A DNA stretch of 63,392 bases, counting the filler, from Acidimicrobiia bacterium (lineage in GTDB: Bacteria; Actinomycetota; Acidimicrobiia; Spongiisociales; JAENVV01): NCBI GenBank assembly GCA_041577335.1. It is 6 parts of 6 records of this genome, joined end to end, with 100 filler letters (N's around TTAATTAATTAA, not from the genome) between each part and the next. Parts side by side here need not be neighbours in the genome. Positions count along the whole stretch, not along the records: positions 46,073 to 56,114 come from JBFGJH010000087.1; 5 more parts are not named here. One strand, 5' to 3'. The position numbers were made by a program, and so were the translations under genes. The notes beneath the pieces were generated by a model. It worked only from the letters and a program-made list of their open reading frames with translations. It was not told the origin of the DNA and made no database searches. Within the stretch, counting starts at the first letter, position 1. Every line of letters starts with the position of its first letter. This document shows, piece by piece, positions 1 to 63,392 of the stretch.

Positions 1-2
1 AT

Positions 3-731
3 GGCCCAATCGAGCTCGTCGTCGAAATGCTGGCCGCGGTCTACGACGACCTGGAGCTCCACATTCACGACGCGACCTGGACCGAGGACGGCACGGGCCT
101 CTGGCTGGCCGCCTGGGACGCCGGAGTGGTCCTGCTCGACACGACCGATCCCGCCCAGCCGAGCATGGTCACCGCCTTCGGCTTCGACCCCGAGACCGAG
201 GGCAACGCCCACTCCGTCGCCGCGGACTCCGCCGCCGGGCTTCTCATCCGCAACGACCAGGACCTGATAAACGCCGATGTAGGCCGCCACGGCCCCGGCT
301 GGGGCGGACAGCGCTTCTACGACGTCTCGGACCCGACGGCAGTTGTCGAGCTGAGCACCTTCATGACCGAGCGGGCGACGCCCGATAGCCGCGGCAGCGC
401 CCGGCACACCGACGGGCGGTACTCGGCCCACAACGCCCAGATCGTCGACGGCATCGAATACGTGGCTTGGTACTCGGACGGAGTCCGGATCGTCGACATT
501 TCCGACCCGACGGCGCCGGGGGAACTCGGGTCGTTCGTGCCTCCCGCCCGGGTGGACCCGCAGGGATACTGGGACGCACCCGATGGGACACGGGCGTTCG
601 CCATGGTTTGGGGCGTCCATGTCGCCGACGATCTGATCTACGTCAGCGACATGCACTCGGGCCTTTGGATCGTCCGGTATATCTCGCCGGAGCCGGAGAT
701 GGAGGCTGCATCCGGCCGACCCAAGCTCTAG
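3..731 (+). CDS. LVIVD-repeat beta-propeller protein (5' truncated by window edge)
   Basis: The frame is open from position 3. Repeated motifs AAWDAGVVLLDTTDP, AWYSDGVRIVDISDP and YVSDMHSGLWIV are typical of LVIVD repeats. Confidence 0.75.
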   Translation, partial: GPIELVVEMLAAVYDDLELHIHDATWTEDGTGLWLAAWDAGVVLLDTTDPAQPSMVTAFGFDPETEGNAHSVAADSAAGLLIRNDQDLINADVGRHGPGWGGQRFYDVSDPTAVVELSTFMTERATPDSRGSARHTDGRYSAHNAQIVDGIEYVAWYSDGVRIVDISDPTAPGELGSFVPPARVDPQGYWDAPDGTRAFAMVWGVHVADDLIYVSDMHSGLWIVRYISPEPEMEAASGRPKL

Positions 732-784
732 GAATCCGTCTCCGGCCCGCCTCGTCCCACCAGAATATGCAATCGGCTCTAGCC

Positions 785-802
785 GCTTGGAACGTTCCAA
801 GC
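785..802. promoter_or_regulatory. LacI-type operator, copy 1 (GCTTGGAACGTTCCAAGC)
   Basis: Perfect 18-bp palindrome with central CG, next to a TAATGT -10-like hexamer (803-808) upstream of the transaldolase. The 12-bp core recurs three more times in this contig. Confidence 0.8.
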
Positions 803-871
803 TAATGTGGGCCCAGATGATCCTGCGGAGACGCGTCTCTGGGACGCGAGCAGTCGAGCCGGGAGAGTGAG

Positions 872-1963
872 ATGCTGGAAACCGAGTTCAAGAGCCCTCT
901 TCACCAAACTGTGGCGACCACCAAGACGGACTTCTGGAATGATTCTTGTTCGGTGTCCGAGCTGACCTACGCCATCGAGCACGGCGCGGTGGGCGCCACG
1001 AGCAATCCGACGATCGTCGAGCAGGTGCTCAGGCTCGAGCGGGACCTGTGGGTGGACCGCATTCATGAGTTGATCGGATCAAACCCGTCATGGACCGACG
1101 AAGACGTGATGTGGAAGGTCTTTGAGGAGATCGGTGTCAAAGGCGCCGAGCTCCTGCTGCCCGTATTCGAGCGCGAGGGCGGCTTGAAGGGAAGGCTGTC
1201 CATACAGACCAATCCCTCCAACTATCGCAATGTCGGTCGTATGGTCGACCAGGCCGTCCACTTCGCCGCACTCGCTCCCAATATGCAGGTGAAGCTGCCG
1301 GTGACCAGTCGGGGTTTGGTGGCCATCGAAGAAGCGACCTATCGGGGGATCAACATCAACGCCACGGTCAGCTTCACCGTTGCCCAGGCGATTGCCGTCG
1401 GTGAGGCTGTCGATCGGGGCCTCGAACGGCGCCACACCGCCGGGCTCCCCACCGACGACATGAGCCCCGTCTGCACGATCATGGTGGGCAGGACCGATGA
1501 CTGGATCGGAGTCGTCACCAAACGGGACGGCATCACGGTCAACCCGGGGTATCTGCCCTGGGCCGGGGTCGCCGTCTTCAAGAAGGCGTACGAGATCTTC
1601 CAGCAACGCGGCTTCCGGGCTCGACTGCTGGCCGCGGCCTACCGCCATCATCTCCATTGGTCGGAGCTCATCGGAGCCGACGCCATTCTCACGATTCCCT
1701 CGAGCTGGCAGAAGCTGTTCAACTCATCGCAGGTTGAGGTGCGGGAGCGCATGGATGAGCCCGTCGCTCCTGAGATCGTCGCCGAGCTCTGCGAGCGCGT
1801 CCCCGACTTCCGCAGGGCTTACGACGCCGACGGCATGACTCCGGACGAGTTCGACACCTACGGGGCGACCGTCCGCACCCTCCGCGGCTTCATCGCTTCC
1901 TACCATGAGCTCATCAGGGTGATCCGCGAGGACTTCATGCTCCCCAACCCGGATGTGAATTAG
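872..1963 (+). CDS. Transaldolase-family protein (atypical active site)
   Basis: Motifs FWNDS, GATSNPT, NMQVKLP (Schiff-base Lys), GININAT and VGRTDD. Confidence 0.85.
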   Translation: MLETEFKSPLHQTVATTKTDFWNDSCSVSELTYAIEHGAVGATSNPTIVEQVLRLERDLWVDRIHELIGSNPSWTDEDVMWKVFEEIGVKGAELLLPVFEREGGLKGRLSIQTNPSNYRNVGRMVDQAVHFAALAPNMQVKLPVTSRGLVAIEEATYRGININATVSFTVAQAIAVGEAVDRGLERRHTAGLPTDDMSPVCTIMVGRTDDWIGVVTKRDGITVNPGYLPWAGVAVFKKAYEIFQQRGFRARLLAAAYRHHLHWSELIGADAILTIPSSWQKLFNSSQVEVRERMDEPVAPEIVAELCERVPDFRRAYDADGMTPDEFDTYGATVRTLRGFIASYHELIRVIREDFMLPNPDVN

Positions 1964-1984
1964 GCACGGCCGGATAGGTGCCGC

Positions 1985-2392
1985 TCAGCCAAGTGGCACA
2001 TCCAGCGCGGCCGCGACTTTTTCCAGGTCGGTGGCGCCGATCACTACCCGATCGCCGGTGGCCAGGTACATGATGAAGAGCTTGGCTCCGGCGTCGGCCA
2101 CCTTTCGGGCGATATCCCCCAGGGCGCCGGGTCGGGGAACGAAGTCGATGACGAGCACCGAACGTCGGTCGAGGGGCATGAAGCCGGTGGCCCGCAATGC
2201 ATCGTGGGCGGCGTCGCCGTCATCGTCGGAGACCACGACATGAACGACCCGTCCATCGACCCGAGGGAAAGTGCACGAGGCTTCCATCTGAATCGACGCC
2301 TCACCGAGAATATCCCATATCTCGGCTACAGCCCTGTCTTCTCCGACCACAAAAGTGAGGTCCTGCATCGAATTCCCTTCTTCGTTCGTCAT
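1985..2392 (-). CDS. Small ACT-domain protein
   Basis: PRPGALGDIARKVADAG ACT signature. The ATG at 2392 overlaps the iolB stop (ATGA); an alternative start at 2368 has an AAGGG RBS. Confidence 0.7.
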   Translation of the reverse strand: MTNEEGNSMQDLTFVVGEDRAVAEIWDILGEASIQMEASCTFPRVDGRVVHVVVSDDDGDAAHDALRATGFMPLDRRSVLVIDFVPRPGALGDIARKVADAGAKLFIMYLATGDRVVIGATDLEKVAAALDVPLG

Positions 2393-3243
2393 TGCCGCGC
2401 CGTAGCCAAGGGCAGACGCGGGTCCGGTTCTAGCTCCTCGAGCGCAGCGCGCGCCCAAGCGTGGACCGGATCGTCGCAGAAGCGCCAGACGCGCTCCGGC
2501 GACGGACCGGCCATGACATTCAAGTAATACATGTGGTGTCCCGGGGTCGCCGCCGCCGGGCCGTGGAAACCGCGCGGCACCAGGAACGTGTCGCCGTCAC
2601 GCACCGTCACGGTCTCGTCGATCGAACCATCCTGCGTGTAACAACTGAAGAACCCGGTGCCGCCGTCCCCGGCGATCATGAAGTAGTAGATCTCTTCGAG
2701 AGCAACCTCGACATCCGACATCTCGTCATGCTTGTGCGGAGGGTACGAGGACCAACCGCCCTCGGGCGTGATGACTTCGACGGCAATGAGCTTGTCCGCC
2801 TCCCACTGGTCGGCGCTCAGGAAGTTGTTGATCTGGCGGCTGGCGCTGCCGCCGCCCCGCACCTCGACGGAAATGTCTACTGCAGGTACTTGGTACGGGT
2901 CGATCTTTCGAGTTGCCTCGGCGCTGCACAAGGCGAACTGCCCACCGGTGGAGGACGTGATACGGAGCTCTGTGTCAATCGGCGCGTAGACAAAGCCGCT
3001 GACACCGGAGAACACTCCCTGGCGCCCGGGTATGGCAAAGGCCTTGTTGTCAATCTCGACGGTGCACCCGCCGAACAGCGGCAAGATGGCGATCTCGGTC
3101 GATTCAGTGGCGAGCTCGATGCTCGCATCCGCGGCCAAGTCGAGCACTCGCAGGCCGCAGTACGCCCAGCCGGCTCGGGCCGCGTCGATTCGGAGCGAGT
3201 ACCGCCCGTCTTCTGCCGTGCCCGCGGGGTAGAGGAGTTGCAA
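2389..3243 (-). CDS. iolB: 5-deoxy-glucuronate isomerase
   Basis: WSSYPPHKHD, LEEIYYF, VPRGFHGP and YYLNVMAGP motifs of IolB; inositol context. Confidence 0.92.
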   Translation of the reverse strand: MQLLYPAGTAEDGRYSLRIDAARAGWAYCGLRVLDLAADASIELATESTEIAILPLFGGCTVEIDNKAFAIPGRQGVFSGVSGFVYAPIDTELRITSSTGGQFALCSAEATRKIDPYQVPAVDISVEVRGGGSASRQINNFLSADQWEADKLIAVEVITPEGGWSSYPPHKHDEMSDVEVALEEIYYFMIAGDGGTGFFSCYTQDGSIDETVTVRDGDTFLVPRGFHGPAAATPGHHMYYLNVMAGPSPERVWRFCDDPVHAWARAALEELEPDPRLPLATARQ

Positions 3244-3257
3244 GATGGCTCCGCTAG

Positions 3258-3269
3258 TGGAACGTTCCA
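3258..3269. promoter_or_regulatory. LacI-type operator, copy 2 (TGGAACGTTCCA)
   Basis: Exact palindrome between the predicted iolB promoter and the iolB start. Confidence 0.8.
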
Positions 3270-3280
3270 GTCGAGCGGCA

Positions 3281-3310
3281 AACCTAATATGGCGGAACTC
3301 GCACTGTCAA
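3281..3310 (-). promoter_or_regulatory. Sigma-70-type promoter of iolB
   Basis: Minus strand TTGACA (3310-3305), 18-nt spacer, TAGGTT (3286-3281). Confidence 0.65.
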
Positions 3311-3355
3311 CGTTGTTGGCCGACAGCGCTCGCGTCTTGCCGGAGCGAAAACCGT

Positions 3356-3385
3356 TTGACAGGCGGCTGCGAGAGCGTTTAGCGT
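3356..3385 (+). promoter_or_regulatory. Sigma-70-type promoter of the iolG-iolE-ABC operon
   Basis: TTGACA (3356-3361), 18-nt spacer, TAGCGT (3380-3385). Confidence 0.65.
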
Positions 3386-3395
3386 GCTCGGATGT

Positions 3396-3407
3396 TGGAA
3401 CGTTCCA
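3396..3407. promoter_or_regulatory. LacI-type operator, copy 3 (TGGAACGTTCCA)
   Basis: Exact palindrome just downstream of the predicted -10, a repressor position. Confidence 0.8.
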
Positions 3408-3455
3408 CGTCCGACCGGATCGTACCGTTCGGCGAAGGCAGCTGATGGGAGACGG

Positions 3456-4445
3456 ATGAGGGTCGGTCTTATTGGTGCGGGACGGATCGGCAATCTCCAC
3501 GGTCGAGCGCTGGCAAACCATCCCGAGGTGACGCAGGTCATCGTCACCGATCCCTTGCCCGAGCGGGCCGCGGCGCTAGCCGCCGACATTGGCGGGACGG
3601 CGGTAGCCGACGTTGATTCGATGGTTTCCGACATCGATGCCATGGTCGTGACCGCCGCCACCGATGCCCACGCCCCGATGATGCATCTTGCTGCGGAGGC
3701 AGGCCTTCCCGTCTTCTGCGAGAAGCCCATTGCCGGCGACCTGGCGGCAACCGATGGCGTCGTCCAACACCTCCGCGAGAAGCAGATCCCGGCGCAGATC
3801 GGGTTCCAGCGTCGATTCGACGCCGGCTACCAGGCGGCCAAGGCGCTGGTGGACGACGGGACGCTCGGCCACCTCTACGCGTTGCGCACCACGACCCACG
3901 ATTACGAGCCGCCACCGCCCGGCTACCACGACACCGGTATTTACCGTGACACCCAGATTCACGATTTCGACATCATTCGCTTCGTGACGGGGCAAGAAGC
4001 TGTCGAGGTTTACGCCGACGGCTTCGCCACGACGACAGAGCCCTTCGGCCCGGAACGGCCGATCGACACCGGAGTCGTCATCCTGACCCTCAGCGAGGGC
4101 ACGCGTGCTCTGATGTCGGGTATTCGACATGACCCCGTCGGCCACGACGTGCGGATGGAGCTGTTTGGCTCCCGTGACAGCGTTGGTGTGGGGCTCGAGC
4201 CCAGCCTCCCGCTTCGTTCCGTCGAGCCGGGGGTAGCCGGACCTGCGGAACCCACCCCCAAGAGTTTTCTCGATCGCTTCGGCCCTGCCTATAGCGCCGA
4301 AATCGATCGATTCATCGATGTCGCCCTGGGGCGAGCACCAAGCCCTTGCACACCGGAGGATGCTCGAGAAGCACTGCGGATCGCCATCGCCTGCGATGAA
4401 TCGCGCGCCGAGCATCGGCCAGTCCGAATGGAGGACATCCTATGA
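3456..4445 (+). CDS. iolG: Gfo/Idh/MocA oxidoreductase, myo-inositol 2-dehydrogenase-like
   Basis: GAGRIG Rossmann motif, CEKP, GFQRRFD, DTQIHDFD; translationally coupled to iolE. Confidence 0.75.
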   Translation: MRVGLIGAGRIGNLHGRALANHPEVTQVIVTDPLPERAAALAADIGGTAVADVDSMVSDIDAMVVTAATDAHAPMMHLAAEAGLPVFCEKPIAGDLAATDGVVQHLREKQIPAQIGFQRRFDAGYQAAKALVDDGTLGHLYALRTTTHDYEPPPPGYHDTGIYRDTQIHDFDIIRFVTGQEAVEVYADGFATTTEPFGPERPIDTGVVILTLSEGTRALMSGIRHDPVGHDVRMELFGSRDSVGVGLEPSLPLRSVEPGVAGPAEPTPKSFLDRFGPAYSAEIDRFIDVALGRAPSPCTPEDAREALRIAIACDESRAEHRPVRMEDIL

Positions 4446-5323
4446 CCAGCATGATGTCGCGCATCGCAGGAGCTCCGATCACGTGGGGGGTGGACGCGTC
4501 CCCCGGGTGGGGTTACCTAATGGATGCCGACCGAGTTCTCGACGAGATGGCTGACGTCGGCTTACGTGCGACCGAGCTTGGACCGGACGGCTATCTGCCG
4601 ACCGATCCGGGCGAGCTCCACGCGAAACTCGACAACTACGGGCTCGAACTTGTCGGCGGGTTCGTTCCAGCCGTACTACATCATCCGGAACGGGCCGAGA
4701 AGGAACTGGGCTATGTGCGCCGTGCCTCACGCACCCTGGCAGGGTGTGGAGCGAGCGTCCTCGTGCTCGGTCCTGGATCGGGACTAGACGGCTACGACAC
4801 CTCGATCGAGATGTCGGAGCGCGAGTGGTTCTCCTTCCTGGATACCCTGAAGCAGGTGATTGAGCTCGCGGCCGACGAGGGCCTTACGGTGGCGCTTCAC
4901 CAGCACTGGGGCATGGCGATTGAGAAGCAGCGTCACATGGAGCGTCTCATCGCCGAAAGCGACGTGGCGTTCTGCCTCGACACGGGTCATCTGTATCTCG
5001 GCGGAGTCGATCCGGTTGCCATCGCTCGAGCGGCACGTGGGCGGGTAGCACACGTCCACCTCAAGGATGTCGATCGCCAGATGGCTGAGAAGGTGCGGAG
5101 CGGCGAGTTGGCGTTCCGCCAAGCCGTCATCGATGGGATCTTCAAACCGCTTGGGTACGGTGACGTCGATATTGCGGGTTTTATACGCACCCTGGAGGAC
5201 TCCGGCTTCGCCGGCTGGTACGTTCTCGAGCAAGACAAAGTCCTCGAGGCTGATCCGACGTCAGGAAAGGGACCGATCGAGGACGCCAAGAGGAGCTTTG
5301 AATACCTAGAGGCACTCACATAG
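4442..5323 (+). CDS. iolE: Myo-inosose-2 dehydratase (TIM barrel)
   Basis: APITWGV, ATELGP, CLDTGHL, HVHLKDV and WYVLEQD motifs. Confidence 0.8.
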
Positions 5324-5406
5324 GAAGGTTTGTCCCGGCGGCAACCGCAGCCGGGGCGGAAGGGCCCACTGTTGTGGGTCACCCAAAACGGAGGAGGAAG
5401 AAGGAT

Positions 5407-6426
5407 ATGCAGAGAAAAGTCTGGCCAGCGATCCTGCTGGCATTCGCGCTGGTTGTAGCCGCCTGCGGCGGCGACGACGCCACAACAACCACCGCGGCAG
5501 GTGGAGGTGACGATGCGACAACAACGACGGCCGGTGGCGCGGTAACCCAGCGCAGCTTGCGCTTCGTTGTGGTTTCCCATGGACAGGCATCTGACCCGTT
5601 CTGGTCGGTGGCGGCCAACGGCGTCAGCGATGCGGCCGACGACATGGGTGTGACGGTCGAGTACCAGGCGCCCGGCACGTTCGACATGGTCGAGATGAGC
5701 CAGATCATCGACGCGGCCGTCGCTTCCCAGCCTGACGGGCTGGTTGTGACGATCCCCGATGCTGCCGCTCTCGGTGACTCGATTCGTGCAGCCGTTGCCG
5801 CAGGAATACCGGTCATCTCGATGAACTCGGGTAGCGATGACTTCGCCGACCTCGGCGTTTTGGTCCATGTTGGCCAGACGGAGTACGCGGCCGGCCTCAT
5901 TGCCGGCCAGCGGTTCAAGGCCGAAGGCGTTGGCAGTGCCATTTGTATCAACCAAGAGGTTGGTAACACGGCCTTGGACGACCGCTGTCAGGGCTTCGAG
6001 GATGGTCTCGAGGTCGAGGTGAACGTCATTCCGGTGGATCTCTCCGATCCGACCGGTACTCAGGAGACGGTTTCTGGTTCGCTCCAGGCCAACCCTGTGG
6101 ACGGCGTCCTCACCCTCGGTCCGACCGGTGCGCTGCCGACCTTGGCCGCGCTGGAAGACAACGGCCTGCTGGGAACGACCAAGCTGGCAACCTTCGACTT
6201 GGGCCCAGAGGTACTCCAGGCCATCGTTGACGGCGAAATGCTGTTCGCCATCGATCAGGCGCAGTACCTGCAGGGCTATCTGCCGGTCGTGCTGCTGACC
6301 AAGTTCTCTGAGACTGGAGCCCTGCCACTCGGCAGTGTCGACCGTGTCATTTTGACTGGTCCGCAGATTGTGACCAGCGACGTCGCAGGCGATGTAATCG
6401 AATTCTCGGAGCAAGGCCTCCGCTAA
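5407..6426 (+). CDS. Sugar (inositol) ABC transporter substrate-binding lipoprotein
   Basis: Signal peptide with VAAC lipobox, Thr-rich linker, [12 protein letters not shown] and [10 protein letters not shown]. Confidence 0.9.
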
Positions 6427-6438
6427 CCATATGAACTG

Positions 6439-6466
6439 GCTGGGACCCGCTGCGGCGGGTCCCAGC
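6439..6466 (+). terminator. Intercistronic stem-loop after the binding-protein gene
   Basis: GCTGGGACCCGC-TGCG-GCGGGTCCCAGC, 12-bp stem with no U tract; more likely an mRNA stabiliser or partial terminator. Confidence 0.5.
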
Positions 6467-6495
6467 TGTATTCGAGACAATGGAGGGAGGATTGC

Positions 6496-7572
6496 GTGAC
6501 CACTGAAACGGCGCCGGCAACAGCGCCGGCACCACCGAGCGACGAAAGGGTCAGGAAGGTCGGGGTCTTGAGCCGGCTGCTGGTTCGTCCCGAGGTTGGG
6601 GCTATCGCCGGAACCGGCCTGATCTGGCTGTTCTTTGCGATCGTCGCATGGGACAACAACTTTGTGAGCTGGGTGACCACGGCGGCGATCTTCAACCGGG
6701 CGGCGCCGCTTGGCATTCTTGCCATTGCAGTAGCGCTTCTCATGATCGGCGGCGAGTTCGACCTATCGATCGGATCGATAGTCGGCTTCGCCGGCATGAC
6801 CATAATGATTCTGGTCTTTCCGACCGAGGGTGGCGGGTTTGGCTGGTCGCTGTGGCCGGCGATCTTTGTTGCCCTTGCCTTCTCGTTGGTGATCGGTTTG
6901 TTCAATGGATGGTTGGTGATAGCAACCAAGTTGCCATCATTCATCATCACACTCGGCACACTATTCGTCTTTCGCGGCTTGACCATTGCAGTGACCCGAC
7001 TCATGACGAATCGCACCCAACTGGGTGGCGCCGACGAGGTTTCTGGTTTCGGGCTGGCCGATTCGCTGTTTGCCGCCGAAATCAAAGTGTTTGGAGCATC
7101 ATTCAGAATCTCCATCCTTTGGTGGATAGCGTTGACCGCGCTGGCGACCTGGGTTTTGCTGCGAACCAAGCAAGGCAACTGGATCTTTGGGTCCGGTGGC
7201 GATGCGAACTCAGCCCGTAACCAGGGCGTGCCCGTGGACCGAACCAAGATCGCGCTCTTCATGACGACGGCGTTTGCCGGCTTTTTGGTGGCGATGATCC
7301 AGGTCGTGCAGTTCACCGGCGCCGACACCCTGCGGGGAAGGCAGCAGGAGTTCTTTGCGATTATTGCGGTGGTCATCGGAGGCACCTTGCTCACCGGTGG
7401 CTATGGATCAGCAATCGGCGCGTTCTTCGGCGCATTGATCTTTGCCATGGTGCAGCAGGGCATCATCATCACGGGCGTCGACGGTGACTGGTTCCAGGTA
7501 TTCGTCGGCGGAATCCTCATCATCGCCGTGATATTCAACAATTTCGTCCGAGCGAAGGCGGCACAACGATGA
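6496..7572 (+). CDS. Sugar ABC transporter permease (RbsC family)
   Basis: Multiple TM helices, GEFDLSIGS and [15 protein letters not shown]. Confidence 0.92.
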
Positions 7573-8435
7573 GTGGCAACGGCACCCCCCTGCTGGAGAT
7601 CAGGAACGTCGCCAAGTTCTTCGGAAGCGTCATCGCGCTACAGGACGTTTCGGCGTTTGTGCGTGCCGGAGAGGTCACTTGCTTGCTCGGCGACAACGGC
7701 GCCGGCAAGTCGACATTGATCAAGGTCCTCGCCGGGGTCCACAAGCCAACCGAAGGCGAGTATTTCTTCGACGGTCAGTCGATGGACTTCAGCTCGCCGC
7801 GCGACGCTCTCGACCACGGAATCGCAACCGTGTATCAGGATCTAGCCATGATCCCGTTGATGGCGGTGTGGCGGAACTTCTTCCTGGGTGCGGAACCCAC
7901 CAAGGGTTGGGGTCCGTTCAAGCGCTACGACGTTGATTTCGCCAAAGAGACCTCAATCAACGAGCTCGGCAAGATGGGAATCGACATTCGCGACCCCGAC
8001 CAAACGGTCGGAACTCTGTCCGGTGGTGAACGCCAGTCCGTGGCAATTGCCCGGGCGGTTTACTTCGGCGCCAAGGTGCTGATCCTCGACGAGCCGACCG
8101 CGGCTCTCGGTGTCAAGCAAGCCGGTGTGGTTCTCAAGTACATCTTGCAGGCGAGGAACCGCGGCATTGGTGTGATCTTCATCACCCACAACCCGCACCA
8201 TGCCTATCCGGTCGCAGACCACTTCGTGATTCTGCGCCGGGGAACGGTGTACGGCGATTACACGAAGGAAGAACTTCCACTCGAGCAGCTGGTCCAGATG
8301 ATGGCCGGCGGCGCCGACCTCGAGGTCCTCCAGCACGAGCTGGAGGCAGCCTCACGCGAGGGCGGAGATGAAGCCGAGGCATTGGCCGAGACGGCCAAGA
8401 AGATCGGCTCGGAGTTGGAAGAGCTCGGAGAATAG
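7569..8435 (+). CDS. Sugar ABC transporter ATP-binding protein
   Basis: GDNGAGKST Walker A, LSGGERQ signature, ILDEPT Walker B. Confidence 0.95.
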
Positions 8436-8470
8436 GACGTGGACTGGTCGTGATCGGGCGTGGTGTCCGG

Positions 8471-9013
8471 TCACGACCCCAGTCCCCAATTTCGGACGAC
8501 CTCTATCGCGTCTGCCTTCAACAGGATCCCTCCCTGGTGGGTGCGTCTCTCTTCGATCATCTCGACGGTGGCTTCGGCGTACTGCTCGGATGGGGTGGTT
8601 TCCCAGGTGGCTCCCTCGAACCAGGCTGCTTCAGGCGGAAACCCCTGTGCCCTCAGGAAGTCGGCGCGGAGTTCGATCTGTTCGGTGCAGGTGAACTCGA
8701 GATGATGGGCGAACTCGTGGATGAGCTCGCTGCGCAGAGTTGCCGGGGTACCCGGTACCCGCACCACCAGCGTCGAGGTGTCCGGCCGGTACTCGGCCCG
8801 GGTGTCGAGTACCCAGGCCGCTTCGAGGGTGACCGAGGTGATGCAACCGAGTCGAGCCGGGTGTGCCGCCAGAAAGTCGTCCCAGGTTTCGTCGCCGAGG
8901 TCGCGCAAATCAGAGGGCACGCCGTCGGCGTAGATCAACTCGGGAGCGCGGTCCCGGCGGGCGAGCAGGGTTGCTGCGGCGGCTACCGCAACGAGCAGCA
9001 GGGCAAGTGTCAT
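8471..9013 (-). CDS. Secreted or membrane-anchored HEXXH zinc metallopeptidase-like protein
   Basis: Hydrophobic N-terminus, LIHEFAHH and downstream PSEQYAE; start uncertain (9013 or 9025). Confidence 0.6.
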   Translation of the reverse strand: MTLALLLVAVAAAATLLARRDRAPELIYADGVPSDLRDLGDETWDDFLAAHPARLGCITSVTLEAAWVLDTRAEYRPDTSTLVVRVPGTPATLRSELIHEFAHHLEFTCTEQIELRADFLRAQGFPPEAAWFEGATWETTPSEQYAEATVEMIEERRTHQGGILLKADAIEVVRNWGLGS

Positions 9014-9176
9014 GGTGCGACGCACCGGGCAAGGATAATGATTGCGTGTGACGGCAGAAGGGAGGGAGAGCTCGGATCGCGGGTGTTCGCGGCGCGGCGC
9101 TTGCGCGAGTAACGCCTGCGGGTCATTTCGATCGGCAGGTGGTATCGCCGGCTGAACCGGCAGGTCGAGAAACGTC

Positions 9177-9188
9177 TGGAACGTTCCA
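9177..9188. promoter_or_regulatory. LacI-type operator, copy 4 (TGGAACGTTCCA)
   Basis: Exact palindrome 11 nt upstream of a TATAGT -10 (9200-9205) that precedes the 9235 operon. Confidence 0.8.
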
Positions 9189-9234
9189 ACGGTGAGCGTT
9201 ATAGTCCGCTGGGAGAGGCGAATCGGAGGGTCCG

Positions 9235-10215
9235 TTGGGCGGGTCGAAGCCAGATGTGTGGTTCGAGCGGGAGATCCTGCCCGACCTCGTCGAGTCAGTT
9301 GTCGCCCAGGCTTCGATCCTCGGCCCGGCAGGCGCCACTCCCGATGATCCCTACCGCGCCCTGCCGACCGCGATGGGGATCGTCGCCTCCACCCATCGCT
9401 ATGACGCGACGTTGATGGACATGGCACCACGGCTGCGAGTGATCTCTCGCACCGGTATCGGCTACGAGAAGGTCGATATCGCCGCGGCAACCGCCCGCGG
9501 CGTCGCGATCTGCAATACCCCCGATGCACCCACCGTTTCCACTGCCGAGCACGCCGTCACCTTGCTGATGATGGTCGCCAAGAACGTCAAACGTTCCGAA
9601 GCCGAGCTTCGTGGCGGCGGAACCGACTTCTACGCACGGCATGTCGGGATCGAGCTGGATGGACTGACTATCGGATTGCTCGGATTCGGCCGCATCGCCC
9701 GCAAGGTGGCAACCATTGTCGGAGGCCTCAACATGAAAGTGGCCGCCTACGATCCTTTCATCGACGTGGCGGCATTTCCACCCCTCGTCACTCGTTGTAT
9801 GACGATCGAGGATCTCTTGGCGCGCTCCGATGTAGTCTCGATTCACATCCCGCTCACCGATGACAGCGCCGGGATGTTCGATTCCGCAATCATCGGAGCG
9901 ATGAAGCCGGGATCGATTCTCATCAATACCGCCCGCGGTGGCATTGTCGATGCGAAGGCGCTGCAGGCGGCGTTGGACTCGGGTCACCTGTATGGAGCCG
10001 GGCTCGACGTGACCGACCCAGAGCCGCTGCCGCCGGGCCACCCGCTCCTCGACCGCAGCGACGTGGTGGTTACCCCCCATGTCGGCGCCGGTACGGCCAA
10101 CGCCAAACGCCGGATTTTCGGGTCGGCGTTCCGGCAAGTGATGCAGGTTCTCAATGGTCAGAGGCCCTCGCATCTGATCAACCCGGAGGTGTGGGATCGG
10201 CCTCGGGTGAAATGA
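9235..10215 (+). CDS. D-isomer-specific 2-hydroxyacid dehydrogenase (SerA-like)
   Basis: RTGIGY, GFGRIA, LINTARGG, GLDVTDPEP and TPHVG motifs. Confidence 0.9.
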   Translation: MGGSKPDVWFEREILPDLVESVVAQASILGPAGATPDDPYRALPTAMGIVASTHRYDATLMDMAPRLRVISRTGIGYEKVDIAAATARGVAICNTPDAPTVSTAEHAVTLLMMVAKNVKRSEAELRGGGTDFYARHVGIELDGLTIGLLGFGRIARKVATIVGGLNMKVAAYDPFIDVAAFPPLVTRCMTIEDLLARSDVVSIHIPLTDDSAGMFDSAIIGAMKPGSILINTARGGIVDAKALQAALDSGHLYGAGLDVTDPEPLPPGHPLLDRSDVVVTPHVGAGTANAKRRIFGSAFRQVMQVLNGQRPSHLINPEVWDRPRVK

Positions 10216-10225
10216 GCTAGGAGAG

Positions 10226-11404
10226 ATGGTGAACAAGACGATCGGTGTGGGAGTAATCGGATTCGGGTGGATGGGCCAGGCCCACAGCCGCGCCTATCGC
10301 AACATCCCCGTGTATTTCTCCGAGACCGGGCTCGAACCGCGCCTCGTCGCGGTGGCCGACACGGTCCCGGACCGGATCGAGCTCGCAACCAAGAACTTCG
10401 GTTTCGAGAACGGCACCGCCGACTGGCGGGAGCTGCTCGAGCGCGATGACATCGAAGTCGTCGATATCACGGCCCCCAACGCCATGCACGAAGAGATCGC
10501 GGTCGCCGCCGCGGCCGCCGGCAAGCAGATCTTCTGCGAGAAGCCGGTCGGCATCGAACCCCGGGCCACCGCGGTCATCGAGCAGGCGGCCCGCCGGGCG
10601 GGGGCAATCACCGGCTGCGGATACAACTACCGGTGGGCTCCGATGGTGCAGTTCGCCAAGCGCCTCATCGATGAGGGACGCTTCGGCGAGCTCACCCACT
10701 ACCGCGGCCGCTTCTTCTCGATGTACGGCCGGGACCGGCTCGGCCTGCTGTCGTGGCGCTTCAAGCAGGACGAAGCCGGCTACGGCGTCCTCTCGGACAT
10801 CATGTCCCATGCAATCGACATGGCGCAGTACCTGTGCGGGCCGATCGTGAAGGTCGTCTCCGTCAAGGAGATCTTCGTGAAGGAGCGGCCGTTGCCGACG
10901 CCCGGGGCGGGAACCCACTACGACCGCGGCAAGCCCGCGGACCCCACCGGACCGGTGACAAACGAGGACTACGTGGGCGCCCTCGTTGAGTTTGCCAACG
11001 GCGTGCGGGGCACTCTCGAGGTCGATCGGTCCATCTTCGGCCCGCAGAGCTCGATGGCCTTCGAGCTCAACGGATCCAAGGGAGCCGCCGGCTGGGATCA
11101 CGAGAAACTGAACCAACTACAGCTCTACCTGCCCGAGGAGCAGCCAACCGACGGCTTCATCGAGGTGCTCTCGGGTGATGCCTACTCCCATCACGGCAAC
11201 TTCGTCCCGGGCAGCGGCAACTCGATCGGGTATGAGGACATGAAGACGATCGAGGCGCTGGAGTTCATCAAGGCGGTCGCCGAGGGTCGGCCGAACGAGC
11301 CGAGTTTTGCCGCTGCCCTGGCCAACGCATCGGTTGCCGCCGCCATGGTCCGGTCATGGGAATCTGAGAAGTGGGAGCAAGTCGTCAGTCTCCGAATCGA
11401 CTGA
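10226..11404 (+). CDS. Gfo/Idh/MocA oxidoreductase (second inositol/sugar dehydrogenase)
   Basis: GFGWMG, CEKP, GYNYR and DIMSHAID. Confidence 0.88.
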   Translation: MVNKTIGVGVIGFGWMGQAHSRAYRNIPVYFSETGLEPRLVAVADTVPDRIELATKNFGFENGTADWRELLERDDIEVVDITAPNAMHEEIAVAAAAAGKQIFCEKPVGIEPRATAVIEQAARRAGAITGCGYNYRWAPMVQFAKRLIDEGRFGELTHYRGRFFSMYGRDRLGLLSWRFKQDEAGYGVLSDIMSHAIDMAQYLCGPIVKVVSVKEIFVKERPLPTPGAGTHYDRGKPADPTGPVTNEDYVGALVEFANGVRGTLEVDRSIFGPQSSMAFELNGSKGAAGWDHEKLNQLQLYLPEEQPTDGFIEVLSGDAYSHHGNFVPGSGNSIGYEDMKTIEALEFIKAVAEGRPNEPSFAAALANASVAAAMVRSWESEKWEQVVSLRID

Positions 11405-11421
11405 CGCGGGAGGACGGCGCG

Positions 11422-11742
11422 ATGATGCTCGAGAACTCAACCAAGCGGAAGCTGCGAGAAGGCCGCGCCGTATATGGAGCCTTCTTCCGTTATGCCGCCC
11501 CTTCCCTGGCCGAGTTCTTGGCGATGCAGGGCTGGGATTTTGTCCTCTTCGATGCCGAGCACGGATCGTTGGAACCACGCGACATGGAGGACCTGGCACG
11601 GGCTTGCGAGCTGCACGACGTGACCCCGCTGGCCCGGGTAACGACGAATGCCGCCCCGGTCATTCTGCGGTTTCTCGATGCCGGCGCCCACGGGGTGCAA
11701 GTCCCGTGGGTCAACACCGCGGCCGCGGCCGAACAGGTGGTG
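11422..11742 (+). CDS. HpcH/HpaI aldolase family (3' truncated at contig end)
   Basis: GWDFVLFDAEHG and FLDAGAHGVQVPWV. Confidence 0.85.
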
Positions 11743-11842
11743 NNNNNNNNNNNNNNNNNNNNNNNNNNNNNNNNNNNNNNNNNNNNTTAATTAATTAANN
11801 NNNNNNNNNNNNNNNNNNNNNNNNNNNNNNNNNNNNNNNNNN
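11743..11842. other. Artificial contig spacer
   Basis: 100 nt of N containing TTAATTAATTAA (stops in all six frames). Confidence 0.99.
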
Positions 11843-11843
11843 C

Positions 11844-12020
11844 CAATTCGGTCCGCTCCCGGATGCGGATCCGGACAACGATGGGCCTGACTACAACAGC
11901 GACGGCCTATGCGACGTCTCCGATGCTCCCACATGCACGAGTTGTCATGGCACACAGGGGGCCGCGAACGCGGCCCCGCAACGAGGAGTCCCAGCCGAGG
12001 CGCATCACGCCTCCTCCTGA
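11844..12020 (+). CDS. C-terminal fragment of a putative c-type cytochrome
   Basis: Frame open from the contig start: QFGPLPDADPDNDGPDYNSDGLCDVSDAPTCTSCHGTQG...HHASS*. CxxCH at 11934-11948. Not in the ORF track. Confidence 0.55.
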   Translation, partial: QFGPLPDADPDNDGPDYNSDGLCDVSDAPTCTSCHGTQGAANAAPQRGVPAEAHHASS

Positions 12021-12178
12021 GTGTGAGCGACGTTACGCCCGAACGATGACCTGCGCTAGAGGAATAAGTCCCATGCCGCCGGTTCATACCTCGCAGCCGT
12101 CCGGCGGCACATTTGGTCACAGAAGGCTGATTGGGCTGCGGGGGCGCCCCGGACATCGCCCGGGGAGATTCTCGTCGC

Positions 12179-14893
12179 TCACGCCCGTTCGAAGCGGCGC
12201 TTGATCCACTTCTCCAATTCCACACCGAGGAACGCCCCGGTCGACACCAGCAACACCACACCGAGGTCGCTCGCCGACAGGGATTCGGTCTTGAGCAACG
12301 ACTGGAGCGGCGCCCAGTAGATGATGACGATCTGAAGCGCCAGGGTCGCGAGAACCGTCCACAAAAGGGACTTGTTGGTGGTCAGCCCGAGCGAGAGAAG
12401 CGACTGGCGCTCGGACCGCACGGCGAGCGCATGCCCGAGTTGGAGCAGCGCCAGGGTGGTGAAGATCATGGTTTGCCAGGGCCGGTCGGTTGCCTCTCCC
12501 CACAGCCCAATCCCGAGTGTGAGGAAGCCCATGAGGAGGCCGATTACGATCACGTGCTGCCAGAGCCCATGGGCGAAGATGCTTTCCCGAGGAGGACGCG
12601 GGTCCCGCTTCATCACGTCGGGCTCGGCCGGTTCGATGCCGAGGGCCAGCCCGGGAAACCCATCGGTCACCAGGTTGATCCACAGGATCTGCACCGGTTG
12701 CAGAGGCAGGGGGAGGCCGATGAAAGGGCCGAGGAACATCACCCAGATCTCGCCGGCGTTCGATGTCAAGGTGTACTTCACGAAGCGCCTGATGTTGTCG
12801 TAGATGCGCCGGCCCTCGCCGACAGCCGTCACGATCGAAGCGAAGTTGTCGTCGGTCAGGACCATTTCCCCCGCTTCCTTGGCGACATCGGTCCCGGTGA
12901 TCCCCATGGCTACACCGATGTCGGCGGTGCGAAGCGCTGGCGCATCGTTGACGCCGTCTCCGGTCATCGCCACAACCTCGCCGTTTTCTTTCCATGCCTC
13001 GACGATGTCGAGCTTTTGTTCGGGAGATGTTCGGGCGTAGACGGCAACGTGGGGCACGTGCTCAGCGAGGTCCCTGGAGTGCTCCTCGATCTCGGCCCCG
13101 GTCATCACGTCCTTGCCTGATTCGAGAATGCCGAGTCGCTCGCCGATGGCGCGGGCCGTTGCGGGATGGTCGCCTGTGATCATGACCGGAGTGATACCGG
13201 CTGACCGGCAAGCCGCCACCGCGGCGCGCGATTCGGGGCGAGGGGGGTCGGCCATGGCAGCCAGCCCGTAGAGCACCAGGTCGCGTTCCGACTCCAACAC
13301 GTGGCTCAGCTCCCCGTCGTGGACGGTCCTGCCGGCGATGGCGAGGACGCGATATCCCTGGGCAGCGAATTCGGCAGCCCGCTCGAGGACTTCTCTCCGG
13401 CGTTCCTCAGTGAGCTCCTCGTCCCCGTCTGAGGCGGCAACATGGGTGACGGCCTCGATCATCGCCTCGGTGGCGCCCTTGGCAGCCACGAGCTGGTCGT
13501 CGGTTCCGGGTATGCGGTGGATCGTCACCATGCGCTTGCGGTCGGAATCGAAAGGGACTTCGGCCGTCCGCGGGTACCTCTGATTGACTCGTTCACGGTC
13601 GAAACCCACCTTGCTGGCGACGGCGAGCAGGGCGCCCTCGGTGGGGTCCCCGACGATGCTCCAATCATGGTCTTCGTCCGCCGGGGGAACGAGGACGGCG
13701 TCGTTGCAAAGGGCGGCAGCCGTGAGCATCGATGCGAGGGGCGACTCCGGTTCCACCGGTCGCGATTGGCCTTCGCGCCGAAACTCTCCAGATGGCTTGT
13801 AGCCGGATCCCGTGACGTCGTCCACGCCCTCTGTGGTCCACACCTTCTCCACGAGCATGCGGCCCTGCGTCAGGGTCCCGGTCTTGTCGGTGCAGATGAC
13901 CGTCACCGAGCCGAGGGTTTCCACCGCCGGCAGCCGCCGGATGAGCGCATGGTGGCGGATCATCCGCTGCGCCCCAAGCGCCAGCCCGATGGTGACGACG
14001 GCCGGCAGCGCCTCCGGGATTGCTGCCACTGCCAAGCTCACCGCAGTGAGGAACATGACCTCTACGTCCTCGCCTCGGGCGACCCCGACCGCAAAGACCA
14101 CGGCGCAGATAGCGATGGCGGCCACCGCCAGCCAGCGGCCGAGCACGGCTAGACGTTTCTGCAGCGGGGTGCGCGGTGCCTCGTGTGTCTGGAGGAGTCC
14201 GGCGATGTGTCCCAGTTCTGTGCCCATTCCGGTCGCCGTGACTATTCCGCGGGCGCGGCCATACACGACAGAGGTGCCTTTGAAAACCATGTTGTGACGA
14301 TCGCCGATGGTCTCAGCGGCGCCCTCGGGGATCACCTCGTCGATCTTGTCGACCGGCACGGATTCCCCGGTGAGGGCCGACTCGTTCACCCGTAGGTTGG
14401 GGCACACGACGAGTCGCGCATCGGCGGCGACGACGTCGCCCGCTTCGAGGACCATCACGTCGCCCGGGACGAGTTCGGTGGCCACGATCGAGGTCTCCAT
14501 GGCGTCTCGGACAACCCGCGCATGGGGAGCCGTCATTGTGCGGAGCGCCGCCATGGCCTGTTCGGCGCGGTATTCCTGGAAGAACCCGATCATGGCGTTG
14601 AGGATCACGATGGCGCCGATCACGATCGCATCTGTGGGCTCGCCGATCGCAACCATGATCGCCGCCGCCACGAGCAAGACGACGATCATGGTGTTGGCAA
14701 ATTGGAGGAGGAATAGCCGCCAGAGAGGCTGAGTGGGTTCCTCTTCGAGTTCGTTTGGCCCGTAGCGTGTTTGCCGCTCGATGACCTGTGACTGGGACAG
14801 GCCGCGCTCGGCGTCGGTCTCCAATTGAGCCGTGATGGCGGCGGCATCGGTTGCCCACCACGCAGTGGCCTTGGCAGATGCAGGAGCCGTCAC
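12179..14893 (-). CDS. Cation-transporting P-type ATPase (type IIA, Ca2+-like)
   Basis: TGES, AIPEAL, DKTGTLT, TGDGVND and [10 protein letters not shown]. Confidence 0.95.
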
Positions 14894-15000
14894 GGAACCT
14901 CCCTGTCGAGTGCATCCAGCCTATTACTGAGGTGCGAGCTGGTTACGTACAAGCGCCTTCGCCTCTCGTGGCAGCGGGACGTTGAGCGTATGCGCTCGAT

Positions 15001-16020
15001 CTATCCGAAGAAAGTGGCGGCGACGTCGAACAGCTCCGGCGGGACCGATCTCACCTCGGCGCACGCCTCCTCCAAAGGAACGTCCACGATCTCCATACCT
15101 CGCAGCGAAGCCATCACCTTCGTCTTGCCGGCAACGGCCATGTCGGTCGCTGCCGTCCCGAGCCGAGTCGCCAGGACGCGGTCGAAGGCAGTCGGGGTTC
15201 CCCCTCGTTGCACGTGCCCCAGCACGGTTACACGACTCTCGAATCCGGTCAGGTCTTCGAGCGCCGGGGCAATCTGGTAGGCCACACCACCGAGCCGCTC
15301 GAACCCGAACACATCCTTCTTGAGCTCGGTGGCAACAGGAGGCGTGACACCTTCGGCGACGACGACGATTGAGTAGTTTCGGCCCCGGCGATGGCGTCGC
15401 TGGATGATGCTCGCGATCTCTTCGAGGTCGTACTCGAGCTCGGGAATCAGGATGGAATCGGCGCCGCCGGCAATGCCGGCATGAACAGCAATCCACCCCT
15501 TGGTGCGCCCCATCACTTCGACGACCATGATCCGATTGTGGGCTTCGGCGGTCGACGTGATCCGATCCAGCGCATCCGTGGCGATCTGCACCGCTGTGTC
15601 GAAACCGAAGGTGATGTCGGTTCCGCTGATGTCGTTGTCGATCGTCTTGGGCACACCGACGACGTTGAGGCCCTCGTCGGCGAGCCGCAACGCAGTACGG
15701 AGCGTGCCATCTCCGCCGATAACGATCAGCCTGTCGATGCCGTTGCGGCGGATGGTGGGTTCGCAGCTGTCCCACCCATCGCCATGGACGTAGGGGTCCC
15801 GCCGGGAGGTGCCCAGAATGGTGCCACCACGCTGGAGGATCCCGCGAACATCGTTGCGGCCCAAAGATCGAGTTCGTCCCTCCATGAGGCCATCCCATCC
15901 ATTGAGGATGCCGACGACCTCGGAATCGTGATGTTCGACGGCACGAGTCACGACGCCGCGGATGACGGCATTGAGCCCGGGGCAATCGCCGCCGGCAGTG
16001 AGCACTCCTATGACGGGCAT
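15001..16020 (-). CDS. pfkA: 6-phosphofructokinase, ATP-type signature
   Basis: GGDCPGLN, IGGDGT, PKTIDND and EVMGR. Confidence 0.9.
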   Translation of the reverse strand: MPVIGVLTAGGDCPGLNAVIRGVVTRAVEHHDSEVVGILNGWDGLMEGRTRSLGRNDVRGILQRGGTILGTSRRDPYVHGDGWDSCEPTIRRNGIDRLIVIGGDGTLRTALRLADEGLNVVGVPKTIDNDISGTDITFGFDTAVQIATDALDRITSTAEAHNRIMVVEVMGRTKGWIAVHAGIAGGADSILIPELEYDLEEIASIIQRRHRRGRNYSIVVVAEGVTPPVATELKKDVFGFERLGGVAYQIAPALEDLTGFESRVTVLGHVQRGGTPTAFDRVLATRLGTAATDMAVAGKTKVMASLRGMEIVDVPLEEACAEVRSVPPELFDVAATFFG

Positions 16021-16065
16021 GCGAGGCCTTTTTCGAGTTCGCTGATCATGGTGCCGGTCGCCATC

Positions 16066-17214
16066 TCAGTAGAGGAACATCGGCTTGCCGCCGACATGGC
16101 GCACCTTGGGTATGTAAGCGTCAGAGTCGTAGAGCTCGTCGACGTCAACTCGTTTGACGCCCTCGCCGGTGACACTGATGGGCACGTTTGAGTACGTACC
16201 ACTTCTGAGCGCAACCATGCGTCCCGACGAGCCGTCCATGGCAAGGTCGGCAGCCATGACTGCAAAGTTGATGGCGACCATCATGTCGAGCGAGTCGGGC
16301 CGACCGGAGCGCATCAGATAGGCCACCTGCTGGTAGATGATGCCCTCGCCGGTGATCGCTCTAAGGGCTCTGCCGAGCTCTTCGCCGACACCGCCGAGCT
16401 TTCGGTGCCCGTATGCATCGGCCTCGCCCCGGAGAAACATCTCGCCGCCCAGCATCTGGGCGCCCTCAGAGACGGTGACCATTGCGTAATTGCTCGGATT
16501 GCTGCGCTTGTCGCGCATGATGAGGTCAGCAACCTTCTCGGCGTCAAAAGGCACCTCGGAGATCAACGCCCGGTCTACTCCCGCCAGGTAGGCAGTGATC
16601 AGGGACGTCTCTCCCGAATATCGTCCGAACAGCTCCACGACCGCAATGCGCTCATGCGATCCGGCGCTCGTGCGGAGATTGTGGATGAATTCGACGCCGC
16701 GAGTCACGGCCGTTGAGAAGCCAATGCAATAGTCCGTGCCGTGCACGTCGTTGTCCATCGTCTTGGGTATGGCAATGACCGGCACCCCTTCCTTGTGCAT
16801 GCGGAGCGCATAGGAGAGCGTGTCGTCGCCACCGATTGGGATGAGGGCATCGATTCCCTGCGATTCGATGACCCTCAGTGCATGGGCGGTGAGGTCATGG
16901 GGCCCGTCTCCGACTACCTGATCTCTGAGGAAGTCGGGGACCTCACGGTCCTTCACCTTGGCCGGATTGGTCCGTGAGGTGTGGAGAAAAGTCCCGCCGC
17001 TGCGGTCGACGGTGCGGACATTGGCGGGGTCGAGGACCATGACGTGATCCCCGATCGACGCCGGATCGTCCGGGTTGGCGTCGACGAGGCCGCCCCAGCC
17101 GCGGCGAATGCCCACGACTTCGTGACCGAAATCGGCCACCCTGCCGACGACGGATTTGATACACGCGTTGAGGCCGGGAACGTCGCCCCCGCCAGTCAGC
17201 ACTCCGATACGCAC
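16066..17214 (-). CDS. Phosphofructokinase, PPi-type signature
   Basis: [21 protein letters not shown] and ELFGR; GTG start with GAAAGGG RBS. Confidence 0.85.
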
Positions 17215-17419
17215 ACTGTTCCCTTTCTCAGCCGCGCCCGTTCGCCACACATTCCTGCCCCCGACGCCGGAAGGTCAGCCACGAGATCCAGCGTTGGAAG
17301 GAGATCATTTGGGTGCATCATGGGAAGCGCCCTGGCCCGAGTTGGCTCGGTCATCGACATTATCGCCGCGGAGCTTAGTGCTGCGCCGAGAGACGCCAGA
17401 GCCGGCGGTGCACGCATCG

Positions 17420-18241
17420 TCAAGCTCGGTCAGGTGATCCTGCTCCGGGTTCTGTTGTTGCGTTGCGCTCGTCGCGCCAATCGAGGAAGTCCTGCACGGC
17501 GGAAACGTCGTAGTTGCTTCCGTCAACGCCGAGCGTGAATTGGTGAATGCCGGCATTGGCCAGCTCATCGGCGGCGGTGACCGACGCTTTGCCGAGCTCG
17601 GTCCAACCGGTGGAGCGCTCGATCGCTGCGGGATCACGGCCGACCTTCAGACACCATTCGTTCAGTACCTGGTTCTTGCGGCCGATTGTTGCGAGGCTTC
17701 CGAAGGTGTGCCAGATGTCTGCGTGTTCGGCGACGATCCGGAGCGTGACCTTCTCGCCTCCGCCACCGATGAGGATCGGAAGCGGCCCGATCGGTGCGGG
17801 ATTGAGCAGATCGAGGCGCTGTTTGAGAATTGGCAGGTCACGATCGAGGTTGCGGAGGCGGCCCGGCGCCGTGCCGAATTCGTAGCCGTATTCGACGTAA
17901 TCGCGCTCGAACCACCCTGATCCCATGCCGAGGATCAGCCGTCCTCCGGATATGTGATCGACGGTGCGCGCCATGTCGGCGAGCAGTTGCGGGTTGCGGT
18001 AGGAGTTACAGGTCACGAGGGCACCGAACGCAATGCGCTCCGTCGCCTCTGCCCAGGCAGCGAGCATTGTCCAGCACTCGAAGTGAGCACCGTCGGCTGG
18101 TCCGAAGAGCGGGAAGAAGTGGTCCCAGTTGTAGACGACGTCGACTCCCATCTCCTCGGTGGTGGCTACCGCGCGGCGGATGGCGGCGTAGTCGGCGTGC
18201 TGTTGCTGGATCTGGACAGCGATGCGGATGGGATAAGTCAT
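17420..18241 (-). CDS. LLM-class F420-dependent oxidoreductase (MSMEG_2906-like)
   Basis: NWDHFFPL, FECWTMLAAWAE, VTCNSYRNPQLLADMARTVDHISGGR. Confidence 0.88.
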   Translation of the reverse strand: MTYPIRIAVQIQQQHADYAAIRRAVATTEEMGVDVVYNWDHFFPLFGPADGAHFECWTMLAAWAEATERIAFGALVTCNSYRNPQLLADMARTVDHISGGRLILGMGSGWFERDYVEYGYEFGTAPGRLRNLDRDLPILKQRLDLLNPAPIGPLPILIGGGGEKVTLRIVAEHADIWHTFGSLATIGRKNQVLNEWCLKVGRDPAAIERSTGWTELGKASVTAADELANAGIHQFTLGVDGSNYDVSAVQDFLDWRDERNATTEPGAGSPDRA

Positions 18242-18300
18242 TCGTGGGTCCTTTGCGTCAGGCGCGTGGTTCTCGGTTGGGCGGTTTGCGTGTATTCGTC

Positions 18301-20856
18301 TCAGCTGAGCAAGCCGCGGAGAACCGGCGCTTCGCGCTCACGCATGGCAACGTTGGCGTGCAGGCGTTCGATGCTCTGCGCCTGGGTCTTGGCTGCTCCG
18401 GGAATCGGGTTCTCGGCCAGGAACGCCTCGATCTCGTCGGCGATGCCTCGATGGCTCAGTGCCGGCAGTCCGGCGAGGATGTATCGCACCGTGAGAGCAG
18501 GCACCGTTTCCATGATCTTCTGCCAATGATCGCGAATCTTCTCCCACACGTAGATGCCATGGGAGCGGTTGCTCAGCATGCGCATCAACACCCATGAGCT
18601 GTCCTGGTTGCGAATCCTCCCGTCGAGGATCTTGTCGAAGAGTTCGTCGGCCGCCTCCTTGGAATCGAACTCGGTGAGCGCCTGGAGCAAGAGCATCTCC
18701 CGCTGCGGTGTGGTCGCAGCGTCGTGGGCGGCGACGAATTGCCGGAAATGGGCGAGTTTGCCTTGGCCGGCGGTAACGAACAAACCGGCCTGCCCGACAT
18801 CAGGGTCGATTCCGTATGGCTGGGAGATGTATGCCTCGGCGGCGTCCGCCGCCTTCTCGATGGTGGCACGATCCTCGGCGATGACTCCCATGGCTCGAAT
18901 GAGCTGGCCTCTCAACAGCCGGTCCAGGTCGGACTCGCCATCCGCCGGCGAGAAGCCCATGCGGCCAGCCGCCGGACCGACCAGGGACATCACTTGCTTT
19001 GAGAAACCCCCGAGGAGTGAGTCGTCGGTGATATGTCGCAAACGCCCAAGGTGGCCGATGAGCATCTGCCAAACCGGTTGTGAGGGCTCGTCGACGTACG
19101 CAGCAGCCAGGGCGAAGAAGTCCTCCGACGTGAGTTGCCCGTTCGTGACGAACGCAAACGTGTCGTCGAGAATCGTGAATCGCTCCAACGGGTCGAGATC
19201 GGCCAGCGCCGAGACGAGCCGCTGCAGCATCGCGGGCTCATATCGGACTCGGTAGAACCCATGGCCTCCTGCGTTGGCGACGAGCCAGTCCGGTGGCGCA
19301 TCGAGCTCGATCGTGATTTCAGGTTCGGTCATCACCAGTTTGGCTAGATGCAGGGCGCCGTCGGTGGATAACTTGACCTGAATGGGAATCTGCCAGAGCG
19401 TGTGATCTGACGCATCCGGGACCAGCATGAAGCGCCGCTGGCGGAGCGTCAGTGTTGAGCCCGACAGCTGCACGTCGATCTGAGGGAATCCCGCCTGCAA
19501 TATCCAGGTGTCCAAGAGAGGCCCGACCGGCTCACCTGATGCCGAGTCGAGACCCGCCCACAGGTCGGCGGTTACGGTGTTGCCGTAGGCGTGCGCCTTC
19601 AGATAGCGCTCTACACCGGTCCGGAACACGTCTTCGCCCAGGTACTGCTCGATCATCCGCAGCACGGCTGCGCCCTTTCCGTACGTGAGCGCGTCGAACA
19701 TCTCGTTGGCCTCATCGGGGGAGTCCACCGGGAATTCCACGGGCCTGGTGGTCGACAATGAGTCGACGGCGAGAGCATCGGATCGTTCCGCGCCGCCGTC
19801 GACGGCGAACGCCATCCAACGCTGCCATTCGGGGTGAATGGCGTCAGTCGTCTTCATCTCCATGAACGAAGCGAACGCTTCGTTGAGCCAGATTCCCTCC
19901 CACCAGCCCATCGTGACGAGATCCCCGAACCACATGTGGGCAAGCTCATGGGCGATGACGTCGACAACCCGCCTCTGTTCGGCCAAGTTGGTCGCGGCGG
20001 GATCGACGAGCAGGCTGCTTTCTCGGAACGTGATCGCTCCGAGGTTCTCCATTGCGCCAAAGGCGAAATCGGGCACAGCGATGAAATCGATCTTGTCGCC
20101 CGGATAGGGGATCGAGTAGTACGCAACGAGGTAACGCAAACAGAACTCGCCGGCTTCGAGAGCGAACTGCGTCAAGTCATGCTTGCCTTTGGGCGCGATG
20201 ATCCGCAAGGGCACACCGTCGACGTCGATGGCGTCCGTTGCCTCGAGCGGTCCGACCACATATGCGACCAGGTAGGTGGACATTCGCATGGTCTCGGCGA
20301 ACACGACCTTGACCCTCCCGTCAGGCAGCGGATGGCGCTCGATTTCTCGCCCGTTGGATACCGCCAGGAGATGACTCGGCACTATCAGGCTGACCGAGAA
20401 GGTCGCTTTGAAGTCGGGCTCGTCCCAGCAGGGGAAGGCGCGCCGGGCGTCGGTGGCCTCGAACTGCGTCGTGGCGATGGTCTGCTCCACGCCGTCCACG
20501 TCGGTGAACGTGCTTCGATAGAAGCCGCGCAACTGGTCGTTGATGGTCCCTGTGAACGACAGGTGAAGCTCATACGACCCCTGAGGGGCCCGATCGGTGA
20601 AGCTGAGGTGAGCTCTTTCGGCCGGCTCGTCGTAACTGACGACCGCGGAGAGGCGTTCACCCGCCGGATTCGTTATGAACGCCTCTTCGATCACGAGCTC
20701 AGTTGCATTGAGGATGAGGAGGTCGGTTGCCTCCTCCACGGTGATCTCGACGATCTGTGATCCACGGAACGTGAACGAACTCAGGTCGGGCTCGATGGTG
20801 ATGTCGTAGCGGCGCGGTATCACGGAGCGGGGCAGGCGATGTGGATTGTCGAGCAA
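18301..20856 (-). CDS. M1 family aminopeptidase with ERAP1-like C-terminal domain
   Basis: GAMEN, HELAH-x18-E (WLNEAFA) and TYGKG; TTG start at 20856 inferred from a GGGA RBS. Confidence 0.92.
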   Translation of the reverse strand: MLDNPHRLPRSVIPRRYDITIEPDLSSFTFRGSQIVEITVEEATDLLILNATELVIEEAFITNPAGERLSAVVSYDEPAERAHLSFTDRAPQGSYELHLSFTGTINDQLRGFYRSTFTDVDGVEQTIATTQFEATDARRAFPCWDEPDFKATFSVSLIVPSHLLAVSNGREIERHPLPDGRVKVVFAETMRMSTYLVAYVVGPLEATDAIDVDGVPLRIIAPKGKHDLTQFALEAGEFCLRYLVAYYSIPYPGDKIDFIAVPDFAFGAMENLGAITFRESSLLVDPAATNLAEQRRVVDVIAHELAHMWFGDLVTMGWWEGIWLNEAFASFMEMKTTDAIHPEWQRWMAFAVDGGAERSDALAVDSLSTTRPVEFPVDSPDEANEMFDALTYGKGAAVLRMIEQYLGEDVFRTGVERYLKAHAYGNTVTADLWAGLDSASGEPVGPLLDTWILQAGFPQIDVQLSGSTLTLRQRRFMLVPDASDHTLWQIPIQVKLSTDGALHLAKLVMTEPEITIELDAPPDWLVANAGGHGFYRVRYEPAMLQRLVSALADLDPLERFTILDDTFAFVTNGQLTSEDFFALAAAYVDEPSQPVWQMLIGHLGRLRHITDDSLLGGFSKQVMSLVGPAAGRMGFSPADGESDLDRLLRGQLIRAMGVIAEDRATIEKAADAAEAYISQPYGIDPDVGQAGLFVTAGQGKLAHFRQFVAAHDAATTPQREMLLLQALTEFDSKEAADELFDKILDGRIRNQDSSWVLMRMLSNRSHGIYVWEKIRDHWQKIMETVPALTVRYILAGLPALSHRGIADEIEAFLAENPIPGAAKTQAQSIERLHANVAMREREAPVLRGLLS

Positions 20857-20934
20857 GATTGGTTTCCCACGTGGCGAACAAACCACGGGATTGTAGTGCC
20901 TGCTCTGTGCTCTCTCCTCGCTACCGTGCGGGTC

Positions 20935-21816
20935 ATGGACGGTGTGTATGACTGGGGGATCTCGGTCATCGAGTGGCTCCAACTGGGAAGCCCGGCGCTC
21001 GACGAGTTCTTCATCCTCGTGACGCTGCTTGGAGACGAGCTGTTCCTGATCTTGGTGATACCGTGCGTCTACTGGTCGGTGGATCGTCGGTCGGGTGTGC
21101 AGATCATCCTCATCGTGCTGGCGTCGGTCGTCGTGAACAGCCTGACGAAATCCTTGCTTGGCCAGCCCCGGCCCGCCGACTACGACTCGGCGGTGACAAC
21201 ACTGGTGGATTCGTCAGGGTACGGAGTCCCCAGCGGACACTCACAAACGGCAGTGGTTCTGGCCGGATACGGATGGTGGCGATGGCCCCATCCTTTGGTC
21301 AGGGGCGCGGCGATCGCCATGACCATCGGTGTACCGCTCAGTCGCGTCTACCTCGGAGTCCACTTCCCGACTGACGTCATCGGCGGTGCTGTCGTCGCCG
21401 GGGCTGTTCTGTGGGCGGCGTACGGAGTGGGACCGCGAGCGGGCGCATGGTTCGCTCGCCTCGACTTCAGCCCCCGGCTGGTTCTCGCCATCCTGCCGGG
21501 GACGCTCGCGATGCTGGTTCGGCCCGACGAAGGAGGGTATTCGGTGGGTGGAGCGATGATCGGGCTGCTCACCGGCATCGTCATCGAGCGTCGTTGGGTC
21601 GGTTTCACGGTGTCGGGGAGCCTGGCGATGCGACTCGCCCGGTACGTGGTTGGTATGGCCGTGCTTGCTGCCGTCTTTTGGGGAATGAATGCGCTGTGGG
21701 TGGGGGCGGCCGACTGGTCCGAGGCGATCAGATATGGCGTATCGGCCGCTTGGGTCGCGCTGGGCGCTCCCTGGCTGTTCACGATCGGCGGCCGCGGTAC
21801 CCTGACCACCGTATGA
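20935..21816 (+). CDS. PAP2-family membrane phosphatase
   Basis: KxxxxxxRP, PSGH and SRVYLGVHFPTDV; TACCGT 7 nt upstream of the ATG (leaderless). Confidence 0.9.
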   Translation: MDGVYDWGISVIEWLQLGSPALDEFFILVTLLGDELFLILVIPCVYWSVDRRSGVQIILIVLASVVVNSLTKSLLGQPRPADYDSAVTTLVDSSGYGVPSGHSQTAVVLAGYGWWRWPHPLVRGAAIAMTIGVPLSRVYLGVHFPTDVIGGAVVAGAVLWAAYGVGPRAGAWFARLDFSPRLVLAILPGTLAMLVRPDEGGYSVGGAMIGLLTGIVIERRWVGFTVSGSLAMRLARYVVGMAVLAAVFWGMNALWVGAADWSEAIRYGVSAAWVALGAPWLFTIGGRGTLTTV

Positions 21817-22553
21817 AACGGTTTGGGATCGACATCGGCGGCTCGGGCGTCAAGGGTGCGCCCGTCGACCTCGACAAGGGCAAGCTTCTCACCGAGCGGT
21901 TTCGGATCCTCACCCCACAGCCTTCCACCCCGCGAGCTGTCGGTCAGGTCGTCAAGGAGATCCTCGATCGTTTCGAGTGGCAGCGGCCATTTGGTTGTGC
22001 CATGCCTTCGGTGGTGCGTCGCGGGATCGTGGAGTCGGCCGCCAACATCGACAAATCGTGGATTGGCGTGGACGGCGCCGCCTTGTTCTCCGAGATCACC
22101 GGCCGAAAGGTGTCACTTCTCAACGACGCCGATGCCGCCGGGCTCGCCGAGCTCGAGTTCGGGGCTGCCCGCAAGGAGAAGGGTCTGGTGATCCTGTTGA
22201 CGTTTGGCACCGGTATCGGCTCGGCGATGTTCATCGACGGAACCCTCGTGCCCAACACAGAATTGGGCCACCTGGAGTTCAAGGGCATCCCCGCCGAGCA
22301 CTATGCCGCCGGTCGCCTCCACGAAGGAGAAGAAGGGGAGTTGTCCTTCCATGAATGGGGCGATCGGGTCGCCGAGTATCTGCGACATCTCGAGCGCTTG
22401 TTCTCGCCGGATCTGTTCGTGATCGGCGGAGGCATCTCCAAGCAGTACTCAGAATTCCGTGACCGATTGCAGGTCGCAACCAAGGTGGTTCCCGCCAAGC
22501 TCCGCAACGAGGCCGGCATTGTCGGGGCGGCACTGGCGAGTCCCCGAAAATGA
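21813..22553 (+). CDS. ppgK: Polyphosphate glucokinase (ROK family)
   Basis: [28 protein letters not shown] and PNTELGH; ATG overlaps the PAP2 stop. Confidence 0.9.
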
Positions 22554-22577
22554 CGGTACGGCGGGGCGTGATAGCTG

Positions 22578-23487
22578 CTAGGCGATCTCCAGTGCCGTGA
22601 ATGGCCGGGCATCTGCGGGAAAGAGCTTCACCCTGACGGTCGTTCCTTCCTGACCGTGGTCTTCGGAGACCACCTCACCTGCCCGGTGCAGGGCCGCCAA
22701 CACCTCGGCTTGGGCGTACGGAACGAATAGCTTCATGTCGACCATTTGGCCAAGCAAACGGTCCTCGACCGCTCTGGTGAGTTCCTCGATGTGCAAACCG
22801 GTGAGAGCGGAGACGGCCACGGCATCGGGGAACAATGCACGCAGTCTCGTGACAGCCACCGGGTCGGCCGTATCGAGCTTGTTCAGAACGATCAGCTCGT
22901 CGACGTTTGCGGCGCCGATTTCTGAGAGGACCTCGCGCACGGCTTCGATCTGTTTTTCGGCCGCGGCGTCGGAGGCATCGACCACATGGAGAAGCAAAGT
23001 GGCTTCGAGCGTTTCCTCCAAGGTGGAACGGAACGCTTCGACGAGTTGGTGGGGAAGGCGGTGAACGAACCCCACCGTGTCCGAGAACAGGATCGGGTCG
23101 CCGCCCGGCAGTGCCGAGCGGCGCACCGTGCTGCCCAGCGTCGAGAACAGCTGATCCTCGGTGAGCACGTCGGCGTCGGTGAGCGTGTTCAGCAGGGTCG
23201 ATTTCCCCGCATTCGTGTATCCGACGAGAGAGACGAGCGGGAGCTCGGCTCGTTGGCGCGACTTCCGTTGCGTGGCGCGTGTCTGGGAGAGCCCCTGGAG
23301 CTCGCGCTGTAATCGGGCGATTCGCTGTTGGATACGGCGCCGATCGGTTTCGAGCTTGGTTTCGCCCGGCCCGCGTGTGCCGATGCCTCCGGCTTGACGC
23401 GACAGCTGAGTTCCTTTGCCGCGCAGGCGGGGCAGATGGTATTGCAGCAAAGCGAGCTCGACTTGGAGCATCCCTTCTCGCGACACC
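22578..23487 (-). CDS. hflX: GTPase HflX, 3' part (5' truncated at contig end)
   Basis: [27 protein letters not shown] and NKLD. Confidence 0.95.
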
Positions 23488-23587
23488 NNNNNNNNNNNNN
23501 NNNNNNNNNNNNNNNNNNNNNNNNNNNNNNNTTAATTAATTAANNNNNNNNNNNNNNNNNNNNNNNNNNNNNNNNNNNNNNNNNNNN
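23488..23587. other. Artificial contig spacer
   Basis: N run with TTAATTAATTAA. Confidence 0.99.
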
Positions 23588-24152
23588 GAGGGAGGTTGAT
23601 GCCCTCCTTGACGCCGATGACCGCTGGAAGAGGGACCGAGTACACCTCAAACCCCGCGGGGGTCTGGCGCTTGGCACGGGCCGATTCCGAGTCGAGGGCG
23701 ATTCCTTTGATGCCGTTTACGACGGGTCGTTGGAGTGCGCGCGCAACCCTGATCCCGACTTGGAAGTTGCCGGCGTCGGCCGAGTCGTTGCCGAAGAGGA
23801 TCAGATCGAAAGTGCCACCTTCCGACTCCAGGTCGCCGATCACCTTGGTGAGTCCCTGGGCCGTTGCCTGAGGATCCCAATCCTCACCGTTGCGGATGGC
23901 TAGCACTGCGTGGTCGGCGCCGACCGATACCGCGGTTCGGAGTTGCTCGATCGAGGCGTCGTCCCCGAGGGTGAGCACGGTCACGCTGCCTCCGAGGCGC
24001 TCGACGATCTGGACGGCTTCTTCGATGGCGCACTCTTCGTGCGGGCTCACCGTGTGGCCGAGATTGGCGGCGTCGATCGACCGGGCATCTGCCATCAGCG
24101 GGATGCGCGCTCCGGGAGCCGGGACACGCTTCACACAAACGAGCACCCGCAT
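23588..24152 (-). CDS. etfB: Electron transfer flavoprotein beta subunit (3' truncated)
   Basis: MRVLVCVKRVP, ECAIEEAV, DLILFG-x-DS-x-D and LPAVIGV. Confidence 0.88.
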
Positions 24153-24154
24153 CG

Positions 24155-26650
24155 CTACTGCTTCATCCGTTCATCGTCAGGATCGAAGAGGGGCTGGCTA
24201 CCGACGCGAGCCACCTTCACCGGGAACAGCTCGTTCATGTACATCACCTGGAGCGATGTGCCTTCGACCGCGTATTCGGGGGGAAGGTAGGCAAGGAGCA
24301 AATAGGCGTCCAGCGATGGTGCTGCACCGGCGGTGGTCACATACGAAGGCCTCCCATGACTGTCGACGATGCGGCCCCCCTCAGCAGTGAGGATGGGCTC
24401 GTTGCCCATCGGGTAGCGCTTGATACCCGAAGCAGAGGTCTGGTCCTCCATTGTGAGCGTGCAGAGCGTGGCGGCCACGTCGGCGTCGCGGGCTGCCAGA
24501 TACGCGTCTTTGCCGATGAAGTCGGCCGACTTCACCCGGGGGCGCGCCAGGCCGGCCTCGACCGGGTTGTACTCCGATTCCAGCTCGGCGCCCATCAGGC
24601 GGTAGCCCTTTTCGATACGGCCCGTGGTGCCGTAGACGCCCGCTCCGACAGGCACGATGTGGTGACCCTGGCCGGCCTCCCACAGTGCATCCCACAGGGC
24701 CGGGCCCTTTGCCCACTCCGTGTAGATCTCCCATCCGAGGTCGCCGACATATGAGATTCGGAACATCCTCGTGGCGATGCCGGCGATGGTGACCTCCTGA
24801 GTGGTGCCATACGGGAAGGCATCGTTGCCGAGGTCGGCTTCGGTGAGACTCTGCACCAGATCGCGTGCTTTCGGTCCCCACACACCGATCGTGGTGATCT
24901 CGTCGCTGCGATCGGTGAAGTCGACCGAGTTCGGCTTGTGTTTGAGGAACCAGAACTTGTCGCGAGGACCGTCGAACGCCCCGGTCATCACCCGATAGTG
25001 CTCGTCGCCGAGGCGCATCACGGTCAGATCCGACTTGAAGCCGCCCTTTTCCGTGAGTAAGGGGGTGTAGATGGCCGACCCGATCGGCTTGTCGATCTGG
25101 TTCACCGTCATGTGCTGGATGAAATCTCGGGTGCCTTCGCCGACGAAGTCGAATATCTGAAAGGCCGACAGGTCGACCATACCGACGTTCTCCCGCATCG
25201 CCAGGTGTTCGGCGTTCTGGATCGGCGACCACCAGCGTGCGTCCCACTCGTGGGGTCGAGATTCGACGCCATATTTCTCGACCAGCGGAGCGTTCGACTC
25301 GTACCAGTGCGGGCGCTCGTAGCCTCCGGCCAGGAAGTACACGGCGCCGAGCGCGGCCGTCCGATCGTGGAACGGCGCCTGCTTCACGTCGCGCCGTGAC
25401 GCCCATTGCTCTCGGGGGTGCACGATTCCATACGTCTTGTTGAAGTGCTCCGCACATCGGGCGAGGACATGCTCCTCGGAGCGCTCGTGGTCGTAGAGAC
25501 GGGCAACGTCAGACGAGTGCGGATCGAGCTCCGGGTAGCCGTTGGTCATCCAGTCGGCGACCAGCTCGGCAATGCCCGGCCCCTCCTTGATCCACACCGC
25601 AGCTGCCGACCACAGATTCCGGACTTCAACTGTTTCGCCGAGCAGCGGCATTGCGTCGGGCGTCAGTGACAACAGCCCGTTGATGCCGTATTTGATCTCG
25701 GCCGTCGACAGGATCTCGGGCATGAGCTCCAGGGCTTGCTCGAGCTGCGGGTCGAAGTCATCCATGGTGAGGGGCAGCTCGGTCGGCGACAGCCGCGATT
25801 CGGCGATCGAGGGGATGTCGTTGGGGTGATGGAAGATGGGCCGGTGTGCGTAGGAGCCGACTTCCATGGAGCCACCGGTTTGGCGCTCGTAGCAGAACGT
25901 ATCCATGTCGCGGACGATCGGATAGCCGATTTCGTTGTTGGTCGCTTGGAGCACGTCGATCGGGCCAACGTCGATCATCTGGTGCACGGCCGGCGTCAGC
26001 GGGATGGTGGCCCCCGCCATTTCGGCGATGCGAGGGCTCCACACTCCGCAGGCCACCACGACGTGCTCAGCTGCGATTCGACCCTTGTCGGTGACCACGG
26101 CAGAGATTGCGCCGTCGGTCGTCTCGAGATCCAGAACCTCGGTGTTGGGGACGATGGTGGCCCCGACTGCTTGTGCCTTCTCTCTCATGATCGTGCCTGC
26201 CCGCAGCGAGTCGACCACCGACACACTCGGCGTGTAGAAGCCGCCGACCAGGATCTCTTCGTTGATGAAGGGCACCTTTTCTTTGACTTCTTTCGGCGTG
26301 AGGAGGTAGGCCTCGATTCCCCACGATGTCGCCGATGTCATACGGCGGCGAAGTTCCTCCATTCGTTCTTCGGTACGAGCAACTTCGATGCCCCCACAGG
26401 TGGTTTGGACACCCATCTCCTCGAACTGGCGCTGGCTCTCGAGCGTCAGCATCGTCATTTCCTTGTTGTGGTCAACCGGGAAGATGAAGTTCGATGCGTG
26501 GCCGGTCGAACCGCCCGGGTTGGGGAGCGGGCCCTTGTCGATCTGGACGATGTCGGTCCATCCCCGGTCCGCGAGGTGGCCGACGAGGCAGTTGCCGACG
26601 ATGCCGGCGCCGATGACGACGACTTTTGCTTGCTGGGGAAGATCAGTCAC
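24155..26650 (-). CDS. Dimethylglycine/sarcosine dehydrogenase-like FAD oxidoreductase with GcvT (folate-binding) domain
   Basis: VIGAGIVG, GSTGHA (covalent-FAD His position), TPDAMPLLG, SYVGDLGWE and RIEKGY. Confidence 0.9.
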   Translation of the reverse strand: MTDLPQQAKVVVIGAGIVGNCLVGHLADRGWTDIVQIDKGPLPNPGGSTGHASNFIFPVDHNKEMTMLTLESQRQFEEMGVQTTCGGIEVARTEERMEELRRRMTSATSWGIEAYLLTPKEVKEKVPFINEEILVGGFYTPSVSVVDSLRAGTIMREKAQAVGATIVPNTEVLDLETTDGAISAVVTDKGRIAAEHVVVACGVWSPRIAEMAGATIPLTPAVHQMIDVGPIDVLQATNNEIGYPIVRDMDTFCYERQTGGSMEVGSYAHRPIFHHPNDIPSIAESRLSPTELPLTMDDFDPQLEQALELMPEILSTAEIKYGINGLLSLTPDAMPLLGETVEVRNLWSAAAVWIKEGPGIAELVADWMTNGYPELDPHSSDVARLYDHERSEEHVLARCAEHFNKTYGIVHPREQWASRRDVKQAPFHDRTAALGAVYFLAGGYERPHWYESNAPLVEKYGVESRPHEWDARWWSPIQNAEHLAMRENVGMVDLSAFQIFDFVGEGTRDFIQHMTVNQIDKPIGSAIYTPLLTEKGGFKSDLTVMRLGDEHYRVMTGAFDGPRDKFWFLKHKPNSVDFTDRSDEITTIGVWGPKARDLVQSLTEADLGNDAFPYGTTQEVTIAGIATRMFRISYVGDLGWEIYTEWAKGPALWDALWEAGQGHHIVPVGAGVYGTTGRIEKGYRLMGAELESEYNPVEAGLARPRVKSADFIGKDAYLAARDADVAATLCTLTMEDQTSASGIKRYPMGNEPILTAEGGRIVDSHGRPSYVTTAGAAPSLDAYLLLAYLPPEYAVEGTSLQVMYMNELFPVKVARVGSQPLFDPDDERMKQ

Positions 26651-26684
26651 CCGAGGCTCCTTCCGAGGCGAAGGTTTCTTCGCA

Positions 26685-26699
26685 CACCACGATGCGGAA
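26685..26699. promoter_or_regulatory. Putative operator, degenerate copy (minus strand TTCCGCATCGTGGTG)
   Basis: Downstream of the minus-strand promoter TCGACA (26749-26744), 18 nt, TAAGCT (26725-26720); 12/15 match to the copy at 26832. Confidence 0.5.
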
Positions 26700-26831
26700 T
26701 CTGTCTGAGAACAGGAGGCAGCTTACCGTGCGCCCTCCAGCGCTGTCGAACCTCGCTCGGTCAATGAGAATGGGAGTGTTTTGGTGGACAAGTGACCCGT
26801 GGCGCCGGTATTCTGCGCCCAACAACCGTCG

Positions 26832-26846
26832 TTCCACATCGTGGAA
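26832..26846. promoter_or_regulatory. Putative IclR-like operator TTCCAC-ATC-GTGGAA
   Basis: Perfect 6-3-6 palindrome downstream of TGGACA (26785-26790), 18 nt, TATTCT (26809-26814). Confidence 0.6.
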
Positions 26847-26863
26847 TCTTGTCGAGGTGGCCA

Positions 26864-27568
26864 ATGAGCGAAGAAGAAGAACTCGACCTGTCGTCGCTGA
26901 ACGACGATGAGCTCACCGAGCAGATGCACGACGACCTGTACGACGGGTTGGCCGACGAGATCACCGAAGGAACCAATATTCTGCTCGGCCGCGGATGGAG
27001 CCCCGACCGGGTCTTGAATGATGCTCTCGTCGAGGGCATGCGGATCGTCGGGATCGACTTCCGAGACGGGATCTTGTTCGTTCCCGAGGTGTTGCTTGCG
27101 GCCAACGCGATGAAGGCAGGAATGTCGATCCTGCGGCCGCTGCTCGCCGAAACAGGTGCCGAGCCCATTGGCAAGGTTGTCATCGGAACCGTCAAGGGCG
27201 ATATCCATGACATCGGCAAGAACCTCGTCGCCATGATGATGGAAGGTGCCGGGTTCGAGGTCATCGACCTGGGAATCAACAACCCCGTCGAGGACTACCT
27301 CGCCGCCCTCGAGGAGCACCAGCCCGACATCCTGGGCATGTCTGCGCTTCTCACCACCACAATGCCATACATGAAGGTCGTGATCGACTCGCTCAAGGAG
27401 CAAGGCCTTCGCGACAAGTACATCGTGCTCGTTGGCGGCGCTCCGCTCAACGAGGAATTCGGTGACGCCGTGGGCGCAGACGCCTATTGCCGTGATGCCG
27501 CCGTCGCTGCCGAGACTGCCAAGCGGCTGGTGCTGGAGCGGCGCAAGCTCATGGCCGAAGATGCCTGA
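26864..27568 (+). CDS. Corrinoid (B12-binding) methyl-carrier protein
   Basis: Cap domain LFVPEVLLAA, GTVKGDIHDIGKNLV, SALLTTT and VGGAP. Confidence 0.95.
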   Translation: MSEEEELDLSSLNDDELTEQMHDDLYDGLADEITEGTNILLGRGWSPDRVLNDALVEGMRIVGIDFRDGILFVPEVLLAANAMKAGMSILRPLLAETGAEPIGKVVIGTVKGDIHDIGKNLVAMMMEGAGFEVIDLGINNPVEDYLAALEEHQPDILGMSALLTTTMPYMKVVIDSLKEQGLRDKYIVLVGGAPLNEEFGDAVGADAYCRDAAVAAETAKRLVLERRKLMAEDA

Positions 27569-28169
27569 GGCCGGCACCGTTCTCGTTCTTGCCTGTGGGG
27601 CACTCGCCCGGGAACTGCTGGAAATCGTGAAGATCAACGATTTCGACCATGTGAAGGTGGAGTGCCTACCGGCCATTCTCCACAACCACCCCGACCGAAT
27701 CCCCGGAGCGGTTGCGGAACGACTCGACTCGGTAGCTGGCCACTTTGATCATGTGTTCGTTGGTTACGCAGACTGTGGCACGGGTGGCATGCTCGACAGG
27801 GTGCTGGACGAGAGAGGCGTTGAACGTCTTCCGGGCTCCCATTGCTACGAGTTCTTTGCCACCGGCCCAGTGTTCAGCGAACTCCACGAGGCGGAGATTG
27901 GCACGCTGTACCTCACCGACTACCTCGTGCGGCATTTCGATCGGCTGATCTTTCGGGGCCTGGGCCTCGACCGCCACCCCGAGCTGCGGGACGCATACTT
28001 CGGCAACTACACCCGGCTGCTCTACCTGGCCCAGACCGATGACTCGGCTCTCACGGTGCAGGCCGAAGAGGCAGCCGCCCGCCTCGGCCTGCGCTTCGAG
28101 CGCCGGTCGACGGATTACGGCGAGCTGCAATCGACTGTTGTGGAGTTCACTCACCGGAAGGCCGGATGA
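27561..28169 (+). CDS. DUF1638 family protein
   Basis: LACGALARE, LHNHP, YADCGTGG, HCYEFF and YFGNY; typical neighbour of corrinoid clusters. Confidence 0.8.
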   Translation: MPEAGTVLVLACGALARELLEIVKINDFDHVKVECLPAILHNHPDRIPGAVAERLDSVAGHFDHVFVGYADCGTGGMLDRVLDERGVERLPGSHCYEFFATGPVFSELHEAEIGTLYLTDYLVRHFDRLIFRGLGLDRHPELRDAYFGNYTRLLYLAQTDDSALTVQAEEAAARLGLRFERRSTDYGELQSTVVEFTHRKAG

Positions 28170-28471
28170 TGGCGCAGCTCATCACCATCTATTGGCGCGA
28201 TATCCCCGCTCAAGTGACGGCCCGGGACGGTCGACGCAAGGCGAGTGTCCAACTCGAGGATCGGTTCCAGATTGCGATCGATCGTGCTGCGGCTACCGCC
28301 GGGTTGGAAACCACCGACGACTATTTGGGCGAGTGGCACCGGCAAACGTCGGACACGCCTGGAGAAGATCTGCAAGCCGAAGTTGAAGCGGCTGCCGAAG
28401 CGTTGGAGGCCGCCTTCCCACAAGCTTTGCTTCAGAAATACGTCGTCAACGGCGGCCTCACCCCCGCCTGA
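28166..28471 (+). CDS. Small conserved protein of the so-called virulence factor family
   Basis: IYWRDIPAQV, RFQIAIDRAA and DDYLGEW. Confidence 0.75.
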   Translation: MMAQLITIYWRDIPAQVTARDGRRKASVQLEDRFQIAIDRAAATAGLETTDDYLGEWHRQTSDTPGEDLQAEVEAAAEALEAAFPQALLQKYVVNGGLTPA

Positions 28472-28484
28472 CTGGGAAGGAACC

Positions 28485-29387
28485 ATGACTCGCACCGTCG
28501 TCAGTAGCGCCACCAAGGAAGTGGTCATCGGTTTCGATGAGCGTTTTGTCATCATCGGAGAGCGCATCAATCCCACGGGTCGGAAGCTGCTCGCCGCCGA
28601 GATGAAGGAAGGCGATTTCAGTCGGGTTGAGTCCGACACCCTCGCTCAGGTGGCTTCGGGTGCTCACATGCTCGACGTCAACGCCGGGATCCCCCTTGCC
28701 GACGAGCCTGCCATCCTGGCCGCCACGGTGAAGCTGGTGCAGTCGCTCACCGATGTGCCGCTGTCTATCGATTCGTCAATCGTGGAAGCGCTCGAAGCGG
28801 GCCTTTCGGTGTACCAGGGCAAGGCGTTGGTCAACTCCGTGACCGGTGAGGACGAGCAGATGGAGCGGGTACTCCCGCTCGTGGCCAAATACGGCGCGGC
28901 AGTGGTTGCCATCTCCAACGACGAGACCGGCATCTCCGAAGACCCCGATGTTCGCTTCGAGGTCGCTCGCAAGATCGTCAGCCGCGCCGCCGACCACGGC
29001 ATCTCCAGGGACGACGTGGTGGTGGATCCTCTGGTGATGCCCATAGGGGCGATGGCAACGGCTGGGCAACAGGTGTTCCGCCTCGTCCGAAGACTCAGAG
29101 AAGAACTGGGCGTCAACACCACATGTGGCGCGTCCAACGTGTCGTTCGGGCTACCCAACCGTGATGGCATCAACGCGGCTTTCCTGACCATGGCAATGGC
29201 GGCGGGCATGACCTCCGCAATCACCAATCCGCTCCACTCGTCCGTGAAGGCGGCAATCATGGCGGGCGACGTGCTCCTCGGCCACGACCGCGATTCCGCG
29301 GCATGGATCGCCGCCAATCGCGAACCAGGCTCCGAAGATCGGGGCAGGCGCCGTAGCGGGCGTCGAAGAGGTGGTCCCACTGCCTGA
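28485..29387 (+). CDS. Methyltetrahydrofolate:corrinoid methyltransferase (pterin-binding domain)
   Basis: IIGERINPTGRK, LDVNAG, PLSIDSS, VDPLV and GASNVSFGLP. Confidence 0.92.
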   Translation: MTRTVVSSATKEVVIGFDERFVIIGERINPTGRKLLAAEMKEGDFSRVESDTLAQVASGAHMLDVNAGIPLADEPAILAATVKLVQSLTDVPLSIDSSIVEALEAGLSVYQGKALVNSVTGEDEQMERVLPLVAKYGAAVVAISNDETGISEDPDVRFEVARKIVSRAADHGISRDDVVVDPLVMPIGAMATAGQQVFRLVRRLREELGVNTTCGASNVSFGLPNRDGINAAFLTMAMAAGMTSAITNPLHSSVKAAIMAGDVLLGHDRDSAAWIAANREPGSEDRGRRRSGRRRGGPTA

Positions 29388-31377
29388 CCACCTCATCGTC
29401 TTCACTCCGTCTGGCCGCCGGGGCACGGTCGCCGACGACTCGTCCGTGCTCGATGCGGCGCGCAGTCTCGGGGTGGATCTCGACTCCGTGTGCGGAGGGC
29501 GCGGCATCTGCGGCCGTTGCCAGGTGATGCCGATGGATGGTGAGTTCCAGAAACATGGTCTCACGTCATCACCATCACACCTGTCGGCTCTCGGGGAAGT
29601 CGAGGTGGCTTACCGCGATCGAAAAGGGCTTGCCGAGGGCCGACGGCTTGGGTGTATGGCTCGAATCTCCGGCGCGCTGCTCGTCGATGTGCCTGCCGAG
29701 AGCCAGGTACATCGCCAAGTCGTGCGCAAAGACGTGGATCTCGGCAGCGTTGAGGTCGATCCCGTGCTGCATTTCTATTACGTGGAAGTCGCCGAGCCCC
29801 AACTCGACGATCCGACCGGCGATGTCGAACGGCTCCTTCGCGCTCTGGCCGACCAGTGGGATCTCGTCGGGATCGCGGTGGAGGTCCGGGCGCTTCTCGA
29901 GCTCCAGAAGGCCCTCCGGAAGGGGGCATGGGCGGTAACCGTGGCAGTGCGAGACGGACGCGATGTAGTGGCGGCGTGGCCGGGCTATCACGACGTGAAG
30001 CTCGGCGTGGCGGTGGATGTCGGTTCCACGACCATCGCCGGACACCTTGCCGATCTCCGCACCGGCGATGTGTTGGCATCGGCAGGGCGGATGAACCCAC
30101 AGATTCGGTTCGGCGAGGATCTCATGTCGAGGGTTTCCTACGTGATGATGAACCCTGGGGGAGAGATCGAGCTGACCTCTGCGGTGCGAGCGGCACTCGA
30201 TGAGTTGGTTGGCGAACTGGTCGAGCAAGCGGGTGTCGATCGGCGCGATGTGCTGGAGATCACCCTCGTCGGCAACCCCATCATGCATCATCTCGCCCTC
30301 GGCCTCGATCCGCGACCGCTCGGTGAGGCACCGTTCGCGCTCGTCACTGATCGAGCCGTTTCGCTCCCGGCGTCCGAACTGGCCATCGAAGCGCATCCAG
30401 CAGCGCGCGCCTACTTTCTGCCATGCATCGCCGGGCACGTCGGAGCGGACACGGCGGGCGCAATCCTTGCCGATCGCCCGCAGGATCGAGCCGGCGTGCA
30501 GCTGCTCGTCGACGTCGGCACCAATGCCGAAATCGTGCTTGGCAACGGCGAACGTTTGCTGGCGGCCTCGAGCCCCACGGGCCCTGCCTTCGAGGGCGCC
30601 CAGATATCCAGTGGTCAGCGCGCCGCGCCGGGCGCCATCGAACGGGTGCGCATCGACCGAGACACGCTCGAGCCGCGTTTCAGTGTCATCGGGTCCGAGA
30701 TTTGGTCCGATGAGGAAGGATTCGAGGAGGCTGTTGCCGAGATCGGTGTGAATGGGATCTGTGGCTCGGGGATCATCGAGGCTGTCGCCGAGCTCATGCT
30801 GGCTGGGGTCATGAACAGCGATGGTGTCATAGAAGGGTCGGCGGTGGAACGAACCGACCGGGTGATCGCCGATGGGCGAACGTTCTCGTATCGGCTGTGG
30901 GGCGACATCCTCGTTACTCAAAACGACATACGCGCCATCCAACTCGCCAAGGCCGCCCTCTACGCGGGCATTCGCCTGCTCATGGATCATCTCGGTTCTG
31001 ACACAGTCGACGGCATTCGCCTCGCCGGCGCGTTCGGCAGCCACATCGACGTGAAATACGCCATGGCGCTGGGCCTGCTGCCCGACTGCGACCTCGAGCA
31101 CGTATTGTCGTCCGGCAACGCTGCCGGCGCCGGCGCCCTGATCGCGCTGCTGTCGGGTGCGGCCCGCCGTGACATCGAGTCGGCTGTTCGCAAGATCGAG
31201 AAGATCGAGACTGCCACGGAGCCACGTTTTCAGGAACACTTCGTAGAGGCAATGGCGATACCCCACAAGACCGCGGCCTACCCACACCTCTCGCGTGTTG
31301 TTCAATTGCCAGAACGCACAACTGTGCCTGCCACGCGGCGGCGCTCGAGGCGACGATCCCAACAGGAGGACGTATGA
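29371..31377 (+). CDS. ASKHA-type reductive activator of corrinoid proteins (RACE/AcsV-like) with N-terminal 2Fe-2S domain
   Basis: CGGRGICGRC...C, DVGSTT, DVGTNAE, GPAFEG, GICGSG and LAGAFG. Confidence 0.92.
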   Translation: MVPLPDHLIVFTPSGRRGTVADDSSVLDAARSLGVDLDSVCGGRGICGRCQVMPMDGEFQKHGLTSSPSHLSALGEVEVAYRDRKGLAEGRRLGCMARISGALLVDVPAESQVHRQVVRKDVDLGSVEVDPVLHFYYVEVAEPQLDDPTGDVERLLRALADQWDLVGIAVEVRALLELQKALRKGAWAVTVAVRDGRDVVAAWPGYHDVKLGVAVDVGSTTIAGHLADLRTGDVLASAGRMNPQIRFGEDLMSRVSYVMMNPGGEIELTSAVRAALDELVGELVEQAGVDRRDVLEITLVGNPIMHHLALGLDPRPLGEAPFALVTDRAVSLPASELAIEAHPAARAYFLPCIAGHVGADTAGAILADRPQDRAGVQLLVDVGTNAEIVLGNGERLLAASSPTGPAFEGAQISSGQRAAPGAIERVRIDRDTLEPRFSVIGSEIWSDEEGFEEAVAEIGVNGICGSGIIEAVAELMLAGVMNSDGVIEGSAVERTDRVIADGRTFSYRLWGDILVTQNDIRAIQLAKAALYAGIRLLMDHLGSDTVDGIRLAGAFGSHIDVKYAMALGLLPDCDLEHVLSSGNAAGAGALIALLSGAARRDIESAVRKIEKIETATEPRFQEHFVEAMAIPHKTAAYPHLSRVVQLPERTTVPATRRRSRRRSQQEDV

Positions 31378-32909
31378 CCGAACGTAGGAGCCGCCGCGGC
31401 GGGGGGCGTTCCGCTCGCCAAGCAGCCCGATCGATCGTTCTCGAACACGAGCCGTTTCTGACCCGCAAGCTGAAGCCGATCGAGGTGCTCGACGAAGAGG
31501 GTCTCTCGATCATCGAGCGCAACGCCGAGACCATTCTCGAGCAGGTCGGCATGGAGATCATGGGGTACGACGAAGCGCTGACGATCTTTTCCGGCGCAGG
31601 CGCCGAGGTCGACGGCACCAGGGTGAGGTTCCCGCGTGGCATGTGCCGGGAGCTCATCCAAAACTCAGCTCCGCGATCGTTCGTGCAGACCGCTCGCAAT
31701 CCGGCCCGCTCGGTGACCATAGGCGACCCTCACACGGTCTTGGTGCCTGCCTATGGGTCGCCGTTCGTGCGAGATCTCGACAAGGGCCGACGCTATGCCA
31801 CCTACGAGGACTTCGTGAACTTCTCGAAGCTCGCCTACTCCTCGCCCACGCTTCATCACAACGGGGGGACGCTGGTGGAGCCGGTCGATCTCCCGGTGAA
31901 CAAGCGCCACTACGACATGATCTACGCACACATCAAGTATTCCGACAAGGCATTCATGGGATCGGTCACCCACCCCGATCGCGCTCGCGACACCGTGGAG
32001 ATGTGTCGGGTGTTTTTCGGCGCTGACTACCTCGAGGACCATACGGTGGTCATCGGTCTCGCCAACGCCAACTCGCCCTTGGGCTGGGACTACAACATGT
32101 TGGGCTCGGCCAAGGCATATGCCGAGGCCAACCAAGCCGTGCTCGTGACGCCTTTCATCTTGGCCGGCGCCATGTCGCCAGTGACCGTGGCCGGGGCGGC
32201 AGCGCAGACGTTGGCCGAAGCCATGGCCGGCATGGCCTTCACACAGATCGTGCGGCCAGGAGCGCCTGTGATCTTCGGTTCGTTCGCCAGCTCGATGTCG
32301 ATGCAATCGGGTGCCCCGACCTTTGGGACACCCGAGCCGATGTTGCTCCTCATCACATTGTCACAGCTGGCTAGGCGGCTCGGCGTGCCGTTTCGATCGG
32401 CCGGCAATTTCACCGCCTCCAAGACCCCCGACGCCCAAGCGGCATACGAGTCCATGGCCAGTTTCCTCCCCGGCATTCAGGTGGGCGTGAACTTCTTGCT
32501 TCACACGGCCGGCTGGTTGGAGGGCGGCCTCACCATGGGGTACGAGAAGTACATACTCGACGAGGACCAGGCTGGAGCGGCAGCCAAGTACGTCGCCGGC
32601 GTCGACATGTCGGAGAACGGTCAGGCGCTGGAAACGATCCTCACCAATGGCCCGGGCCAGCACTTCCTGGGAACCGCCCACACGCTTGCCAACTTCGAGA
32701 CGGCGTTCTGGGTGTCGGCCCTGGCCGACAGCAACAGCTTCGAGCAATGGCAGGACGAAGGCGCCGAAGATTCGATCACACGTGCCAATCGCGTATGGAA
32801 GAAGCGCCTCGAGGAATACCAGCAGCCTGCCATCGATGAAGCCCAAGACGAGGCACTCCGTGAATGGATCGATCGCAAAAAGGCTTCGTTTCCGGATTCC
32901 GATGTCTAG
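31374..32909 (+). CDS. MttB-superfamily methyltransferase without pyrrolysine (MtgB-like)
   Basis: NSPL, PFILAGAMSPVT, APTFGTPE, DAQAAYES and HTAGWLEGGL; no in-frame TAG. Confidence 0.9.
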   Translation: MTERRSRRGGGRSARQAARSIVLEHEPFLTRKLKPIEVLDEEGLSIIERNAETILEQVGMEIMGYDEALTIFSGAGAEVDGTRVRFPRGMCRELIQNSAPRSFVQTARNPARSVTIGDPHTVLVPAYGSPFVRDLDKGRRYATYEDFVNFSKLAYSSPTLHHNGGTLVEPVDLPVNKRHYDMIYAHIKYSDKAFMGSVTHPDRARDTVEMCRVFFGADYLEDHTVVIGLANANSPLGWDYNMLGSAKAYAEANQAVLVTPFILAGAMSPVTVAGAAAQTLAEAMAGMAFTQIVRPGAPVIFGSFASSMSMQSGAPTFGTPEPMLLLITLSQLARRLGVPFRSAGNFTASKTPDAQAAYESMASFLPGIQVGVNFLLHTAGWLEGGLTMGYEKYILDEDQAGAAAKYVAGVDMSENGQALETILTNGPGQHFLGTAHTLANFETAFWVSALADSNSFEQWQDEGAEDSITRANRVWKKRLEEYQQPAIDEAQDEALREWIDRKKASFPDSDV

Positions 32910-32922
32910 GCAACGCCCGCCC

Positions 32923-33759
32923 ATGACTTCCGAGACCAAGGCGGCCCTCCGCCGGGTACTCGAGCACGCCAAGTTCGAGCTCATTCCCCTCAAGAATGTG
33001 CTCGAGCAGGCCCGCTTCCTCCCTGAGGGCGCAACCGTGTCGGTCACGGCGTCACCTGCCAAAGGTCTCGACGCGACCATCGATCTGGCTGAGCAGCTGC
33101 AACAGATGGGCTTCGACGTGGTTCCTCATCTTTCGGCCCGCCTCACGCGCGACCGGAGCCACCTCGAGGCGATCGTGAAACGCCTTGCGGATCTCGACAT
33201 CCACAAGGCGTTTGTCGTGGGTGGCGACGCCGAAGATCCCGGCGACTATTTCGATGGCTTGTCCCTCCTGAACGATCTCGGGGACATTGGCTATCCGTTC
33301 ACCGAGATCGGCGTGCCCTCATATCCGGAGGGCCATGCAGTGATTCCTACGAGCGCTCTCAATCAAGCGCTCGCCGATAAGCAGCCGTTCGCCAACTACA
33401 TGGCCACCCAGATGTGCTTCGATGGTGAAGCAATCGAGACGTGGCTGGGCGAGATGCGGGCCATGGGGATCGTGCTCCCCGTAGTGCTCGGCCTGCCCGG
33501 CGTTGCCGATCGTCTGAAGCTGCTCACGATCTCGGCTCGGATCGGTGTCGGCGACTCAGTGCGCTTCCTCAAGAAGAACACCAGTCTCATCGGCAAGTTC
33601 GCCAAGCCCGGCGGCTACAGCCCCGCTGAGTTGCTGGAGGACTTGGGTCCGTACCTGGCCGACTCGAGCGCCAACATCCAAGGTGCGCACATCTACACGT
33701 TCAACCAGTGCGAGACCACGGAAGGGTGGCGCCAGGATTATCTGGCTTCGCTGACGTAG
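32923..33759 (+). CDS. metF: Methylenetetrahydrofolate reductase-like
   Basis: VSVTASP, PHLSAR, VVGGD, YPEGH, TQMCFD and HIYTFNQ. Confidence 0.82.
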   Translation: MTSETKAALRRVLEHAKFELIPLKNVLEQARFLPEGATVSVTASPAKGLDATIDLAEQLQQMGFDVVPHLSARLTRDRSHLEAIVKRLADLDIHKAFVVGGDAEDPGDYFDGLSLLNDLGDIGYPFTEIGVPSYPEGHAVIPTSALNQALADKQPFANYMATQMCFDGEAIETWLGEMRAMGIVLPVVLGLPGVADRLKLLTISARIGVGDSVRFLKKNTSLIGKFAKPGGYSPAELLEDLGPYLADSSANIQGAHIYTFNQCETTEGWRQDYLASLT

Positions 33760-34907
33760 GCGAGTTGATGGGGGCGGCGCGTCTCCGCCCAGACGAAGCC
33801 AGCTGTGGCAAGTGCCACGAATCCGGCCACCGACGCGTACATCATGGTGTAGCCGCCCAGATCGATGAGCCATCCCATAACGGGCGCGGCCAGGAGGCTG
33901 GCCAGCGGGAAGAAGCTCAGGAACCCGCTCAATGCCGCACCGCGGTCCTCGACAGGTGTGCGGGTGACCACCAGGGAGTACAGGATCGGAAAGGCGTATC
34001 CGTGCGCCGCACCGGTGAGGATGGCCGCGCCTAGGAACAGGATGTCACCGGGTGCAATGGCCAACAACGACAGACCCACCACCATGCCCACCATGGAGGC
34101 AGTGAGGAGCCTCAATTCCCCAACCCGTTGCGGCAGCCGCGCTCCGAGGATGCGCAGCGTGATCGCCGTTCCCGAGTAGACCGCAAAGAACGCTCCAACC
34201 GATCCGATGCCGGTGGCGTCGACGTAGGTCGTCAGAAACACGAAGTACGAGATCATGGCCACCGCGAAGCCGCCAGAAACCAGCCAGATCGGCTGGAGAC
34301 TCCTTCGCGCCACCGCTTGCATGAAGCCGCCGGTAGGCCTGGTTTGTCTTTTGGCTTCACGGAGCGGCAATGCTGCGATCAGTGCCAGCGCCGCGAAGCC
34401 GGTGGCAACGATGAAGAAGAGCTCGAAGTCACCGATCCGGAGGACGAAGTCGCCGATCAGCCCACCGAGGGCGATCGGGAGCTGTCCGCTCACTCCGAAC
34501 AAGGCCAGCCCTTCGGTGCGGCGATCTTCGGGGATGATGTCAGCGCCATAAGTCGCCAGCGCCGTGAAAAGCACCGCCTCGGCCATGCCGTGCACGATGG
34601 TGAGGGCATAGACCCACCAGCTCAACGAATCGACCGTCAGGTAGAGGCCGGCGCTCAGGACGTTGATGATGTTGCCTGCGTGAATCAGCGGTCGGCGCCC
34701 AATACGATCCATGAGCACGCCCACGAAGGGTCGCAGGATCAAAGAGCCGATCGAGCCGACCCCGATCACCAGCCCAATCCGGACTTCGTCGGCCCCCAGT
34801 TCCACCAGAAACGCGGCGAAGTGCACGAAGAGGGCGAAACTGAGGCCCATCAGCATCTGCGAAAGAAACGCAAAGACGAAGGATCGGGTTAAGAGACGGC
34901 TCGCCAT
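33738..34907 (-). CDS. MFS transporter
   Basis: About 12 TM segments, GVLMDRIGRR motif A. Confidence 0.9.
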   Translation of the reverse strand: MASRLLTRSFVFAFLSQMLMGLSFALFVHFAAFLVELGADEVRIGLVIGVGSIGSLILRPFVGVLMDRIGRRPLIHAGNIINVLSAGLYLTVDSLSWWVYALTIVHGMAEAVLFTALATYGADIIPEDRRTEGLALFGVSGQLPIALGGLIGDFVLRIGDFELFFIVATGFAALALIAALPLREAKRQTRPTGGFMQAVARRSLQPIWLVSGGFAVAMISYFVFLTTYVDATGIGSVGAFFAVYSGTAITLRILGARLPQRVGELRLLTASMVGMVVGLSLLAIAPGDILFLGAAILTGAAHGYAFPILYSLVVTRTPVEDRGAALSGFLSFFPLASLLAAPVMGWLIDLGGYTMMYASVAGFVALATAGFVWAETRRPHQLAYVSEAR

Positions 34908-34926
34908 GACCGAGCGAGGCTAACCA

Positions 34927-35109
34927 GCCCCGCTCACTTCGTTCGCTCTTGGTCGACCGGTTTTTGGGCCCGGCCCCCTGATTTCCTCCTCCAGCGAACG
35001 AAGTGAGCTGTTGGGGCGAGAACGCGAAGCGTTCTCGAATGCAGTTGCGTCGCAACTGCACGGAGGTGGTTTCGCCGGTAGGCGAAAGCGGAGGGGGCGG
35101 AGGAGGCGC
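34927..35109. repeat. Nested multi-hairpin palindromic element at the contig end
   Basis: 16-bp inverted repeat 34932-34947/34993-35008; hairpins 35017-35037, 35040-35060 and 35070-35087; CCTCCTCC (34985)/GGAGGAGG (35099). Confidence 0.7.
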
Positions 35110-35209
35110 NNNNNNNNNNNNNNNNNNNNNNNNNNNNNNNNNNNNNNNNNNNNTTAATTAATTAANNNNNNNNNNNNNNNNNNNNNNNNNNNNNNNNNNN
35201 NNNNNNNNN
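35110..35209. other. Artificial contig spacer
   Basis: N run with TTAATTAATTAA. Confidence 0.99.
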
Positions 35210-35219
35210 GGTCAGCCAG

Positions 35220-35467
35220 TAGTCGACCCAAATCAGGATTTGGGTCGAGCTGCGCCGCGCCTTCGGCTCGGCTCCGATCTGTTCGTGCGGCCCTACGGCC
35301 GCCCTCTCGCTGGTCGGTCGGCAAACGCATTGCTGGGGAGTTTGAGGGGCGGCTCCGCCGGCCCCTCATTCAGGAGGTTCGGCGACCCGTGCGCCGAACC
35401 GACAGGATGAGCGCCGACGAAGGTCGGCACCTTCAGAAAACTCGATCGAATCCTGATTCGATCGAAA
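35220..35467. repeat. Modular REP/BIME-like element, copy 1 (inverted H+B, then A+H)
   Basis: Shares modules A, B and TCGA...CCTG...TCGA hairpins with 36969-37194. Confidence 0.8.
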
Positions 35468-36844
35468 CTAGAGCTGCTCGAAACGGCACGTGAAGTGGCG
35501 CAGCCAAGGTGCCTGTTCGACGATGCGGTAGCCGGGCAGGTCGGCAGCTCGGTCTGCCGCGGCGATCACCACCTCTGCGACGAAGTCAATATGGCTCTGG
35601 GTGTAGGTACGGCGAGGGATCGCAAGGCGCACCAGCTCGAGTGGGGCCGGTTCCTCGGTGCCATCGGCGCGAGGTTTGCCGAACATCACCGAACCGATCT
35701 CCACGCCCCGCACACCTCCCTCGAGGTACAGCTCAGCGGCCAGCGCCTGCGCCGGATACTGTGCCGGGGACAGATGCGGCAGGAGCGCAGACGCATCGAG
35801 GTACACGGCGTGGCCGCCGGGAGGCTGCACGATGGGGACTCCCGCCGCCGCCACCTTGTCGGCCAAGTACGCCGTCGAACGGATCCGGTAGCGGAGGTAC
35901 GTTTCGTCGAGGACCTCTTCGAGTCCCACGGCGATTGCCTCGAGATCCCGCCCCGCCAAGCCGCCGTATGTGGGGAATCCTTCGGTGAGAATGAGCAAGT
36001 TCCGGCACCGCGCCGCCAACTCCGGGTCGTTGGTAGCCAAGAACCCGCCGATGTTGGCGAGTCCATCCTTTTTCGCGGAGAACGTCGCACCGTCGGCCAG
36101 CGAGAACATCTCCAGCGCGATCTGTCGGGGAGTCCGATCGGAGTAGCCCTCTTCGCGTTGCTGGATGAAGTAGGCATTCTCGGCGAAACGGCACGCATCG
36201 AGGAAGAACGGAATTCCGTGCCGACGACAGAGCTCCGACACCGACTTCAGGTTGGCCATCGAAACAGGCTGGCCGCCGCCGGAGTTGTTGGTGACGGTGA
36301 CCATCACCAACGGGATGTGGTCGGCTCCGACTTCGGCGATGGTCCCCTCCAGTGCGGCGATGTTCATGTTCCCCTTGAAGGGATGTTTGGCGGACGGGAT
36401 ACGGCCGATCTCGGGCAGCAAGTCACGAGCCTCGGCACCGGCATACTCCACGTTGGCCCGAGTCGTATCGAAATGGGTGTTGTTGGGCACGACCTGCCCG
36501 GGTCGCACGGTTTCCGAGAACAGGATTCGCTCCGCGGCCCTTCCCTGGTGGGTGGGAATCACCTCCGCGAAGCCGGTGACCTCCTGCACGGCTGCCTTGA
36601 ACCGGTAATAGGACCGGCTCCCGGCGTACGACTCGTCGGCCTCCATCACCGCCCCCCACTGCATGGCGGACATCGCCCCGGTGCCGCTGTCGGTCAGCAG
36701 GTCGATGATGACCTCGTCGGAATGGAGGCCGAAGAGGTTCCAGGAGTTGCGACGCAGCGCGGCCTCCCGCTGGTCAGCGCCTGGAAGGCTGATGGCCTGC
36801 ACACTGTGGATCTTGAACGGTTCGATGATGGTGCGAAATGGCAT
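35468..36844 (-). CDS. tnaA: Tryptophanase (beta-eliminating lyase)
   Basis: IDLLTDSGT, PTHQGR, SAKKD (PLP Lys), EGFPTYGG. C-terminal LRHF favours tryptophanase over tyrosine phenol-lyase (LRFF). Confidence 0.8.
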   Translation of the reverse strand: MPFRTIIEPFKIHSVQAISLPGADQREAALRRNSWNLFGLHSDEVIIDLLTDSGTGAMSAMQWGAVMEADESYAGSRSYYRFKAAVQEVTGFAEVIPTHQGRAAERILFSETVRPGQVVPNNTHFDTTRANVEYAGAEARDLLPEIGRIPSAKHPFKGNMNIAALEGTIAEVGADHIPLVMVTVTNNSGGGQPVSMANLKSVSELCRRHGIPFFLDACRFAENAYFIQQREEGYSDRTPRQIALEMFSLADGATFSAKKDGLANIGGFLATNDPELAARCRNLLILTEGFPTYGGLAGRDLEAIAVGLEEVLDETYLRYRIRSTAYLADKVAAAGVPIVQPPGGHAVYLDASALLPHLSPAQYPAQALAAELYLEGGVRGVEIGSVMFGKPRADGTEEPAPLELVRLAIPRRTYTQSHIDFVAEVVIAAADRAADLPGYRIVEQAPWLRHFTCRFEQL

Positions 36845-36968
36845 CGGCTTCCCTCTCTCGGTTTCCCCCGAGTCTGCCATCCGCATCACTTGGAGAACCC
36901 CCTCCTCAGACTCAACTAGGACCGCCAAACGACCCTTCTTTGAGGTCTCCAATCGACAGACGCTTCAT

Positions 36969-37194
36969 TGGGGAGTTTGAGGGGAAAGGCTCCTGCCGCC
37001 CCCTCATTCGTGGATGGCGGCGACCTGCGCGGCGTCATCCACATTGTGAGGGCCGCCGAAGGGCGGCACGACCAGAAAACTCGACCGGGGCCTGCCCCGG
37101 TCGACACGTTGAGGGCGGCCGGAGGGCCGCTCCTCCAGGACGCAGCCGAGCCGAAGGCGAGGCGCAGCTCGATCCGATCCTGATCGGATCGAAA
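36969..37194. repeat. Modular REP/BIME-like element, copy 2 (A+H+B+H)
   Basis: TGGGGAGTTTGAGGGG...CAGAAAAC, hairpin 37081-37104, module B 37111-37168, hairpin 37169-37192. Confidence 0.8.
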
Positions 37195-38469
37195 CTATTC
37201 CTTTACATACGGCTGGCCGTCGGCGGCTGGTGGGCGGGCCCTTCCAACGATGCCGGCAACCACAACGATCGTGGCCACGTAGGGAGCCATGAGCAGGAAC
37301 TCAGACGGAATGGGCGTCTGCAGGATGGCCAGCTTGCCGGCCAGTGAGTCGGCGAAGCCAAAGACGAGGGCGGCGCCGAGCGCCCCGACGGGCTTCCAGC
37401 GGCCGAAGATCATGGCGGCGAGGCCGATGAATCCGAGGCCGGCAGTCATGTTCTCCTCGAACCGACCAGCGGAGCCGAGCGTGAAGAATGCTCCGCCGAA
37501 TCCGGCGACAACGCCACCCAGCATGACGTTGAGGTACCGCATCCGATAGACATTGATGCCGACGGTGTCGGCAGCTTTCGGCTTCTCACCCACCGACCTC
37601 GATCGCAGTCCCCAACGGGTCTTGAAGAGCCCGTACTGCAACACGATCACCGCCAGGAACATGCCGTAGACGAAGATGTTGTTGTCGAAGAAGATGGGAC
37701 CGATCATCGGAATGTCCCCGAGCAGCGGGATCTTGATGGGAAGGAATCGGCCGCTGTTGTTGAGATCGGGGATCTCTACGAGGATCCGCGAAGTCAGGTA
37801 AGACGTGAGGCCCAGAACAAAGATGTTGATGAACACGCCAGAGATGATCTGGTCCACTCGGTAGCGGACGGATAGGACCGCCAGTACCCAGCCAAGAAGA
37901 ACACCGGTCAGCATCGCAGAGAAGATTCCCAGCCAGATATTGGTTGCCGATCCAACGACGCCGCCCACGAAGGCACCACCGAGCAGTTGGCCCTCGATGG
38001 CGATATTGATGACCGCCACCCGCTCACACAAAACTCCGGCGAGAGCACCGAGGGCGATCGGAACCGCCTGGACCACCGTCGCGTTGAGCATGCCGACGAG
38101 CGAGAACTTACCGTCGGCAGCCGCCCAGGCAAGAAACGCCAGTATGAACAAGCCAAAGACCACACCAAGGACAACGTTCGCTTTCTTACCGAATCCCCGA
38201 GCGAGTTGGGTGGCCCCCAGGAACGCAAAAATCACCGCAATGAGGGTGGTGAGCGGGCGAACGCCCACCATGAAATCAGGAACCGAGACCGTGTCGGTTG
38301 GCCGCGACAAGCCGAAGGTCGCCACCGAGCCCGACTCAACGCCGAGCGTGAACACCAGATACACGAATGCCGCCATCACCAAATACAAGATCCCGAGAAC
38401 TCGGGCACGCCGAATCTCGGCAGGCGTCCGGATGACCTCGGCGGTCGTTGTCGCAACGGCTGCGGTCAT
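37195..38469 (-). CDS. Nucleoside/simple-sugar ABC permease 2
   Basis: CERVAVINIAIEG, GEKPKAADTVG and GFIGLAAMIFG. Confidence 0.9.
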   Translation of the reverse strand: MTAAVATTTAEVIRTPAEIRRARVLGILYLVMAAFVYLVFTLGVESGSVATFGLSRPTDTVSVPDFMVGVRPLTTLIAVIFAFLGATQLARGFGKKANVVLGVVFGLFILAFLAWAAADGKFSLVGMLNATVVQAVPIALGALAGVLCERVAVINIAIEGQLLGGAFVGGVVGSATNIWLGIFSAMLTGVLLGWVLAVLSVRYRVDQIISGVFINIFVLGLTSYLTSRILVEIPDLNNSGRFLPIKIPLLGDIPMIGPIFFDNNIFVYGMFLAVIVLQYGLFKTRWGLRSRSVGEKPKAADTVGINVYRMRYLNVMLGGVVAGFGGAFFTLGSAGRFEENMTAGLGFIGLAAMIFGRWKPVGALGAALVFGFADSLAGKLAILQTPIPSEFLLMAPYVATIVVVAGIVGRARPPAADGQPYVKE

Positions 38470-39677
38470 GCTCCCCATCCAGACGTGAGCTGGGTCGGTC
38501 CTTCGTCGTCAAAGCTCAGTCGGTAGAGCCCTCGGATCAGCGCCGGGGCCGCAATGAAGATGATGACGAGGGCTTGGATCACCTGCACCAGGTCGACAGG
38601 TATGAAGACGGTCGCTTGCATCTCGCGTCCACCTGCCTCGAGGGCGCCGAACAAGAGGCCGGCGAGCACGACGCCGACGGGGTGCGACCTTCCCAGGAGA
38701 GCCAACCCAATGGCATCGAAGCCGATCCCAGCCGAGAATCCGGGGGTGCCCCGATACAGGATCCCCTGAACGGTGTCGGCGCCGGCCAGTCCGGCGAGGG
38801 CGCCCGCCACGCCCATCACCGCGACATAGAGAAAGGCAACCCGCATGCCGCCATACCGTGCCGCGTCGGGGTTGAATCCGACAGCTCTGAACTCGTACCC
38901 GATCGTCGACTTGAAGAGCAACCAGTAGATGAAGCCTGCCGCCAGCAACGCCATGATGATGCCGGCGTGAACCCTCAGTTGACCGTCGACGAAGCCCAGC
39001 AGTCGAGGCAGGCGAGCGCTTTCGGGGATCGACTGCGAAACCGGATCGGCCCGATCGGGCACTCGGAAGAAGTCCGTGGTGAGCAGGTAGAGCGCTCCGA
39101 ATGCTGCGATGAAGTTCAGCATGATCGTGGTGATGACCTCGTGGGCGCCGGTGCGAGCCTTGAGAAGCCCAGATATGCCTCCCCAGATCGCCCCACCGAG
39201 CGCTCCGCCGGCGATGGCCGCCAGCATGTGCAGCGGGAAAGGAAGCGCGGTCAGCTTGATCCCCACCATCACGGCCATCATGCCACCGACGATGATCTGT
39301 CCTTCGCCGCCGATATTGAACAGCCCAGCTCGGAACCCCACCGCCACCGACAGCCCGGCCAGGATCACGGGTGAGGCAGATACCAACGTCTCGGAGATTG
39401 CTCGAGTTGAGCCAAAAGAGCCGACGAACAGTGCCGTGAAGGATGATCTCACCGACTCCCACGCAGCCGCGGGGTACTCTCCCGGGGTTTCACGCAGCAG
39501 TCGCCACAGATCCGGATCGGTGATCACCAGAATGAGGGCTCCTACGATGAGGGCCGTGACCACGGCCAGCAGCGGCAGGATGATCGCCTGTCGCATGCTG
39601 GATCTGACACCGGTCAGATCTTCGAGAAACCCAGGCTCGTGGGGCGGAACCGCCGGCTGCTCGGTGTCGGAACTCAC
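38466..39677 (-). CDS. Nucleoside/simple-sugar ABC permease 1
   Basis: FRAGLFNIGGEGQ, HEVITTIMLN and GFDAIGLALLG. Confidence 0.9.
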   Translation of the reverse strand: MSSDTEQPAVPPHEPGFLEDLTGVRSSMRQAIILPLLAVVTALIVGALILVITDPDLWRLLRETPGEYPAAAWESVRSSFTALFVGSFGSTRAISETLVSASPVILAGLSVAVGFRAGLFNIGGEGQIIVGGMMAVMVGIKLTALPFPLHMLAAIAGGALGGAIWGGISGLLKARTGAHEVITTIMLNFIAAFGALYLLTTDFFRVPDRADPVSQSIPESARLPRLLGFVDGQLRVHAGIIMALLAAGFIYWLLFKSTIGYEFRAVGFNPDAARYGGMRVAFLYVAVMGVAGALAGLAGADTVQGILYRGTPGFSAGIGFDAIGLALLGRSHPVGVVLAGLLFGALEAGGREMQATVFIPVDLVQVIQALVIIFIAAPALIRGLYRLSFDDEGPTQLTSGWGA

Positions 39678-41197
39678 GCCGTCTCCTTCTCCTCGGGGCT
39701 TCCCCCGGCCATGTACAAACCGAGCTCGGTCGCATCCGTGGAGGCGGCGTCGAGCACAACGACGATCTTGCCTGCGAACATGACGGCGATGCGGTCACTG
39801 AGGGCGAGGACCTCGTCCAACTCAGTGGACACGAGGAGCACCGCCACCCCGGCATCGCGCTGCTTCACCATTTGGCTGTGGATGTATTCGATCGATCCCA
39901 CGTCGAGCCCGCGAGTCGGTTGGCTGGCGACGATGAGCTTGACGTCGCGGCTGAACTCCCGGGCGACGATGACCTTTTGCTGATTGCCACCGGACAAGGT
40001 GCTGGCGGGAACGTCGATCGACGGTGTTCGCACGTCGAAGCGCTCGGCGAGTTCGGCAGCGTCAGACTGAACGACGTCCCATTGCATCATCACACCCTTG
40101 GAGTACGGCGCGTCGTAGTAGCTGTCGAGCACCATGTTCTCGGCGATGGTGAAGTCCAGTACCAGCCCGCTCTTCTGTCGATCTTCGGGCACGTGGGCAA
40201 CACCATTGTGGTGGAGCCACCGAGGAGGCTTGTCCAACGTCTCTGCGCCGTCGATGAGGATTGAGCCTCCGATGGGCACCCGCAGGCCGGTGATCGCTTC
40301 AACGAGCTCGGATTGACCATTTCCCTGCACGCCGGCGACTCCCACGATTTCGCCCGAGTGGACGGTCAGCGAGACGCCGTTGACGGCCGGATGAGCGCGA
40401 TCGTCCACGACCAAGAGATCTTTGATTGCGAGCATGGGCTCGCCCGGCTCGGCCACCGACTTCTCGACGACGAGGTCGACCGGCCGCCCCACCATCATTT
40501 GGGCGAGCTCCTCTGGGTTGGTCGTCGACGGGTCGGCAGAACCAACGATCTTGCCCCGTCGTATCACGCCGATCCGATCAGCCAGATCCAACACTTCGTG
40601 GAGCTTGTGGGTTATGAAGATGATGCCCTTGCCGCTGTCCCGCAATCCCCGGAGAATCTCGAACAGGTCGTCAACCTCTTGTGGGGTCAGGACCGCAGTC
40701 GGCTCATCGAGAACGAGAAACTCAGCATGCCGGAACAGCACTTTGATGATTTCCACTCGCTGCTGCACGCCCACCGGGAGGTCCTCGATGATCGCATCGG
40801 GATCGACGGCCAGGCCATACTCTTCGGAGATCTCGGTCAGGCGTTTCTTGCCACGGCGAAGATCGAGGATGCCGCCGAAGGAGGTCGGCTCGTCACCGAG
40901 GACGACGTTCTCGACGACGGAGAAGACCGGGACGAGCATGAAATGCTGATGCACCATTCCAATTCCGGCGGCGATTGCGTCAGAGGGTGATTCAAAATGC
41001 TGCACGACACCGTCGATGAGAATCTCTCCGCTGTCGGCTCCGTAGAGACCGTAGAGGATGTTCATGAGGGTCGATTTGCCCGCACCGTTCTCTCCGAGCA
41101 GCGCCAGGATCTCGCCCGACTCGACTTCGAGGTCGACAGAATCGTTGGCAAGGACTCCAGGAAACTGTTTGGTGATTCCCCTGAGCTCGAGCCTCAC
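39674..41197 (-). CDS. Nucleoside/simple-sugar ABC ATP-binding protein (two NBDs)
   Basis: GENGAGKST, DEPTAVL and LSGGNQQK; GTG start with AAGGAG RBS. Confidence 0.93.
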   Translation of the reverse strand: MRLELRGITKQFPGVLANDSVDLEVESGEILALLGENGAGKSTLMNILYGLYGADSGEILIDGVVQHFESPSDAIAAGIGMVHQHFMLVPVFSVVENVVLGDEPTSFGGILDLRRGKKRLTEISEEYGLAVDPDAIIEDLPVGVQQRVEIIKVLFRHAEFLVLDEPTAVLTPQEVDDLFEILRGLRDSGKGIIFITHKLHEVLDLADRIGVIRRGKIVGSADPSTTNPEELAQMMVGRPVDLVVEKSVAEPGEPMLAIKDLLVVDDRAHPAVNGVSLTVHSGEIVGVAGVQGNGQSELVEAITGLRVPIGGSILIDGAETLDKPPRWLHHNGVAHVPEDRQKSGLVLDFTIAENMVLDSYYDAPYSKGVMMQWDVVQSDAAELAERFDVRTPSIDVPASTLSGGNQQKVIVAREFSRDVKLIVASQPTRGLDVGSIEYIHSQMVKQRDAGVAVLLVSTELDEVLALSDRIAVMFAGKIVVVLDAASTDATELGLYMAGGSPEEKETA

Positions 41198-41246
41198 TCC
41201 GTTCTCCTTCCGCCTCGGGCGAGCGACGAATCGGACCCTACTATGC

Positions 41247-41282
41247 AAAGGACCCCCTCGGCGGTCACCGAGGGGGTCCTTT
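41247..41282. terminator. Intrinsic terminator or intercistronic hairpin after the BMP gene
   Basis: AAAGGACCCCCTCGG-CGGTCA-CCGAGGGGGTCCTTT. Confidence 0.7.
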
Positions 41283-41306
41283 TGTTCAGTGACTCAAGCC
41301 GTGGCT

Positions 41307-42446
41307 TCAGTCAGCACTGTTCGTGTCGATCTCGCCAGAGATGATCAACGCCTTGATTGCCTCCAACTCGGCAGCCAAGTCCGGATTGTCCTTGAGCGCG
41401 TTGGTGAGCGGAGCGATGTCGACGCCGCCCGATTCCAGCGTGGAAACGAGGAACGGGGTCGTGGTGCCGTTGGCGACATTGCGAGCTGCATCGTTCACGG
41501 CCACATCGACCTTCTTCAACACGGAAGTCAGGATGATGTCGTCGTACTCTGGAGCGGTCTGCGTCCAGTCTGCATCGACGCCGATGATCCGGATGGTTCC
41601 CAGCTCCTGCGCAAAGGCAGCAGAGCCGAGGCCGACAGGACCGGCAACCGGCAGGATGATGTCGGCACCTTCATCGGCCAGGTTCTCGGCGAATGCACGG
41701 CCATCCTCGAGTGAATCGAAGTTGCCGGTGAACAAGCCGTCCTGGGTGGCCGGGTCCCAACCGAGGACCACGACGTCAGTGCCCTTCTGTTCGTTGTAGT
41801 ACTGGACACCGAGGGCATAGCCTTCCATGAAGTCGGTGACCGGCGGGCCAACGTTGATGCCACCGAACGTGCCAACGACGCCCGTCTGCGTCTGATCAGC
41901 GGCCACGTAGCCGGCCAAGAAAGCCGCCTGATGCGTGCTGAACACGAGGCCTTGCACGTTGTTGTAGGGCGGGTCATAGGCAAAGTCGACGATCGCGAAC
42001 TCCTGGTCGGGATTCGCGGTGGCCGCAATGCCAGTGGCGTCACCGAGCAAGAAGCCAACGGTGACGATCAGCTCACATTCGTCCGAGGAGACAAACTGGT
42101 TGATGTTCGGCTCGTAGTCGGTTTCTGCGCTCGATTCGAGTACGCGAGCCTCCCAACCAAGCTCGGCCTCGGCGGCCTTGGCGCCGTCAAACGCCAGCTG
42201 GTTGAAGCTCTTGTCGTCGACGCCGCCCGTGTCGGTGACCTCGCAGATCGCCTGCGCCATCACCTCCTCAGTCGTGGGAGGGGCAGTGGTGGCAGGGGCC
42301 TCTGTGGCGGGCGGGGCCGTCGTTGCCGGGGCCTCCGTCGTGGGTGCTTCGGTGGTCGGTGCTTCGGTGGTGTCGCTCGTAGAGCCGCACGCCGCGGCAA
42401 TGAGGGCAAACGCCAAGAGCAGCGCGAACCAAGTTCGTTTCTTCAT
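41307..42446 (-). CDS. BMP-family ABC substrate-binding lipoprotein (nucleoside-binding type)
   Basis: AAAC lipobox, TTEAP linker repeats, DTGGVDDKSFNQ and IIGVDAD. Confidence 0.92.
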   Translation of the reverse strand: MKKRTWFALLLAFALIAAACGSTSDTTEAPTTEAPTTEAPATTAPPATEAPATTAPPTTEEVMAQAICEVTDTGGVDDKSFNQLAFDGAKAAEAELGWEARVLESSAETDYEPNINQFVSSDECELIVTVGFLLGDATGIAATANPDQEFAIVDFAYDPPYNNVQGLVFSTHQAAFLAGYVAADQTQTGVVGTFGGINVGPPVTDFMEGYALGVQYYNEQKGTDVVVLGWDPATQDGLFTGNFDSLEDGRAFAENLADEGADIILPVAGPVGLGSAAFAQELGTIRIIGVDADWTQTAPEYDDIILTSVLKKVDVAVNDAARNVANGTTTPFLVSTLESGGVDIAPLTNALKDNPDLAAELEAIKALIISGEIDTNSAD

Positions 42447-42605
42447 GAAATAGCTTCCTCCTGATTTCGGAACTCCCAGAAGCCGCCTGGAAGCGGTCGG
42501 AAGTCTATCGGATTTGCAGGGTACCTCGCTCAAAACAGGGCGATGACGAGGAAACAGTGTCATTCGGCCCGGGTAGCAGGGCCCGATATCGAATCGGAAC
42601 GGTCG

Positions 42606-45104
42606 CTAGTTGTCCGCCAGCTCCACCGGTGGAACATCGGGACTGGCGAACGTCTCAAAGGTCAGCTCTTGATTCTCTTCGTCCAGATCGACGACGATCG
42701 TGCTTCCCGCTTCGAACTCGCCAAGCAGCACCTTTTCGGACAACGTGTCCTCGAGGAGCCGCTGAATCGATCGGCGCAGCGGTCGGGCACCGAGCTCGGG
42801 GTCGTATCCTTCCGTCGCCAGGAATTCCTTGGCGGCGTCGGAGAGCACCAAATCGAGGCTCTGGCTGCCGAGCTGTTTGACGACTCGGATGAGCATCAGG
42901 TCGACGATCTGCTTCACCTCATCGAGGGTCAGTTCGTGATAGACGATGATCTCGTCGATCCGGTTGATGAACTCAGGCCGGAAATGGCGCTTGAGCTCGT
43001 CGGTGACCTTTTCTTTCATCTTCTCGTACGTCACCTCATCCGAATCCGCCGAGAAGCCGACCGATTTCTTGCGAAGGTCACGGGTACCGAGGTTCGACGT
43101 CATGATGATGACAGTGTTCTTGAAGTCGACAATCCGTCCCTGCGAGTCCGTCAGGCGCCCGTCCTCGAGAATCTGGAGGAGGGTGTTGAACACGTCGGGA
43201 TGGGCCTTTTCCACCTCGTCGAAGAGCACGACCGAGAACGGCTTGCGCCGCACGGCTTCGGTCAGCTGTCCACCTTCGTCATATCCAACATATCCCGGAG
43301 GCGAACCGACCAGGCGTGACACCGTGTGCTTGTCCATGTACTCGGACATATCGAGCTGAATCAAGGAGTCTTCGTCACCGAACAGGAACTCGGCGAGCGT
43401 CTTGGCTGTTTCGGTCTTGCCAACACCCGATGGGCCCAAGAAGATGAACGAGCCCGCCGGACGTTTCGGATCCTTGAGACCCGCCCGGGTTCGCCGGATC
43501 GCCCGGCTGACGGCTCCGATGGCGTCCTCCTGGCCGATGATGCGCTTGTGCAACTCTTCTTCCATGTGGACGAGACGGGCGGTTTCCTCCTCGGTGAGGC
43601 GGTGCACGGGAATGCCGGTCCACATGGCCAAGACCTCGGCGATCTCTTCTTCGTCGATGACCCAGTCAACGTCTTCGCCGGCTTGGCGCAGCTCGCTTTC
43701 GCGCGTGGCACGCTCAGCGACGAGGCCCCGCTCCTGATCGCGCAGCTGGGCGGCCCGTTCGAACTGTTGCGATTGCACAGACTCGGACTTGTCGGTTCGA
43801 ATCTTGGAGATCTTCTCGTCGATCTCGGCGATTTCGGGGCTGGCCGCCTTGCGCTGGATCCGCATCCGCGATCCCGCCTCGTCGATGAGGTCGATGGCCT
43901 TGTCCGGCAAGAAACGATCGGACAGGTATCGGTCGGCGAGGTTGGCGGCATTCACGAGCGCCTGCTCGGTGAAGCGGACCTTGTGGTGGGACTCGTAACG
44001 GTCCTTCAAACCCTTGAGGATCATGATGGTGTCGGAAACCGTCGGCTCGTCCACCTGCACGGGCTGAAAGCGGCGCTCGAGCGCGGAGTCCTTCTCCAGG
44101 TACTTGCGATACTCCTCGAGCGTTGTGGCACCGACGGTTTGCAGCTCGCCACGCGCCAGCATGGGCTTGAGGATACTGGCCGCGTCGATGGCGCCTTCGG
44201 CGGCGCCTGCTCCCACGAGAGTATGGATTTCGTCGATGAAGATGATGATGTCGCCCCGGGTGCGGATCTCCTTCAGCACCTTCTTGAGCCGCTCCTCAAA
44301 ATCTCCGCGGTAGCGCGAGCCGGCAACGAGAGCACCCAAGTCGAGGGTGTAGAGCTGCTTGGCGTTCAACGTCTCTGGCACCTCGTTGGCCACGATGCGC
44401 TGAGCCAGTCCTTCAACGATGGCGGTCTTGCCAACGCCGGGCTCGCCGATCAAGACCGGGTGGTTCTTGGTGCGCCGGGAAAGGATTTGCATGACCCGTT
44501 CGATCTCGCGTTGACGACCGATGACTGGATCGAGCTTGCGATCTCGGGCGGCCTGCGTGAGGTTGCGGCCGAATTGGTCGAGCACGGTCGACCCAGTGGC
44601 GGCGCTCTCCCCTCGCCCACTCCCGGAGCCAGTGCCGGCCGTGGCGCCCGCTCCTTGCTCTTCGGATTGCGCACCCGAAAGCAGCTGGATGACGGTTTGG
44701 CGGACCTTGGGCAGGTCGGCGCCGAGCTTCTGAAGCACTTGGGCGGCGACGCCTTCGCCTTCACGGATGAGGCCGAGCAGGATGTGCTCGGTCCCGATGT
44801 AGTTGTGCCCGAGCTGCAACGCCTCGCGGAGGGACAACTCGAGGACCTTCTTCGCTCGGGGAGTGAAGGGAATGTGACCAGACGGTGCCTGCTGGCCCTG
44901 TCCGATGATCTCGATGACCTGCGAACGCACGTTGTCGAGGTTGATGCCGAGCGATTCGAGCGCCTTGGCGGCGACGCCCTCACCCTCATGGATCAGACCG
45001 AGAAGGATGTGCTCGGTTCCGATGTAATTGTGGTTGAGGAGCCGCGCCTCTTCCTGCGCAAGAACTACGACCCGGCGAGCTCTGTCTGTAAATCGCTCAA
45101 ACAC
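42606..45104 (-). CDS. clpC: ATP-dependent Clp protease ATPase ClpC
   Basis: [20 protein letters not shown], two Walker A motifs ([16 protein letters not shown]), UVR domain, VGF loop. Confidence 0.97.
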
Positions 45105-45273
45105 GGCGGCAAGTCTCCTTGTGACTCAGACTCCCAGGGGAGCCATGCCAGGGCAGTATAGCCAGCGCCCGTTGGTAGCTCGACACCGGCCCTACGGCCG
45201 TCGCCCCCCATGTGGGGGCAACCGTCCTAGTCATTTCGGCATCCACCCCAGGCGCCTGTACGATTATTTGGTC

Positions 45274-45972
45274 ATGGACGCTCCGAGTATTCGCGATCTC
45301 GTACCCCTCAATCACATCTGGGAACAGATGGACGCGGTCGAAAGCAGGTTGCTGGAAGCCACCGAAGCCGACGATCCGTTCCTGACGAAGATCGCTCAGC
45401 ACCTGTTGGTGGCCGGTGGGAAACGATTTCGGCCACTGCTCGCCCAACTGGCTGCCGAGTTCGGCCCCGAGGACGACGGTCGCAGGGTGGAAGCAGGCGT
45501 CGCAGTGGAACTCATCCATGTCGGCTCGCTCTATCACGACGACGTGATGGACGATGCCATGGTCCGCCGCGGCGAACCGTCGGGCAACGCTTTGTATGGC
45601 GACTCACTGGCGATCATGGCCGGAGACTTTCTCCTCGCCAGGGCCAGCCAGGTCGCCGCGACTCACCTCGGCCTCGAATCGGTTCACCTCTTGGCGACGA
45701 CCTACGCCAGCCTCGTCGAGGGCCAAACGAGGGAGTTGCAACTCGACTTCGATCTGGGTCACGGAGAAGATGCTTACTACCGCGTGATCGGCGGCAAGAC
45801 CGCCAGCTTGATCAGAGCATCCGCTCGCCTCGGAGCACTCGCCGCGGACGCCGAGCCCGCGGTGACCGAAGCGTTGTCGGACTGGGCATGGGAGCTGGGC
45901 ATCGTGTTCCAGATAACCGATGACGCGCTCGACCTGGTCGCCGACGACGACTTCCTGGGCAAACCAGCCGGA
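45274..45972 (+). CDS. Polyprenyl diphosphate synthase (3' truncated)
   Basis: GGKRFRP, HDDVMD-x4-RRG, GKTA and FQITDDALD. Confidence 0.93.
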
Positions 45973-46072
45973 NNNNNNNNNNNNNNNNNNNNNNNNNNNN
46001 NNNNNNNNNNNNNNNNTTAATTAATTAANNNNNNNNNNNNNNNNNNNNNNNNNNNNNNNNNNNNNNNNNNNN
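45973..46072. other. Artificial contig spacer
   Basis: N run with TTAATTAATTAA. Confidence 0.99.
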
Positions 46073-46125
46073 CCGCTTCTCCATCGCCGTTGGGCCAGCT
46101 GACCAACGGATGCACGCCGGTTGGT

Positions 46126-46371
46126 TCAGCGCGGGTACCTGGCGTACCCTCGGTAGTGGCTGCGTTCGTTTATCCCGTGGCCGTGGACGATCAAGTACAC
46201 CACAAGGCCCACCCATGGGACGCCGATCACGAAAAGGATCCACAAGGCCTTGGCAACGCCGCCGACCTCCTTGTTCACGACAATATCCGCAACTACCAGC
46301 ACAAGCGCAGCTATCCAGGCCGCAAACAGAAAGAACATGAGCATCGCCCAAGAAAGCTCCAACACCGGCAT
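46126..46371 (-). CDS. Small membrane protein, PLDc_N-like
   Basis: DIV...KALWILFVIGVPWVGLVVYLI pattern; GAGGAG RBS. Confidence 0.75.
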   Translation of the reverse strand: MPVLELSWAMLMFFLFAAWIAALVLVVADIVVNKEVGGVAKALWILFVIGVPWVGLVVYLIVHGHGINERSHYRGYARYPR

Positions 46372-46505
46372 GCCAACTCCTCTTCGATTCGGCCAAACAC
46401 TGAGCGTAGTGGAGCGAGCGGTCATACTCACCTCTGTTGTGATATTGCCGTGCGCATGACGTCGGACGAGATGCCAACGCCATGGAGGCGCCCCGCTGGA
46501 CACGA

Positions 46506-46533
46506 GAAAGCGGCCCCGTGCGGGGCCGCTTTC
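46506..46533 (-). terminator. Intrinsic terminator downstream of mscL
   Basis: GAAAGCGGCCCCG-TG-CGGGGCCGCTTTC. Confidence 0.75.
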
Positions 46534-46561
46534 CGTCTTGGAGGCGCTGAGCGCCAATGGG

Positions 46562-46939
46562 CTACTTGGTCAGGTTGTCGCGAATCTCGGTGAGCAGATC
46601 GACCTCGCTGGGTCCTGCTTCTTCTTCCTCTTCGGCCGCCTGCATTTTGTTGTATGCCTTGACGACGAAGAACATCACCAGACCGACGATCAAGAAGTTG
46701 ATCACCGCCCCAACGAATGCACCGACCGAACCGAGTGGTACGCCGTCCTCGCCAACTCCGTCACCGAACGTACCGATGTTGTCGATGCCGTCCAACGAGA
46801 AGACCATCGCGATCAACGGGTTGACGATGCGATCCACGAATGAACCGATAACCGCCGCGAAGGCGATACCCATGACGAACGCGACGGCGAATTCCACCAG
46901 GTTTCCGCGCTGAATGAAGTCCCTGAATTCCTGAACCAA
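46562..46939 (-). CDS. mscL: Large-conductance mechanosensitive channel
   Basis: EFRDFIQRGNLVEFAVAFVMG, INFLI and LLTEIRD. Confidence 0.95.
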   Translation of the reverse strand: MVQEFRDFIQRGNLVEFAVAFVMGIAFAAVIGSFVDRIVNPLIAMVFSLDGIDNIGTFGDGVGEDGVPLGSVGAFVGAVINFLIVGLVMFFVVKAYNKMQAAEEEEEAGPSEVDLLTEIRDNLTK

Positions 46940-47161
46940 TATGGCTCCTTACTTTCGTGGCGCCCAGTCATCCGGGCACACTCCTATCCCTCCGGTGAGG
47001 GCTGGCGGATATGGTAAACGGACCACCCAGGCCAGCGCGACCGGGCGAGCAGGGGCGTGGATCAGCCTCGCTCCGGCGGCTCCCGGCACCGATGACGGCG
47101 TGGATTCGGTTGTGCGGCCCGCCCGTTACCCTTCCCGTATCCACAACCGACGTGAGCCTCA

Positions 47162-49180
47162 ATGAACCGTCTCGCCGCAGAAACCTCCCCGTACCTGCTC
47201 CAACACGCCGACAATCCAGTGGACTGGTATCCGTGGGGCGAAGAAGCTTTCGCGGAGGCTCGCTCTCGCGAGCGCCCGATCCTGCTGTCCGTCGGGTATT
47301 CGTCGTGCCACTGGTGCCACGTCATGGCGCACGAGTCGTTCGAGGATCGCGAGACGGCTGCGGTCATGAACGACTTGTTCGTCAACGTGAAAGTCGACCG
47401 CGAGGAGCGCCCCGACGTCGACGCCATCTACATGAACGCTGTCCAGGCAATGACCGGGCGTGGTGGCTGGCCCATGACCGTCTGGCTCACTCCGGAAGGC
47501 AAGCCGTTCTACGCCGGAACGTACTTTCCGAAGGTCGATCACTCGGGAATGCCGGCGTTCAGCCGGGTGATGGCGGCCGTCGATGAGGCATGGCGGGATC
47601 GCCGGGACCGTGCGATAGAGAGCGCCGAGCAGCTGACGAAGTCGATCAGCCAGACAATTCCCAAGGGATCCGCCGTTCCCGGCCAGGATTCGGTGGAGGC
47701 GGCCTATCGATCGCTCGTGGGAGCATTCGACGACGACTTCGGCGGTTTCGGAGGTGCGCCGAAGTTCCCCCAAGAACCGGTCCTGGAATTCCTTCTCAGG
47801 ATCGTTGATGAGCCATGGGCACCAGAGGCGCGTGACATGCTGCGCGCCACACTGCGGGAAATGGCAGTTGGCGGCATCCGAGACCATCTCGGCGGCGGTT
47901 TTGCCCGGTACGCCGTCGACCAGGTGTGGCTCATCCCCCATTTCGAAAAGATGCTCTACAACAACGCCCTGCTCGCCCATCTCTACCTCCGCGCAGCCCA
48001 GTTGGGGGGACCTCATTCCAAGCGCTTCGATGAGGTTGCGCGGTCGACCCTCGACTACGTTCTCCGGGATCTGAGCCATCCTGACGGAGGCTGGTACGCC
48101 GCCGAAGATGCCGACTCCGAGGGTCACGAAGGGAAGTTCTACGTCTTCACGAAGAGCGAGTTCGATTCCATCGTGGGAGAGGATGCGTCAATCGCAGGCG
48201 CCTACTTCGGAGTCACGGACCGAGGCAACTTCGAAGGCAGCAATCACCTGCACGAGGCGAAACCACTGGCACTCGTCGCAGGTGAGTTCGATATCACGGC
48301 CGAAGACGCCGCCGCTGCCGTCGAGCGGGCCAAGCAGAAGCTGCTGCTCGTGCGAAATACCAGAGTACGTCCGGGCCGAGACGACAAAGTGATCACCAGT
48401 TGGAACGGCCTGATGCTGCGAACAATGGCAGAGGCAGCAATGGTCCTGGGAGAACCCCGGTATTTGCAGGCGGCCATAGCCAACGCAGAGTTCGTGACGA
48501 CCCGCCTCATCGCAGATGGCAGAGCGCAAAGATCTTGGAAGGATGGCACTTCGACCGACGGGTTCCTCGATGACCACGCCGCATATGCCTTGGGCCTGTA
48601 CACCCTCTACCAGGTGACCGGCGACGTTGCCTGGTATCGAGCGGCCGAGGAACTCGTGGAAACGATCATCGCTCACTACTGGGATTCCGACGCCGGATTG
48701 TTCCAGGTAGCGGACGATGCCGAAGCACTCATCACCCGACCCAAAGACCAGATGGACAACCCCGCACCCTCGGGAGCCTCGCTGGCCGTCGAGGCGCTCC
48801 TGTGGTCGAGCCTCTATCGAGGCGACTCGAAGCGAAGGCAGATAGCCGACGAGATCATCCGGGAATCCGCCCGCCTGGCTGAGTCGTATCCAACCGCCGC
48901 CGGCCACCTGCTGGCGGTTCTTTCCTCCCTCGTCGCCGGCTACGACGAGGTGGCGATCGTTGGGCCAGATGCAGAGGAACTCCACGCGGTCGTCTGGGAT
49001 CGGTACCGGCCGAATCTGGTCGTCGCCTATGCTCCCGACGGCACGGTCGACGAAGCGGTGCCGTTGTTGGCCGATCGCCAGCCCGGGCGGGCCTACGTGT
49101 GCGAAGGATTTGTGTGCCGATTGCCGGTCACGTCCCCGGGCGCTCTTCGATCCGAGCTCGACGGCTCACGCACCGCATGA
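47162..49180 (+). CDS. Thioredoxin-domain YyaL/SSP411-like protein
   Basis: [27 protein letters not shown] and PHFEKMLY. Confidence 0.92.
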
Positions 49181-49193
49181 GGCTCAAGACCGA

Positions 49194-50147
49194 CTAGTCG
49201 GGCGCCAATCCCAGCCCGTGCCCCACCTCGGTGTACCTTGCTGATGATTCAGCGAGCGTTTCGGCTCCGAACCAAATAATGCTGATCCACAACAAATCGG
49301 CGAGCAAGAGGTGGACCAACTGCAGCCAGATGGGTGTGAGCAGCACGACATTGAGTACGCCCGCCACCAGCTGGATCCCCACCAACCACATCACTGCCAA
49401 CGCCGGGCGTTCGCCCCTTCCCATACGCTTGCCGTAGTGCATCACGACCCAAGCCACAAAGATGCCGACGGCAACCGCCAACACCGGGTGAACGACGCGT
49501 AGCCGCGTCAGCCAGGCCGACGTCGTATCGAAATCGGCGTTGAATCCCGAGACGAGCGACTCCGAGGGAAACAGCGTATCGGCAAGCGCAGTGACGGCGC
49601 CGCTGGCGGCGAGCACAATCATCGCCCCGGCCGAGCCCGCGACCAGGCCCGCCAGCGTGCGGTCCGTGCTGATCTTTGGCCGATCTCCGCCCGCCGCGAA
49701 CCAGACAACGAGACTGAGTGCCGCCAGCAGAAACAACGTATTGACGAGGTGGGCGGGAACGATGATGGCGCGAGCCAAGGAAGCGTCGTCGGCAACCCAC
49801 TCGCCTCGCACGAGCGCTGCTCCGAACAGGCCTTCGGTGATGACGAACACCAACGACCACAGAGCGGCTTTGCGGGCCGGATGGCCGGCCGAGAACGATC
49901 TCCGTACCACCAACACGAGGCCGATGATCACGACGCCGGTGAGGCCCGAAGTCGCTCGATGGGCGAACTCAATCGCCTGGGCGCCTTCTGCTCCCCGGGG
50001 AATGATCTCCCCTTGGCAGGTGGGCCAAGAGCGGCCGCATCCCGCCCCTGAGCCTGACGCCCGGACGTAGGCGCCCAGCAATATGACGCCGAGCGTGTAG
50101 GCGAGCGTGCCAATGGCGTAGCGGGTCGTCGGTGTCCGCAGATCCAT
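49194..50147 (-). CDS. ctaA: COX15/CtaA heme A synthase family
   Basis: SGAGCGRSWPTC, IEFAHR and conserved His residues in TM helices. Confidence 0.8.
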   Translation of the reverse strand: MDLRTPTTRYAIGTLAYTLGVILLGAYVRASGSGAGCGRSWPTCQGEIIPRGAEGAQAIEFAHRATSGLTGVVIIGLVLVVRRSFSAGHPARKAALWSLVFVITEGLFGAALVRGEWVADDASLARAIIVPAHLVNTLFLLAALSLVVWFAAGGDRPKISTDRTLAGLVAGSAGAMIVLAASGAVTALADTLFPSESLVSGFNADFDTTSAWLTRLRVVHPVLAVAVGIFVAWVVMHYGKRMGRGERPALAVMWLVGIQLVAGVLNVVLLTPIWLQLVHLLLADLLWISIIWFGAETLAESSARYTEVGHGLGLAPD

Positions 50148-50198
50148 GAGCCAAGTCTACGGCGCTTCCCTCCCTGCACCGCCGCCTACCATGACCGC

Positions 50199-51164
50199 AT
50201 GCAGATCCATGACGACGTGCTGGGCGCCATCGGTCACACGCCACTGGTCAGACTCGGCCGCCTTCACCCGCATGGCAATCTGGTTGCCAAGCTCGAATTC
50301 ATGAACCCGGGCGGATCGATCAAGGAGCGGATCGCCGTGTGCATGATCGACGCGGCCGAAGAGGCAGGGCTCTTGAAGCCGGGCGGCACAATCATCGAAC
50401 CGACGTCGGGAAATACCGGCGTGGGACTCGCACTCGTGGGCGCGGTCCGCGGGTACCGGGTGATCTGCACTGTGCCCGACAAGGTATCCAAGGAGAAACA
50501 GGATCTCTTGCGGGCCTACGGGGTGGAGGTCATCGAGACACCGACCAACCTGCTTCCGGAGGATGAAGACTCCTACTACGGAGTTGCCCGGCGATTGGCT
50601 GACGAGATTCCCGGAGCATTCCGGCCGGATCAGTACGCCAATCGCTTCAATCCCCAAGCCCACTACGAGACAACGGGGCCTGAGATCTGGCAACAGACTG
50701 ACGGCACCGTCGGAGCGGTGGTAGCAGGCGCCGGAACGGGCGGCACGTTGAGCGGGATCAGCCGCTACCTCAAGGAACAGGATCCGGGCGTCCTCATCAT
50801 CGGCGCCGATCCGGAAGGCTCGATCTACACCGCCCCATCCATGGAGGCCGTCCACCAGTACCGGGTGGAGGGAGTCGGCGAGGACTTCTGGCCAGAGACG
50901 ATCGACCTCGCCATGATCGATGAGTTCATCATGGTTGGAGACGAAGCATCGTTCGCCATGACCCGGCGCCTGGCGTCCGACGAGGGCATCCTCACCGGAG
51001 GGTCGGGAGGTATGGCCGTCGTGGCCGCCGCCGAGGTTGCCGAACGTCTCGACGACCGCCTCGTCGTGGTCGTCCTCCCGGACTCGGGTCGCGGCTACCT
51101 GTCCAAGGTTTTCAATGATGACTGGATGCGCGACAACGGATTCGGGGCACGGAATGAAGTTTGA
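50199..51164 (+). CDS. cbs: Cystathionine beta-synthase / cysteine synthase family (no CBS domains)
   Basis: NPGGSIKER, EPTSGNTG, GTGGT, EGVGEDF and PDSGRGYLSK; overlaps metB. Confidence 0.8.
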   Translation: MQIHDDVLGAIGHTPLVRLGRLHPHGNLVAKLEFMNPGGSIKERIAVCMIDAAEEAGLLKPGGTIIEPTSGNTGVGLALVGAVRGYRVICTVPDKVSKEKQDLLRAYGVEVIETPTNLLPEDEDSYYGVARRLADEIPGAFRPDQYANRFNPQAHYETTGPEIWQQTDGTVGAVVAGAGTGGTLSGISRYLKEQDPGVLIIGADPEGSIYTAPSMEAVHQYRVEGVGEDFWPETIDLAMIDEFIMVGDEASFAMTRRLASDEGILTGGSGGMAVVAAAEVAERLDDRLVVVVLPDSGRGYLSKVFNDDWMRDNGFGARNEV

Positions 51165-52290
51165 GACCAAGGCGATCCACGTGGGCCAAGAGCCCGACCC
51201 GACGACCGGGGCAGTCATCACGCCGATCTATGCCACCTCCACCTATGTCCAGGAGGCTCCCGGGAAGCACGCCGGCTACGAATACTCCCGGACCGACAAC
51301 CCCACACGCCGAGCCCTCGCCGATGTTCTGGCATCCCTGGAGGGCGCCGGGCCAGGAGGCGGCTCGGTCATCACCTCGTCGGGGCTGGCCGCTACATCAC
51401 TGATTGGCTGGCTCCTCGCTCCTGGCGACCATGTCCTTCTTCCCAACGACGCGTACGGCGGCACGTTTCGGTTCTTCGCCAGAGTGCTCGGCGAGCACGG
51501 CGTCGAGTACTCATCGACGGATATGACCAGCCCCGCTTCTCTTTCTGCCGGCATTCGTCCCAACACCAAGGTGATCTGGGTGGAGACGCCCACCAACCCC
51601 CTGCTGCGCCTCGTCGACCTGAAGGAAGCCGCAACCTTGGCGCACGACGCGGGCGCTTTGCTGGTTGTGGACAACACGTTTGCGACCCCCTTTCTGCAAC
51701 GGCCGCTCGAATCCGGGGCCGATGTTATCCTGCATTCCACGACCAAGTACATGGGCGGGCACTCGGACGTTGTCGGCGGCGCCCTCGTGACCGATCAACC
51801 GGCTCTTCTCGAACGGCTCAAGTTCTTCGAGAATGCCGCCGGCCCCGTAGCGGGGCCATTCGATGCGTGGCTGGTTCTGAGAGGGGTCAAGACCCTGGCG
51901 TTGAGAATGGAACGGCACAGCATCAACGGCGCAGCGGTCGCCAGGTTCCTCGAAAGCGACGATCGCGTCGAGAGTGTCTTTTACCCAGGTCTGGAGTCGC
52001 ATCCACAGCATGAGTTGGCCCGGCGTCAGATGAGCGATTTCGGCGGGATGGTCTCGTTCGTGCCCAAAGGCTCCGCCGAGAAAGCCAGTGAGATCACGAG
52101 TCGCACCGAGCTCTTCTTCCTGGCGGAGAGCTTGGGCGGGGTCGAGTCCCTGATCGAACTTCCCGCCGCGATGACTCACATGTCGGTGGCCGGCACCGAC
52201 CTCGAGGTCCCGGCTGAGCTCATCCGCTTGTCGGTTGGCATCGAACACATCGATGATCTCATTGCCGACCTCGACCGGGCGTTGGGATAG
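51154..52290 (+). CDS. metB: Cystathionine gamma-synthase/gamma-lyase
   Basis: YSRTDNPT, ETPTNP, VDNTFATP, HSTTKY and AESLGGVESL. Confidence 0.85.
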   Translation: MKFETKAIHVGQEPDPTTGAVITPIYATSTYVQEAPGKHAGYEYSRTDNPTRRALADVLASLEGAGPGGGSVITSSGLAATSLIGWLLAPGDHVLLPNDAYGGTFRFFARVLGEHGVEYSSTDMTSPASLSAGIRPNTKVIWVETPTNPLLRLVDLKEAATLAHDAGALLVVDNTFATPFLQRPLESGADVILHSTTKYMGGHSDVVGGALVTDQPALLERLKFFENAAGPVAGPFDAWLVLRGVKTLALRMERHSINGAAVARFLESDDRVESVFYPGLESHPQHELARRQMSDFGGMVSFVPKGSAEKASEITSRTELFFLAESLGGVESLIELPAAMTHMSVAGTDLEVPAELIRLSVGIEHIDDLIADLDRALG

Positions 52291-52302
52291 GCAAGCCGCG
52301 GG

Positions 52303-53631
52303 TCAGGGAGCGCCGGCAGCGGCCGACACAGCGGCTGCGACCGCACTGTGGACTGCGGTATCGAGCGGGTTGGGCAACAACTCTTCACCCGCCAGCTCGG
52401 CGAGACATTCCGCGGCAGCCAGCTTCATCGCGAACGAGATCGATGAGGAGCCAGACATCATCGCTCCTTTGAAGAGGCCCGGGTAGGCCAAGACGTTGTT
52501 CACGATGGAGCCGTCCGCGGCTACCGCCGCGCCGGCGGCAAGAGCCTCTCGCCTGTCGATCTCTGGAACGGGGTTGGAGAGCGCAAACACGATCGAGCCG
52601 GCCCGGACATCGGGGGCAGAAAGCAGACCGGCTCTGCCGCTCGTCATGATGAGCACATCCGAGCGTTTCACGACCTCACCAAAGCCTTCTCCACCTCCGA
52701 GAATCTCGAGGCGATCTGCATGATCATGGCCGACCGACGCCATCCGTGCCCCCGCATCGGCGACCGGATCGAAGGCCAGCACCCGCGCGAAGGGAAACCC
52801 CAACGCCAGCGACGCAATCGCCGAGCCGGCAGCTCCCAGACCTACTTGGCCCAGCACGAGCTCATCGAGCGAACGATTCGATTTCCTGGCCGCGGAGAGC
52901 ACGCCTGCCAACACCACGACGGCCGTTCCATGCTGGTCATCGTGCATGACTGGGATGTCGAGCGCTTCCTTGAGCTCGTCCTCGACTCGGTACACACCCG
53001 GAGAGGCAATATCCTCGAGGTGGATACCACCAAAACCCGGAGCAATCGCCTTGACCACTGCGATGATGTCAGCCGGTTCGTGCACGCCAAGCACGATCGG
53101 GACCGCGTTGATGCCTACCAACATCGAGTAGAACAGAGCCTTGCCTTCCATGACCGGGAGGGCCGCCTCTGGGCCGACATCTCCCAGGCCGAGGACACGG
53201 CTTCCGTCCGTCACCACGGCAACGGTGTTGCCTTTCCACGTGAGGTCGTTGGCACGCGAGACATCGTCGGCGATCGCTTGCGAAACACGCGCCACTCCCG
53301 GCGTGTAGACGGCCCGCACGTCACGAATCGTTCGGACCTCGACCGTTGGACGGACTTCGATCTTGCCGCCGTGGTGCACATGGAAGACGCCGTCGTGCTG
53401 AGAGATCACCTCGACGCCGTCGGTCGCAGCGAGAGCGGCGCGAATATCAGAAACCGACTCGGCGGTGGGAGCAATGACCGTCAGTTCGCGAACATTGAAC
53501 TCGTGCGTGGTGAGGACCGTTTCGATCCCTCCGATGTTGGCGCCGAATCGGGCGACATTCTCCAGCGCGCGGCCCAAAGTGCCGGGCACCTGAACCGTGC
53601 GAATACGAAAGACGATGTCGTGTTCCACCAT
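52303..53631 (-). CDS. Malic enzyme with N-terminal ACT domain
   Basis: VYTPGVA, VTDGSRVLGLG, PVMEGK, LEDI, HDDQHGT, GLGAAG and ALSNP. Confidence 0.88.
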   Translation of the reverse strand: MVEHDIVFRIRTVQVPGTLGRALENVARFGANIGGIETVLTTHEFNVRELTVIAPTAESVSDIRAALAATDGVEVISQHDGVFHVHHGGKIEVRPTVEVRTIRDVRAVYTPGVARVSQAIADDVSRANDLTWKGNTVAVVTDGSRVLGLGDVGPEAALPVMEGKALFYSMLVGINAVPIVLGVHEPADIIAVVKAIAPGFGGIHLEDIASPGVYRVEDELKEALDIPVMHDDQHGTAVVVLAGVLSAARKSNRSLDELVLGQVGLGAAGSAIASLALGFPFARVLAFDPVADAGARMASVGHDHADRLEILGGGEGFGEVVKRSDVLIMTSGRAGLLSAPDVRAGSIVFALSNPVPEIDRREALAAGAAVAADGSIVNNVLAYPGLFKGAMMSGSSSISFAMKLAAAECLAELAGEELLPNPLDTAVHSAVAAAVSAAAGAP

Positions 53632-53744
53632 GAGTCCGAAGGATAGGGCTCCAGCGGTGTGGGAGAGTTCACCCAATCTCGACGCCTCTTGAGGTCGGCT
53701 GGTTTCCGGCCTCGAGCAGTCGCCCCTTTCGCCGTCCGCCCATG

Positions 53745-53775
53745 AGAAACGGGCGCCTGAACGGCGCCCGTTTCT
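53745..53775 (-). terminator. Intrinsic terminator of the candidate small transcript
   Basis: AGAAACGGGCGCC-TGAAC-GGCGCCCGTTTCT, 13-bp stem. Confidence 0.75.
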
Positions 53776-53882
53776 GGTACATCAACACTTCTGGTGTGCC
53801 GCATGAGGACCAGCATGCGGGTCGATGAACTCGGTGGTCCGAGATGAAGTCGCCACCAAAGAGCGGCCACTTCGTGGCCTGC

Positions 53883-53927
53883 TCAGCGCTCGGCCACCTC
53901 CAGAGTCCTCAATAAATCAGAATGCAA
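53883..53927 (-). CDS. Putative 14-aa peptide MHSDLLRTLEVAER
   Basis: TTG start 9 nt after the GGAGG core of AGAAAGGAGGTGGTCC; TGA stop. Confidence 0.45.
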   Translation of the reverse strand: MHSDLLRTLEVAER

Positions 53928-54002
53928 GTCGGACCACCTCCTTTCTCTGGTGGCGCCAGTCTGCCACACGATGCCGAGAAACGGAACCAAAAAACGGAAT
54001 CG

Positions 54003-54989
54003 CTACAGATTCACGTTGGACATGATCGAGTCCTTGAGGGTTGCGAAACCTTCGGCGAAGCCCCCCATCGACCATCGCAGGAGAATGATGAAGCCGACGA
54101 AGGCGGCAATCGTGAGGATCCGCCTCGTCTGGTATGTCCTCACCTCGCTCCAGTCGGTCTCCGAGGATCCGACCGGCATGACTGTGGCAGCGCCCTGCGC
54201 CTCGGGATAGGGCGACGCCGCGACTGTCGAGGATGTTCCGCGCCCAATGACCTGAGTTGCCGAGAGAGGTGCGGCAACCTTCGTCTCTTCCAGATCGGGC
54301 ACGACGTCCGTGGAAAGGGCAGTACCGAGAAGGCGGGGCATTGCCGACGCGTCGACCGGCACCGCAACTATGACGTCGGATTCGTCGGTGTCTTCGTCGC
54401 GGTCCACGAATGCGTCGGCTTTGTCGCCCGTATCATCCGTTGCAGCATCTTCCCCAGCCCTTGCTTTTTCCAGTGGCTCCACCTCACGCGGCTCGGCGCT
54501 CGCGCGCTCGTCGGCCCAATCGTTGCCTCGCTCGGAATCGACCGGCATGGCCATGGCAATGCCCTCCGCCATCACGGTCGTCTGATCCACAACCGGCTCG
54601 ACCGGTTCGCTCGCCAAAGCAGACTCGAGAAGATCTGCGCCCTCGATGTCGGAGTCGGGCTCGGCATCCGCCTTGTCCGCCACCCCCGCAACGTTGGAAT
54701 CCACAGCATCCGGCTCCGCGCCCAAAGCAGACTCGAGAAGGTCTGCGCTCGCGTTGCCGGAGTCGGGCTCACCCTCCGCCTCGGCCACGTCCGCAACGTT
54801 GAACTCCAAAGCATCCGGTTCCACGCCCAACGCTGTGGCCAGCGCTTCGCGTATTTCGGGCGGAGGCGCGGTTGCACCTCGCTCCCACGAACGGATGGTG
54901 CTGGCTGACCGGCCCAGCATTTCGGCAAGACGCAGTTGCGTCATACCGAGCTGAGCGCGGCGCTCCTTGATGAGTTCGGCTAATTCCAT
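54003..54989 (-). CDS. XRE-family HTH protein with acidic repeat linker and C-terminal TM helix
   Basis: LIKERRAQLGMTQLRLAEMLGRSASTIRSWERG; two ~36-aa repeats; TM segment ILTIAAFVGFIILL. Confidence 0.75.
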   Translation of the reverse strand: MELAELIKERRAQLGMTQLRLAEMLGRSASTIRSWERGATAPPPEIREALATALGVEPDALEFNVADVAEAEGEPDSGNASADLLESALGAEPDAVDSNVAGVADKADAEPDSDIEGADLLESALASEPVEPVVDQTTVMAEGIAMAMPVDSERGNDWADERASAEPREVEPLEKARAGEDAATDDTGDKADAFVDRDEDTDESDVIVAVPVDASAMPRLLGTALSTDVVPDLEETKVAAPLSATQVIGRGTSSTVAASPYPEAQGAATVMPVGSSETDWSEVRTYQTRRILTIAAFVGFIILLRWSMGGFAEGFATLKDSIMSNVNL

Positions 54990-55173
54990 AGAAGTCCAGT
55001 CAGAGTAACGGCTGAAGGCCGATACTCACGAACCCTTGAGCAACGACTGGACCAACAACAGGAAAGGCGATCCGAGGCCAGACCGAAGTCGGCCGACCAA
55101 CAAGACCGAAGGGCCGCCCGACAGAACTCGCCCCAGGCCCGCCTTGCCCGGCACCGCCACTAGCCTCACGGGC

Positions 55174-55268
55174 GGAGGCGAATGAGCGCCTGGTGGGCTC
55201 CCTGGTCTTCAAAACCAGTGGGGGATCGAAAGGTCCCCGGCGGGTTCGATTCCCGTCCGCCTCCGCCA
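55174..55268 (+). tRNA. selC: tRNA-Sec (anticodon UCA)
   Basis: GGAGGCG/CGCCTCC acceptor stem plus GCCA end, CTGGT-CTTCAAA-ACCAG anticodon arm, long variable arm GGGGATC-GAAA-GGTCCCC, GGTTCGATTCC T loop; 95 nt. Confidence 0.93.
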
Positions 55269-55346
55269 TAATGACACCAGAGATCGACCGGTTGCTGCGT
55301 ACAGAAGCGCGGGCCGACGAGAGAGAGCGCGAGCAGATTCATCCCA

Positions 55347-55631
55347 ATGAGCGACAGCACCTATAACGTTATGCCGGGCTGGCGGGTGGGAGCCACCTTG
55401 GAGGAGTCCACGAGATCTGGGCTACTCGTGCCCGCCGGGACCGACTCCCATCGAGATGCGTTGACACTGGTCGACATCGTCACGGGTCAACACTTCTGGG
55501 CGGTTCCCACTGGTTCGTGGCGCTTCTTGTGGCCGCCGACCGGTCAGGTGGTGGTCGCAGTTCGCGACTCGCAGATCATCGCCGAGCAGGAAACCGACAG
55601 CGACTCCATCGAAGAAGGGCAGTACCTCTGA
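55347..55631 (+). CDS. Hypothetical protein
   Basis: 94-aa ORF with GC-rich third positions; no recognised motif; start uncertain. Confidence 0.45.
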   Translation: MSDSTYNVMPGWRVGATLEESTRSGLLVPAGTDSHRDALTLVDIVTGQHFWAVPTGSWRFLWPPTGQVVVAVRDSQIIAEQETDSDSIEEGQYL

Positions 55632-55707
55632 CCGTCTGCCCATTCCCTATTTCGGCGACGTTTCCCGCCACTCGCCGGTACGGTCCAATCAGTCGAAAGG
55701 ACCTGAG

Positions 55708-56114
55708 TTGACCTCGCAAGGCCGGCAAAGACGACGGCTGACAGCTACGACCACCGACCTCGAGGTAACTCGTCAAAGAGCGCTCCTCGTCTCCGTCGAG
55801 ACCCCCGGGATGACCACGGAGGCGGTTGAGTACTCGCTCGCCGAGCTGGAGAGGTTGACAGACACGGCCGGGTCGGAGCCCGTTCATGTCGAGGCGCTGA
55901 AACGCAACGAGATCCGGCCGGCAACGTTCATCGGGTCTGGTCAGGCCGCCGATCTCGCCGTCCTGAGCCAAGCCCTCGACATCGATGTGGTGGTATTCGA
56001 CAATGACCTCTCCCCGGCCCAGCAGCGCAACCTCCACGACATCTTCCACTGCGACGTCGTAGATCGCGTTGCGGTGATCCTCGACATCTTTGCGCAACAT
56101 CCGGAGTCGCGAGA
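55708..56114 (+). CDS. hflX: GTPase HflX, 5' part (3' truncated at contig end)
   Basis: SLAELERLTDTAG, PATFIGSG, LSPAQQRNL and DRVAVILDIFAQH. Confidence 0.93.
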
Positions 56115-56214
56115 NNNNNNNNNNNNNNNNNNNNNNNNNNNNNNNNNNNNNNNNNNNNTTAATTAATTAANNNNNNNNNNNNNNNNNNNNNNNNNNNNNN
56201 NNNNNNNNNNNNNN
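56115..56214. other. Artificial contig spacer
   Basis: N run with TTAATTAATTAA. Confidence 0.99.
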
Positions 56215-56475
56215 CAGCCGCGGGAATCCATGAAGAGAGGCAGCGGCGTGATGGGACACAACCGCACCCGGCAGGCACAAAACTGCTGCCTGCAACACCG
56301 GCACGAGGCCGGGTAGGTCGATCAGACGCAAAACCCGCTCAGAGACCGGCAGATACTCGCCCCGCTGGATCTTGCGCCACACGGTCTGCCGAGATTCGAA
56401 CTCGTGGAGCTGCTCACGGAGAACATAGCCACCCTGACGGGATGCCAGACGCAAAGGGGTTGAGTTGTTGACCAT
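56215..56475 (-). CDS. N-terminus of an AbiEi-like/DUF559-type protein (3' truncated)
   Basis: LASRQGGYVLREQL and AAVL...AVVSHHAAASLHG patterns typical of actinobacterial AbiEi-N + DUF559 proteins. Confidence 0.7.
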
Positions 56476-56513
56476 TTCGCCATGATGAGCGAACGCTCCG
56501 ACAAAATCGCCGA

Positions 56514-56598
56514 GTCACTGAACCCTGGGTTCAACCTGTAGGCCCACGGTTGCATAATCGCGTCACTGAACCCGGGGTTCTACCCTGGGTTCGCCGAA
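56514..56598. repeat. Cluster of GAACCCnGGGTTC palindromes
   Basis: Copies at 56520-56532, 56568-56580 and 56582-56592 (partial); the first two are preceded by GTCACT. Confidence 0.75.
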
Positions 56599-57537
56599 CT
56601 AGTCGAGTTCGAGGTTGTGGAGCTCGTCGACCTTGGCCTTGACGGCCTCGGCTGCGTCGTGAAGGGCGGCGTGCTCAGCATCGGTCAGATCCAACTCGAC
56701 GACCTCTTCTACACCGTTTGCGCCGAGGCGCACCGGCACGCCGAGATACACATCACGGATCCCGTATTGGCCCTCCACCCACGCACACACGGGCATTTGC
56801 GCCCCGGAATCGGTGACGATCGCCCGCACCATGGCGGCCGCCGCGGACGACGGGGCGTAGTACGCCGAGCCGGTCTTGAGCAGTCCAACGATCTCGGCCC
56901 CACCTTTGCTGGTGCGCTCGACAAGCTCGGCGATCGCCTCGTCGTCGATCACTTCGGTCAACGGCTTGCCGTCCACCCGGCACTGTGACGGCACCGGAAC
57001 CATCGTCTCGCCATGGGAACCGAGCGTCAGCGCCTCGACGCTCTGAATGTCGACGCCGGTCTTTTCCGAGATGAAATGAGCAAACCGCGACGAATCGAGA
57101 ATGCCCGCCTGGCCCATCACCTTGTTGCGCGGCAGTCCACTCACCTCGGCGGCAAGCGTGGTCATGTGGTCGAGCGGATTGGTAACCACGACCAGTGTGG
57201 CCTCGGGTGAGGCGTCGAGCAGCTGCTCGGTCACGGTCTTGACGATCTTGGCGTTGACCTCGAGCAGGTCCATGCGGCTCATGCCCGGCTTGCGGGGAAG
57301 CCCGGCCGTGATCACAACCACCTCGCTACCGGCGGTGTCGGCGTACGAGTTGGTGCCCAGCACCTTGGTCGAATACCGCTCAACCGGCCGCGCCTGATTC
57401 ATGTCGAGTGCCAAGCCCTGTGGCAGCCCTTCGACGATATCGGTCATGACCACTTCGTCCACGATCCCTGCCTCGGCGAGGCGCATGGCGGTGGTGGAAC
57501 CGTACTTCCCGGCTCCCACGACGGTTACTCTGCGCAT
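56599..57537 (-). CDS. mdh: Malate dehydrogenase (LDH-like)
   Basis: VVGAGKYG, TAGLPRKPGMSRMDLL, VTNPLD, LDSSRF, GSHG and KTGSAYYAP. Confidence 0.95.
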   Translation of the reverse strand: MRRVTVVGAGKYGSTTAMRLAEAGIVDEVVMTDIVEGLPQGLALDMNQARPVERYSTKVLGTNSYADTAGSEVVVITAGLPRKPGMSRMDLLEVNAKIVKTVTEQLLDASPEATLVVVTNPLDHMTTLAAEVSGLPRNKVMGQAGILDSSRFAHFISEKTGVDIQSVEALTLGSHGETMVPVPSQCRVDGKPLTEVIDDEAIAELVERTSKGGAEIVGLLKTGSAYYAPSSAAAAMVRAIVTDSGAQMPVCAWVEGQYGIRDVYLGVPVRLGANGVEEVVELDLTDAEHAALHDAAEAVKAKVDELHNLELD

Positions 57538-57595
57538 AGTGCGGCTCCTTCAGTGCGATCTCCGTAGGGTAGCTGTCTACGCTGACCCCCCATCC

Positions 57596-58738
57596 ATGAA
57601 GATCGTCAAAACCCTCCTGCTTGCCTCCATGCTGCTCGCCGCCTGCGGAACCAGCGCTGACACGACCCCTGCCACGCAGCCCCCTGTCGTGGTCGACCGG
57701 ACGTTCGATCTCACCGACCCCGCCGTGCAGTCAGAAGTCGGCTCACCACCATTCGAGCCCGTCGGTTGGCAGCGGTTCGTCGGGCCCTTCACCGCGATCG
57801 GCGATCGCGAGCTGCCCAATCAACCAGAGGTCGACCTGATCGCTGCAGCCGCCGCCGACGTTCCTCCTCAGCTGGCCGAGCCGGTTCGCAACATCGTGCG
57901 TACCGCGGCTGCTCCTCCCTCCCACCTCGACACGTCGCTCAGCGTCGCCGTTGCCCTAGGCCCCGACGTCTACCTGCTCGACCGAGTCTTCACGCTCGAG
58001 GGAGGCACCACCCGCTACGCCGTCTCCTATGCCATCAACCACGAGATCGCCCACGTTCACCAGTGGTTTGCCCTCGACAACGCATATCTCAACGCTGCCG
58101 AGCGCGGCCAAATCGAACAACTGGACCTCGCAGCCGGCTCGAAGCTCGTGTGGGACTTTGCCGAGACGGTCGGGTGGGAGAATCAGAGCACCGACCCTCT
58201 CCGCCCGATGTGGGAGATCGGCCAGGCAATCTCCGCCACTCCCTACGGCGCCACGAATCCGGCCGAGGACATGGCCGAGACCATCGCGCTGACAACCTCG
58301 GGCCGCGGCAACTGGCTCGATGAGCGTCATCGCATGTGGGTTGAGTCGTTCGCCAACGCATCGATCGACGAACTCGGAGCGGGCCAGCCATGGGTGCCGG
58401 CCGGCGGCGTCGAGATCAACTCGGTCGATCCGCTCTACGACGAGGACGCCGTCGCCGAGGCGGTCGGAGACCGCAGCCATGTGGAGCCCACGTATTTCCA
58501 ACTCCCGGCTGGTTCATCTCCCGGCGAAGACCTCGCGGCCGAAGTTGCCGCTCATCTCGCCATCAGAGGCATGGCCGGTTCGATGGAACCGATCGCCGAC
58601 GATCAGGTCCCTCGTTGGGCCGGGCTGTTCGAACGCCCCGACGGGGCGGGATGGTGGGTAGAGGTGTGGGACTTTCCTGCCGGCACGCTCGATGATGGGC
58701 CCGAAGGGCCCATCATCAGCTACGTCATGCTGTGGTGA
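57596..58738 (+). CDS. Lipoprotein with HEXXH zincin-like motif
   Basis: LAAC lipobox, NHEIAH and YGATNPAEDMAE. Confidence 0.7.
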   Translation: MKIVKTLLLASMLLAACGTSADTTPATQPPVVVDRTFDLTDPAVQSEVGSPPFEPVGWQRFVGPFTAIGDRELPNQPEVDLIAAAAADVPPQLAEPVRNIVRTAAAPPSHLDTSLSVAVALGPDVYLLDRVFTLEGGTTRYAVSYAINHEIAHVHQWFALDNAYLNAAERGQIEQLDLAAGSKLVWDFAETVGWENQSTDPLRPMWEIGQAISATPYGATNPAEDMAETIALTTSGRGNWLDERHRMWVESFANASIDELGAGQPWVPAGGVEINSVDPLYDEDAVAEAVGDRSHVEPTYFQLPAGSSPGEDLAAEVAAHLAIRGMAGSMEPIADDQVPRWAGLFERPDGAGWWVEVWDFPAGTLDDGPEGPIISYVMLW

Positions 58739-59570
58739 TTTCGATTTCGAGGCCTATGTCGAGGCTCTGAGCCGAATGTGTGAGCCAACCCAACGAGACC
58801 ACGTCGACACCCGACTCGGCAATCTGGCGCACGTTGGCGAGCGTGATCCCACCAGACGCCTCGGTGACCATCGCTCCGTCGACCATCTCAACGGCTCGGC
58901 GAAGCGTGGCTGGATCCATGTTGTCGAGGAGCACCACGTCGACTGGGTCGGCAAGCAGCTCGGCGAGCTGCTCCAATGTATCCACCTCGACTTCGATCTT
59001 GGTCATATGCCCGACCGCAGCCCGAGCCGCGGCCACGGCCTTGGCTACACCGCCTGACACGGCGATGTGATTGTCCTTGATCATCACGGCATCATCGAGG
59101 CCGAAGCGATGGTTGGCCCCACCGCCCATCCGAACGGCGTACTTCTCGAGAGCTCGCAGGCCGGGAGTCGTCTTGCGGGTCTCAGCTACAGCAACGCCTG
59201 TACCGGCAACTTCCCGCACAACTGAGCGAGTGAGAGTAGCGATGCCGCACATCAGGCCGAGGAAGTTGAGGGCCGTCCGCTCGGCGATGAGAATGGAGGA
59301 AGCCGAGCCAGCGATCGTGGCGAGCGCCGAGCCTGCAGCCATGTCAGTGCCATCCACCGCGAGCCGCTCGACGGTGAGAGAGCTGTCGACAAACCGGAAC
59401 ACCTCGGCAGCCACCTCGAGGCCGGCGAGCCGACCCTCGACACGAGCGTTCAGCGATGCCACGGCCACGGCTCCGTCGGGCACAACGGCGGCGGTCGTGA
59501 TATCGCCGGCGCTGCCGAGATCCTCGCGGATGGCCGTCTCAATCAACGGCCGGTACACGGAAGGGTGCAT
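58725..59570 (-). CDS. nadC: Nicotinate-nucleotide pyrophosphorylase (carboxylating)
   Basis: ERTALN, TRKTTPG, HRFGL, IKDNH, LLDN and EASGG. Confidence 0.96.
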   Translation of the reverse strand: MHPSVYRPLIETAIREDLGSAGDITTAAVVPDGAVAVASLNARVEGRLAGLEVAAEVFRFVDSSLTVERLAVDGTDMAAGSALATIAGSASSILIAERTALNFLGLMCGIATLTRSVVREVAGTGVAVAETRKTTPGLRALEKYAVRMGGGANHRFGLDDAVMIKDNHIAVSGGVAKAVAAARAAVGHMTKIEVEVDTLEQLAELLADPVDVVLLDNMDPATLRRAVEMVDGAMVTEASGGITLANVRQIAESGVDVVSLGWLTHSAQSLDIGLEIEITTA

Positions 59571-61099
59571 CAGCGGACGGCTGCGGCGAGTGGCTCGAGC
59601 TCCGGCAGCAGGGTCCACTCCTGCCGTCGAGCGCGCGTGACGTCGACCTCGGGGTAATCGATCCGATAGTGGGCGCCCCGGCTCTCACGGCGTTCCGACG
59701 CTGCCATGGTGATCTGCGTGGCGACCGTGTGGAGATTACGACCCTCTACCGAGGCGACCAGCTGATCCTCGAGGTCGGCGAGGGCTCGGGCCGCAGCGTC
59801 GAGCGATTCCTGCGACCGCTCGACTCCAACGGAGTCCCACATCACAGCCCGCAACTCACCGATGCCGGGGCCCCTCCGCGCCCAGGAATCCGGTGCTCCT
59901 GATGGGATCTGGAGACCGTGCCCAGAAGGCTCGAGGCCATCCGAGCGAATCGCCTCGGCCACCATGCGGCCAAACACAAGGCCTTCCAGGAGCGAGTTCG
60001 AAGCAAGCCGATTGGCGCCGTGGATACCCGTTGAAGACGCCTCGCCGACCGCATACAAGCCGAGCGCCGACGTGTGACCGCGTGGGCCGGAGGCGATGCC
60101 GCCCATGAAATAGTGGCATGCCGCCGACACCGGCATCGGCGAGCGACGCGGGTCAATCCCGACAGCCATCGCCGACGCGAACACGGTGGGGAAACGCTCG
60201 GGAAAGGTCTCGCCAATGATCGTGGCATCGAGATAAGCGTTGCCCCGATTCCGGTAGTTGGCTCTCGCCACGACGTCCCGTGGCGCCAATTCGGCATCGG
60301 GATGGATATCCACCAGGTAGCGGTCACCGTCTCGGTCGACCAAATGGGCGCCTTCCCCGCGCAGCGCTTCGGTGAGCAACGGCATCGGGTCGAGCCCGGC
60401 ATCGAGCGCCGTTGGGTGAAACTGCACGAACTCCATGTCAGCAACGCGAACGCCCGCCCGCACAGCCATGGCGATTCCGTCACCAGTGACGACCGCCGGG
60501 TTGGTGGTGCGGGCAAAGACCTGACCCGCTCCCCCAGTTGCGATAACCACCGCCGGGGCGATCCACACCTCGGCCTCGCCCGCCGAGGTGACCACCAGAA
60601 CGCCGCGCACGGAGCCGTCGGATCCAACGATGAGGTCGACGACGAGGTGGTCTTCAAACACCTCCACGCTCGGCCGATCATCGATGGCCGCCACCAGCGT
60701 GCGCATCACCTCTGCGCCGGTCGCATCGCCGTTGGCATGCACGATCCGCCGGCGGCTATGCCCGGCCTCGCGCCCGAGCGCCAAAGCGCCTTCATCATCT
60801 CGATCGAACTCGGCCCCGAGCGCGACGAGCCGTTCGATGGCTTCGCGGCCACGTTCGGTGAGCCGTGCCACGGCTTCCTCCACCGCCAGGCCGGCAGACA
60901 CTTTCACGGTGTCTTCGGCGTGCAACGCAGGAGAATCGTCCGCGGCCAGTGCGGAGGCCACCCCACCCTGAGCCCAATCCGACGAGCCGGCACCCAGCCG
61001 GGTCTTGGTGATCACGGCACACGCATCCAAGCCAAGGGCGACTGACAAGCCGGCCACCCCCGAGCCGATCACCAATGGATGGCCGAACGTGGTGACCAT
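59570..61099 (-). CDS. nadB: L-aspartate oxidase
   Basis: IGSGVAG, SDWAQGG, EAGHS, QFHPT, TEALRGEG and HGANRLASNSLLE. Confidence 0.95.
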   Translation of the reverse strand: MVTTFGHPLVIGSGVAGLSVALGLDACAVITKTRLGAGSSDWAQGGVASALAADDSPALHAEDTVKVSAGLAVEEAVARLTERGREAIERLVALGAEFDRDDEGALALGREAGHSRRRIVHANGDATGAEVMRTLVAAIDDRPSVEVFEDHLVVDLIVGSDGSVRGVLVVTSAGEAEVWIAPAVVIATGGAGQVFARTTNPAVVTGDGIAMAVRAGVRVADMEFVQFHPTALDAGLDPMPLLTEALRGEGAHLVDRDGDRYLVDIHPDAELAPRDVVARANYRNRGNAYLDATIIGETFPERFPTVFASAMAVGIDPRRSPMPVSAACHYFMGGIASGPRGHTSALGLYAVGEASSTGIHGANRLASNSLLEGLVFGRMVAEAIRSDGLEPSGHGLQIPSGAPDSWARRGPGIGELRAVMWDSVGVERSQESLDAAARALADLEDQLVASVEGRNLHTVATQITMAASERRESRGAHYRIDYPEVDVTRARRQEWTLLPELEPLAAAVR

Positions 61100-61100
61100 G

Positions 61101-62039
61101 TCAGACCTTGACAGCGAGCATGCGCTCGACGGCTTGGCGGGCCCGGTCCGCAACGGCGGGATCGACCAGTACTTCGTGCGTCATCGTTTCGAGGCTGCGG
61201 CGGATGTTGTCGAGGGTGATCCGTTTCATGTGCGGGCACAGATTGCACGGAACGATGAATTCGATGTCGGGGTACTCAGCCGAGACGTTGTCGCTCATCG
61301 AGCACTCGGTGACCATCATGACCTGGGCGGGTAGGTTGGCGCCGACCCAGTTGATCATTCCCGATGTCGATCCAACGAAGTCGGCTTCCTCGAGTACGTC
61401 GCCGGGGCACTCGGGATGGGCGATGATCTGCAATTCGGGGTGCGATTTGCGGTAACCCCTGAGCTCGTCTCCAGTGAACCGCTCGTGCACCATGCACGAG
61501 CCCTCCCAGAAGATCAGCTCCTTGTCGGTCTGGGTGGCAACCCAGCCGCCGAGGTACTGATCGGGAATGAAGATCACTCGATCGGTATCGAGCGACTCGA
61601 CCACCTGCACGGCGTTGCCAGAGGTGCAGCACACCGTTGACTCAGCCTTCACCTCGGCCGACGTGTTGACGTACGTCACCACCGGCACGCCCGGAAACTG
61701 CTCCTTGAGGCGCCGCACATCGGCCCCGGTGATGCCTTCCGCCAGGGAGCAGCCCGCCTTGAGATCGGGAATGAGCACCGTCTTGTCGGGATTGGCGATT
61801 TTGGCGGTCTCTGCCATGAAATGCACACCCGCCATCACAATCACCTCGGCGTCGGTTTCCGCAGCCATACGCGCCAAAGCGAGCGAATCACCCTTGAGGT
61901 CGGAGACGAGGTGATAGATGTCGGGCGTCATGTAATTGTGCGCCAGCACGACGGCATTCCGCTCCTGCTTCAGCCGCTCGATGGCAGCAATGACCGGCTC
62001 CTTGATGGCCAATTCGACGTCAGGGATGGCGTACGTCAC
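61101..62039 (-). CDS. nadA: Quinolinate synthase
   Basis: LAHNY, GDSL, GVHFMAE, AGCSLA, YVN, CMVH, HPEC and CPHMK; GTG start with GAGGAG RBS. Confidence 0.96.
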
Positions 62040-62057
62040 AGCGCTCCTCAGATGTTC

Positions 62058-62078
62058 TTTTGCTCTGTATGAGTATAA
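62058..62078. promoter_or_regulatory. NrtR-type operator overlapping the nadA -10
   Basis: 21-bp imperfect palindrome TTATACTCATACAGAGCAAAA (minus strand); nrtR is adjacent. Confidence 0.75.
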
Positions 62079-62101
62079 GTGGAGATACGATCGGGAGTCA
62101 A
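62072..62101 (-). promoter_or_regulatory. Sigma-70-type promoter of nadABC
   Basis: TTGACT (62101-62096), 18-nt spacer, TATACT (62077-62072). Confidence 0.75.
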
Positions 62102-62142
62102 ACTCGCCACGCAAAACGCGTTGCCCCGTGAACTAGGTGCCT

Positions 62143-62184
62143 CACCGTTGCAAAACTGCAACGGTGAACCCGGGGTTCGCCGTT
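62143..62184. repeat. Dispersed copy of the GAACCCnGGGTTC element
   Basis: CACCGTTGCA-AAAC-TGCAACGGTG hairpin fused to GAACCCGGGGTTCGCCG, abutting the nrtR stop. Confidence 0.65.
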
Positions 62185-63096
62185 TTACCAGGGGCGGCCA
62201 ATTCCGGGGCGGGGTTGTTCGCTGGTGACCTCTCTGCGGAATCGGAACAATTCGGCGGGCCGCCCGCCGGTCGATGCCGTTGCCCCGGTGCCCTCCACCA
62301 ATCCAGCCCGTTCGACGAGTCTTCGAAAGTTCTGCTTGTGCAACGGCACTCCGGCCAGCGCTTCCACGACCCGCTGCAGAACGGAGAGCGTGAACTCCTC
62401 GGGGAGCAGCTCGAAGACCACCGGCCGGTAGGTCAGCTTGCCGCGCAGACGTCCCACCGCCGTGGCGATGATTCGGCGGTGATCCGAAGCCATCGCCACC
62501 CCCGGCGGCAGATGGTTCGGAGCGGGGAGGTTTCGGTCGACAAATGACTCAGCCACCAGCCCAGCTTCGTACATGAGCTCATACCGCTCGAGCACACGTA
62601 CGCCATCCCAGGGAAAGTCGGCGGTGGCGAAGGTGCGCCGCATCCGGGCGACCCGGTCTCGATCGGACCCGACCCATGAAGTGAGCCGCGGGACGATGAT
62701 GTCGTCGATGACGCGCGGGCGCCCCGTCCGATGGTCTTCCCATGGGAAGAGGTCGTACCAATCGGTCCAACCGGCCGAAGCAGCCGGATCGGTCTCGGCG
62801 ACAAGACCCAGATAGGCAACCGACAGCATCCGGGCGTCCCCCACCTCGGGACGCCGGCCGGCGTCGCCGAATGTATAGAGCTGCTCGATGTATCCCAGCT
62901 CCAGACCGGTTTGTTCCTCGACCCACCGCCGCACAGCCAACTCGAGGGTCGGATCGGTGTCGGGCTCCAACGGACCTGATGGGAGCCGTGGATACGACTC
63001 TGTCCGAACCGTGAGAACCCTCGGAGTGTCTTCGGTGACGGCGACGATGACGCCGTCCAAGGTCAGGGAAAGCACGAGAGGCAGGCTACCGGTCAC
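62185..63096 (-). CDS. nrtR: NrtR-family NAD regulator (Nudix + winged HTH)
   Basis: EQTGL...EQLYTFGD, DHRRII, LLPEEFTL, HKQNFRR and GGRPAELF; upstream of nadABC. Confidence 0.88.
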   Translation of the reverse strand: MTGSLPLVLSLTLDGVIVAVTEDTPRVLTVRTESYPRLPSGPLEPDTDPTLELAVRRWVEEQTGLELGYIEQLYTFGDAGRRPEVGDARMLSVAYLGLVAETDPAASAGWTDWYDLFPWEDHRTGRPRVIDDIIVPRLTSWVGSDRDRVARMRRTFATADFPWDGVRVLERYELMYEAGLVAESFVDRNLPAPNHLPPGVAMASDHRRIIATAVGRLRGKLTYRPVVFELLPEEFTLSVLQRVVEALAGVPLHKQNFRRLVERAGLVEGTGATASTGGRPAELFRFRREVTSEQPRPGIGRPW

Positions 63097-63212
63097 CGAA
63101 GACCTACGCCCGGCGAAGGCCTACCCGGATGGGGAACCCGTGGCTGCTGCCGATACGTATGCCGAGGCTCACCAGCTTCGCAACGGCGTGCCTCTCAGAA
63201 AAGAGGCACGAA

Positions 63213-63392
63213 TGCGCTTCTCGAACCCGAATGTCCGCCATCAGGCGGACTCTCTCCGACGAAATACGCGGGCGCCGAGAAGCGCTCTGCGCTTCTCGAA
63301 CCCGAATGTCCGCCATCAGGCGGACTCTCTCCGACGAAATACGCGGGCGCCGAGAAGCGCTCTGCGCTTCTCGAACCCGAATGTCCGCCATC
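63213..63392. repeat. Perfect 75-bp tandem repeat, at least 2.4 copies, running off the window
   Basis: Identical units start at 63213, 63288 and 63363; each period contains two hairpins. Confidence 0.92.

Follow-up and report, generated by a model that had tools for sequence, protein, structure and literature searches.

A putative mini-mRNA of the Ms_IGR-5/scr4389 lineage predicted to pair with the entire 16S rRNA 3′ tail

Why would a bacterial chromosome carry a small, apparently self-contained transcript that can pair with the whole free 3′ tail of 16S rRNA and then offers the ribosome a reading frame of only 14 codons? Such a locus was noticed on the minus strand of a 63,392-nt stretch of DNA from an Acidimicrobiia bacterium (hereafter the window). 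The original prediction entertained an unannotated ribosome-binding small RNA or micropeptide gene, a type I toxin-like mRNA, and an attenuator-like leader for the malic enzyme gene that follows. We used comparative sequence analysis to assess these readings. All features of the element described below lie on the minus strand.

A small transcription unit

The element is a unit of ~207 nt at positions 53951–53745 (contig C87) that is single-copy in the genome, and each part originally listed for it was found in the sequence where it had been placed. Its description as a self-contained minus-strand small RNA is supported. Of 61 genomes of the order searched by BLAST, 54 contain the element or a close homologue (a tally that includes the window's genome and the unpublished genomes G025 and G036).

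Comparison among homologues places the predicted +1 nucleotide at an A at position 53951 and the transcript at 53745–53951. This column is A in 19 of 21 order-level loci, and the start of the Rfam model for Ms_IGR-5 maps to the same nucleotide. The first nucleotide of M. smegmatis IGR-5 is also A, according to its description (10.1101/2021.12.14.472595). Upstream lies an extended −10-like promoter element, TG..CAGACT (53958–53966), whose columns are conserved in 21 order-level loci, with an A in 18 and a T in 15 of them at −10 positions. No −35 consensus is apparent in the order-level loci, and a simple consensus scanner reports no sigma-70 promoter at the element; TTGAC/TAnnnT promoters can be seen by eye in distant homologues. 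At the other end, sequence and folding reveal a terminator-like stem of 13 bp with a 5-nt loop (53745–53775), whose U-tail is short and which a simple scanner does not flag as a terminator. Because neither promoter nor terminator was detected by consensus scanning, both transcript ends are assigned by comparison. Distant homologues carry terminators with U-tails after the core.

Folding of the region gives z = −4.24. Three metatranscriptome contig sets from the same study contain 0 records at 80% likeness, which is evidence neither for nor against expression.

Complementarity to the 16S rRNA tail

The segment that we call SD1 (53931–53946) is a 16-nt complement of the entire free 16S rRNA 3′ tail. 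The 16S 3′ end is absent from the window's own genome assembly, and the tail used here, GGAUCACCUCCUUUCU, is that of all five relatives queried (5/5), one of them from the same family. Against this tail all 16 nt pair, with one G-U, just as originally proposed. The predicted pairing energy is −27.8 kcal/mol, compared with −23.4 kcal/mol for the best anti-SD pairing among the upstream regions of 4210 long ORFs. Searching both strands of the 3.4-Mb genome finds no other site of this kind, and the chance expectation is 0.011 sites if at most one G-U is allowed and 0.89 if any number is allowed.

Variation in SD1 is one-sided. Among 48 distinct loci (of 57, three unpublished loci being excluded), which were collected by similarity and are thereby biased toward an intact SD1, 15 positions pair with the tail in all cases but one and the 16th pairs in 46 of 48. 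Changes are confined to A or G opposite U and C or U opposite G, a pattern that is expected from pairing to an unchanging partner. Conservation drops just beyond the last C of SD1, which we take to be where 16S helix 45 begins. Positions −4 to −1 lay outside the search pattern; of their 444 cells in 111 distinct pattern loci, all except one are paired. Perfect pairing alone is no explanation for the preference for G over A opposite a tail U (44 of 48). A few loci depart from the rule, with a 1-nt insertion in SD1 (L271–L274), a shortened SD1 (L266, L290 and L293) or a U-U mismatch with the tail (L254 and L255). A metagenome scan for SD1 sequences ending in GGUGUUCC gave ten matches without linked 16S sequence: L254 and L255, both with the full design, and eight chance matches.

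The conserved G-U pairs function solely on the minus strand, and we therefore reject the alternative in which the plus strand would present anti-SD motifs. Ribosome binding, already suspected in the original prediction, is the activity best suggested by this conserved pairing.

A short reading frame

Downstream of SD1, an ORF (53883–53927) runs from a TTG start through 14 codons (MHSDLLRTLEVAER) to a TGA stop, and includes a TTA codon (host usage 0.35 per 1000). This predicted ORF proves real on comparison: among 178 distinct loci, an in-frame NTG lies 4–12 nt past GGAGGU in 166, with 9 and 46 in the other frames, and stop triplets number 0 in the ORF frame, against 18 and 89 in the others. 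Most of the 12 loci lacking NTG have ACG, ATA or ATT at that place. Weak starts dominate the 166 (TTG 78, ATG 53, GTG 21, CTG 14).

A stop occurs five codons after GAG GTG in 57/57 loci not selected on that feature, with all three stop codons in use. The same spacing holds in 28 of 29 further covariance-model matches inspected. In the phylum of G207 it is shared by 28 of 30 matches, the remaining two being chance coding matches. ORF length ranges from 11 to 19 codons, which led us to reject a constant spacing between the start codon and the structure. Stop usage itself shows local preferences. TAG is the main stop in two sets of loci (20 of 28 in L031–L060 and 24 of 28 in L196–L225); the window's genome favours TGA (933 of 1444 long ORFs), and stops are mixed among the elements of the order. 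A release-factor-1 link and a pairing constraint are candidate causes of the TAG preference.

A covarying helix and a pseudoknot

The final five codons, together with the first nucleotide (U) of the stop codon, make up the 5′ strand of a core helix, P1 (53885–53898). The E-V codons belong to a second Shine–Dalgarno sequence, SD2 (GGAGGUGG; 53894–53901), whose GAGGU always lies 7 nt from the last sense codon, an ordinary SD spacing. On the 3′ side, the GGCG strand of P1b and a conserved bulge rich in pyrimidines, ACUUCAU (distant members have AAUCCCAA), together occupy 53844–53854. They are followed by a box, CUCGGACCACC (53833–53843), which forms the 3′ strand of P1a by pairing with SD2 and closes the core helix across the bulge. 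The insert between the P1 strands varies widely in length among homologues and here holds a variable hairpin (53865–53879). A 3′ domain, P3 (53777–53830), contains an inner hairpin (53820–53799) whose GUCCU loop (53810–53806) is the 3′ strand of a pseudoknot; the 5′ strand, AGGAC (53905–53909), lies within the ORF.

Covariation indicates that SD2 is locked in the core helix and that the ORF and the 3′ domain are connected by the pseudoknot. When 47 Actinomycetota loci were aligned on sequence only, 14 named pairs could form in 89.2% of cases versus 77.1% after shuffling, with 86 double changes and 28–36% for slid controls; across phyla, 10 pairs reach 91.1% versus 75.9%, again on a sequence-only alignment. 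Relatedness inflates these counts, but the changes nonetheless recur in separate lineages. Such alignments were preferred to PWM anchoring of the box, which placed 124 of 204 loci with some columns constrained by construction. For the pseudoknot, a word matching between the GGAC of the ORF and the GUCC loop is present in 57/57 loci, and in all six loci with CGAC, CGAU or AGAC the partner has changed and GUCC is absent. Minimal members outside Actinomycetota are without the GUCC loop.

The hairpins described originally are present in the window, although one of them, CTCGG/CCGAG, was rejected as a conserved pairing. A local hairpin is possible at 11 of the 29 loci from the order, but pairing of CTCGG with the last codons of the ORF is complete at 26 of the 29.

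Within the window's order the box has a second potential partner. Its bulged base is A in 29/29 order-level loci; with this base the box mimics the 16S tail, is fully complementary to SD1 and can pair with SD1 as well as with SD2. Median energies for box:SD1 and box:SD2 are −20.0 versus −19.1 kcal/mol in 21 loci of the order, and −10.6 versus −14.7 kcal/mol in 26 other loci. The putative SD1:box switch is confined to this order, as the box pairs only weakly with SD1 elsewhere.

Several lineages show local variants of this architecture. L007 and L009 have a partial tandem duplication, in which a second copy of the box and of the beginning of the 3′ domain follows immediately 3′ of the element. 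In L196–L225, GUUGGG recurs by eye in the 3′ strand of the variable hairpin; after a ribosome has opened the 5′ strand, it could alternatively pair with the CCCAAC in the bulge. Loci L095, L109, L110 and L125 have long ORFs and no recognised box or bulge, and possibly represent a derived subtype.

Relationship to Ms_IGR-5 and scr4389

The best full-length Rfam match of the element is RF02471 (Ms_IGR-5), at 23.6 bits and E 0.012 over model positions 1–184 of 184. The score does not reach the gathering cut-off of 45 bits, and for this reason we file the element as a diverged homologue and not as an RF02471 member; under stricter filters, the RF02471 search gives no match in the window's genome. 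However, an HMM built only from the 21 loci that exceed the cut-off places the element as the top match in that genome (E 1.6e-7, the next being 0.064), and the reverse HMM recovers 13 of the 21 at E<1e-3. Across the phylum, RF02471 matches 44 of 151 genomes (a tally with four unpublished genomes), of which 22 score above the cut-off; none of the 14 controls is matched. RF02471 and BLAST land on the same loci in G022 and G035. A joint alignment reveals that the element and Ms_IGR-5 share SD1, the ORF, the SD2 helix, the bulge, the box and the GUCC-loop hairpin, in the same order along the full model and with reciprocal profile matches. The window's element differs in having 14 codons rather than 12, a separate terminator and a box that also matches SD1 in full. 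By these alignments, the element is a diverged homologue of the Ms_IGR-5 RNA family.

The S. coelicolor RNA candidate scr4389 belongs here too. Its probe and intergenic row in PMC2602773 contain by eye SD1, a 12-codon ATG ORF, SD2, the box and the GUCC loop, and on that comparison scr4389 is the same element. That study selected seemingly ORF-less candidates and does not mark scr4389 as confirmed; later confirmation of an RNA of that name is relayed in PMC8388888. Other papers report that M. smegmatis IGR-5 (= ncMSMEG15794c) is transcribed (PMC10454040; 10.1101/2021.12.14.472595), that it was captured as an NAD-capped RNA and called uncharacterised (10.1101/2021.12.14.472595), that the S. lividans homologue is validated by RNA-seq (PMC8079986) and that the S. 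avermitilis homologue is an sRNA unit (PMC8780764).

In the accessible literature, the family is treated as non-coding, actinobacterial and uncharacterised. The texts covered, with most subscription papers outside their scope, describe no ORF, 16S pairing, pseudoknot, wider range or function for it, and this negative is bounded by small-ORF lists in unsearchable supplements that may include the ORF. The original prediction of an unannotated RNA thus stands with respect to a stand-alone small RNA and falls with respect to novelty, as the element is a homologue of RF02471/scr4389. A match to a described family had been named as grounds for refutation; such a match exists in part, to a family (Ms_IGR-5/scr4389) whose function is not described in the literature found. 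The element is real and ancient, and is not new as a transcript family. What is new here is the identity of scr4389, the covariation of the pseudoknot and the order-specific box able to pair with either SD.

Other identities were examined by Rfam and ARAGORN. None of the 13 Rfam matches at E<=10 is 6S, Ms1 or 6C RNA, as the original prediction had asked to be checked, and none is an rRNA fragment, which was likewise rejected. A tmRNA is likewise absent from the 13, and ARAGORN reports only a tRNA-Sec in the window, so a tmRNA identity was rejected.

Distribution

A covariance model built from 42 diverse loci returns exactly one match per positive genome in every search, including one in the window's genome. 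Beyond that genome, the order has matches in 33 of 34 genomes, the class in 68 of 121 and the phylum in 71 of 151 (a tally with five unpublished genomes). Matches also occur in 43 of 51 genomes in the phylum of G211 and 16 of 121 in that of G210, where one of 15 inspected was spurious. The model includes members of the searched groups, which makes these matches partly non-independent, and the large searches scored just 20–59 candidates per genome. The model gave no match in 53 of the 121 class genomes and in 80 of the 151 phylum genomes, and this absence makes the element look dispensable in many lineages. Presence and absence go by whole families, and many of the listed genomes lacking a match are small (1–2.5 Mb).

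The design recurs outside Actinomycetota, as judged by pattern, Rfam and structural comparison. A strict pattern scan of named genomes gave at least 120 matches; among the matches listed, 107 are labelled Actinomycetota and 13 otherwise (eight Acidobacteriota and one each from Ignavibacteria, Zixiibacteriota, Leptospira, Syntrophobacter and an unclassified source), and the named sequences closest to the window's element are labelled Acidimicrobiia. The Rfam cut-off is passed by 2 of 13 scanned loci, L100 and L128, both labelled Acidobacteriota. An HMM from the window's order alone recovers just 2 of 35 non-actinobacterial loci at E<1e-3, and the cross-phylum link consequently relies on the L100 and L128 Rfam matches together with shared structure. 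In the phylum of G207, 40 of 208 genomes contain a match to a relaxed pattern. Of the 30 loci inspected there, 28 show the complete design, reduced to a minimal core of ~150 nt with a terminator behind it. Relaxed-pattern scans of the phyla of G208 and G209 gave no sign that the design is widespread in either: in the former, 7 of 121 genomes matched, three with the design and all alike; in the latter, 19 of 151 matched, controls matched at a similar level, and only G209 itself looked real.

One complete element, with ORF, box and GUCC loop, lies at L280:590-800 in a record labelled as an unverified bacteriophage (MT835602.1). It is the sole match in the mobile collections searched and may be host DNA in a mislabelled contig.

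A proposed ribosome-holding RNA and its alternatives

By comparison, the element has its own promoter and terminator, a conserved SD1 of 15–16 nt, a frame of translated type and a helix-locked SD2. On balance, we read it as a stand-alone chromosomal mini-mRNA of the Ms_IGR-5/scr4389 lineage for which the ribosome is the partner and the peptide a by-product. We are confident of its identity and of its translation; that ribosome holding is its function is a more tentative proposal, to which we give slightly less than even odds. The match to the 16S tail, together with a tiny ORF built into the RNA's own fold, argues for an action based on ribosomes rather than on a peptide.

In the proposed mechanism, a 30S subunit would dock very stably on SD1, and the ribosome would read into the fold, opening the pseudoknot and the helix. 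At the stop codon, SD2 would be freed from the box at a distance of 7 nt from the P-site codon, and could swap onto the 16S anti-SD, delaying release. The output would be ribosomes that are held or titrated, with the 16S 3′ end covered or protected. In the window's order, the freed box could also close SD1 behind the ribosome, creating a bistable switch. The conserved event is likely to fall at termination, given that the spacing from SD2 to the last codon is fixed and the distance from start to structure is variable. Several points count against this reading: the fixed SD2-to-stop distance could follow from the helix alone, GAGGUG could be kept by a protein ligand, the putative SD1:box switch is limited to one order, SD1 has exceptions and an unexplained preference for G, the loci were gathered by similarity, and the element looks dispensable in many lineages.

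If ribosome holding is true, the element would provide a way of storing ribosomes or controlling initiation by means of an RNA. A still bolder version is one that we regard as rather doubtful. It would make the element an ancient cross-phylum device that plays for the ribosome the part 6S RNA plays for RNA polymerase. As a decoy mRNA, it would cover the entire free 16S tail, be translated into its own fold and park the ribosome at the stop codon as SD2 swaps from an internal mimic of the 16S tail to the real tail, storing or protecting ribosomes when growth slows.

Known systems offer partial parallels. RNAs that are single-copy per genome across several phyla are, to our knowledge, few, and the known ones (tmRNA, 6S, SRP and RNase P) are core machinery. 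tmRNA is likewise conserved and single-copy, acts at the ribosome, and contains a pseudoknot and a short internal ORF; the present element, by contrast, has no tRNA-like domain according to ARAGORN and would initiate from its own SD. In Bacteroidia rpsU, an over-long SD serves as a ribosome-sensing device in bS21 autoregulation, but that extended SD is a cis element of a protein gene, whereas our element is a free RNA without a constant downstream gene. The closest working model is SprF1 of S. aureus, a small RNA that binds ribosomes through its purine-rich 5′ end and competes with mRNA loading, as described in PMC8938821; in our case, ribosome binding is predicted from 16S complementarity. 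SprF1 is also a type I antitoxin, and rancRNAs are defined in the same text as lacking coding potential, whereas the element has a conserved frame. A family catalogued as a non-coding actinobacterial sRNA nevertheless combines a conserved frame, full-length pairing with the 16S tail and a fixed SD-to-stop geometry.

The strongest alternative, which we nevertheless consider unlikely, is a translation-gated switch that senses the supply of ribosomes or initiation factors, with the unmasked bulge and box pairing with mRNAs, binding a protein or setting the RNA's own decay. The very strong SD and the predominance of weak starts would suit such a sensor, as would the two alternative folds of the window's element, which lie within 5 kcal/mol of each other (−97.3 versus −92.5). 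So would the heterologous Hfq pull-down by which IGR RNAs were originally obtained, according to a review (PMC7017587). The bulge points both ways: it is conserved across phyla and no internal pairing partner for it was found across them, but its sequence differs between lineages. Moreover, the box covaries with the ORF and not with an outside target.

An improbable alternative is that the micropeptide itself is the product, binding a ribosome or an enzyme and ending in xTxEVAxR. Frame, start and stop are strictly conserved, residues near the C terminus recur, and variable codons show a position-specific bias, with T at 299 of 592 third positions. However, the E-V codons GAG GTG are never varied synonymously in 57/57 loci that were not pattern-selected, the remaining conserved residues track base pairs, the GGAC word is retained while the frame shifts in L056 and L057, and the N-terminal half is free to vary in a peptide of 11–19 codons. 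These comparisons indicate that conservation applies to the reading frame and not to the peptide sequence, and that the RNA probably acts by engaging ribosomes rather than through its peptide.

An RNA toxin or type I toxin mRNA, acting by CreT-like tRNA sequestration or through a membrane peptide, is very improbable. The strong SD, mini-ORF and downstream structure do resemble CreT, which acts via the act of translation, and rare codons such as TTA and AGG occur in the ORFs. Yet CreT, as described in PMC8501985, depends on an efficient start followed by a tandem pair of rare codons and is linked to CRISPR-Cas, and none of these is conserved here: weak starts are common, conserved tandem rare codons after the start are absent, and no Cas family was seen among Pfam-identified neighbours. 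The type I toxin mRNA of the original prediction also fails on the peptides, which are unconserved and polar rather than hydrophobic (GRAVY median −0.36, maximum 0.92, n = 166). In addition, the element is single-copy and lineage-wide, the pattern search found 0 matches in viral contigs and 0 in plasmids, and no Pfam-identified neighbour is constant enough to serve as an antitoxin.

Genomic neighbours

The element is flanked by two minus-strand genes that are not part of it, an upstream gene for an HTH_3 protein (54003–54989) and a downstream malic enzyme gene (52303–53631) whose ATG lies ~113 nt past the terminator. Downstream genes were surveyed at 75 loci, 51 of which have a Pfam-identified gene within ~900 nt (hand-counted, and not necessarily the nearest gene). 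Orientation was taken from the Pfam calls, as the strand count of longest ORFs is unreliable in GC-rich DNA. The genes are convergent with the element in 31 of the 51 loci and co-oriented in 20, and belong to ~35 families. Upstream genes also vary (20 loci and the window). Least probable of all is the attenuator leader for the malic enzyme gene that was originally proposed: a short ORF, alternative folds and a terminator do precede a same-strand gene in the window's genome, but malic enzyme follows in 2/51 loci, within its own genus only, downstream genes vary and are mostly convergent, terminator stems vary freely among homologues, and no conserved antiterminator was seen.

The window is stitched from several contigs, and gene order across its N-run junctions is not real; these junctions appear as five paired 44-N runs around 12-nt spacers (11743–11842, 23488–23587, 35110–35209, 45973–46072 and 56115–56214). 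The product of the HTH_3 gene has a long acidic low-complexity middle and a hydrophobic C terminus, and this gene is likewise found upstream of the element in L008 and L011, from two other genomes of the order. A selenocysteine tRNA gene (55174–55264, plus strand; Rfam 81.3 bits, also called by ARAGORN) is located ~1.2 kb upstream of the element. In L110, and by eye in L095, both labelled Acidobacteriota, the element lies directly upstream of the gene for ribosomal protein bL31 on the same strand.
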